From positions 186,930,001 to 186,994,000 of the forward strand of contig OZ024741.1 in NCBI GenBank assembly GCA_964016885.1: a stretch of 64,000 nucleotides of DNA, written 5' to 3'. Both the position numbers and the translations under genes were made by a program. The notes under the pieces were generated by a model. It saw only the letters and a list, made by a program, of their open reading frames with translations. It was not told where the DNA came from and searched no databases. Positions 1 to 64,000 of the stretch are shown here, in pieces (position 1 is the stretch's first letter; every line of letters starts with the position of its first letter). Source of the DNA: Eledone cirrhosa (lineage: Eukaryota).

Positions 1-1230
1 CACACACAACCCCCTCAACAATGAGGCATTCGGCACCATCCTCCAGAACATTCCTTTACTAAAAAGAGACCCAAGAATGAACAAAATCCTCCAAATACAC
101 AACACCATAAAGAGAAAAAGACAAACTAAATCCATAAAAACATCCTCACACAAGCCAAAATCCAACAAACTCTCACAATGAACCTTACAGTAACAAAATG
201 CGGAAGGCCCAACTGTGGCATATGCATAAATCTAATAGAAGGTTCAGCATTCCATTTTAAACAAGGACAACATTTCACAGTTAAACACAACTTTACATGT
301 GCATCTGAAAACCTAATCTATGTTTTGACCTGCTCAGGTTGTCAAGAGCATTATATAGGACAGACAATAAACAGCCTCCGACAACGTATGACCGTGCATA
401 AATCACAAATCAAAATACAGGAATACAGAGAGACTAGCGTATAGTGAACATATCGCCAATTGTGCACCCAACCAACATCCAAACTTTAAAATTTTCACCA
501 TTTACAAATTCATAGACAACGCTACTTTCATCCATCGTACCAATAAGGAAACGTATTTCATTAATAAATTCCAATCTCTACTTAATGCACTAAACTTCGG
601 ATTAAACTAAAACTGGAACGAACAATCAAACATTTACAAATACCTATGTCTCTCTAAAGAGTTACCTCCCTAACGCCCGACCTAATCCTTTTTCTTAAAT
701 AAATTAAATATCACCCAGCATGAATTACCTTCCCCTGGATATTAACTCTCTAAAAAGGGAAATCATATCAAAACCCAGTCCACCTCTTGCTATATTAACA
801 CATTTTGATCTGCTTATCCTTTAAGAACTATGCCTGTAAATAACATTATTTTTTCTTTCACATATTATGCGTCCCTTTTTTTCTTTTTTCTTTTCACTTC
901 ATAAACCTTGTTTGTAAATTACATTATTCTTTCTGCACCATTTCTTTAACATGTCCAACACCACCATTCTACACCAATACATATTATTATCATTTGATAA
1001 TGCATAAAAATGGTGAAACCGGTAATAGACAATTATTGAATATATAAATAAATATATAAATGCCATTGTTAATTAATAAATAAATCAACTAATACCTTAA
1101 CACTTCACACAAAGTAAAATATTTCGTTTTAATCACTTTCTAACCCAGAAAAAAGAGAGAAAGAAATAAAAAAATAAAAAAATATATTTTTCTTCCTAAT
1201 AATCGTCTTTTTCTCCCTGTTTTCATATAT
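1..1230 (+). mobile_element. Penelope-like element 3' remnant: linker plus GIY-YIG endonuclease pseudogene (1-606) and 3' terminal repeat region
   Basis: ORF 178-444 KCGRPNCGIC...FTCASENLIYVLTCSGCQEHYIGQT...LRQRMTVH is a PLE-type GIY-YIG. It continues past a stop (EHIANC...ETYFINKFQSLLN). The upstream frame THNPLNNEAF...KRKRQ matches the copy at 2580-3295. Confidence 0.9.
991..1028 (+). ncRNA. Hammerhead ribozyme-like motif (type I, U3-A8 core, partly decayed)
   Basis: TTGATAA-T-gCAT-aaaa-ATGg-T-GAAA-CCGG-TA downstream of the GIY-YIG ORF; helix I is only about 2 bp. Confidence 0.5.
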
Positions 1231-1346
1231 ATATATATGGCATATGGCCCTTAAAGCGATGAAATGCCTGGGACGGTTGGAGGGTCACTGATGAAGGACT
1301 TACTTTTTCATATGCACCACCATTTGCAACGCGCAGCCATCATTAT

Positions 1347-3705
<2,359 letters not shown>

Positions 3706-3788
3706 TTCTTTATACTTTCACTCGTGTAGGACACCTCGGTTATTTTTCATTTTGTAAAAAAAAAAACCTCACTTTCTAATATATATAC

Positions 3789-5131
<1,343 letters not shown>

Positions 5132-5135
5132 TATG

Positions 5136-5219
<84 letters not shown>

Positions 5220-5304
5220 CATATATATATATATATTGGAACACAACTCGTCTCTCCGATTGAGTGTTCTATCTATTGAGATATTTATTACAAAATTCAG
5301 CTAC

Positions 5305-5355
<51 letters not shown>

Positions 5356-5357
<2 letters not shown>

Positions 5358-5539
5358 GCGGTGGATTGGCAGTATCGGTAGAGGGTCGGACGCCATGCTT
5401 TCCAGCATAGTTACGTCCCTTTACGATCTGAGTTTAAATCCCGCCGAGGTTGACTTTGCCTTTCATCCTTACGGGGTCGATAAAATAAAGTACCAGTAAT
5501 GCACTAGGTAATTGCTAGCCTTGTGCCTAAAGTAGAAAC

Positions 5540-5547
<8 letters not shown>
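5356..5547 (+). mobile_element. tRNA-derived SINE with Nin/Deu-like core, full copy
   Basis: A-box TGGCAGTATCGG, B-box-like GAGTT(C/T)AAATCC, core GCCTTTCATCCTTACGGGGTCGATAAAATAAAGTACCAG, tail ...AGAAACAATTAT. Confidence 0.9.
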
Positions 5548-5583
<36 letters not shown>

Positions 5584-5768
5584 ATTTAAGTACATACCAT
5601 TTCGTTCAATATTGGCGATCTATTGTTTCTGTAATGGTACAGAAATAGGATAGACAAAAGTAAATAGCAAAGAATAAAACAAAATTGTAGGAAACAACGT
5701 AAACATATAAGAATATCTCTTTAATTCCCCAGTATCATAATAAAAAACGGAAACAACAGTAAAGGATA

Positions 5769-5824
<56 letters not shown>

Positions 5825-6163
5825 AGACAGAAAGAAAGAAGAAGAAACGGGGTTATTACGATACAACATTATAGGGCAAAATGGCAAGAATTTTTTGGTG
5901 ATGGAAATAGAATTTTTCTAGGGCTGTCTCCTCACGTTGAAACCTCTACACCAACGGCAGTAGCAACAACAACAACACACCTAACAAATGCAACAAAACA
6001 AACAACGTTTTCAATGACAGAGTATTTCCTATTTTTGCCGCTATTACTTTTATATCTATTTATATATTCAACTGAGTCATTACAATTACACATGCTATGT
6101 ACATATATATATATATGTAAAAGGTAAACAAAAAATAACAACACAATCGGTACAGTATATGGA

Positions 6164-6253
<90 letters not shown>

Positions 6254-6411
6254 GTGTATATATATATACAATGTGCTAAGTATAGTAAAAATACTGTATT
6301 TTAAGCAGTGGTAACATACGACATAACATCTGTATATGCAAATATCCATATATTGATGTATGAATAATGTGTGCATGGATGTATATTAATCAAACTAATA
6401 TACATACATAG

Positions 6412-6532
<121 letters not shown>

Positions 6533-6533
6533 G

Positions 6534-6915
6534 GTATGTATGTATACGTACATACATATATGTATACAGACGTACAGTAGCATGTATATATATATATATA
6601 TATATACACATACAGGCACACATTCGTTACTGAACTCACTCGATATGCAAATTAGGCTACTCAGCCGTTAATTATCATAAGGAAAGTATATACTTTCGGA
6701 CGTTCAACCATCTGGCAGAATAGTATACGGTGCTGACGATAGCTAACAAGCTTGAAACTAGAACATCGTTCCTGTGTCAGTGTTGAACAAAAAGGTGACG
6801 TGGTTGCCTAAACACTGTACGGCGTAAATCAGGCTGTTCGTTTGTTTACAAACGAACAAAGCGAACATTATAATAAATGTTCGGTAAACTGATACGTGCA
6901 TATATATATGTCCTG

Positions 6916-7008
<93 letters not shown>

Positions 7009-7130
7009 GCTACTGTACGTCTGTATACATATATGTATGTACGTATACATACATACTTACATTTACGTAAGTACCGTACTAAGAGTGAGAAATGAAATTT
7101 CGTTTCATTCTATTCCATTTATATATATAT
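6534..7130 (+). mobile_element. Non-autonomous hammerhead-bearing element (family also at 29280-29910 and 32785-33260)
   Basis: Shared sequence with the other copies; internal (TA)n; hammerhead at 6728-6768 with the cleavage triplet mutated to GAA. Confidence 0.75.
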
Positions 7131-7134
7131 ATAA

Positions 7135-7170
<36 letters not shown>

Positions 7171-7186
7171 TTTTATCGCATCACCA

Positions 7187-7270
7187 GTCTGAAGAGCAGA
7201 TCGATAATGGTTTCGAGTCCATAACTTCTATGGGTGACCCTGAGCTAATCCTCTGCGAAACGCGCATAAC
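7187..7270 (+). ncRNA. Type I hammerhead with long helix II, probably decayed
   Basis: GT-CTGAAGA-GCAGA-(51 nt)-TCTGC-GAAAC-GCGC-ATA-AC; ATA is probably CpG-decayed GTA. Confidence 0.6.
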
Positions 7271-7406
7271 AAATCGATACGCAATAAAAATCTAAATACA
7301 AGTTAACGAAATTTTATCGTCCTTATAAATATATATATATATATATATATTATACATTGATTTTTTTTTCTTTCTAAACAAAAACATAACACATACTTAC
7401 ACGACA

Positions 7407-7475
<69 letters not shown>

Positions 7476-7476
7476 A

Positions 7477-7527
<51 letters not shown>

Positions 7528-7554
7528 ACACAGACACAGACACACACACACACA

Positions 7555-7601
<47 letters not shown>

Positions 7602-8202
7602 TTTTGGATATTGTATGTATTTCAATGAAAATATGAGAAGACCAGGTTTCATTATTGTCCTTTATTATTCATAAATACATACATTTCTGTGGCCGGCTTA
7701 GTTTATGAGACCATGACGTATTACAATTGGTGGCGACAGCCGTTGTTGTATACATAAACGTTTTCGGTAAGTAATCCTTACTGAGTTATAGGTATAAATA
7801 TACTATGAATTGATTCTGAGGCGGCCAGGTTAGCGATGCAATTACTTTGACGGACGACCTCAACTAAATCTTTTATATTCATAACATCTGATTACGTCGC
7901 TGATAGTCTTATGTCAAGGTCTGATGACATAGGTTGGCCACAGAAATACATATTGTATAAATATGAAAAATTGTGTCACATTACAGGAAGATATTGGAAT
8001 CCGGCCTTCTTATATTTTCATTGAAGTATATAACTCCTTTCTTGTACTAACCATGAGATCCCATATTTATGATGAAAGATACGAATAATGTCAAATAATT
8101 TTGCTTATTTCATCACGGTCTGCTGATTGGAATGACTGGAACAAAGACCCAGCTATCTATTAGTTATACCATCCAACGTAAACGGTATATATATATATAT
8201 AT

Positions 8203-8397
8203 AGTAATAATAATAAATTTGAAGACTAAAATCCAAAGAGGGCTCGATAAGGATAAATATATATCAGATATAAAAGAACCGTAGAGCAAATATTTATTTA
8301 AAATAACAGATTAAAGTTTAAGCAAAGAATCGCTGCTTTCACCCTTAACGGGATCTTCTGAAACTAATATCATCTTTGCTTAAACTTTAATCTGTTA

Positions 8398-8404
<7 letters not shown>
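8203..8404 (-). repeat. Short (TA)n-embedded repeat family with hammerhead-derived core (copies near 12225, 17975-18160, 18950-19050, 32520-32605, 55715-55840)
   Basis: Repeated AGTTTCAGAAGATCCCGTTAAGGGTGAAAGCAGCGATTCTTTGCTTAAACTTTAATCTG. Confidence 0.8.
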
Positions 8405-8486
<82 letters not shown>

Positions 8487-8642
8487 TTAAGGATAGTATT
8501 TATGGTTATGTATATACTAAAACTTTTTATAGTTATATATATTTTAAACGCTAAACAGTGAAAGACAGTAATTTATTACTACCTTATTACCAGTAAGATA
8601 AATAGCTCAATGTAATAACATCAGTTGTTCTACAGAGCAGTT

Positions 8643-9818
8643 ATATAGAATTCACAGGAATCAAAGCTATGTTGAAAGCATTTATTTGCTTACAATTGTT
8701 TCATCCAAACCGAGGCTTGGATCCTTCGGAGCATTTTTCAATGTTTGTATACATACATGACCTCCTTTCCAACGCAAGAGACATACAGATACATATGTAT
8801 ATATTGATGTACAGTGGGGTGTCATATATTATATTATTTCTGAATGGCAATTTAAATTCAAAAATTAAAATCACATTAAAACAGAATCAAAGCAAAATTA
8901 AAATTAAAATACAACATCAATGCAAATTTAAAATACAATCGGCAGTTAACGTAGTTAATACAAGGGGATAGTTTGTTAGTCAGTTGTAGTAGTTATTGTA
9001 TGCATTAGTTACACGTGTGGCATGCACGTATGTCTTATTTATATATGATTATTGTTCGGCAGGGTATTATATGTAATACAAGCACTTTAAGCGGGTAATC
9101 AAGAGTATTATGGAGGTTGTAGTGGTAGGGTATTTTTTGTATATGATAAAGAAGCTTGTGTGCAGAAAAATAGTATAAATGAGAAGCAAAAAAATGTTAT
9201 GGTTTTTGTATACACCACCATTTTCACATTCAGGAAACGTAATATATAGTTTATATGTCCTTCACATAATTAACGATGATTCCGAATTGGATGTTTAATG
9301 TATTAAGTTAAATTATTATAGCTTGTTGCGGCTCAGTGTTCTTTAATCCAATTTTATAGAGCAGGTTGTTTCTGTTGCGAGAATTTACATCGTTTTATTA
9401 TCCGGAAGTATGTGTGTGATTAAGGGGAGTTAATGAGTGAGGGGAGAAGTAACTAGCTGATTTCTATAATTAAATTTATTATTCCAACATACATTAAAAG
9501 GTGTCTCAATTGAGTCCCTTATATATACGGTTATATACAGTTTCTAAAAATTTAAGTATCCTATCTTTAATTACAGTCTACTTTAATGTGATTTTAATTT
9601 TTGAATTTAAATTGCCATTCAGAAATAATATAATATATGACACCCCACTGTACATCAATATATACATATGTATCTCTATGTCTCTTGCGTTGGAAAGGAG
9701 GTCATGTATGTATACAAACATTGAAAAATGCTCCGAAGGATTCAAGCCTCGGTTTGGATGAAACAATTGTAAGCTAATAAATTCTTTGAACATAGCTTTG
9801 ATTCCTGTGAATTCTATA
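8643..9818. mobile_element. PLE-like remnant with about 240 bp inverted terminal repeats (8643-8882 / 9580-9818), each with a hammerhead-like motif (8688-8732 -, 9730-9774 +)
   Basis: GCT-CCGAAGG-ATCCAAGCC-tc-GGTTTGGAT-GAAAC-AATT-GTA-AGC; arms differ at several positions. Confidence 0.7.
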
Positions 9819-10479
9819 TATATATATATATATAGTTTGTTCAAATGATCTGGGGGTTCTTTTTTTGTTTTGGAGTATTTTTTGCGAACATGCGCACATT
9901 AAAGCTTCACAAACACCAATCAAAAGAATGTCATTTGTTCCTTCTTTGTATGTATAAGGATGTTGGCCGCACGCGTAAACAGAATGATCTTTGTCACTTA
10001 TTTGCAAAGTTCTTATTATTCGAGCGTTATTATTAATTCAATTTAAATCTAAATTGAAAATAAGTCTCTTCAAATTCTCTATAAAGGAACGAAAACTAAG
10101 GTGAACTTGGAAACATATATTTACTTATTCATTTCATACTTAAATCTTTATCTTTTCCGTTTCTTGGCAATATCATTAAAGAAATACACAGGTCACAGTT
10201 TCGAGTTAAATGAAAAGAAAGAATTGAAAAATAGGTGATCGTAATATGGAACCCAGCTTACTTCAAGGTTTTTCTTTTCATTGCTGATACTCTCTGCCAG
10301 GATTTATATCCGACATATATTATCTGCAATGGATAGACAAATGGGAATATTGTTTCCTTAATCCGATTTCACCATCGGCTCTTCTTATTTTAGTTCCTAT
10401 TATTCTTAAGAATAATCAAAATTTGGAGCGATATATAAAAATATCTATTTATTTATATTAATCTAATGTTTAGAATGTA

Positions 10480-10975
10480 ACATGCGCAGGCCAGTTCCCC
10501 CGACAAGCCAGTTCCTCAACGACATATGGAGAAGAAGCCTGGACGCAGCTGGCTTTCCATCTCAACTGGAGCCAGCAGGCCTAGACAGCGGAGATGGCAA
10601 CCGCCCCGACGGGATCACCCTCTTCCCATTCGAAGAGGGTAGATTCCTCATCTGGAACGCCACCTGCTACAACACGTTCTCTGCCTCCAACTTAGTCGCT
10701 TCGGCCACAAACCCCGGCATCGTAGCCCCCCCCCCCCCCTCGCAGAAGAAGGTAAAATAAACAAATACCGGGGTTTGTCCGACCACTTCCTCTTCGCACC
10801 AGTCGCCATCGAGACCTCAGGCATACTTGGACCCCCGCATGTAGGCCCAAGCCCAATCACCCTCCCCCTCTTCCCTCCTCTCTCTTCTGCGACACCAGAG
10901 CTCTTGCCATCTCTCCCTTTCCCGTTATTTTTCTTCTTTCTTTCCCTCTTTTTTTCTTTTTTCTTACTAAATAAG
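10480..10975 (+). mobile_element. CRE-clade non-LTR retrotransposon 3' fragment (restriction-like endonuclease)
   Basis: LNDIWRRSL...EPAGL..GDGNRPDGITLFPF...LIWNATC; then K..KY.GL...FAPVAIETSGILGP after a frameshift. Confidence 0.85.
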
Positions 10976-11511
10976 GTTTGTTTTTTACTTTTGAATAAAT
11001 TCGTTTAGCATGTAACTTAACAAACGTTTTTTTTTTCCATAATATCATGGTGGATTGTTTAGATTTAAATATAGATACCTTAAGTTATACGGTTTTGTAT
11101 TTTAGGACCGGAAGTGGTCTCAAGCGTGTTGCATGAAAAATTTGAAAACCTTATTAATTAGCAGATATTATTGAAACAATTCAAATCCCGCTGAGGTTAG
11201 TTTTGCTTTCCTCCTTATGGGTCCGATAAAATAAAGTACCAGTATTACACTGGAGTTGATTTAATCGACTTCCTCCCCCAAAATTTCTGGCCTTGTGCCT
11301 ATAATAGAAATCATTATTGAAACAACTCAGAAGGTCACCGACATATCTCGTCATTTCGAACATAGGATGGATGTGTGGTGTGAATCTTATACATTCGTAT
11401 CAAGCTCATGATACGAACCCACAATGACATATTTTATTTTATTTATATAAATATAATATATTTGCTGTTATTAATGGCAGCACAACTAGTTTGTGAGTAC
11501 ACGTACAATCC

Positions 11512-12092
<581 letters not shown>

Positions 12093-12117
12093 TATATATA
12101 TGCCTCCGTTAATTTAT

Positions 12118-12228
<111 letters not shown>

Positions 12229-13067
12229 GATAACAGATTAAAGTTTAAGCAAAGAATCGCTGCTTTCACCCTTATATAGTTGAAGGTACAATGCCTGACA
12301 GTGACTAACCACTTTCATTTCAGTTGATAATCGTCAGTCTGTGTAGTATATGTATTTATATGTACATGTAAATATATGTGATATGGTAATTCTAAATATA
12401 GATGCATGTACTAATATTATACATGCATTCGCATATGTTACCAGTTGCACGCGTATATTTGTGTGCGTTTTTTCTTGTGTATATCCGTCTATATGTTTAT
12501 CATGACATTCATGTGTGCGCATGTGTATGCATGTATGTATATATATATGTATATATATGTGTGTATATATATATATATATATAATTGTGTATTTGTGGTA
12601 AAATCATTAGTAAATAGTAATAATGCTTCTGTCTCATAAGTATATTTGCCATGTCCCATATATTCCTTACTTCGTCACATTTATCTCCTCTCGCTGCTCT
12701 TTTAAGTAACGTAGCCCCCCCCCCCCCCGGCTTTTCTTTTCTTTTCTTTCCTTTTCATCCTTCTTCGTCATCATAATCATTACCCCGCTGAATTTAGCTT
12801 CGCCTTTCATCCTTCCTTGCGGGGCCCATAAAATTAAATACCAGTATCCCACTGGGGTTGATGTAATCGACTTCCCCTTCCCCAAAATATAAAAGGGCAG
12901 AATATTGCATGACATAGGAATTAACATCTACTCTTTTATTGGTTTTAATCATTGGACTATGGCCATGCAGCTGGAATACGAACTTTAAGGTTACAGTCAA
13001 GTTCAATATTTATAAATTCGTTGGTTTTTTAGTGACAAGGCATGCATTTGAAACAAAAATCTGACTG

Positions 13068-13686
13068 CAGTGGATTGGCAGTATCGGTAGAGGGTTGGAC
13101 GCCATGCTCTCCAGCATAGTTACGTCCCTTTATGATCTGAGTTCAAATCCCGCCGAGGTTAACTTTGCCTTTCATCCTTACGAGGTCGATAAAATAAAGT
13201 ACCAGTAATGCACTGTGTAATTGCTGGCCTTGTGCCTAAAGTAGAAACAATTATTAAATCTTGCTGGGGTTAGCTTTGTCATCCTTAAGGCCAATAAAAT
13301 AAAGTACCTGTAACGCACTGGGGTCGATTTAATCTACTTCTCCTTCCCCCCAAATATTGTAGGTCTTGTGTCCTAACTCTGAAATCTTTATCATTATTGT
13401 GATCAACATCATCATTATCATCTTCATATTCATCATCAACATCATATTCATCATAATTATAACCGTCACCAACACAGCGTCATTATCACCAATATTGGTG
13501 GTAGATTGGCAGAATCGGTAGAGCGTCAGACACCATGCTTTCTAGCATAGTTACGTCCCTTTACAGTCTGAGTTCAAATCCCGCCCAGGTTAACTTTGCC
13601 TTTCATCCTTACGGGGTCGATAAAATAAAGTACCAGTAATGTACTGGGTAATTGCTGGCCTTGTGCCTAAAAGTAGAAACAATTAT
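13068..13686 (+). mobile_element. Cluster of Nin/Deu-core SINEs (13068-13255, partial 13262-13390, 13497-13686); partials also at 11180-11315 and 12785-12925
   Basis: Same A/B boxes and core as 5356-5547. Confidence 0.9.
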
Positions 13687-13714
13687 CACCAATATTAACC
13701 ATAATCTAGCCTGA

Positions 13715-14600
13715 ACTGACCTCATCCTCACCATGAACTTGAAGAGCTAGCCTCAATGACAGGTGAACATCTCTACTATCGATAGACAGTAGTCTTTGAC
13801 AGTGATTTTAGTTCTATGTACTCGTGGCCAAGTGAAGTTTGAAAGAACACTTCAAAGCTGATGTTCATACTAAAGTTGTCACAAGCCAACAAGATTCTGT
13901 CAATACTTTGTTGCTTGTTACTGACAGTACTGGCATACTTTACACGATCATCTGCAAAGAGAAAGCTACGAGTATTAGTAGTTTGGAGTTTAATGACTGC
14001 TTTCAGAAATGAAAGATTGTTGGGTCCGCCATACACTCTGTCTGTCTGAATGTATAGTTCCGTAACTCCTGGCAGAGTTTCTTGGGCATTTTAAGCCTGG
14101 TGGTGCCCGTACCTCTCCAGACCTTAGTACAACAGATTTCATCCAGAAAAAGATAGAGAGAGGCAATGAGAGAGGAAATGAGAAAGATATATAGAGGAAT
14201 AATTGACCCCAGTACTAGACTGGTACTTTTTTATTGTCTTAGAAAGGATGAAAGGCAAAGTTGACTTCGGCAAGATTTGAACTCAGAGTGCAGAGAGCCA
14301 GAACGAATACCATAAAACATTCTATCCGACGTTCTAATGACTCCGCCATTGCGCCGCCTATACATTCTGTAATCGAAGCAAACACTTGTTGGATTGTCTA
14401 TGAAGATACATGTAAGTTTTGTCGAGAATACTATATTGAACACTGTTGGTGTTATTAAACATCTCTACTTGACACTGTTGTAGACAGGAAAGTCTGCCGA
14501 TATTTTACCATCGTCAAGAACACGATCCATTATTTTGTCATGAAACTGTCTGACAATATTGGCAAGTTTATCTCAGCAGCCGAATTAGACATGTTATTCA
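13715..14600 (-). pseudogene. RTE/BovB-like reverse transcriptase fragment interrupted by a SINE (14195-14355 -)
   Basis: FGC.DKLANIVRQFHD...ISADFPVYNSVK*RCLITPTVFNIVFS and FLFADD motifs. Confidence 0.8.
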
Positions 14601-15029
14601 GTGATAGAAATGTTCGTATCCATTTCGTTTTCTTTATATTTTGTTATGTTATTGTGACACAGTTTTAATATATAAATTTATCTTAATTTATATAGTATAT
14701 CGTAATAAGAATACAGAATATATGATCATGAACATATATGTTTGTATGTTTCTATATGTTGTCTAACAATGCAACTCGTTGAATTATGAAGAAATAAATT
14801 CAAAACGGAATATAGAAGCCAACCACAGTAAAGATTTATATGCTATATGTTTTAAATGTCTGGTATATATTATCACTTACTTGTTGGAGATTCAATTTGC
14901 AAAATACGAGGTAGATGAATAATATGAATAATATTTTGTTTTGTTTCAAGTAATCAACATCTAGTGATCATTCTTTAAATATTTAATAACATAACCAAGT
15001 TTACTAACCATTATGTGTCTAAAAAATAA

Positions 15030-15220
15030 GGGGCGGTGGATTGGCAGTATCGATAGAGGGTCGGACGCCATGCTTTCCAGCATAGTTACGTCCCTTTACG
15101 ATCTGAGTTCAAATCCCGCCGAGGTTGACTTTGCCTTTCATCCTTACGGGGTCGATAAAATAAAGTACCAGTAATGCACTGGGTATTTGCTGGCCTTGCG
15201 CCTAACGTAGAAACAATTAT
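15030..15220 (+). mobile_element. Nin/Deu-core SINE, full copy
   Basis: Near-identical to 5356-5547. Confidence 0.92.
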
Positions 15221-15467
15221 GTGTCTAAAATATACATATATTATTTCGTTAAAGATGAAATGTTCACGTTGTCTGGACATCTGACTTTCTAAACTGTACG
15301 TAATTTGTCTCCTAACATATAGTTCCCTTTACAAACTAGTGTTACCGGGTTGGATCCCACTGCATTGGACTTTGGGCAAGTAATTCCTGCAACAGCTTCA
15401 GATCACCCAATATCTTTTAACTGAAATTTATTAGACGGGAATTATGTAGAAAGTTGTTGGATATGTG

Positions 15468-15497
<30 letters not shown>

Positions 15498-15500
<3 letters not shown>

Positions 15501-15691
15501 CGAAGGAAATGTGGTAAGGAACCAGGTGGATCATAACGCACCAAAGTACTCAATACTTGAGGTAGTAGAGTGGGTAATAGGAACCAGTAAGACCCCGACA
15601 GCTGAGCTCAAGCCGTTTCGACGGCTAATTCTGGACGCAGAATTAGCCGTCGAAACGGCTTGAGCTCAGCTGTCGGGGTCTTACTGGTTCC

Positions 15692-15694
<3 letters not shown>
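15498..15694. repeat. About 200 bp element ending in a perfect 57-bp-stem hairpin (15577-15633 / 15638-15694); copies at 54108-54304 and truncated 26793-26906
   Basis: Exact reverse-complement arms with a GACG loop; (TA)n on both sides. Confidence 0.92.
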
Positions 15695-15722
<28 letters not shown>

Positions 15723-15883
15723 ATGTGTGTGTGTGTGTGTGTGTATGTGTGTGTGTGTATGTGTATGTGTGTGTGTGTGTGAGTGTGTTATTCTACATTC
15801 CAATTCCACCCTCAAGAAATAACTAAAGAAATAACAAAACGTTACCATTTAAAAAAAGTAGAAACACACATACACACAGGGCT

Positions 15884-15969
<86 letters not shown>

Positions 15970-16440
15970 CACACTTGAATATTTAGTCTAAATATACCAC
16001 ATAACACCGACAGACAAACAAATAGATAGTTAGGCAGACATTTCAGACGTTTCAGAAATAGGGCTCAGTCATATCTGTAGATTTCAGACAATGAATCAGA
16101 AACTATTTTAAGATTATTTCGGCGTGGGTACCAAACGCATAACGGGTGTAACCTGGAAGTGGTTATAATGTATTTCATAACCTTATATTAAAACTGTTGT
16201 ATTTTCGTGTAAAACGTCGGTCGCTCTAGGAAGTAGATGGTACTTTAAATTTTTCTTATGTTTTAAGCTGTTAAATCGTTAATTTTTCTTAATTTCGTAA
16301 GGGTATATTGTTTGGGCACTGTTGCCTTACAGGAATCTAATCTATACTTTAGGCTTTAGAATGATCCATTGAGAACTTTTTAATCTACGACATCAGAATG
16401 ATCAAATCTCGATGTGAATCCTTAAAACATATATATAGGT

Positions 16441-16494
<54 letters not shown>

Positions 16495-16496
<2 letters not shown>

Positions 16497-16785
16497 ACCT
16501 CTTGATGAAGAACTCAGAGCCTCCCAAAAGTCAGCTCAAAAGTGACACAGAGGAGACAGAGGTTAGCTGGACATGCTCACCGACATCCAGAGTTGACATC
16601 GCACTCAAGTGCTCCTGTGAGAGCCCCTGCATGGACACACTGGAAGAGGAAGACCGAAGTTAGCATATGTTGACGCCCTAAGGACAGACACTGGTCTGTT
16701 GGAGATGCAGGACATGGCAGCGATGATGGGGGACAGAGACCGCTGGAGAGAACTCGTCCATGGATCTCGGGAATTTTACCCCCCT
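16495..16785 (+). mobile_element. RTE-clade LINE 3' end; inverted diverged copy at 17768-17962
   Basis: [11 protein letters not shown]...[25 protein letters not shown]...[11 protein letters not shown]. Confidence 0.8.
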
Positions 16786-16786
16786 T

Positions 16787-16903
<117 letters not shown>

Positions 16904-16919
16904 TATATATATAATATAT

Positions 16920-16951
<32 letters not shown>

Positions 16952-16962
16952 ATATATATATA

Positions 16963-17032
<70 letters not shown>

Positions 17033-17038
17033 TTATGT

Positions 17039-17150
17039 GAAGGCGTGTGGCTGAGTGGTTAGAGATTCGCAATCGTAAGGTTGTGAGTTCGATTCCTGGA
17101 CCAGGCGATGCGTTATGTCCTTGAGCAAGACACTTTATTTCACGTTGTTT
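17039..17150 (+). mobile_element. Second tRNA-derived SINE family, head fragment
   Basis: TGGCTGAGTGG A-box, GAGTTCGATTCC B-box, then GTCCTTGAGCAAGACACTT. Confidence 0.75.
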
Positions 17151-17577
17151 CTTCTACCTGGAGTTGCGACCGATAGATAGTATTAGCAATTGGAAAGACC
17201 AACGGAAACATTGTTCCCTCGGTCCGATTTGCCGAAAGTCGATCGTTTCAAAAAAAAAAAAAAAAAAGTATATATATATATATATATACAATGAGGTAAA
17301 GACTTTGTTGATATGTAATCTCCTGAGTTATGTTCATAAATAGATACGAAGCACTCAACTGTTAAATTTATTTGGAGTATTATGATAATAATAGAAATAA
17401 ACGATAAATATATATATATACGGTATATTTTTATATATATATTTTTATATATTCATTTGTAAGCGTGTATATATATTTCTATATATATATATAATGTTTT
17501 TTTTATATTTAAATGTGGGTGTGTATATGTATATATGTGTGTATTTGTGTGTGTATATATATCTATATCTGTATATA

Positions 17578-17656
<79 letters not shown>

Positions 17657-18167
17657 ATATGTATACATATATACATATATATACACACACACATACACAC
17701 ATATATACATACACACACACACACACACACATACACCCACACATATATATATATATATAACTCTCTAAGGCGGGTAAAATTCCCGAGATCCATGGACGAG
17801 TTCTCTCCAGCGGTCTCTGTCCCTCATTATCGCTGCCATGTCCTGCGTCTCCAATAGACCAGTGTCTGTCCTTAGGGCATCAGCATACGTTAACCTTGGT
17901 CTTCTTCTTCTAGTGTGTCCATGTAGTGGCTCTCAAAGGAGCACTGAGTGCAATGTCAACTCAATATACATATTTACTTCTGGGTTCACAGATTGATTTT
18001 TTTAGTTTCAGAAGATCGCATTAAGGGTGAAAGCAGCGATTCTTTGATTAAAATTTAATGTTATTTTAATAAATAATTGCTCTAGAGTTCTTATATATAT
18101 TCTTATATATATTTATCCTTATCGAGCCCTCTTTGGATTTTAGTCTTCACATTTATTAATATTATAA

Positions 18168-18595
18168 CTACTAACAGAAAAATCACCCTTCGGGTGGTTT
18201 TCTGCTAGCTTGTGTAGTGTGTATATTGATATTATACGCAAGTATATATGCATGTAGATATGATACATCAAATAAAATCGTAATTGACAATATACACAGA
18301 AATTGAACGAAGAGTGTGTTACATTGTCTTGTTTAATCAGTAACGTAATCCATGATACATTAAAAAAAGACGATATTATATATAAACTGCATCGGGAGAA
18401 AATTAGTGACGGAAATATATGTATGTTTATTTAGGCGATCGCTAACCGGAAACGTTGACATTTGAAAATTTTAAAGAAGTGAATCTTTAAATAAGTAATA
18501 AAATAAATTTAATCAACAGCCACGAAATTTAGTAGATAAATTATGTAATATTCATACATTATTTATTCAAAGTAATCCAACTTAATTTACTAATG
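18168..18595 (+). repeat. About 430 bp dispersed repeat starting with a terminal hairpin (second copy 24033-24428)
   Basis: CTA(A/G)CAGAAAAA(T/C)CACCC-TTC-GGGTGGTTTTCTGCTAG start; the two copies align throughout. Confidence 0.75.
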
Positions 18596-19265
18596 GGATA
18601 AACAATTATAAACCGTACGCAGTCCCGCGCGGGCTCCTTACGACTTCAGTTATACCATTTACGTGGTTTTGTCTTTGCGTGCAATTGTTCTCCCCGCTCC
18701 ACATATGACGTATTATCTTCGTTTTTTCCGTTCATTGCCTGAGAACGTCTCTATGAACCACCTAATATAATATTAGTCTACGACTTCTTTTATACCATAA
18801 ACGTGGTTCTGTCTTTGCGTGTAATTGTTTTTCACCGCTCCAAATAATGACGTATTATATTCGTTTTTTCCCGTTTTTTCCAGGGAACATTTCCACGAGT
18901 CTAAGTATCGTCTTCCTATCTTCCTCCGGTTGCTACGTTTTGTGAAATATTCACTTCTGCGTTCACAGATTGACTTTGTTAGTTTCAGAAGATCCCGTTA
19001 AGGGTGAAAGCAGCGATTCTTTGCTTAAACTTTAATATTTTATTTTAATAAATATATATTTTATTTTAATAAATATATATTTTATTTTAATAAATATATA
19101 TGCCTTTTGGGATTCTTTCTCGCATCATATAGACGCGTTCTTGAAGCTAGTAAAACGCGGTATCCTCTTGATAAGTCGGCAGACCTCGCAAAAACTCTAT
19201 ATCTTTATGATGTATTGTTTTTGTTTATGCCACGAAACTACGTGGTCGAGGAATCTAGGAGCAGT

Positions 19266-19495
19266 TTGGGTATGATACATTTTATTCCTAATTATATCTA
19301 AATGTTTCTTCTCTCTTCATAATGTACTTTTAGCTCTGATACTGGTTCAGTCTAATTCAACCGGATTGGTCTGTCCCAGTCATTCATAGAGCAACATCGG
19401 TAAGGTTGGCACCATTAACTCACGGTTGGATGTGGATGCATTCACGTATATGTGTGTGTCCGCATGTATCTGTGTGTTTCTAAATATATTATATA
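19266..19495. repeat. Dispersed repeat, inverted copy at 31553-31777
   Basis: Reverse-complement match over about 230 bp. Confidence 0.8.
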
Positions 19496-19577
19496 TATAT
19501 ATATATAATGGAAAAATTTGAACAGGAACAAAACAGAGAGGCAGTACAACGAATGTTTATTAATTTCACGCTCTGGA

Positions 19578-19638
<61 letters not shown>

Positions 19639-20071
19639 GAGCGAAGGGTGCGTGCATGCGTTATAGAATCTTGAGTTGATCAATTGCGTCGGTTGAAGCA
19701 AGCATAATTTTGGCTGCTTGCTAAACCGTAGACACATAAAAAGATAACACACACCCACATATATACACACAAACACATGACAGCGTCGGTTGAAGCAAGC
19801 ATATATTATATATGTATTTGTACATAAATCTATATGAGCATATAATTCTAATTCAGTAATATGGTTCTAGAGAGTATATATAGAGAGAGTATGTATATAT
19901 TTCTATATATATTAGAGAATATATATATATATACATATATATACGTGTGTATATTTATGTCTGGGTGTATGTATGTTATTTATGTACATATAAGTGGGTG
20001 TATATCTATATATACGTGTATATATTTAAGTGTGTGTGTGTATGTAGCTACAGGTGAATAAATGTGTATAT

Positions 20072-20116
<45 letters not shown>

Positions 20117-20748
20117 TGTATGTATATATCTATATTTGTATATATATATATATGTGTGTATGTATTTATGTATACGTTTATGTCTTTATTTTTTCCTTCT
20201 TATACTTTATAATATTTTTTATCAACTTTTATCTAGTTTATATTTTTTCTCCCTATATTTATCATATAAAAAGTTTTTGTAAGATTAGTTTCTATAGTAA
20301 TTTGCTATTTTCTGTATTTGAACAACATCGCTTTTCAATACATAATGGCGTCCTTTCCAATGTTTTCAAAAATGTAAACATTCTCTGTAACTGCTAGCAG
20401 TTGATTGCTTATAAAATAACTGGTTTTGAAAAGTCCCAGGAAAGGGATAAAAGGTTCGTAAATCAGCATTTAATGTATTAATGCATTTGGTGTCTATTTT
20501 AATGACTAATTTGCTTCTAGTGTAATTGTTATTTTGTATACATGCCTTTTTGGGAAATTCTTTCAAAGGGGTATGATACATAGCTGATTGTATTGCTTTA
20601 ATGATAAATTACTCTATTTTGAGCTGTGTTTAACTTCGACGCCTATCTTTATAACTTTTTTTATATTGTTTTGTAATAAACGATATTTATTTCTTATATA
20701 TATATATAATATGCCAGAGTTCAGCCGTCTGGGTCCTGACTCTTTTCC

Positions 20749-20795
<47 letters not shown>

Positions 20796-20822
20796 ATAAT
20801 ATATATATTTATGTGTGTGTGA

Positions 20823-20883
<61 letters not shown>

Positions 20884-21155
20884 TATAGGTCGTTATATAG
20901 GACACCTCCTAGAATTGCTTGAATCAAGGACACGTGCACAAAAGAGTACATACAAAAATACACATATGTACAAACACACACATACAGACACTTACTTGAC
21001 AAACATATAAACAGAACGCTCAAATACTGAAAATAATATACCCTCATACAAACCCTAAGCTGTCTAATAAGAGTTAATTAGACAAAAACACTCACGAACA
21101 CGCAAGCGTACACAGACACACATAACCATACATACACATCTCTATTAAGTGTAAT

Positions 21156-21277
<122 letters not shown>

Positions 21278-21405
21278 GCCACTAACAACTTTCCTCTTAC
21301 ATTATCATTATCCACCCCACACACACATACACACATCCTCCCTTTTTCCTGTACTGTTTCTAGCTCTTACCCCACTCTTCCACTATTTCCTTTTTCTTTC
21401 AATCT

Positions 21406-21507
<102 letters not shown>

Positions 21508-21644
21508 TATATATATATACGCGCACATACACGATACATACACGCATAATACACACACACAATTATATATATACACACAAATATATACATACATATACTT
21601 ATATATATGTATGTATGCATATATATATATATAGATATATATAA

Positions 21645-22802
21645 TGTCAGGTCACTCTTGAGTGCTACTGGTTACATGTAACCCAGTACAACCTGTCTCA
21701 TGGTCGGGTCATCGGCGACTAAACCGGCAACCGCACCAAGCTTGCTTGGTGAGGAGGGTAATATTTGGACATCCTGCGGGATGAAATAGGAGACCCGGCA
21801 AAGAGCAGAGGAACTCAGCAGTGTCAACAGCCATCCAAATAGCATTTTTTTTTCACCTGGGAATGAAAGGCCCCCAGTTGTTGTCACAACACCTTTCTAA
21901 GAGAGGGAAACTCTGAAAAAAAACATGCGACTTCTGAAATATCCGATGATGTTGACCATTTCTCCTTTTCGGGTAGTGTTTTCGATGATCAGATAGTGGC
22001 ATTGGTCGAGTGACCACAAAAAACCTTCAAAACACAGGCATTACTTGTTCAGGATATGTTACAGGATCGTATGGCTGGCCGTAGCCTAAAAGTGCACCAA
22101 ACTCTATAATCTGAGAAGCGATTGCAATACTCTTAGCAGAGGTTTCAGCCCTCATATATATATATATATATAGGTACATACATATATACATGGTGGCTGC
22201 CAACTCGTTTTCGAGTACGGTCACTACTTTATATCCATGTAGGAGAACCCCTACCGATGCGCTGAACGAGTGTGACATTTTAGTCCAGCCAGCGACTTGA
22301 AAACTCTGGTACAAACACTACACTTGAGACAATTATTGACACATAGTGCTGGGCCCATGGTACCATGTGACGACAAGTGTAGAAACATCTCCAGATATAA
22401 AGCAATGCCTGTGCCGTGAAGCTTTCATAGTGAGTAAAGGCACTGCACAAAGCCATTCCCATTCTCTTAACCAAGATGATATTTACCAAAAAGAAGAACA
22501 AGTCAACATCATTGGATACCATCAGAGTTGCAGGTGTTATATGAGAGTTTTCCTTCTCCTAAAATTCTGCCTTGACAAAGGCTAAGGGGGCCATCTCTCC
22601 CGGTGATTTTGGATGGCCATTGATTCTTAAGAGTTCCTTTGCCCTTTGACAGGTTTTGTTTTTAGTCCTGCAGGATGTCCAAAGTCACCCTCCTCACCAA
22701 GAAACCTTGGTGGGGTTGCCAGTTTAGTCGCCAACGACCCGACAATGAGACTGGTTGTACTGGAATACATGTTACCAGTAGCACCAACTGGTGACCTGAC
22801 AT
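21645..22802. mobile_element. Two convergent diverged copies of an RTE-like 5' UTR (21645-22025 +, 22026-22802 -); third copy 62477-62849 -
   Basis: About 140 bp inverted similarity at the outer ends; TAGGAGAAGGAAAACTC motif recalled from RTE 5' UTRs; 22190-22562 closely matches 62477-62849. Confidence 0.6.
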
Positions 22803-22998
22803 AACATACATACATACATACATACATACATACATACATACATACATACATACATACATACATACATACATACATACATACATACATACATACATACGTA
22901 CATACGTACATACATACATACATATTACAGGTTTCTCTGAAGAGCCCGATGATCCTGTAGCCTAATCAGAGTCTTGCCACGTTTACGCTGCAATATAG

Positions 22999-23160
22999 AC
23001 GGCGAATTGGCAGATTCGTTAGACCGTCGGATAGAACGTATTATGGCATTCATTCCGGCTCTTTGCTCCCTGAGTTCAAATCCTACCGAGGTCAACTTTG
23101 CCTTTCATCCTTTCGAGGTTGATAAAAAATGTACCAGTCAAGCAGTCAAGTACTGGTGTT
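22999..23160 (+). mobile_element. Nin/Deu-core SINE, diverged
   Basis: TGGCAGATTCG...GAGTTCAAATCC...CTTTGCCTTTCATCCTTTCGAGGTTGATAAA. Confidence 0.8.
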
Positions 23161-23811
23161 GTTTCTTCTTCATATATCTCTTTTTCATTTCCCCTCTCTC
23201 ACTTTCTTTCTCTGGAAGAAATCTGCTGTACTCACGCCTCGAGAAGGGTGGGCTCCGCCAGGCTAAAAAAGCCTAAGAAACGCCGTATGTCAATACGGCG
23301 CCCCTACGAATCTAGCAGGAGTTACGTGACCATTCATAAAAAGGATACATTCCTGCTTTATGCACATAAACAGATAGCAGAGAAAATAAGTGAAAGACAA
23401 TGAAGGTTACACAACAGAGTAACAAGTACTTATTTAGGAAAATACTACATATTACTATACTGTAATCTATGTTATTCATTAGATTTTAGAACTGGTTGAA
23501 TTGTTAAATTGTTTGCTTCGGGATCATGAGTTTCCCGGATTGCTCCCCCTGCCCGGTGCGGCCTCTCGGGCAAGCGTCAATTACAATAGCAATTGAAATT
23601 GGTTGATGTCCATCGGATGGATTATACCTGTGATTCTGCTTTAAAGTTATCTTAAGTTTACTCGTATCGATGGTCTTAACGAGTAAGCAGCTCGATTCAT
23701 TGAGCAGCTGAATACATATCTTTGAAACCTTCTCGGGTCCATCTACTTCAAGAACACCATCTTTCTTCTTGTTCTTCTTCTACAACAACAACAACAACAA
23801 CAACAACAGCA

Positions 23812-23872
<61 letters not shown>

Positions 23873-24499
23873 ACCAAACTGCCAAACCTTCCTCATCCAA
23901 ACTGAGAGTTGATCTGACTCTGCTTGAATCCTATCTTCAGCTTACTTTACTTTCTTTGTTACTAGGTCAGGCCATTTTGCTGTTGATAGATTGTTTCCGT
24001 TAACAGGATTTCTTGAATGGCTTTATTACATATACTAGCAGAAAAACCACCCTTCGAGTAGTTTTTTTGCTAGCATGTGTAGTGTGCATACTTATATTAT
24101 ATGCTAATATATATGTAGTAAAGTAAACCATGCTACATTTAAAAAAGACGATATTATATATAAACTGCATTACGTTGAAATGTAATGAAACCTTATATAA
24201 CAATGCAACTATATGGATGTTTATACAAGCAATGTAATAAGTGTTATGATATAACGGGCGCCTACCGGATGTGTAGACATTTGAACATTTTAAAAGAAGT
24301 GAATCTTAAAATAAGCAATCATTATATATAAGAATATTTATGTTTAATCAACAACTACGAAATTTAGTACATAAATTATGTAATATTCATTCATCATTTA
24401 GTCAAAGTAATCTAACTTAATTTACTAAAATATATTCGGGACGCAGTACCACACTCCTCCCTTTATTATATTATGATATGTCTTCGTGGTGCTGGTTGT

Positions 24500-26712
24500 T
24501 GGTATTTAGCTGAGAAAATTGTTTATGCTGAGGATTGGTTACAGATTTGGAGATGTCTTCCTATACTTCATTTTTTTTTTCTTTCGGTTATCTCCTCCCG
24601 TATTAACTTTAATCTACTATGATCTGCTTTTATTCTGTTGTTTAGTATTAGATAGGATGTTGATTAGGTTGTATTTATGTACCTGGCTAAATATTTCTAA
24701 GAAAGTTTTTGAAAATATTGTTTGGTGTTTTTTATTTATATGCTGGGTTCTATAGTATTTTTAAATGTAATTTGAGGATTTTTAATGTATATGCAGGTTC
24801 TTTCAGCTTTGTTTTTTTGTCTCATAAATCTACTTACATTCGCAAATGTGCTCTCTGTTATATTTTTCTCTATATATTTATTTGCTTTTTCTTCATGCCT
24901 CATATGTTTCATTTCGAGTGCTATTATGTTTGATATAGTTTTCATATTAAATAGGCAACAGTTCTATGTAGAAATCATTTCTGATATCATTGTTGACGCT
25001 GGTATTAAGAGACGGGCCTTTGTGTTTGGACTTACACATTTGAGAATACATTGATTATAAAATATGTTCCACTATTCCCGTATTGTAATCGTAGTAAGCT
25101 CTCGCTACGAACTTCCTTACACATGAAGATAATGGATTCATTGTAAAATAACGTTGGATTTATTTGCAATGTTCATTCGTTTCCCTTTCAATGTTTTGAC
25201 AGTTTGTTTCCCTCTGTTGTTTATGTTCAAACGTTCATTTCGTTTTATTTAATTTATGTATTTCATATTTTCTTATTTTCGCATGTATATATATTATTTA
25301 AACAATATATTTTATGTGTGGTAATCATATATACGTATAATATGTATAAGTTGTATTTGCTTTGGTAGATCTGTTTTGTTTTGTTTCTATTCAATAGTTA
25401 ATTTCGCATGTAAGGAGGCAAATGTCCGCTATTCTACAAGTTACAGTTATTTCGCAGATTTTTAACCCTATTCGTACACACATTATTATCTACATTAAAG
25501 TTACTAGTATAATTGTGCCTATTATTTACTGTTTGGTTTAGAATAGATGTTATTTGCTTTCGTTTATATGAGTTCATTTCCTTATAATCGTTTATAGCTA
25601 AATATTCTGCCAAGTTAGGTGTGGTCAAGAAAGAAAGTTTAACGTTATTTTTGTTTATTATACTATAGCACTTATGCCCTTGGGCAAACATTTTTCTAAA
25701 CTACTATAGAATATTCTAGGTATATGGGACGCTACTTGAACACCATATGGAGGAATAAACGATATTTTTCTTTTATTCTTTTTTCTATTATTCAATTGAT
25801 TAGGGGAATTATAGATAGTCATAAGATTTTGGGGTGTGTTCATATACATTTTTTATTAAAATTATAGTTTTTTCGATTATTGTTCTTATTTCTACTGTTT
25901 ATCCTATCATTATTTCTGTATTAGTCTTGAGGTGGTTGGTTCTATTCACATTATGATAATTAGGTGTAGATGTACGTTTATGGGTAAAGATTCTATTGTT
26001 AGCTAATTACGATATGGTGTTAAACAGTATTCTATCATTATATCCTGATCTAGCCAAAGCTACATTATAATAAGTAGCATTTGGGGATTAGATTTCTTTA
26101 TTGGCTGAGAATCTCTGGCTGATATGTTATTCACTATAGATTTAATGATCGATGATTGGAATTTTTATGTACGTAATAAAGGAATTCTCTGGTGTGAATA
26201 TGTTGGTGTTTAAAATCTAGTGTAACGACTAAGACGCTAACTACCTTTGTGTTATTTTCTACTGTTATGTCTACGTTATAATTGTTTCTACGTTAGGCAC
26301 AAGGCCAGCAATTACCCAGCAATTACCCAGCAATTACGTTATAATGTTTAAAGAAGTGTTCTCCAAACTTTTGAAAGTGAAGAGCCCATCGTCTCTACAT
26401 ATACCAACACCGATAGTAATGTAATCTTTTTTTAATTCATTAATGAGAAATAGGCCTACGAGATCGATTATTTGGTCTGAATTTCATCGAGCCCATCGGA
26501 ATGTCAAGGTTGTTCGTACAGTTTTTCTCTAGTCCAGAGGCTTCCGGTAAATGCTATGATAGTACGCCTGGCTGCTAATATTATATCTACTTCCAATTTT
26601 GTAATGTTAGTATAGTCTATTGCCATAGAAAGTGGTTCGTTCAGAAGACTAGATGAAATGGAGGAATAATATTTATATCAAACTGTAGAAATTATCTTAT
26701 TTCTTTTATCCA
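24500..26712 (-). mobile_element. Decayed Neptune/Nematis-like PLE: RT, linker and endonuclease remnants
   Basis: YYSSISSSLL, GICRDDGL (cf. GLYRDDGL), YYNVALARSGY, FIPPYGVQVASHIPRIF, GHKCYSIINKNNVKLSFLTTPN; many stops and frameshifts. Confidence 0.85.
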
Positions 26713-26747
26713 AATTAACGAAGCATTGAATATGTTAGTGTTGCCCC

Positions 26748-26795
<48 letters not shown>

Positions 26796-27189
26796 CGAAG
26801 GAGTCGTGGTAAGGAACCAGATGGACCATAATGCATCAGAGTACTCAATACTTAGGGTAGTAGAGTGGGTAATAGGAGAAAGTATGACCCCGACGGCAGA
26901 GCTCAATTTCACTATATATATGTATATGGAAGATCACTGATGAAGGACTAATTTAATATATATATATACATATATAAAATATATACAGTATTTTCCGTAG
27001 TGTTGTAATATAAATATTACACACAGTAGATGGACAGCTCACGTAGAGTTTGCTCGACGGTTCCAGTTGTAGTTCCAAAAGTAATCCGGAGAAAAATAGA
27101 AAGATTTGAATGGATACAGTTTAGTTAAAAGGAATATATATATGTTTGATGTGTATAGTTAGATGTAAGTGTATTCATGTATTAAAGTG

Positions 27190-27335
<146 letters not shown>

Positions 27336-27841
27336 GACTGGAGTATGTATGTATATATGTGTGTGTCTATAAAGATAAGTTGAGTATGAAAATGTATACA
27401 CATGAACGCGTATGTATGTACATGTATATATGTGTGTATATATATATGTATGCATGTGTATATGTATGTAAGTATGAGCATGTAAGTATGTGAATGTGAG
27501 TATATGTATTTTGTAGAGGTGTGCATATATGTTTGTGTGTGAATGCGTGGGCGAAAGGATACGTACACTTGAAAGAAAAATTTAAGACTGAATGTTAATT
27601 AAGTGCAAACACAAAACCAACCACGCATATCTATACTATCTCTAATCCTTCTATAGATTTAGAAAAAATAACCAATAATATATTCTATAAAAATGTCAAA
27701 ACAACAGATGGGAATCTAATTACTCACTGCCACCAAAAATTCTCACTGCTATCAAAAAACCACTCCCTCAACTATTCTTCTAACAACTTCACCCCTCCCT
27801 CCTAATATTCTCTATAAAAACCAAACAGGTCCTCAGTAAAA

Positions 27842-27962
27842 TTATTCCGATGAAATAACAGTTGATAATAACATTGAAATATTGAATGTCTGCATAACTA
27901 ATACTTTGTAGATAGCAGCTGTTTTCAGGTTATGTAACTGTTATAGAAACACGTGTCAATAA
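27842..27962 (+). ncRNA. Type I hammerhead, U4C core, long helix II
   Basis: TTATT-CCGATGA-A-ATAACAGTT-(72 nt)-AACTGTTAT-A-GAAAC-ACGT-GTC-AATAA: helix I 5 bp, helix II foot 9 bp, palindromic helix III, GUC site. Confidence 0.75.
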
Positions 27963-28006
27963 ATTCCTTTTAACTAAACTGTATCCATTCAAATCTTTCT
28001 ATATAA

Positions 28007-28173
<167 letters not shown>

Positions 28174-28524
28174 TAAATTAGACCTTGATCAGTTATCTTC
28201 CATATACATATATATAGTTAAATGTAGACGACGGATATCTTGCTGACTGTAATCTAAGTGTGTCACACATAGCTAATCCGGATATGTCACTAATAATCAA
28301 ACTGGTGGTGACGCGTTTCTAAAAACATATCTAAGAGACAAGACGGCCAAAAGAACATGGGATTTCCCCTCATCTTACTTACCTGATTGTTTTATTGCGT
28401 TGCGTAAATATATTTAAGACAAATATTTCCATTCAAATAAACAAATAAAAGCATTCAACACTCAGCCATACCTGAACTTATTAAATCCATATGATGATGT
28501 GTGTATATATATGTGTGTATATAT

Positions 28525-28617
<93 letters not shown>

Positions 28618-29170
28618 GATAAGAAAGAATACTGCGTGGTTGCACATGGTTTACATATGATAAAAATATTCCTTCGTCAGGGATTTTCCGACCTTCATTG
28701 GTATTTCTTCGCTTTAAAAATCCTATACCTACGGTTGGTGCGAGCAATAGCTAAATAAAGCTATTGGGACAATTAAATCGCGTAAAGCGAGCGAGACAAG
28801 TAAACAAACATAGAAGGATAGCAACGCAAAGATAGGAACAAACAAACGCATGGGGATCCGGTCAGCTTAAGCTGGGTGGATTTCATGAGCGGGGGAAATA
28901 CGGTCCGTCCGACGTGATTGAGATGTGAGCAAGAAGAGAACCCACTACAGGCCAAACGGGAGGAAGTGAGAAGGGGAGAAGCAGAGAGTGAGTGAGTGGA
29001 AGTGCGAGGAAGAGGCCAGTCGAGAGAAAGTGTAACAGAGGGGGCGAAAGATGGTGAGAGAAACAGAGCGGGGAAGCAGTACGAGAGAAACAGACAAACG
29101 TAGCTGAGGAAAATATATATAAAAAACATGAGAAGAAAGAATACTGCGTGGTTGCACATGGGTTATATAT

Positions 29171-29950
<780 letters not shown>

Positions 29951-30048
29951 CCACCCCCCGCACACACTCACACATACAGACTCTCAAGCGTGAACCTAAT
30001 ACTTAACACCTTTCGTAACTGTACTCCTTGTTGTTATTTACTTTTCCA

Positions 30049-30080
<32 letters not shown>

Positions 30081-30272
30081 TGTTTTAATTATTTTCTGGT
30101 CATTAGACTGTGGACATGTTGAGTTACCATTTTAGTTTAGTTGATCATAGCTCCCCAGTATTTAATTTTTTCAAATCTGGTACTTACTTATTTTATCTCA
30201 TTTTATCGCGTACATGACCCCGCACACACCCACTTGCGCACTCACACACACACACTTACATATATATGCATA

Positions 30273-30310
<38 letters not shown>

Positions 30311-31509
30311 TATAGACAATGGGCTTCCAAGCAGCTTCCGTCTCACAGATTTTCATCTCTGGGTCAACCCAAAACTATAGTTGAGAAAACACTTGTTGAA
30401 TGTAGCACTTATTTGAACTCCACATCAAACGAGGTGGTTGAGAAAGGAGTTTCTTATCTACGGAGCTAAGCCTGCGACATATATTATATATGTACAAGCG
30501 CACATTCACTGACACAAGAAGATTATGGAAGTATGTATAATATGATTAGAAAACCCGTATGATATGAATTTGTTTTTTGCTTACTTAAACCGCCAAGAAA
30601 TATGTAAATATGCCAGCGATGGCAGATTTCCCAAATCCCAACAAGATAAATGGAAGTTGGAAGAATAATAAAATGGTAACCCATCTCAATATATTTACTC
30701 AATTTCTGGCTGTATTTTTGACGATGATCTTCACTAATTTGAAGTGCTTGAAGCAATACAGTCTCTCTATTCTCTAATAGCTATCAAAACCGTAGTTCTA
30801 TGGTTGGAATTAATATCTAAACTTATCTTATAAATATTTGTGTTCTTTTACGAAGCAAATCTTATTACGCAAAATCTATCGGGAAGAAAAGTGAAAAATG
30901 AAAAGAATATTAGGCGATTATATTGCCAAACTTCCGATGAATAAAAAGGTGAAACAGTAGAATATAGGATAGTGAGGAACGATGATCTACGCCGGAAAAA
31001 TGATAAATACAAATATTTGCATAGTGGGATACATTGCAATGAAAATGAAGAGAAGTTTAATGTTTCAGGCAAAAACCTGCTACGGAGTAATACAGAGGAA
31101 ATGTTTACGGGTACTGATGAGGGTATTGATTTGTATTACTGAGAGAGAGAAAAGGGAGAAGACTAAGATGGCAAAATAGGTGAGTAGTAAAAATAACAAT
31201 TATAATCTAATGGTAGTAGGGGAGCAACAGCAAAAGCTCTGAGATTATCGAAAAGAACGCTGACAAATTTGATGGATGAAAAGTGTGCAGGTATTAACAT
31301 CTGTAGTATAAAGTTATATATTATAAATAGGCAACCCGAAGGGTTTGAAGATGATACTACAAAGACGTAGAAACGCTGATGATGCAATTAGAAATTAAAA
31401 TGTTCCAAACAAACGGAAATATTTGAAAAAAATATTTGATAGAAATTACACAACTAAAGAACAGATGTGTACTTATTATATCATATTTAAATAAAAAGTT
31501 GTTCCCATG

Positions 31510-31559
<50 letters not shown>

Positions 31560-31836
31560 GAAACACACAGATACATGCGGACACACACATATACATGAAT
31601 GCATCCACACCCAACCGTGAGTTAAGGGTGCCAACCTCACCGATGTTGCTCAATGAATGACTGGGACAGACCAATCCGGTTGAACTAGACTGAACCAGTA
31701 TCAGAGTTAAAATTATATTATGAAGAGAGAAGAAACATTTAGATATAATTAGTAATAAAATGTATCATACCTAAACTTTCCTGATGATTTCCTTGAAATG
31801 AAACACCTCTAGTCATGTAGAAGCCATTTTTATATA

Positions 31837-31990
31837 CAGGGTGGTCCAAAAGTCACACAGGGGTCGCATGGCCGCCATTCGAAAGATGTAAATTTTCATA
31901 AGTAATGTAGAGGTGTGACAAGGATTGACGAGTGCAAAAGAATTTCCATTATGTCCTTTAAGTTGTATCAAAATTTCATAATCAATCTTT
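31837..31990 (+). mobile_element. Possible Tc1/mariner-type terminus (one end only)
   Basis: TA-CAGGGTGGTCCAAAAG; no partner TIR found. Confidence 0.4.
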
Positions 31991-32829
31991 ACAATTCAGG
32001 AAGTTAATAAAATATATATATATGTATATAAGGTAAAATATATATATATGTATATAAGGTAACCCAGGGTTTTGGCGGTAAATTCAAATTTTGAACAAAG
32101 GAATAAATTCCTTTACACAAACCGAATTAAGCACTCAACTAGAAGTTATCAAACAAACATAAACAATTAATCAATCAATAGAATTGTCTAATTAAATTAA
32201 TCAATTAATAGTTAATTCTAGGAGATAATAATACAAAATTTAGTACAGCATCATCGAAGCTCTGGTTGCAGCCAAGCTAACGAATGCAATCTCGGTGTGC
32301 AGCTAAGCACTCAATAGGGTATATTACCCTAGAGTTATAACATTACGTTTTGACAGCTTTGCTAGTTGACGACAGCGACCGATAGACGGGCCGCAGTGAC
32401 CATAGCGACGAAAAAAACTGAACTCAGGATAAAATTTGACTAACCTGGAGCGTCGCGTCGACATCCTACACAACACATGATATATACCATGTAATATACA
32501 TCACATAATATATATATATAGTAATAATAATAAATTTCAGAAGATCCTGTTAAGGGTGAAAGCAGCGATTCTTTGCTTAAACTTTAATCTATTATTTTAA
32601 TAAATATATATATATATATATATATATTATTCAGAATATTAATAAATGACAATATTCACATAATCAAAATATATGTTTTATTATATATATTTCGAAGGTA
32701 CTGTGCTGTTTTTTCATGAATTGATGTATGACACACCTCAACGGTCTTGATGGTTCAATTCCAGTATTGGCAGTATATATATATAAGTATGTATACGTAC
32801 ATACATATATGTATACAGACGTACAGTAG

Positions 32830-32891
<62 letters not shown>

Positions 32892-33029
32892 TATATATAT
32901 ATATATCTACGTATGGATTCACCGAACATTTATTATAATGCTCGGTGTGTTTGTAAACAAACAGCCGGTATTAAGCCGTACAGTGTCTAACAAGCATCGT
33001 TGCTCATTTGTTCAACACTGACAAAGGAA

Positions 33030-33070
33030 CGCTGTACTAGTTTCAAGCTTATTAGCTATCGTCAGCAACG
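33030..33070 (-). ncRNA. Intact minimal type I hammerhead in the element at 32785-33260
   Basis: CGTTG-CTGACGA-T-AGCT-aata-AGCT-T-GAAA-CTAG-TA-CAGCG. Confidence 0.85.
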
Positions 33071-33725
33071 TATACCTTCATGCCAGATGATTGAACGTTT
33101 GAAAGTATATACTTTCCTTATGCATATTAACGGCTGAGCAGCCTAATTTGCATATCGAGTGAGTTAATCGGCCGGGGTACCGAAAACGATATACGGAAAA
33201 AATGAAACGAAGAGTACTAAGAGTGAGAAATGAAATTTCGTTTCAATTTTTCCGTTTATATTTATATGAATAAAAAAAGAACAGAATGGCTTCACTTGTA
33301 GTTGGCTTTCTATAACAATTTTACAATTTTACAATTTTCCTATAAACTTTCCACTTCGGGGAAAATTTTTATAAAATCCTTGTTAATTTTCTAACAAAGG
33401 ATTTATTAGATCTACATAGCAAAATTGTGCCATTGTGCCGTTGTAAAATTACAATTACATTACTTACTATAGTGGAATAGACAACTATTAATCTTTTGTC
33501 CAGCTATTACAACATGTTACAGCTGTTATATCTTTGTTTATCTGACACACAAAACTCCCTACGACTATATGCTTCGTAAACCTAATAATTCTAAAAATCC
33601 TATTTCACTCTATTCGCCTTTTCTCTACTTGTATCTGTTTTCTGCTTTCTTATATTATTTGCTAATATTCATTGTTCGCTAATATACTTGGTACGTGTTG
33701 TGCTGAATTAAATCTTTCTACTTTA

Positions 33726-33837
33726 CTCCTGAAGAATTAAATGTAAGTGTATATGCTATGTGAATAATTATTAATTAATTATAAAAGATTGATTCATTGT
33801 TTGCATGTCTATCACCTGTATAGAAACGATCATAGAG
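33726..33837 (+). ncRNA. Hammerhead-like motif with long helix II insertion (decayed)
   Basis: CTC-CTGAAGA-...-GAAAC-GATC-ATA-GAG; partial inverted copy at 36640-36798. Confidence 0.5.
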
Positions 33838-33890
33838 ATTACAGATGGATTTATTTTTAAAATCCTGGTTACTTAAATTTAAACTTATAA

Positions 33891-33944
<54 letters not shown>

Positions 33945-34458
33945 ATCAGGAAAGAAAGTTTACATGGTTTGCTATACAAAAAAGTTTTTAATCACATAGC
34001 TTACATTTGTTTCACTGAACTGGTCTGTCTAGAGATCGCTATCCGCCTAATTTTGCGTCACTCGATCGCCAATACAGAATTATAACCAGTCAGATCTTCG
34101 GCGCATGCGAGAATGAAGAAAATACACAGGCAAGAAAAGAAAATATGGAGTAGTTATGGCATTCAATTAGAACAATAACAACAACAATTATTACAACAAT
34201 GCTATCAATAAACTATTTAAGGAGACCCTGACATTACTTAGGTGGGGGGTATATAATGTATCTATTGTTACGGCGTGAAAACCAGCTGTCATAAGGCAAA
34301 AAGTATCGTAGTGTGTATCAATTTTAAATTATAAAGATAAGCTAGTTTTTACAGTCTTTCTCTTCATCTTCAACAGTATACATGAGTGGGACCACTGTCA
34401 AAGCTCAATAGTTGCAGAGTTAATACAGAGGTTAACGAATTAATATACGCATATATCT

Positions 34459-34511
<53 letters not shown>

Positions 34512-35543
34512 AATATATATACACATATATGTGTACATAGACACATACATACACATCAATATACACTCGTACAAAAATATACATACATGCAAAGAGAAAA
34601 GCGTGCTAGTTGTAATTATGGCAAAAAGAAGGTAAAGTAACATTGTAGTAGTGAAAAACTAGGATCTAGGATCAAATGATTGCAGCAGCTGAGAAGGAGT
34701 AAGATTGTTGGTAGATGAGGTATTTACAGACAATTGTGTGGTATAGATTTGTGAAGGAAATAGTATACTTAATGAATATATTTCTGTGGGTAGTAGGTAT
34801 CCTAATTTAAAGCTATGTTATGTTGGTTCGATTCACGGAGGTTTGAATCTTATGAATTTAGTGGCTATTCTATGTCTGCAGAAGATAGATCTTTCTAACT
34901 TATTATTAAGTAGCCTTTTAACATTTCTAAGGATATACAATAGCTCAAGATCACACAGCCCGCAATAGGACATCCCTGTACTATAGGTTTTAGCAGCCGA
35001 CAACTTCGACCAGTTGATAGTGTAGCTAGCGTTGCTGTCCTTCAATTCCCATATTTTTCTGGCGAGGGTGGTGGAACCCATAAGTGCTCGGTTTTTCATG
35101 TATACTGTTGAAGATGAAGAGAAAGACTGTAAAAACTAGCTTATCTTTATAATTTAAAATTGATACACACTACGATACTTTTTGCCTTATGACAGCTGGT
35201 TTTCACGCCGTAACATTAGATACATTATATACCCCCCACCTAAGTAATGTCAGGGTCTCCTTAAATAGTTTATTGATAGCATTGTTGTAATAATTGTTGT
35301 TGTTATTGTTCTAATTGAATGCCATAACTACTCCATATTTTCTTTTCTTTTCTTGCCTGTGTATTTTCTTCATTCTCGCATGCTCCGAAGATCTGACTGG
35401 TTATAATTCTGTATTGGCGATCGAGTGACGCAAAATTAGGCGGATAGCGATCTCTAGACATACCAGTTCAGTGAAACAAATGTAAGTTATGTGATTAAAA
35501 ACTTTTTTGTATAGCAAACCATGTAAACTTTCTTTCCTGATTT
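33945..35543 (-). mobile_element. 5'-truncated PLE: endonuclease C-terminus between about 440 bp inverted repeats (33945-34384 / 35097-35543), each with a U4C hammerhead (33999-34104 -, 35382-35487 +)
   Basis: ORF 34833-35099 TTLARKIWELK...YTINW...YCGLCDLE...LLNNKLE...CRH; motif GCT-CCGAAGA-T-CTGACTGGT...ACCAGTTCAG-T-GAAAC-AAAT-GTA-AG(C/T). Confidence 0.88.
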
Positions 35544-36358
35544 ATTATTACTCCAAGTGTTTACAACATAGGAATTACAGCATACCCGCAGCATCACTAT
35601 GAAAACGCCTTGTTGAGTCAAACCAAGCCAAGCGTTAATATCATCCACTACCTGGAATACCATAACTGGACTTCACCTAAGTGGACTGCATTTAACTATT
35701 ATTTGTTAATCCGTATATATATATATATATATATATAGTAATTAAAGTTTAAATAGTCACTAATACCCAATCATCTCAATATATATAAATGAAAAATATA
35801 TATCTATATATATCTTTGTTCAATTGGCAATAAACGTAGAGGCTCGGACAAATGCATTTAGTTCTATGTCCTGAGATCTGATCCGCCAAAGAAAACTTTG
35901 CCATTCATTTCTCCGGAGTAAAAAAAAATAAAATACCAGTAAATTATTGGTGTCGATATAATCGACTTTTTCCTCCCCGAAAATCGCTGGCCCTTAGCTT
36001 AAATTAGAATTCATTCTTTAGGGCAGTAGATTCGTTATTTTGCGTTATATATTTCAGCTTTATATATTCTGAGTTCAAATAATGTATCACGTTGAATCTC
36101 TCTGAGAACTACGTCAAAGATACACGTGGCTATTGATTGCTCGACCGCTTGCACGTTACGTTTAAGGGCAGGTTTTGTCTTGATCGAATCAAGCGGTATA
36201 TTTGCCACCGTTACCTACAGATATCAATCGCACGATTAGATAAGATGCATACACAGACACACAGACGCACAGACAGAGACACACAGACAGAGACACACAG
36301 ACAGAGACACACAGACATACACACACACACACACACAGACAGACACACACACACACAC

Positions 36359-36390
<32 letters not shown>

Positions 36391-36574
36391 ATATATATTA
36401 TTTCTGGCAATACTATAACAATCTGACCCTCCCCAAATATAACAATATCTGTTTCAACAAACGATTTCATATCAAAGACCTTGCAAAACAAAGATATATA
36501 TAGATATATATTTTTCATTTATATATATTGAGATGATTGGGTATTAGTGACTATTTAAACTTTAATTACTATAC

Positions 36575-36646
<72 letters not shown>

Positions 36647-36809
36647 ATAAGTTTAAATTTAAGTAACCAGGATTTTAAAAATAAATCCATCTTTAATCTC
36701 TATGATCGTTTCTATACAAGTGATAGACATGCAAACAATGAATGAATCTTTTATAATTAATTAATAATTATTCACATAGCATATACACTTACATTTAATA
36801 TATGTATAT

Positions 36810-37520
36810 TAAATGGTTTCTGGTTAAGGCTCAAGGCCAATGATTTGGGGAGAGGCTTAGGGTTCAGGACTAAAAGCAGAGAGCGAAGGCTTCATCTTAG
36901 CTGCCCAAGATCAAAGCTTACTGACATGGAATTGCCAGGCCAATGTGATGAAAAATGGAGTAAATCCAAAGTGCTGATTCTGCAATGTTGCGGTTGAAAC
37001 AGTGGACCACTTAGTTTCTGGATGTAAAGTTTTAGCCCCAGTAGAGTACAAATATAGACATGTCAGAGTTGGCCAATATCTATACTAAGTAATATGTCGG
37101 TATTATAAAACCAAAGCTGCTGACAAGTGGTTCAATCGTCACCCTGAGGCTGTAACTGAAGTAGAAAAAGTAACAATTCTTTGGGCCTTTCCTATACATA
37201 CTGACCGGGCCATAAAAGCTAATAGACCAGATGTCATTGTAAAAGACTAACATTTGCAAGGTCTGTTTATTGATTGATATGAGCATCCCATGTGATCACA
37301 ATATCACGGCAAAAGAAATTGACAAGCTACGAAAATATAAAGAAATCTTATTGAAATCGAACAAATATGACACCTATAGGTCGAGAAAGCACTGAGAATG
37401 ATCAAGAAAGGAACTGAACAGTATTTGAGCATGATTCCTGGTTTACCCTCTCTGCAAGAGGTGCAAAAAATTGTTTTGACTGATACTGCACACCTACTGA
37501 GAAGTGCACTATCTCTGTAA
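36810..37520 (+). mobile_element. R4/Dong-clade non-LTR retrotransposon 3' fragment (CCHC plus RLE endonuclease)
   Basis: GLKAESEGFILAAQDQSL...C*FC...ETVDHLVSGC..LA..EYKYRH...ILW...TDRAIKANRPDVIV...K..KY. Confidence 0.9.
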
Positions 37521-37639
37521 GAATCATATCCCTCCATGTATGTATGTGTGGATGAGTGTGTGTATATGTGCGTGGATGTGCATATGTGTATATGTGTATA
37601 TGTATGTGTGTGTTTGCCTGTATATATGTATATCTACTA

Positions 37640-37840
37640 ATATTTATTTTGTCGACCCCCGTAAGAAGGAAAGGCAAAGTTAACCTCGGCGGGATTTGAA
37701 CTTAGACCGAAAAGGGACGTAACTCTATGCTGCAAAGCATGGCGTCCGACTCTCTACCGATACTGCCAATCTAAAATAATAACTGTTTCTACTTTTGGCA
37801 CAAAAAGCATGGCGTCGAACCCTCCACCGATACTGCCAAT
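37640..37840 (-). mobile_element. Nin/Deu-core SINE fragments
   Basis: Reverse complement of the SINE head and core. Confidence 0.85.
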
Positions 37841-37865
37841 TCAAGGCCCTTCTATGATAATAACA

Positions 37866-38232
37866 TGAAGAAGAAGAAGAAGAAGAAGAAGAAGAAGAAG
37901 AAGAAGAAGAAGAAGAAAAGAAAAAGAAGAAGAAGAAGAAGAAGAAGAAGAAGAAGAAGAAGAAGAAGAAGAAGAAAAAGAAGAAAAAGAAGAAGAAGAA
38001 GAAGAAGAAGAAGAAGAAGAAGAAGAAGAAGAAGAAGAAGAAGAAGAAAAAGAAGGAGAAGAAAAAAAAAGAAGAAGGAGGAGAAGAAGAAGAAGAAGAA
38101 GAAGAAGAAGAAGAAGAAGAAAAAGAAGGAGAAGAAAAAAAAAGAAGGAGGAGAAGAAGAAGAAGAAGAAGAAGAAGAAGAAGAAAAAGAAGAAGAAGAA
38201 GAAGAAGAAGAAGAAGAAGAAGAAGAAGAAGA
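37866..38232. repeat. (GAA)n-type polypurine microsatellite, about 365 bp
   Basis: Direct reading. Confidence 0.97.
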
Positions 38233-38458
38233 ATTTAATCATTAAAAATAATTATGAATAACCCATACCAGAGATTCTATTATGTTTTAGTACCTAATAT
38301 TATTGTACTCGTTCATCAAAATGTTCCACGATCAACACATATTTAATTAGAGTTAGCACATTAATATATGTCACTATGGATGTATGTATATTTGTATGTA
38401 TGCATGTAGTATATATATGTGTATATATGTGTCTTTGTGTATGTGATTGTATATTTAA

Positions 38459-38496
<38 letters not shown>

Positions 38497-38571
38497 GAGA
38501 GAGAGAGAACAAGAATTTATTCGGAAGATTTATATTAAAATGTTTCGACGGGTTTAACGACTATACCTATA

Positions 38572-38642
<71 letters not shown>

Positions 38643-38693
38643 TATACACGTATATATAAATATATATATATATATATATTTATATATACCTGC

Positions 38694-38756
<63 letters not shown>

Positions 38757-38902
38757 ATCAGTATGTATATTAATGTGTGTGTATATATCAGTGTCTAATT
38801 GTACGTTATTTTTTCCTATTTTTCAATCTACCATTACAACCTTCCACATTTTCTTCTGCTTTGCTTCCTAGATTAAGTAATATTTAATTAAAACATTATT
38901 AG

Positions 38903-38938
<36 letters not shown>

Positions 38939-39014
38939 CCCTTTCTGGCCAACCAGCTTTAACCAATTAATGGTTTTTCTCAACATATCGGCTGCGAAAC
39001 TCGTCAAAATAAAT

Positions 39015-39046
39015 TACATTTTATGATCCAAACTAAAGATTCGGTG

Positions 39047-39096
<50 letters not shown>

Positions 39097-39123
39097 CACC
39101 GAATCTTTAGTTTGGATCATAAA

Positions 39124-39128
<5 letters not shown>
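39015..39128. repeat. Perfect palindrome centred on a (TA)n tract
   Basis: TACATTTTATGATCCAAACTAAAGATTCGGTGAT-(TA)n-ATCACCGAATCTTTAGTTTGGATCATAAAATGTA. Confidence 0.92.
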
Positions 39129-39169
<41 letters not shown>

Positions 39170-39303
39170 GAACGTAGAGAGGTGACACACGAGTTGATAT
39201 AAATAATTGTAAAAAAGAAAAAAATCAGTAGAAAACGCTAAAGGGATTTTCTCTCGGTATAACAGCAAAACATCTATTTACAAAATAGGGATTTCCGCAT
39301 TTT

Positions 39304-39339
39304 TCGTACCGGTTTCAGCTTGTAGGCTTCTTCATCCGA
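39304..39339 (-). ncRNA. Decayed minimal hammerhead
   Basis: TCG-g-ATGAAGA-AGC-ctacaa-GCT-GAAA-CCGG-TA-CGA (C3 replaced by A). Confidence 0.55.
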
Positions 39340-39591
39340 CGGACGTGTATAATGCAATTAAATTGCATATTAATAAGAACAATAAGAATATCGGATAAAC
39401 ATTTTTTTATAAACATATATATAGTGAAAAGTTCACATTTTTACCTGTAGTTTTATTTCTTTCTCTCTTGGTGTTGACCTAAGTTTTGTCACCATTAATA
39501 GTGGAAGTAGCAGGGAAGAATCAATTCGTTCTGTTGAAGCTGTGGACCTCGAATATATATATGTATATATATGTATGTATATATATATATA

Positions 39592-40751
39592 TTGGGTTGA
39601 ACAGAAAGTTCCTGCCGTTTTTCAAAAGAAGGCATTTTGATGGAGAATTCTGGAAATGTTGAAATTTGCGAATGAGCACATACATAAGACGTTACAGCGG
39701 TTTGCACTAAGTGAATTTCTCATACTTTGTATTGCTGTCAAATGGAACTCAACATGGATGTATCCAAATCTTTATTCCTGTTTGTCTACTTTATGACATC
39801 AAATCCTACCTAAGCACAGCAACATCGAATCGTCGCATTAACAATGCATTTGAGTCACTCTCTATGTCTGAACACAGTGTCAGAGATTGGATCGCTCATT
39901 CTGTTCCGGTGATTACAGCCTTGAAGTTTCACCCTGCGCATGACGTCCATCTGACTTCAATGTCGACCCACGGCAAACCATCATGTCAACTCTCCGAAGT
40001 GCTTGGGGCATCAAAACCAGCATCCTCCATCACTTGCATGCAATAAGGAAGGTGTCCAAGCTGGACCAATGGGTGCCCCACAATATGACTGACCGAAATC
40101 GTGAATGTCGGGTGTCGACGTTTCTGCTCTTCTAACATCGCACAACCAACTGGTTACGTTCCATTCTCACTTGTGATGAAAATTGCTGTCTCTATATTTA
40201 TGTCAAACGCAAGTGATTGTTGGTTGATAAAGGGCTGGCGGCACAACAGAAAGCAAAAGCTGGCCTCCACGCTTACAAGGCCTTACTGAGCCTCTGATGG
40301 GACTAGAAAGGTTTCATCCACTACGAATTGCTCCCACCGAAAACCAGCATAACTACTGACGTCTATGGCCAACAACTTGACAGATACGCGGCAAAATGTT
40401 CACAGGTGTGCCCACACAATTGTTCTGCTCGATTCCTTCCAGATAATGCCGGGTCATCAAATATGAACCGAGAAAAGCTGCTGGGGCTATGTTGAGAGGT
40501 TCTGCCCCATCTGCCGTATTCGTCCGACCTTTTGCTCTCAATGAGCAATGGAATGCAGTCAAAGACCATCACCAACGAAGAGGAGTTAAATCAGCGGCTG
40601 TTGGAATTCTTTCCATGGAAGCCAGAAGAATTCTACAGTAAAAGAATCACGAAGTCAGACGGTAATCGCAAATGATGGCGATTATTTTGACTTATAATGT
40701 TAAACATGGCAAAACCAATAAATAAAACTGAAAAACATTCTGTCCAAACAA
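39592..40751 (+). mobile_element. Decayed mariner DNA transposon
   Basis: WVPHN(M), ILTCDEN, DNA and LPHLPYSSDL (cf. YSPDL) motifs across frames; degenerate TIRs TTGGGTTGAACAGAAAGTT / AACATTCTGTCCAAACAA; flanking TA. Confidence 0.9.
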
Positions 40752-40848
40752 ATATATATATATATATGAATGTTTTTATATATATATAGATATATAAATA
40801 CATACACACACACATGCACACACACATACACACACACACACGCACACA

Positions 40849-40958
<110 letters not shown>

Positions 40959-41192
40959 CATATATATAAAGAGGAAAATGCGATTTTAGAGTATTATATT
41001 AATTGAGCCATTATACATATTTCCATGGCGATAGATGTCGCTCAATTAATAAAAGACGCCAACATCTACAACGCATTTTCTTCTTTATATATACACCGTC
41101 GTCCTGGTTTTAAAGAAGTAATATGACATCGAGTGCTTGTAATATGACATTGCTTCCTTGTATACCGAATATATATATGTGTAATATATATG

Positions 41193-41235
<43 letters not shown>

Positions 41236-41441
41236 TTTCTGAATTTGTTTAGCAAGATTCTTTATCTGAAAACGTGTGTTGAAACCGATATTGTTATACT
41301 TTTGGGGGGTCATATTGCCAATAAGAAACACACGCACCAGTTGCTTTTACTTCAATTTATTATAATAAATTTATAAATTTAGGAATTTATAAATTTCCGG
41401 TTGGTTGGTTGGTTCCACAACCAGATGGTTGTTTATATATT

Positions 41442-41484
41442 GTCAAAGTTCTTTCGTCACACATTCTGTGACCTCTTCAGTGAC
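41442..41484 (-). ncRNA. Intact minimal type I hammerhead in a PLE terminus (41230-41555)
   Basis: GTCA-CTGAAGA-G-GTCAC-agaatgt-GTGAC-GAAA-GAAC-TT-TGAC. Confidence 0.88.
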
Positions 41485-41557
41485 TGGGGATTCCTTTCTT
41501 TGTTTTTGTGCCTCTCCTTTATTCTGTCCTACGTCATCTTGTTTCTGTGTGTGTGAT

Positions 41558-41624
<67 letters not shown>

Positions 41625-41859
41625 TAGATAGATATATAGATATATTTCTTTATTTGCCATAAAGGCATAAAAAGAAGGGACAAATACAAAGGGGGAGTTT
41701 ACATACAATCGAGTAAAAAGGGTGCAACATGAAAATAATCGAAAATAACCTCAAAAGGGAGGGGACGTGATGGGGGTTGCACACACCCCCGAAAAATTGT
41801 GCAATCCTTTGCCCGGGGAGCACATGGAGAAGGTGCTCCCCTCTCCTTTACTTCTTTAC

Positions 41860-44800
41860 CTACAGGATGGTATACAGAGAAGGCCCATTTACACGAGCCA
41901 TTCTCGCCACTATCACACACCTTTCATAAAACTGCCTGTGGCCAAGCACCTCTCTCTCCATTCTTATCCTTCTTCCGAAGTGATATCGGAAGAAGTAGAC
42001 CAGACTATGGCCAGAGAGGAAGTTGCCTGACCTCAGACCTTTCAATCGTGTCCACCAAACAACTTCTTTCAACATGGCTATTACGCACAGAAAAACCGCC
42101 TTTTCTTCCTTTGTGAAGAGGGGAGGCGGTTTGATTGTCATCACGGACTCGGCGGTCAATTGAATCGGCGCCACCCGCGACAGCAGTCGTTCAGCGTAGC
42201 CCCACAGATCAGCCACGCCCGGACATTGCACCAATGCGTGCGCAACGGTTTCTTCGTGACGCACGCATCTAGGGCAAATCTTTTTTGAGGGATCCCTGCC
42301 CGGGCGCCCGTGTCTGTAGAGCCTCTCTCGAACGGGTAGAGCCCCTCGGTAGCACTGCCAGGCCAGTGACTTCTGGAAGTTGTCCATTGGTCCTGGGCCG
42401 AAAGTCCTACCGAACAGGCTGGCCAGTTCGTCTTCCTCCATGTCCAGCGACTCTCCAAGGGTGTCGTCGCCACTGCTAGCCACCAGCCCTCTATAGAATG
42501 ATGAGGTGGATTCTCCACCGATGGCCTGGCCCGCTTGACAGAGAGCCCTGAGCGCCTGAGCACACTCAGTGTGCCAGTCTCCCAGTTTTCCGGATCTTTG
42601 CTTGACCCAGGACTGTAGCTCGTGAGCGAGACGAGTCTCGGAAAGGCTCGTTTCACGAACGGAGCCCAGACCGGTTGACCAGTGAGGAATACCTGTAGGT
42701 GCCGTAGCCTTAATGCGTGCCTACGCATCATCAACCACGGCATCCCCAGCCCTCCTTTCGAAGGTTGTTGGCATCAGATGGATCTTCTCACCATAGGAGG
42801 GCGCTTCTTCCAAAGAAATTGGAAGAGCATGCGTTCCATGGTGGTGAGTGTTTCCTTAGGGCAAGGCACGACAGTCAGGCGGTAGTAAGTGACGGACGCT
42901 ATGTAAATGTTCGCCACCTCCGCCCGGCCTTTTAGGGACAGCTTACACTTGGCCCATTTCTGGGTTAGTGCAAACACCTTGTTCGTAACCTCGTTCCAGT
43001 TCTTTTCCACCTGGAGGTCCGGTCCAAACCAGACCCCAAGCAACTTTACCGGGCCCTCCGTCCAGTGTCCGACGACACCGTCGGGAGGCATCGGTCTTCC
43101 ACTCCACGTTCCGAGTTGCAGCCCGATGGATTTTTCCCGGTTCAGTTTCGCTCCTGACAACCTTTCGTAATCCTCCAGTAAGGTACCGATCGCCTCGATC
43201 TCCGAGTCGGTCGATACCATTACTGTTACGTCATCGGCGTAGGCCGACACCGCTTTGCTCAATCCTGGTTACAGGGGGATACCCTGCAACAACTCCAACT
43301 TCCTCAGTAAAGGCTCGAGAGTCAATACGTACAGAAGGGAGGAGAGAGGGCACCCCTGTCGAATGGATCGTGTGATTTCGAACGGCTTCGAAAGGTAGCC
43401 GTTCACCTTGATCCTAGAACAGATGTGGTTGCTATGTAAGGCAGTGATCCAGCCTCTGAAAACAGGACCGAACCCAGCCGCCGCTAGCACCGCATCCAGG
43501 TAACCATGGTCGACCCTATCGAAGGCCTTAGACTGATCCAAGTTGATCAGGGCCCCACCGAAGCCGGGTTTGTTGCCAACCCTCTCTATGATGTATCGCA
43601 TGAGGTGGAGGTTATCGTGAATGGATCTGGATGGGATAGCACATGTCTGCGCATCTCCCACCAGGCCACCCACGACAAGCGCCAACCTCTTTGCTAACAC
43701 CTTGGCCAAAATCTTTAACTCTGTGTTTAGCAGGGTTATGGGCCGAAAATTATTTATACTATCTCCCTTGTTCTCGTCTTTCCTCACCAGCGTAACTACG
43801 CCCTTGGCTACAGAACAAGGAATTCTCCCGTTCTGCTGCCAATTGCAGTAGACCGCTTCGAGGAGTTCGGAGAAGAAGACCGGCATTGCTAAATAAAGTT
43901 CGTAAGGTATACCATCGAGACCTGGAGATTTGCGTCTGCTGCATTGGCTCAGCGCATCTCCGATCTCATCAGCCGAGATTGGTCCCTCGCAGGACTCTGC
44001 CTCTTCGCTCGAGAGACGCGGTAGGCCGTCGAGGTATGGACCGAAATCCACGTCCCCGCCCGGACCCTTGCCTCCCCCGAACAATCGGGCAAAGTGCCTT
44101 TGAAAGGCCTCGCACATCTGCTTAGGCTCCCGGATCACCCGTCCATCTTCGTCTTGCAACGACCGGATGGTGGATCGATTTCCACTCTTAGCTTCTGTCA
44201 CGCGGGCCCAGCCAACGGCTTTGGCCCCTCATTACCTAGAGCACGTATTTTACTTCGAATGACGCAGCCTTCGTGCTTTGCATCGAAAAACTGGTTCAAG
44301 GCCGTCCTCGATGCCAGCACTCTGGCCACATCTTCGCTCTTGATTGCCTCTTCTAATTTACCTGTTAATTCTTTCTCGTTTCTATTCCTATCGGCAGCTA
44401 ACATCTTGCTATAACTTATTGATTCTGTTCTAATCTCTCTTTTGAGAGATGCCCACCATCGGTTGTTGACGATTGCACCCGTCAACCTCTCCTTAACTAA
44501 TCTGCTAATCCGGTTTCTGTAAGTTTCTTTTGCCGGTAAAGACAAATTAAGTTTCCAGTAACCGGGACCCTGTTTATGTGTTTTCTCGAGATTGACTACG
44601 CAGGTCACTAATTTGTGATCCGTGTAGCCAACCGTGCGCATTTCTGGACAGCTTAATATGTTCCTATCCTTACTTCTAACTAAGAATCTATCTAAGTACG
44701 ATCTAGATTGACCACTGTGGTTTCTCCAAGTCCAGGTAGGCACAGTTGGAAAATCTAGTCGATATCTATCGACCAAGTTAAAACGGTCGAGTAACCCCTT

Positions 44801-45295
44801 GAGGCTGTTACATCCCCCTCTATTAGGACATGCTCCTGCATAGTCCCAACGTGCATCTAGGATGTCATTCCAATCCCCCGCTAGAAGCAGGGAACGCGAC
44901 GTTCCCAGAAAAGTCTCTAAACGCTGGAAGAAGTCGGGCCGTTCAGCTCCGAAAGGGGAGTAGACGGCGACCAGTCTTAAGGCCGCACCTTCACTACTAC
45001 CAACGTCTAGCACCAACAAACGACCCTCCGGGTCCGAGTGCACAACCTGTACGGCAAGACCCAGGTGTTTTTGCAGCAGTACGACAACCCCACCCCCACC
45101 TCCAGGTTGACAGAGAGATGCATGCACCTCAAAGTCATCGAAGGTAGGGGCCAGCTGCCGCACGACGCTGATCCGAGTCTCACAGATAACCATTACATTT
45201 ATACCACATGACCTGAGGTCATTTAGAAGCTTTGCTTGCTTCCAAGTTGAGCCCAGGCCACGTGCATTTAAACATCCTACTCTTAACACATCCAT
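41860..45295 (-). pseudogene. Tx1-like ORF2 (APE endonuclease, RT, zinc finger) broken by frameshifts
   Basis: LNARGL, AGDWN, SYLDRFL, TDHK (APE); KSPGLDG, NFRPITLLN, LDQSKAFDRV, IRQGCPLS, YADD (RT); CPRC...ETVAHALVQC. Confidence 0.95.
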
Positions 45296-45328
45296 GTGGG
45301 CGGCAGAGCCAAAGGAGAGTGTAGAGAC

Positions 45329-47059
45329 CTACCTTTCCGCTTCCCGGGGTTCGGGTCGCACGACTTCCATGGGTCGGGGGGTGTTGGGTGAAGGGGTGTC
45401 TTGTGGTGGTGTGGGGTCGTCAGTGTGTGGTGGGGTTAGGGTGTTTGGAGTTGTGTTGGGGAGGGGAAGGGGAGGGGGAAAGCTTTTTAGTAGGACGCGG
45501 TTTATGCGTTTGAGAGAGGGTGGTCCTACGTTCTCCTTAAAATCCTTTTTTAGTTTTTGGTAGAGGTTCATTGGGATCTTTATTAATTTTAAATGTGGGT
45601 AGTTTTCTGAAGAAACAAAGTTTACACCTTCGGTTTGTACCGAAGGATTATTGTATAGGAGTTCATTTAATTTATTATTGTTTCTGTTGATGTAAGTATA
45701 GTGTAATGTCTTTTTTTCGGATGGTGTGAGTGTTTCGAAGAGGGGAGGGGCAGGTTTGGTTTTGTTTGTTGCTGGAGGGGTGTTTTCTGTTTTGTTGGAT
45801 TGTGTTGAGATTTGGGTGGGGGTTGTTTGGCCTTGTGTTTTTTGCACATGTTTTCTTTTTTTCCTTTTAATCTGTCTGAAGGACTCCGTTTCTTCATCCG
45901 AATTCGTTGGGTTATCTTCAGTGTTGGAGGGAAGAGGTATGTTTGCTGGTAATGTTTCCGTGTTGGTTTTCTTTGTGGGGGAGATGGATGTCACTATGTT
46001 AGACTGTGTTGTGTATTGTGTCTGCGGTGGTTGTGTTGTTTTATTGAGTGAGGGGTTGGGTGGGCCTGTATTTTGTTTTGGGGTAATGTGTTGTGACTGT
46101 TTGTGTTGTGGTGGTGGTGTAGTTTTACTGAGGGACGGGTTGGGTGGGACTGAGTTTTGTTGTTTGTTTATCTGTTGTGGTGGTGGTGGTGGAGCTGGTG
46201 TTGGTAGCAGGGTTTTCTTTTTGTTGAGTTGGGGACAAGCGGCCTTCAGGTGCCCTCTGCCTGCACAGATATGATAGGATGGCCTTCTCCCCTCCACGCT
46301 AATGTTTATATACCCGTGGCCCTCTAATAGGATTCTGTCGGGTATTTGGGCGATGCGTTCAGGCTTCATTTGTACTACCAGCTCTATACCTGTTCCACTG
46401 AACGCATTGCCTGTGGTTTTCCCAATGGAAATCACGTTGTCATTCACTGGATCGATGAAGCCAGCTATGAGCCAGCAGTAGTCCACATCTGGCATCATTG
46501 CATCCAGCCATATGCGTTGAGTTCTTTTACCCATATAAGATGGATAAAAGGTAAAACTTTTCGAACGAATCGGTGACAAAGCACATTTTTTTGCCGCCGA
46601 TTCGTTCTTCATAATAATTGCTAGGCTTCCATAGAGTCTGTCTTTTCTTATGAAAGTGGTTTCATTAAGTACTTCTGTGAGTACTGTTTTGATATCTGCT
46701 TGAGAAGGCTGTTCAGGTTTTTTTGAAGTGTTGTTGATGGTGCGGAACACGACCGTTCTACTTTCAATGTCTTTGGTGAGTTCTTGAGGCATTTTAACCG
46801 ATAAAATACCATTCTCTCCTTCACTTATGTATTGTTTGGCGTCTGTGATTTTTCGTGCCACATCTGAAATATTTTCGGGTATATATGTCAAAGATTTCTT
46901 TGTTTTTTGTGCAAATGAAATCTTGACTCTGTCGTCTGCTTTGCTTTCTGTTATGGTTTTATTTTCAAATGTTATTTTTGTGTTTGTTGTGTCTTTATTT
47001 GTGGTGTTAGTATTGTCATGCAATTTTTCAAATTTTTTTTTTTCGTTGTTGGAATCCAT
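45329..47059 (-). CDS. Tx1-like ORF1 (gag-like nucleic-acid-binding protein), 576 aa
   Basis: Open frame; zinc-knuckle-like YHICAGRGHLKAAC (first Cys replaced by Tyr); Pro/Thr-rich tail; directly upstream of the APE ORF. Confidence 0.85.
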   Translation of the reverse strand: MDSNNEKKKFEKLHDNTNTTNKDTTNTKITFENKTITESKADDRVKISFAQKTKKSLTYIPENISDVARKITDAKQYISEGENGILSVKMPQELTKDIESRTVVFRTINNTSKKPEQPSQADIKTVLTEVLNETTFIRKDRLYGSLAIIMKNESAAKKCALSPIRSKSFTFYPSYMGKRTQRIWLDAMMPDVDYCWLIAGFIDPVNDNVISIGKTTGNAFSGTGIELVVQMKPERIAQIPDRILLEGHGYINISVEGRRPSYHICAGRGHLKAACPQLNKKKTLLPTPAPPPPPQQINKQQNSVPPNPSLSKTTPPPQHKQSQHITPKQNTGPPNPSLNKTTQPPQTQYTTQSNIVTSISPTKKTNTETLPANIPLPSNTEDNPTNSDEETESFRQIKRKKRKHVQKTQGQTTPTQISTQSNKTENTPPATNKTKPAPPLFETLTPSEKKTLHYTYINRNNNKLNELLYNNPSVQTEGVNFVSSENYPHLKLIKIPMNLYQKLKKDFKENVGPPSLKRINRVLLKSFPPPLPLPNTTPNTLTPPHTDDPTPPQDTPSPNTPRPMEVVRPEPREAER

Positions 47060-47472
47060 GTCCAGATTTGTGTTTTCGTCATTTTTTTTCCGCAGATTCT
47101 TCTGTTTTTATTTTTATTTTTCCTTCCTTCTCTATGACGTTAGTTGGGAAGGAAGGGGGGACTAAAGCGTGTGAGCTTACAACTCTTACCGCTGTCCCCC
47201 CACCACTGTTTTCGTTCGCTTCGTTTAACATTTCTGTCAGACGATTGAAAATTTTTTTTTTTTTTTTTGCCACAAAATTTAAAAAAGCAGGTTTTTCACC
47301 TCTAGGAGGGGTAAAAATGAGCTGACCCACCGTCTGACAGTTCAGACGGGGGGTCAAGCTACACAATAGTATCAAAATTAAATTTGAACTTACAAAATTT
47401 CCGCAATAAATTTGAACAAAACTTCTGCGCGAGTTGAATTACATCCACACTGTAGAACAGACGACAGCTAGA

Positions 47473-47513
<41 letters not shown>

Positions 47514-47725
47514 GTGCTTCCTGTGTCAACAAGTTTTTTTTATATGGTGAGCTTAGATATTATGCAGCTTTGAATGTTTTTAAGTTTGTTTTGTAAGTTT
47601 ATCCGAAGGACACTTGCAGTGTGAATGACCTCCGCATGCATTTTTTAGTTGTTTGGACTGATACGGTTAATGTTTATTACCTTCTAAACTTGTCACACTC
47701 AGCTGTCACGTCGACATATACTCCA

Positions 47726-47778
<53 letters not shown>

Positions 47779-47866
47779 CCCCCCTCTCTCTCTCTCTCTC
47801 TGTCCCCCCTCTCTCTCTCCATCACACACGTACACATACACACACACACACACACACACAAACATA

Positions 47867-47938
<72 letters not shown>

Positions 47939-48053
47939 CATATGTATGTATTGAGTGTGTGTTATGGTTGACGTTGTTGTTCTAGCTCACACTTGCCAAT
48001 ATTTAGCGGGCGCATGTAATATCAAATGAAGTTTCTTTGTTCTTTCTTGGTAG

Positions 48054-48192
48054 CGAGAACAGTTATATCACGTCGCCATTTTCCCAGTCACAGAAGAACG
48101 AACCTGGAATAGATCCGGACGTCTCGCTCTCTAAACATTTCGTAAATTCACCGCCCGAAAGTATGACAGATGCGAAACTTGATCTCGAATGA
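48054..48192 (+). CDS. Weak candidate terminal coding exon (ENSYITSPFSQSQKNEPGIDPDVSLSKHFVNSPPESMTDAKLDLE*)
   Basis: Pyrimidine tract plus TAG acceptor; CpG-rich, not repeated in the window; no homology recognised. Confidence 0.2.
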
Positions 48193-49520
48193 ATTTTAAG
48201 GCAGAGCAAAGAAAGCCGGAACAAACAGAGAGAGAGAGGGTGATCTACAAACATACATGTTCAAAGCAGCAAGCCAAAAACCCATGAAAACAAACAGTCA
48301 ACCCCGATTTTTCTCTTGTTATCTCATACAACGTAGCAAAGACTGCATCACAAAGACTACTTCATCTGACCCAGAAAACTCGTTCGAATAGTTACTAACT
48401 ATATAGTTCTAAGATCTACATTAAAATACTGTTCCAGGACCAGGAACGATGCTTATAATTCTGCAAGTGGCCATCCTAGATCGCACTCAGACAAATGCCT
48501 CCTATCATTTGCAAGGAATGGACCTACGTTGATTTCAATGATGAGTGCTGCTATTGTTCGATCAACAGAACAGTCCACCCATGAAATTAACTGAGCATTC
48601 TCCAGAAATTTTAAAGTAATTGTCTTGGAGACTCAACGAGATAGAGTGTGTGACAAGTCTGGCACTTTGAAATTACAGGTACAGTCCATCCGACAGGTGT
48701 CCGAACAGTTTCCGTCTACCCCAAAATGGATTAACCCAATGCTTCGTTAAATGACACTTTCGCAAAATGCCACGCAGTGAGATCGAATGCGGGACCTAAA
48801 ATTACAAAGCAAACTTCTTAAATATTTGACAATACAAACTCTAGGTTCAAACTGTTTAATATAAACTCAAAATATTCTCTTGGTGTCAGATCTTTGAAGT
48901 ACTCATGGCTGTGTCCATACGAAATCACATTGTAACTATGTGGTTTCGAGTTCAGTTCCACTCTGAGAAAACTCTTATGTCTTCTGCCATAAATAATAGC
49001 GTAGAAAAGTAGTTGTTGGAATCCATTCAATTGCATTTTTTCGGAACAGATCTCCAGTGTGAGAATGTCTTTCTCATTAAACTTGAAGGTTGTAGGATCC
49101 TATGCCTTATTCTTTCATTTCTGACTTAGGCATTAAAGAAAAAGTATTCAGTACTTTGATTAGGCTTTAACTTACCTTCACATCCGTTTCTTAGCCTGCT
49201 CTCTTTAGTTTACCTTGCTGTTTGGCCAGGAGAATAGATCTCGCTTTGTTGAAAAATGATTTTTTTTTGTAGAAATTACTATTGTACACTGTAGATCAGT
49301 CAAGTCTCAAATATTTTAATATCAGTTGGCTGTAAACTGATTGTTCACATGATAATCTTTTACTATACTATTGTATAATTCCGTACTCTACTGCTGCACA
49401 TTGGCTCGTCTTTGTACCGTTTCTGGAGCATACCAGTTTTTCTATGAGATAGACGTTGCTAAACCCTCACCCGGTCATTCTCCATTTGTGCCACAACGTT
49501 GCCTATTATGAGAGCGCGAA

Positions 49521-49521
49521 A

Positions 49522-49557
<36 letters not shown>

Positions 49558-49685
49558 GAAGGAAGGAAGGAAAGAAGGAAGGAAGGAAGGAAGGAAGGAA
49601 GGAAGGAAGGAAGGAAGGAAGGAAGGAAGGAAGGAAGGAAAGAAGGAAAGAAGGAAAGAAGGAAAGAAGGAAAGAAGGAAGAAAA
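49521..49685. repeat. (TAAG)n-(GGAA)n microsatellite
   Basis: Direct reading. Confidence 0.95.
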
Positions 49686-50616
49686 TAAAGACGGGGGCAG
49701 GGAGACAAATAAACACAAAAGAATCGACTGTTGTGCGTGACGAATACTTTATTTATAAGGACAAAAGACTAATTTGACATTGGTGGAATTCAAATTCAGA
49801 GTACAGTCGGCTTAAATGAATGCTTTGAAGCATTTCATTGAAAGCTCTAAAGACGACGAACACCAAAACATGATACTGATTCTTCAGACATATTAAAATC
49901 AGACAGAGTTGTCATGTCTGTTATATATTTAATAATAGATCTGTGCTTGATCAAGGCTGACATGAGGCTAAACAACAAACATCTTTGAAGGATAAAAGAC
50001 AAAGTTGACCAGAATAGAAATAGAAGAGACCATGGTGGTCTGTAAACAAATAAAATTTATTTTTCCAGTGCTCTGCTGATTCTGTCAACGACTAGTTAAT
50101 TGTTTTATAAGCAAATACAAATAAAGAAAATGAAAACAATCATCTCGATATGTATTTTTTATGTTTATCGATAAGATATTTATGAGTTAAATAATAAAAT
50201 TACCCACCATAGTCGTGGCTAATTATGTTTATTTTTTTCTTCGTCAATTAATTTATTTCTTTTTCTTAATTCATTCGTATAAATTATGATAATTTAATTA
50301 AAATTTGAAAGAAAAATTAAAAGAATGACAGCAGTCGTTAAATTCCCTTATAATATCGTGGCAAGCAATTCATAAGGAATTTTTGTGTATAATTTCAAAT
50401 GTATTACTCAGTCGAGTGTGATATATACGTTTACTGTTGTTATTTAACACCAGCTCGGCGATGTTCGACCAGAACTTTGATTAATAAAGAGTGTTCCAAC
50501 CGTGACTATTCCATTTTTTTTTTATGTGCGCCTTTTATAATTTGAAACAATAGAGTAAATTTGGATTTGAGGAGAATTTGGCTACTAATTGTAGAAGGTG
50601 GTGTGACCATATAAAA

Positions 50617-50762
50617 CAGGCATGGCCAACCGTTTTCGAGAAGCGGGCCGCAAGCGCTAATTTACATTCGTGCCCACATTAAAAAAAAGGGCGGTAACTC
50701 AGGTTGTTCTGACTTAATCGAGCCATTCAGAAAGCTTCGCAGCCGCAAGTTGCCCATGACTG
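50617..50762. mobile_element. hAT (Charlie-like) MITE, 146 bp
   Basis: TIRs CAGGCATGGCCAAC / GTTGCCCATGACTG; perfect 8-bp TSD ATATAAAA (50609-50616, 50763-50770). Confidence 0.92.
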
Positions 50763-51399
50763 ATATAAAAGCTTGCTTATTAATTCTGGAATAAGAAGGA
50801 TTAATAAATAGGAAATATTAAAGGTAGTTTAATGGACAACATATATTGTTTATATGTTTTATGTTATAGTCAGAAAGTTGTGTAGGTAATACCGTGGTTA
50901 AGGAGACAAATTTGCATCTGTTTGATTTATGGTTCAAAACATAAAGCGCGATACTATGGGCAAATGACTTCTACCATAGAGGTCTGTTGACTAAAGATTT
51001 ATAAAAGAATTCAAGAGAAACGGATTTTGTGCAAGCTTGTCAGTGGGACTGTTCCTGATCCTGAGTGGTAGACATAACCTATCGCACAGTTACACTATGA
51101 CATGGGCCTTATTTGTCTTTAATACAGTCCATTCTTTTGAAACTTTTAGTTCAAGTCATTCAGTCTGATGATAATTTTCTTCCGCCATCACACCAGTCTT
51201 ACAAGCTCTAGAAAATGTTATAAGTACTATCATTTCTCTTTTTCCTATGTCACGAAGAAAGGAGGTCTGCATTCATAACCTTTTGTAAAATATCCGAGAT
51301 TGTTGGGTGGATGGGTGAAAGTTGTTTTCAGAGGGAAGCCCGGCCCATATGTTTACAGCATTGTAAACTTCGCTAAAATCACCCAATTATCAGGTGGTC

Positions 51400-52620
51400 A
51401 TGCTAAGCCGAGTGTCGGATTAAATATAGCTAATAAGAACATAGAAAGTATGTCGCCTTTTCATCGTGCATTCGATCTTTCTTTTTATCCTACACCTCAT
51501 TCACCTAACATTCTACTTCCTCAACTCAACCAAACTCAACGAGCTTAATTCTTTCCTTCATTCCACCCAGGGTGTCCTTTACACAACCAACACACCCACA
51601 CGCACCCCACCAACACTCACCTTTCCATTTGTCCACTCTCATTTCTCAGTCGCCAATGGCACCCGCAACATACCCTCTTCCCACTGTCAACTCCGAATCA
51701 AACCTTGCTGACCCAAACTCCATTCCCACTGAATTCACAACCAATCCACGACTTGTTGTCACTCTATTCCCGACCTTCTTCTCTCCGGATCTGAGCGTTT
51801 AATTCTCAGTAGATGTCTGCGTTTCATACCTTACACATTTTTCAGCGACGAATTCCTGACCCTCTCCGTTGAACGGTTCTACGCCGAACAAAATTGCAAG
51901 CGAATCTTTATGTGAACACATCTGGCACCGAACAACTCTAGCCGCCTTGATTTGCCTAGTTGTCGACTATCGCACTGGACGCGGTCCTCAGGCAATTCAG
52001 TGTCCTAGACACATTCGTTGATGCCTGCCATTGAGCAGTGAATCGGTTCGACTTTCTGAAACGCATCGAACGGAATAATATCTCACGCCCTCTGCTCTCT
52101 CCGACAGCATGATGATATTGTCATCAAACCAGCTAACAAAGAGGGTGCTGCCGACCGTTACAAAGCGGTGGCATTACGACAGCTTCGCAACCTTTTCTTT
52201 TAGCGTCTCATGCTCTCTGACCCCATTCCTCTCAACAAGCAACATGTTTCCTCAACTTTACGCTAAGTCACCACCTTCTCCCTCCTATCCCCCAGAGCGA
52301 CCAGCCTTATTGTCATCTCGCACCTCCACCATATATTTCTTCTCCCAAATCCATAAACTGGACACTCCTTGTTGCCAATCGAAATGATTTCGGCTTTCCT
52401 GAACTCCATCCCTGAACCCTAGGTAGCTCCTCTGTCATCCCACATCCCCGACTCCAACCAGACCCAATATACCGGCCTCATACCTGAGCTATACAGACGT
52501 TACATTGATGATTATATCGGTGCCCCGTCACTCACCCGAGTACAGCTCGACTCCTTCCTCTCCTGTTTCTTCCACCCCACCCCTTACTTCGTCACCTCTA
52601 TCTCCATTGATGGTTTCAAC
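51400..52620 (+). pseudogene. Decayed PLE reverse transcriptase; a different LINE RT fragment follows (52640-52850)
   Basis: ERLILSRCLRFIP, DDIVIKPANKEGA, IYFFSQIHKLDTP, RYIDDYIG; then IDISKAFDTIP and GILQGS. Confidence 0.8.
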
Positions 52621-53872
52621 AACAAAACATCTCCTATATCTACCATTCTACCCATTCTTCATCGATATTAGCAAAGCTTTCGATACTATTCCCCGCTAGC
52701 GACTCATACAAAAACACTCACCGCCTCCTTAAAAAATAAACTAAACGGTAGCCAGTACAAATCAGGCCATCAAACCTGCTATTTCCTAAACGGAATATTA
52801 CAAGGGTCTACTCTCCAGCCAATTTGTTTCACCCTATACCAGTGCACTATGACAGGTTAAGCGCAGACATAGACTACAGACCATCTACACAACGAACCAA
52901 ATTGCTAAAAATGAAGGACTACCTGGACATTTAATAGGCAGAGTATGTTTCTGTAGCAATCGTCAGCCCCATAGTGCCAGGACTACATAAAAATCCTACT
53001 TCAGACACCCAGACATATTAAGATACTAGGAATACAATCGTAACATTCTGAAAATACTATCTGTCATTTTGCTCGGATAAGGAAATATGCACAGAGAAAA
53101 CGCTGAGGTTACAAAACTAACACACCATCACCAACTAGGCAATAAGGGAGCCTCTATGTAGGAGATTGACCAGCCAAAAGCAGCATCTAAATTTCCTTAA
53201 ATTACACCCTAACATCTTTAAAATGCGAAAATAGAGTTTAGATAATATAGTCGGAAAAATACAAAAAGATGGTCAAAGTTGGAATATCTTTGATCATAAT
53301 CTGCTCGATCAAGAGTTGACCTTGAGACTAAACAACAACAATTTAACTGCAATCTATATAAATACCTTCAGCATCACGAACACTATCACCATCGCATTCA
53401 CCATATTTTGAACAGTCATAACTCACAGACAGCGACAGACATAATTTCAGACAGACAGATAGTCTAACAGCCAGACTGACAGGCATACAGACAGACAGGC
53501 GTTCAATAATTCAGATGACGTCGTTAAGTAAGATTGTCATCATTGTCAGCGGTATGGTGTCAAGTTGAACGTCTCAGAAACGAAAGAGAAACCAAAAATA
53601 AAAAGGACATGAGTCAGAGTCACTTGTAAACAAATCCTCTGCTGCCCCCGCCACCGCCGCGCCGCTGCCGCCACAACCATCGTCACCGCCGCCGCCTTAG
53701 CTGTCGGCAACGCCACCGCCACCACATTTTTGGAAATAATTTAAATTATTATTGTAATTGTTGTTGTAGTGTGCTTACTGTTGCTGTTGTCAAACTATAT
53801 GGTGTCTATTTGTATGTATGCATGTGTACATGTATACATACATTATATTTAACTTTATGTTATGCTTTGACG

Positions 53873-54012
53873 CATAGAGTTACGGTCCTTGCCATTCTGA
53901 GTTCAAATCCCGCCGAGGTTTACTTTGCCTTTCATCCTTACGGGGTCGATAAAATAAAGTACCAGTAATGCACTGGGTAATTGCTGGCCTTGGCCAAAAG
54001 TAGAAACAATTA
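53873..54012 (+). mobile_element. Nin/Deu-core SINE, 5'-truncated
   Basis: B-box, core and tail. Confidence 0.88.
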
Positions 54013-54317
54013 TATTTAACTTTATGTCGTTTCTGTAGTTATAATAATATTATAAACGATAAGGATGTATACTTATGTATATCTTATATATATATATATA
54101 TATATATATAACGAAGGAAATATGGTAAGGAACCAGATGGACAATAACGCACCAAAGTACTCAATACTTAGGGTAGTAGAGTGGGTAGTAGGAACGAGTA
54201 GGACCCCGACGGCTGAGCTCAAACCGTTTCGACGGCTAATTCTAGACGCAGAGTGAGCCGTCGAAACGGCTTGAGCTCAGCCGTCGGAGTCCTACTCGTT
54301 CCTATATATATATATAT

Positions 54318-55668
54318 AGTTTTGCGAGGTTTTTGATATGAAATCGTGTGTCGAAACAAATATTGTTATACTTGGGGAGGGTCATATTTGTGTAATATTG
54401 CCAGAATTAATAACAGAACACACTCACTGTTTGGTTGGTTTTCGCTTTTCGCCTCTGTGTCTTTTATATCGGTAATCTAATTTATTCGGTCCTCAATGTT
54501 GCCATTGACTGACCAACAGTTAAAAATAATACAGATACAATATAGACACAAACACATATATATAGTTTATCAAAGTTCTTTCGTTGCACATCTGCAACAT
54601 TGTCAGTGGTGCTATTGTTTCCTCCCGTTGCATTGTATTTTCTACGCCATCTTTATTTAGTCTGTTTATATATTTATTTATTTGTTTATTTTATTTTGTC
54701 TTCATTGCGCATGCGTTTGCGTGTGTCTATAGTGTTTTGTTTGATATGTGTTCGTGATTGGGTGACTGTGTATTGGTAAATGTATTCTATTTTTACTAGT
54801 GTGTGTTTATATGTGTTTGTTGTTATTGTGCTTGTGTATGTATTTATTTATTTATTTATCTATTTATTTATACTTCTCTTAGGTCAGTGTTGTTTGTTTG
54901 GGTGTTGTTGTTATTCTATTCATTCTTTCTGTTTAGTCTTGACCTTCTAAGTTCTATTTCAGTACTATACGAACATGCCAGACAACAACACGACGGTAAC
55001 ATAGACAACATAGAAATTAGAATAATATCTAAACATAGAAATGACCCAGCAGATAGGCAAATCAGAGAGACCAGTGAAATACAACTTAGAAGGCCAAGGC
55101 TAAACAGAAAGAATGAATGGAATAACAACAACACCCAAACAAACAACACTGATCTAAGAGAAGTATAAATAAATAGATAAATAAATAAATAAATACATAC
55201 GCAAGCACAATAACAACAAACACATATAAACACACACTAGTAAAGATAGAATACATTAACCAATACACAGACACCCAATCACGAACACATATCAAACAAA
55301 ACACTATACACACACGCAAACGCATGCGCAAAGAAGACAAAATAAAATAAACAAATAAATAAATATATAAACAGACTAAATAAAGATGGCGTAGAAAGTA
55401 TAATGCAACAGGAGGAAACAATAGCACCACTGACGATGTTGCAGATGTGCAACGAAAGAACTTTGATAAACTATATATATGTGTTTGTGTCTATATTGTA
55501 TCTGTATTATTTTTGACCGTTGGTCAGTCAATGGCAACATTGAGGACCGAATAAATTAGATTACCGATATAAAAGACACAGAAGCGAAAAGCGAAAACCA
55601 ACCAAACAGTGAGTGTGTTCTGTTATTAATTCTGGCAATATTACACAAATATGACCCTCCCCAAGTAT

Positions 55669-55675
<7 letters not shown>
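54318..55675 (+). mobile_element. 5'-truncated PLE fold-back: about 600 bp inverted arms (54361-54961 / 55075-55675) around the endonuclease C-terminus
   Basis: Spacer encodes LYEHARQQH...IRIISKHRNDPADRQIRETSEIQLRRPRLNRKNEW. Confidence 0.9.
55426..55467 (+). ncRNA. Minimal type I hammerhead with intact core; the mirror copy near 54569-54610 has G8A
   Basis: ACCA-CTGACGA-T-GTTGCA-gatg-TGCAAC-GAAA-GAAC-TT-TGAT. Confidence 0.82.
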
Positions 55676-55720
<45 letters not shown>

Positions 55721-55835
55721 TAAAATAACAGATTAAAGTTTAAGCAAAGAATCGCTGCTTTCACCCTTAACGGGATCTTCTGAAACTAACCTTATCGAGC
55801 CCTCTTTGGATTTTAGTCTTCAATTTTATTATTAT

Positions 55836-55908
<73 letters not shown>

Positions 55909-56313
55909 CATATTATATATACGGTTGCTCGTGTATGTGTTTTGTGTTTATATTTTTGACAAAAATGTCTTATTTCATTGTTTGAAACAGGTATATTTTT
56001 ATATATTTATCCTTCTATTTTGTTCTTGTTACTTGTCATTATATGAGTTTAATTTTTTTTCACTTGTTTGCAAATTATTTGATGATATTTTTCAATATTT
56101 CTTTGGCTTTTTTTTTGGCTTTTTCATCACATCCCCTGCCACCCAACACTCTCAACAAAAAATCGATTGGAATCAAATGTAATATAGAATGGAGAAACAT
56201 GTAAACAGAATTCTTCGGATTCTAAAGCATCACACATTAGAATTTATATAGAATATCTCTGTCGTTGTAATCCTTATGAGATATGTGTGCGCGTGCGTAC
56301 ATACATACATACA

Positions 56314-56349
<36 letters not shown>

Positions 56350-56449
56350 CATACATATATACATGCACACACACGCACACAAACATATACATGTGTATAC
56401 ATACATATAGACAAGCATACATGCATACATACACATATACATACATACA

Positions 56450-56497
<48 letters not shown>

Positions 56498-56621
56498 CAC
56501 ACACATATACATACAAATAAATACATACATATATAGACAAGCATACATCCATGCATACATACATACATACACATATGCATACATACAATGCATTCATATA
56601 TATATATATATACATACACAC

Positions 56622-56652
<31 letters not shown>

Positions 56653-56789
56653 CATAGATAGATATACAAGCATACATGCATGCATACATACGTACACACA
56701 TACACACATGTGTGTGTGTGTGTGTGTAGATATGTATGTGGGTGTGTGGGTGTAAATGGCGAATAGCTTTTCTTTTAAATATATTATGT

Positions 56790-57105
56790 TAAGTGGCGAT
56801 TGTGGTGGAGTGTTTTATCATTATTATTTACGTTCTGAGTTCAAATCCCAACGAGGTCAACCTCGACTTTCATGCCACCATTGTCGATAAAATAATGTAC
56901 CAGTTAATTACTGTGATCAATATATATTACTGGCCTTGTACCTAAAGCAAAAATAATTATTATTTACGTCCCGATTGCAAATTTCGCCTTTCATCCTTCG
57001 GAGTCGATAAAATAAATTAGCAGTAACGCATTAGAGCCGATTTAAACGACTTTCCTCTTCTCTTCAAATTGCTGACCTTGCGCCAAAATTAGAAACAATT
57101 GTTAT
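56790..57105 (+). mobile_element. Two diverged Nin/Deu-core SINE copies
   Basis: B-box, core and AGAAACAATT tail. Confidence 0.75.
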
Positions 57106-57126
57106 TTACTAACATTTATTTCCTTA

Positions 57127-57365
57127 TAGGGAAGAAGCCCCGCGAGGTGGGGTGGCTGTTGCAGCGGGTGTCGCTGGCCATTGACTGCGAGAATGCTTTT
57201 GCGGTCTTGTCCACGAGGTCTAGCCCCAACGCCGTCGCGCCCTAGGCCTAGAGCCCATCGCCCTCTCCTTCCCATTTTATTATGACCCTAGAACCCTTAT
57301 CTTTCTCTTACTTTTCTGTTTTCATAACTACAACAGACACTTGCATTTTTTTACACTAAAACATT
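57127..57365 (+). mobile_element. CRE-clade LINE extreme 3' end
   Basis: PREVGWLLQRVSLAIDCENAFAVLST (cf. QRLS.A.QRGNA); 3' UTR resembles 10840-10975. Confidence 0.75.
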
Positions 57366-58208
57366 TTTATTTATTTCCTTATTAGACCTTTAGTTTTAGT
57401 TTAAAACAATAATGTTCCTAGATCTATTTATTATTCAATGAACGTTTTGAAGTATTTTTCGATCCCATCTTTGATATGACATGAGGGTAGCAATGCCTTC
57501 ATATTTGCTCGCGTTGCAGTTGCTTGCAAAGCAACAAAAGTATACTTGCAAAATGTTCAACAGCAAATTCAAAGAAAAAAATTCACCTGTTTGTTCCTTC
57601 GGCATTTCATAGTTATTGTGGATTTCGTTATGTGTTGACGTTTGATTAGTATTTTGCTAATAATAAAGCTTCCATTGCTGCTTTTCTCATTTTGTGGGGT
57701 TCTATATAAGCCTTTCTATTGCGTATCCTTTACCGAAATGTTTTGCGAGAGTTCCTTGTATATGTATTCTCGACCATTGTGACTGCTTTGTCTGGTTTCT
57801 GAAGTATATCTTGTGGTTTGCTACTATGCGTTTTCGGGTTAATGATGGTGCGTTTCTTTGATTTGTGAGGTAGTTTGGAAAAACGAATTTTTTCTTCAAA
57901 ATACCTGGATATCCGAGCTATTAACACCAAACAAATGTCCGAATCTTGAGTTTCTTTTCTTTATATTCTGCCTCGCCTTTCCTCGCCGTCTTTGTGAAAA
58001 TCAACAAGGAGTGCCATAGTGATTTTCTTATATTTTATTACACAAATAAGAATATTCAAGATCTGGTTATGCTATCAGACTTTCTCGGCAAGCGATGACA
58101 ACCATCTTACAAGAAGCTGATCATCAAACGATACCCAGCTCTCTCAGCCGTTATCTCTTTATACGCACACACACGCACGCACACACACGCACACACACAC
58201 ACGCACGC

Positions 58209-58290
<82 letters not shown>

Positions 58291-58766
58291 GTAAAAGGTA
58301 AACAGAAATAACAACACAATCGGTACGTGCATAAGTATAGCTCTTTTTACAAAACGTTTTCTTTTTTCCATTTCAGGTAGACGCGCTCCTAAAAAACTCT
58401 TCTAAATCCACTCTTCTAAAAAATAAATCATACACAAAACGCCAGCACCAATAGTTTTGCAAGAGAAGTCAACATGAATGAACCTGTTATTTTTATCAAA
58501 AGACATTTTTTCCAATTCCAACCCGCCCGTCCCCTCAATCTATCTTATTTCTCATTCTTTCTTCTGATGAAGGACTACCCTCTTCCTGCTATAGCAAGCG
58601 TTAACCTAATATATCCCTTCCATATACTGTACCGATTGTGTTGTTATTTCTGTTTACCTTTTTCACATATATATATATGTGTGTGTGTGCGTGCGTGCAA
58701 AATGTTCAGTAAGGTTCAGTAAGTTTCAGAGATTACCGATGTCAGCACTCGGTGCAGAGCAGAGTG

Positions 58767-58946
58767 TATATAATTAGAACAAAGGGGATGTGTTACATGT
58801 GAGATTTACTGCTCAACCCGGTTACAAATGTAACTTGTAGTCTAGTCTAGGATGACCCCAGATCACGAGCCGGTTGCCTGGGAAATAATCATAACCGGGT
58901 TGAGCAATGACTCTTATATGTAACACCTCCACTTTGTTCTTATTAT

Positions 58947-58949
<3 letters not shown>
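58767..58949. mobile_element. Fold-back MITE-like element with about 55-60 bp imperfect TIRs, TA-flanked
   Basis: AGAACAAAG..GTGTTACATGTGAG..TGCTCAACCCGGTTA / TAACCGGGTTGAGCA..CTTATATGTAACAC..CTTTGTTCT. Confidence 0.7.
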
Positions 58950-59021
<72 letters not shown>

Positions 59022-59486
59022 GTGTGTGTATATATGTGAATGGAGTTTTGTTTACATGTGTATGTGTATCACTTACACAATTATGTTGTTGTTTGCTTTA
59101 TGTAAGTGTTGTTTAAGTAGACCTACTTTCAAAAGTGTTCAACTGTATATTTGTTTTATCTGAAGGTGTATTACACCGACAACCACATTATCCAATTTCT
59201 CCATTTTCTAAGATGTTAAGATATGATTTATGGGAGATATGGCATAACGGCTCAGAGATATGTAGTTTTAAAGCAAAGGCGTATATAGAAGTTTTTGAGA
59301 AGCCAAGCAACTTCATAACAAAATGTAACTTCTTAAAACATGTTTCAACATATATATTTAAACATGTATATTTTCAATGATTATATCAACTGTTACTTCA
59401 AACTTTCGATGAAATCGGCTTCTCATTAGTTAGTCCTTGCGTTAAGAATACTAATTAATTCATTTAAAATATATAAGATAATGTAA

Positions 59487-61218
59487 TTAATTGTTCCTAC
59501 TTTTGGCACAAGGCCAGCAAATTAACCAGTGTATTACTGGTACTTTATTTTATCGACCCCGTAAGGATGAAAGGCAAAGTTAACCTCGGCGGGATTTGAA
59601 CTCAGAATGGAAAGGGCCGTAACTCTTTGCGTTAAAGCATGGCGTCCGACCCTCTACCGATACTGCCAATCCACCGCCTATAAGATAATGTAATTAATGA
59701 TTTATGATTTATGAAAACATAATGTTAATATGGTTCATTATTCAAAGACTCAATCAACATTCGAACAATAAGTTCAAGTTACTATACTTATGAATTGAAC
59801 TGAAGAATTGAACAAGTATTTATCCGTTTTGATGATATTTATTATTTTAATCATAGTAGTAAATAATTGTTTCTACTTTTGGCACAAGGCAAGCAATTAT
59901 CCCAGTGCATTACAGATTCTTTATTTTATTGACCCGTAAGGCAAAGTTACGGGCCATAACTCTATGCTGCAATACTGCCAGCAATTAATAAGATACCGTT
60001 ATGCTTTCACTACGTCATATTTTGTTATAATAATTGTTTCTACTTTTGGCACAAGGCCAGCAATTACTCAGTACATAACTGGTACTTTATTTTGTTATAA
60101 TAATACTAATAGTTAAGCTAGTGTTGTCTTTTTATTAGCTCATAATTATATAGAATTGGATTTGTAATATTCACATGAAATTTCGTCCAATTAAATCGAT
60201 CATAGTACATATTTTATCGACCATTAGTATATTATCCTTCGATTGAGCCACCTAAAATAGAGTTGAAGCTCTGCTGTATTGCGTTACCGATACTAAGAAA
60301 GTGTAATATATTCACCAATAACATCTAACAACCTTAACACAAACTCTAGAATGAGAAATGTTAGATGCAACTTAGCATTTAATACTGATGTAAAAATAAG
60401 TGCTGCAAAACATTTTCCGAAAAACCATAAATTCTGCTAGGTATTAAAAAAAGAAAATACCAGTAAGATAAACTACAGCTGCAGAAAATCCTCAATGCAA
60501 AAATACTTCGTCCAAGCGTGGAACACATGCTTCCATTCACATGCCGAAACATAGATCTTTGGCAATTTATACTGGGCTGGTATCTCCATACGCAAAACAT
60601 CAACAAGTTAATTGGGACTTGCATAAGCTTCCTTCAAGTGTCGCTTGTACCAATACGACAATATTAATTGCTAACAAGTAAACAGTAGAGCTGTTTGAAA
60701 GCACATTTTTGAAACCGTTAAAGAAAGAAAAGACCGCCATCTTTATTTAGAATCACACTTTCACTTAATTTCCGGCCCCCAAATTTCGTTAACAAGACAT
60801 TGGTTTACTCGAATATCAGCAGGGTTGTGAAGCAAAAGTCTTAACAACCCTGGTACCAGTGCGTTACTGGTATTATATCTTATCGACAGCGTAAGGATGG
60901 AATGTAAAGCTAAACTTGGCGGGATTTTCACACAGAATGTAAAGGGACGTGACTATATACCGCATAGCATGTTGTCCGGCGCTCTACTGATACTAACAAT
61001 AATGATTTCTAGTATAGGCACAAGGCCAGTAATTTTTGGGGAAAGGAAAGTCGATTAAATCGACCCCAGTACGTTACTGTTGCTTTATTTTATCGACCCC
61101 TTAAGGATGAAAGGCACAGTTAACCTCGGCGGGATTTGAACTCAGACAGTAAAGGGCCGTAACTCTATGCTGCAAAGCATAGGGTCCGACGTTCTACCGA
61201 TTCTGCCAATCCACCAGC
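59487..61218 (-). mobile_element. Cluster of minus-strand Nin/Deu-core SINEs (59487-59678, 59864-59985, 60030-60092, 60855-60995, 61000-61218)
   Basis: Reverse complements of the SINE consensus. Confidence 0.88.
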
Positions 61219-61231
61219 CATAATAGTAATA

Positions 61232-61726
61232 CTAATTTCTTTATTAGCCACACAGGGCTGACATTAAGCAAACAATAAAGACGAGACAGTGTGATACATT
61301 TAAAAGATCTATTAACAAATGCCCTAATAGGGTAAGGAAGATCTCAGATTGTTACTCGTAGAGAAAACCCACAAAGAACCACGCCCACCCTGACCATTGA
61401 TGTCATCCTCAAGTCTACGGTGTTTACTCAGAGCAAGACCATACACTTGGTATAGGCTCACCACTCCTACCCACCTTTCAACAAACTGGTTGAAAGGTAG
61501 CACTTCCCTCTCCATCCTCATTTTTTTCAAGTGAAACATGAAAAAGATAATTAGGGCTTTCACCGAAGAAGAAGGTGCTTGTCTTCAACCCTTTCAAACG
61601 CATCCACGTCCCGAGCTCCTTTGCTATGGTAACCAGACAAATATAAATTGTCTGTCCTTCTCGGTTGAAGGAAGTCGGTGCGGCGATCGTCACGATAGAC
61701 TCAGTTGATTGCCGGATGCCCAGCTT
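61232..61726 (-). mobile_element. Diverged Tx1-family 3' fragment
   Basis: TESIVTI...AKELGTWMRLKGLK...MRMEREVL...ERWV; shared terminus GGCTAATAAAGAAAT. Confidence 0.85.
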
Positions 61727-61846
61727 CACTCTCTTTGTTTCTTTATATATATATTTTGTTTAACCTGTTTAGCTTGCTTCGGTTTTTCGGCTCTGGTGGC
61801 TGATAGATAGCTTCATGACCGCCGTTTTCAGTTTGTTTGACCTATG

Positions 61847-61945
61847 TTAATTGCTCTGGTCTTCTTTTAGTGCATTGAGCGCTTGACGCATATCTCGAAA
61901 ATTGCGTTTCGCTTTGTTTTTCACCGCAGCCGAAATGCGATCTCG
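61847..61945 (-). CDS. Weak candidate terminal coding exon (RDRISAAVKNKAKRNFRDMRQALNALKEDQSN*)
   Basis: TTTCAG acceptor, open phase-0 frame, helical-looking peptide, CpG-rich, not repeated in the window. Confidence 0.28.
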   Translation of the reverse strand, partial: RDRISAAVKNKAKRNFRDMRQALNALKEDQSN

Positions 61946-61960
61946 CTGAAATTATATTTG

Positions 61961-61996
<36 letters not shown>

Positions 61997-62084
61997 AGGA
62001 AAGTTATATTTAAATTGTTGGGTTAACAACGAGTAAATATTTATAACTGATATAAAAGCACTCAACAAGTATTTGGAGTATATT

Positions 62085-62448
62085 TATGATATTAAATACA
62101 TGGAAACTATATTTATAAAACCATATTTATTTCGTTATATATATTTCAGGGATATCATATTAACAATATGTTATGCCATCTTCAGACAAAATACAATATA
62201 AACAGTCTTATAAATAAATAGATACGACATACCTTTCAATCACCTTGCATTTGTGAGGTTGACTGCCAAATCAACCTCACAAATGCAAGGTGATTGAAAG
62301 GTATGTCGTATCTATTTATTTATAAGACTGTTTATATTGTATTTTGTCTGAAGATGGCATAACATATTGTTAATATGATATCCCTGAAATATATATAACG
62401 AAATAAATATGGTTTTATAAATATAGTTTCCATGTATTTAATATCATA
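62085..62448. repeat. Palindrome with 178-bp arms and an 8-nt loop carrying mirrored hammerheads (62342-62403 +, 62130-62191 -)
   Basis: TTTTGT-CTGAAGA-T-GG...CC-T-GAAA-TATAT-ATA-ACGAAA; the arms appear exact. Confidence 0.9.
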
Positions 62449-62849
62449 TATTTATATATATATATATATATATATATGGTGGCTGCCAACTCGTTTTCGA
62501 GTATGGCCACTACTTTATATCCATGTAGGAGAACCCCTACCGATGTGCTGAACGAGTGTGACTTTTTAGTCCAGCCAGCGACTTGAAAACTCTGGTACAA
62601 ACACTACACTTGTGACAATTATTGACACATAGTGCTGGGCCCATGGTACCATGTGACGATAAGTTCAGAGAGATCTCCAAATATAAAGCAATGCCTGTGC
62701 CGTGAAGCTTTTATAGTGAGCAAAGGCACTGCACAAAGCCAGTCCCACTCTCTTAACCAAGATGATATTTACCAAAAAGAAGAACAAGTCAACATCATTG
62801 GATACCATCAGGATTGCAGGTGTTATATCAGAATTTTCCTTCTCCTAGA

Positions 62850-62882
<33 letters not shown>

Positions 62883-62892
62883 TAGATAGATC

Positions 62893-62959
<67 letters not shown>

Positions 62960-62990
62960 TTCAGATAGATAGATAGATAGATAGATAGAT

Positions 62991-63707
62991 ATATTTCTTT
63001 ATTAGCCACAGGGGCACAAAAGAAGGGGACAAATACAAAGGGGGAAGTTTACATACAATAAAAACGTGTAAAATGTTATCACAGATGGAATTTAAAAGTT
63101 AGTCGATTTTCCCCAATAGAGGGAGACAGTTTATATGGGTAACACATACCCCCGAAAAAATGTGCAACCCTCATCTCCAGGAGTACGAAGAGCTTGTACT
63201 CCTTTCCTCTCCTCCTCCTTTTCCTCAATCTACAGGCTGATATAGAGAGAAGGCCCATTCACTCGGGCCATTCTCGCCACTTTCACCCACCTTTCATAAA
63301 ACTTGCTGCGGTACAGCACCTCTCTCTCCATCCTGATTCTTCTTCCAAAGTGGTATTTGAAAAAAAGAATCAGTTGTTGGCCGGAGAGAAAGGTGTCTGA
63401 CCTCAGCCCTTTCAACCTTGTCCACCATACAACCTCTTTCGCCATAGCTATCACACAAAGGAAAACCGCCTCTCCTTCGTTTTTGAAGGAGGGTGGCGGT
63501 TTGATCATGACAATGGACTCGGTGGTCAACTGGATTGGTCCCACCCGCGACAATAGTCGTTCTACATAGCCCCACAGGTCAGTGACGCCCGGGCAGTGTA
63601 CGAATGCGTGCGCGACGGTTTCTTCGTCTCGCACGCACCTCGGACAGATCTTTTTTGCAGGGTCCCTGCCCGGGCGCCCATGTCTGTAGAGCTTGTCTCG
63701 AACTGGT
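62991..63707 (-). mobile_element. 5'-truncated Tx1-family copy with adjacent (TATC)n
   Basis: ORF 63230-63634 is closely similar to the C-terminus of 41860-42483. Confidence 0.93.
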
Positions 63708-63870
63708 ATAGATAAATATACACGGGTGTGTATGATTGTGTATAGAAGATTATATTAATAAAAGGAATTCCAACTTTGTCTGATTTACTCGTTTTATTTA
63801 AAATCCTTTAAAATTTATAATGGTATTATAATGAAATAGTATGGTAGAATATTAAATGTTAAGTGTTAAT

Positions 63871-63909
63871 TGAACAAGTACTTTCATGCTTTCGCAATCT
63901 TCAGGTTCA
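63871..63909 (-). ncRNA. Intact minimal type I hammerhead
   Basis: TGAAC-CTGAAGA-T-TGC-gaaa-GCA-T-GAAA-GTAC-TT-GTTCA. Confidence 0.88.
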
Positions 63910-63949
63910 TAATCTGTGGTGACAGTCAAGTTTGCAATTTTCAACTGTC

Positions 63950-64000
<51 letters not shown>

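What the first reader, a model, noticed from the sequence alone, without database searches (positions are those of the whole stretch)
15498..15694. Hairpin-terminated mini-element whose two arms change together between copies
Seen: a 57-bp perfect stem with GACG loop. The copy at 54189-54304 differs at three left-arm positions (ggaacC/G, gtaA/G, gacA/G) and all three are mirrored in its right arm. Both copies share the same pivot and end at CCTAT-(TA)n. Next to the pivot the sequence reads helix-GAAACGG, like the 3' half of a hammerhead. Inference: the short arm is made anew at each insertion by cDNA fold-back self-priming on a pre-existing stem (possibly helix II), or the arms are homogenised or selected as a dsRNA hairpin (Dicer/ADAR substrate).
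Basis: partly seen in the sequence, partly recalled or inferred. Interest (0 to 1): 0.7.

Follow-up and report, generated by a model that had tools for sequence, protein, structure and literature searches.

The report
Two-ended Penelope retrotransposon stub
This hairpin is one of more than fifteen thousand head-to-head stubs of a Penelope-type jumping gene in this animal genome; its two arms match because both were likely copied from the same RNA, one from each side of a cut TA repeat, which would explain how this class builds its mirror-image ends.

Summary
The 57-bp stem is real. The three mirrored changes mark subfamilies; the second copy also has six unmirrored ones. The element is the RNA-start piece of a 3.6-kb Hydra-clade Penelope-like element (RT plus C-terminal GIY-YIG). 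The genome holds at least 15,246 such hairpins and ORF-bearing copies with the same two ends. The pivot is not fixed (61 junctions in 88 copies) but clusters at a TYAGT motif, a likely transcription start. The parent's hammerhead has a U3-A8 core, not CTGANGA. Arms share subfamily alleles (7,786 concordant, 32 discordant) but not private changes, so they are identical at birth and not homogenised. Fold-back fits poorly: either arm may reach further 5' (22 vs 23), both carry untemplated A-runs (365 vs 389), and in 7 of 100 copies the arms do not overlap. Over 99% of inserts pair one tailed end with one tail-less end. Best reading: two cDNAs primed from both target strands at two coupled start sites, joined at the RNA 5' end. 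The architecture is published; I found this mechanism in no paper, but the scan reached it before on other DNA.

The parts
15471..15499 (.). (TA)n target, left side
   Evidence: sequence
15500..15576 (-). 77-nt 'tail' (+62 to +138 of the element RNA), present on one arm only; its end CCTTCGT is the inferred downstream RT start site; in full copies it runs on into about 100 nt of leader and the ORF start
   Evidence: 20,512 exact tail-end-plus-TATATA matches
15548..15571 (-). small bulged hairpin (ACTC..GAGT) 5-6 nt past the upstream end point; a similar one follows the downstream end point in full copies
   Evidence: predicted folds, (z -0.6 here, -2.1 for the second; not formed in one other copy); lead from earlier notes
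15577..15636 (-). tailed arm, +2 to +61 of the element RNA
   Evidence: BLAST against a full copy ends at 15636
15592..15630 (-). 3' half of a type I hammerhead motif (helix II 3' strand, GAAA, helix III with GAGCTC palindrome, GUC, helix I 3' strand); the 5' half is absent, so this copy is predicted not to cleave
15637..15637 (.). junction base not templated by the parent (the parent has A at +1 here)
   Evidence: comparison with long copies
15638..15694 (+). tail-less inverted arm, +5 to +61, ending at CCTAT, the inferred upstream RT start site
15695..15712 (.). (TA)n target, right side
   Evidence: sequence
54111..54305 (-). second copy, subfamily B; 3 subfamily changes in both arms, 6 changes in one arm only

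Best explanation
The element is a head-to-head pair of short pieces from the pseudo-LTR of a Hydra-type Penelope-like retrotransposon, likely laid down in one event in which the element's enzyme cut both strands of a (TA)n repeat and reverse-transcribed the same RNA from both DNA ends. Shown: parent element, two fixed outer end points 77 nt apart, one tail per insert, variable inner junction, arm identity at birth. Inferred: one end primes at +61 (CCTAT), the other at +138 (CCTTCGT); both cDNAs run off the RNA 5' end at the A of TYAGT (a likely transcription start lying in the loop of hammerhead helix II), often gain untemplated A's, and are joined end to end by host repair using short palindromic microhomologies. 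The stub lacks the upstream promoter region and the 5' half of the ribozyme and is likely dead on arrival. The 'co-changing' sites are alleles of the source subfamily, copied twice.
For: Parent: long copies continue upstream into a 1.3-kb non-coding region and an RT-GIY-YIG ORF, and downstream of the tail into the ORF start; L151 has the same two ends on a 5.8-kb insert. Coupled ends: 24 tail-less/tail-less among 3,581 subfamily-A hairpins; 43 tail/tail against 15,246 asymmetric (patterns differ, so the ratio is approximate). Both arms behave as RT products: +2 is reached by the tail-less arm only in 22, the tailed arm only in 23, both in 24, neither in 19 of 88; runs of 5 or more A at +1 on the tail-less arm 365, on the tailed arm 389, and in about 17 and 21 of the 100 listed rows (counted by eye) the other arm stops short of +1; in 7 of 100 tail-anchored copies the tailed arm is too short to overlap the inverted arm. 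32 hairpins carry A alleles on one arm and B on the other; hand estimate rates is about 1 by double mutation. A sister family with a different loop turns at the same TTAGT register. A Poseidon PLE protein cleaves and extends both strands in vitro, starts at two internal sites that bound the tail, and is predicted to be a dimer (PMC11167929).
Against: No RNA data on the 5' end could be had. A cap-templated base was not demonstrable (next base mostly A). The TATA-like word 29 nt upstream is not kept in older subfamilies or the sister family. Central deletion of palindromes after insertion could create part of the junction variety and the non-overlapping cases. Some chimeras are patchy (L194, L195: B sites with an A tail), as gene conversion would give. 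In long copies L229, L233, L236, L239 the inverted arm lies within the direct arm, so these do not discriminate. 36 of 100 tail-anchored copies had no inverted arm called. One RNA versus two RNAs from one source locus cannot be told apart. Arm extents are noisy where copies are diverged.
Confidence: 0.75

Rival explanations
1. Fold-back self-priming: one cDNA (or an antisense RNA) turns back on itself and copies its own 5' part; later central deletions vary the junction.
For: Head-to-head palindromic junctions of PLEs were interpreted as self-priming on an antisense template (PMC3846280). It gives arm identity directly; junctions often sit on palindromes (AATT, TCGA, AGCT).
Against: The copied arm cannot exceed or miss its template: 22 vs 23 reciprocal junctions, 7 non-overlapping copies and L132, L298, L325 with much longer tail-less arms; untemplated A-runs on the tail-less arm with a truncated tailed arm; 0 helix-II fold-back junctions; 32 chimeras.
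Confidence: 0.08
2. Two-ended copying is right, but the pivot is an RT pause or an RNA break in hammerhead loop II rather than the transcription start.
For: The pivot lies in the 3' part of loop II; ends scatter from about +9 to -4; no conserved TATA; no cap signature.
Against: Untemplated A-runs begin exactly at +1 in 754 matches; the TYAGT word is kept where the rest of the loop diverged; the predicted ribozyme cut is at +41, not at the pivot.
Confidence: 0.12
3. A non-autonomous hairpin master whose RNA already holds both arms is amplified whole.
For: 11 of the 30 nearest copies share this exact junction (chosen by likeness to the query).
Against: 61 junctions in 88 unbiased copies, none above 6; the same junction occurs in subfamilies A and B; continuum up to ORF-bearing inserts.
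Confidence: 0.03
4. Arms are kept alike by gene conversion or by selection for a dsRNA hairpin (Dicer or ADAR substrate).
For: Subfamily alleles are in both arms in 300 of 323 cases. Transcribed copies would form dsRNA as a by-product.
Against: Rare changes are in one arm in 333 of 362 cases; the second window copy has 6 unmirrored changes.
Confidence: 0.02

Closest known systems
Insertion units of endonuclease-bearing Penelope-like elements: inverted 5'-truncated copy plus one-sided tail (PMC8557442, passages; PMC3846280, passages and Discussion)
   Same: Head-to-head inverted pLTR pieces, tail at one end only, microsatellite target, partial tandems in long copies.
   Different: Tail is 77 nt (published 30-40 bp); most inserts are pLTR-only stubs; the counts here favour two-ended copying over the published self-priming or endonuclease-resolution readings.
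Hydra clade of C-terminal EN+ PLEs, e.g. Hydra-1_Obim (PMC8557442 section 11 and supplement passages)
   Same: DKT, RW[K/R], CxCx5C linker, no CCHH, CxxC and CxH around E and N, (TA)n target; collinear protein by eye.
   Different: A different family by eye: unit about 3.6 kb (published generally under 3 kb), hammerhead core U3-A8 and not canonical, large helices II and III.
PAc (Poseidon of Anolis carolinensis) in vitro (PMC11167929, parts 1-2 of 4 read)
   Same: Two internal RT start sites bounding the tail, both strands cut and extended, ribozyme cleavage not needed.
   Different: Start sites here lie in the leader before the ORF and share TAT with the target; that paper reports no strand difference in start site and does not explain inverted copies.
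U3-A8 hammerheads of Cercyon PLEs in Schistosoma mansoni (PMC4209133, part 1 of 4 and passages)
   Same: U3-A8 core; dual motifs on opposite strands 100-700 bp apart.
   Different: Not a minimal motif: 5-bp helix III with a palindromic loop and a 33-nt loop II.
L1 twin priming (recalled, no call)
   Same: Two cDNAs primed from the two target strands give an inversion.
   Different: In L1 the second primer anneals at a variable internal site and the two cDNAs do not overlap; here both sites are fixed and the cDNAs overlap.

Membership tests
EN+ Penelope-like element | Single ORF with RT and GIY-YIG endonuclease | tested here: met
   YRDD, VIY...YIG and collinearity with Hydra proteins. Pfam gave 0 hits and PDB nothing under E 0.7, so this rests on motifs and by-eye comparison; none of 20 long copies had an unbroken ORF.
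EN+ Penelope-like element | pLTR-ORF-pLTR partial tandem, inverted truncated copy, one-sided tail | tested here: met
EN+ Penelope-like element | RT phylogeny within PLEs | not tested
   no tree built
Hydra clade | C-terminal EN; DKT; CxCx5C linker; no CCHH; CxxC and CxH around E and N | tested here: met
   (HSDKTG, CNCPDRSSC, CNLCSEE, NKKDELVTACKH)
Hydra clade | RWK motif | tested here: inconclusive
   RWR at the same place: conservative variant
Hydra clade | (TA)n insertion | tested here: met
Hydra clade | Canonical hammerhead in the pLTR | tested here: not met
   no CTGANGA in 5 units; U3-A8 variant instead
Naiad clade | N-terminal EN with CCHH | tested here: not met
   EN is C-terminal, no CCHH
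Type I hammerhead (parent) | Core boxes with a 3-8 pair, G10.1-C11.1, three helices, UH | tested here: met
   TTGANAA in 75 of 87 arms, N7 free; 7,448 matches against 100 control; MFE has the topology, though z 0.03; 93.5% of cells paired, 3 double-sided changes, all in helix II and mostly from the sister-family split
Type I hammerhead (parent) | Self-cleavage | not testable with these tools
   subfamily B has C3 with A8, predicted impaired
Type I hammerhead (this stub) | 5' core box and helix I/II 5' strands | tested here: not met
   stub starts at +2, downstream of them
Non-LTR retrozyme | Tandem direct repeats each with a whole hammerhead | tested here: not met
   inverted pair, half motif; definition from 10.64898/2026.07.22.740005 part 1 of 5

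The most novel reading that the evidence does not exclude
Hydra-type Penelope elements insert by obligate two-ended reverse transcription: one RNA, two fixed start sites 77 nt apart, each assigned to one strand of the cut target, with both cDNAs running to the capped 5' end. Inverted ends, the one-sided tail and the mass of tiny hairpins all follow from this one rule, a TPRT mode with no separate second-strand synthesis step.
Probability: 0.55. Interest if true: 0.65.

Novelty: new member of a known kind. Interest (0 to 1): 0.42.

Why it matters
The object is an ordinary dead stub. Its family statistics bear on a question that PMC8557442 names as open, how PLEs form tandem and inverted structures, and they argue against the published self-priming reading (PMC3846280). 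The over-99% pairing of one tailed with one tail-less end is a sharp prediction for the existing in vitro assay. Thousands of near-perfect hairpins are also a potential source of dsRNA and of DNA fragility in this genome (not tested).

Tried and rejected
Rfam scan of the window: no hammerhead among the 150 listed of 209 rows; only sub-threshold miRNA matches to repeats and to the stem. CTGANGA parent: not found. My first guess, Naiad, was dropped when the ORF showed a C-terminal EN. Pfam and PDB sequence search did not recognise the protein; the Atlas gave no result. Sequencing runs: no RNA holder listed; no reads were laid. Cap-G test: inconclusive. One search used a structure string with helix I off by one; one search is the corrected count. 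arm calls were disturbed by a TA run in the references and were redone, where L131 (a tail-start inversion) was miscalled and is left out of the 7 non-overlapping copies. Loci L001-L060 were chosen by likeness to whole copies and were left out of junction and concordance counts. Sequence look-up in earlier findings gave nothing. Literature searches for the two-ended mechanism; none of the listings or passages read states it; papers outside the library and bioRxiv supplements were not seen.

Full report
Observation. The stem is 57 perfect pairs (15577-15633 with 15638-15694) around GACG. The copy at 54111-54305 has the three mirrored changes, and also three changes only in its left arm and three only in its right. 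A third, truncated copy lies at 26793-26906. The window is in a 3.0-Gb genome, where the last 24 nt of the element plus TATATA occur 20,512 times and the asymmetric hairpin pattern 15,246 times, control 0. The element's sense strand is the window's minus strand. I number it from +1, the A of TYAGTCC; CCTAT ends at +61 and CCTTCGT at +138.

What it is. Some copies continue upstream of +1. L151 is a 5.8-kb insert in (TA)n: a 2.3-kb inverted arm starting at CCTAT, and a 3.4-kb direct arm with RT and GIY-YIG coding pieces, 1.3 kb of non-coding DNA, the hairpin sequence and the tail. In fuller copies the tail runs on into about 100 nt of leader and an ATG, and the hairpin region recurs 3.6 kb downstream. 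The protein has RWR, DKT, YRDD, CxCx5C, VIY..YIG without CCHH, CxxC and CxH, the diagnostic set of the Hydra clade (PMC8557442 section 11), and is collinear by eye with Hydra-1_Obim in that paper's supplement without being that family. Pfam and PDB searches did not recognise it. The finding is therefore a pLTR-only stub of a Hydra-type Penelope-like element.

The hammerhead. No CTGANGA parent exists. The parent reads ACCCC-TTGANAA-helix II-GAAA-helix III-TC-GGGGT: 75 of 87 arms have TTGANAA with N free, 9 have CTGANAA, 3 other; the pattern has 7,448 matches against 100 in the control. The minimum-energy fold has type I topology but is no more stable than shuffles. Across 17 arms, five from a sister family, 93.5% of cells pair and three helix II pairs change on both sides; these are few events. 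U3-A8 is a published PLE variant (PMC4209133). The stubs start in loop II and hold only the 3' half. Subfamily B has C3 opposite A8 yet left at least 4,205 hairpins, in line with cleavage being dispensable in vitro (PMC11167929).

Why the arms change together. Genome-wide, both arms are type A in 3,581 hairpins, both type B in 4,205, and mixed in 32. In 180 hairpins with both arms ungapped, common alleles were in both arms 300 times and in one 23 times; rare alleles in both 29 times and in one 333 times (some of the 29 are pivot artefacts or older subfamilies). The arms are thus identical at birth and decay separately. Subfamilies active at different times would give high concordance by themselves, so concordance does not prove one RNA molecule.

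How the second arm is made. The junction is new each time: 61 forms in 88 copies. Fold-back needs the copied arm to lie inside its template, and only the tailed arm can be the template in a stub. Instead, +2 is reached by the tail-less arm alone in 22, the tailed arm alone in 23, both in 24, neither in 19. Among 100 tail-anchored copies 64 had an inverted arm called; it reached at least 3 nt further 5' in 23, less far in 13, within 2 nt in 27, 1 ambiguous, and in 7 the tailed arm was too short to overlap it. Runs of five or more A begin at +1 on the tail-less arm in 365 places and on the tailed arm in 389; orientation was confirmed for 25 of 30 and 22 of 30 fetched loci, the rest mostly unclassified. 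Both arms therefore look like reverse transcripts that ran off a template end. No junction retained loop II as priming on helix II would require. The 32 chimeras exceed a hand estimate of about 1; L197, L203 and L218 switch at three sites, L194 and L195 are patchy.

The ends are coupled. Only 24 of 3,581 type A hairpins lack a tail on both sides, and 43 have it on both, against 15,246 asymmetric. Independent choice of site would give a quarter of each symmetric class if the sites were equal. Among the long copies whose two ends could be read, L151, L226 and L232 have the tail on the ORF arm, L229, L233, L236 and L239 on the inverted arm, and L230 on both. A small bulged hairpin is predicted 5-6 nt past each end point; I looked for it because earlier notes named it, and my support is weak.

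Mechanism. Inferred: the protein, perhaps a dimer, cuts both strands of (TA)n; one end primes at +61 and the other at +138 of one RNA; near the RNA's 5' end both cDNAs are short, end at +1, and are joined by end-joining. Initiation at the downstream pLTR of a longer transcript gives the long forms. That +1 is a transcription start rests on the clustering, the A-runs and a TYAGT word that resembles an initiator (recalled consensus) and is kept in the sister family; no RNA data were available. In vitro, a Poseidon protein extends both strands from two internal sites that bound the tail (PMC11167929).

Known and new. The architecture is published (PMC8557442; PMC3846280), with self-priming or endonuclease resolution as explanations. 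I found no paper stating the coupled two-ended reading. Verdict: real, a new family member of a known kind, of moderate interest for the mechanism its statistics make testable.

Noticed in passing
window 54306-55676: Another fold-back insert in (TA)n directly beside the second copy: 602-nt arms, 97% complementary, left arm about 45 nt longer at its outer end, with a CTGACGA..GAAA motif at 55430.
   Followed up: partly
window 33941-35545: Nearly perfect inverted arms around a piece that codes for a related endonuclease end (39% over 87 aa to the parent protein): another PLE family with the same layout.
   Followed up: partly
window 25545-26731: Decayed relic of a related Hydra-type ORF (30-43% identity in four pieces); the third copy lies next to its upstream end.
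   Followed up: partly
window 62079-62454, 8642-9820, 3954-4239, 1501-3672: Further inverted pairs bordered by (TA)n with unequal outer ends, probably stubs of other families.
   Followed up: no
window 6733, 29853, 29919, 33065 (-), 41480 (-): Canonical CTGANGA...GAAA motifs of unrelated repeats; 29853 and 29919 lie in tandem; only 41480 passed my helix check.
   Followed up: partly
window about 15050-15230 and 53880-54010: Both copies lie 100-270 bp from a copy of one short repeat with a tRNA-like box; likely an abundant SINE (label recalled), likely coincidence.
   Followed up: no
L061, L079, L087: Three loci where an arm of this family is joined near +1 to the same unrelated repeat sequence: possible joining with another family's cDNA.
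   Followed up: no
L323, L123: The tailed arm reaches +1 and is preceded by another part of the element in the same orientation (ORF start plus a T-run in L323): looks like a template jump from the RNA 5' end, a possible origin of partial tandems.
   Followed up: no
window 15634-15638 and 5 of 88 junctions: A recurrent GC in place of the +1 base (GCGTCC) in subfamilies A and B; origin unexplained.
   Followed up: partly
L063, L207, L217: Copies inserted into the (TA)n flank of another copy.
   Followed up: no
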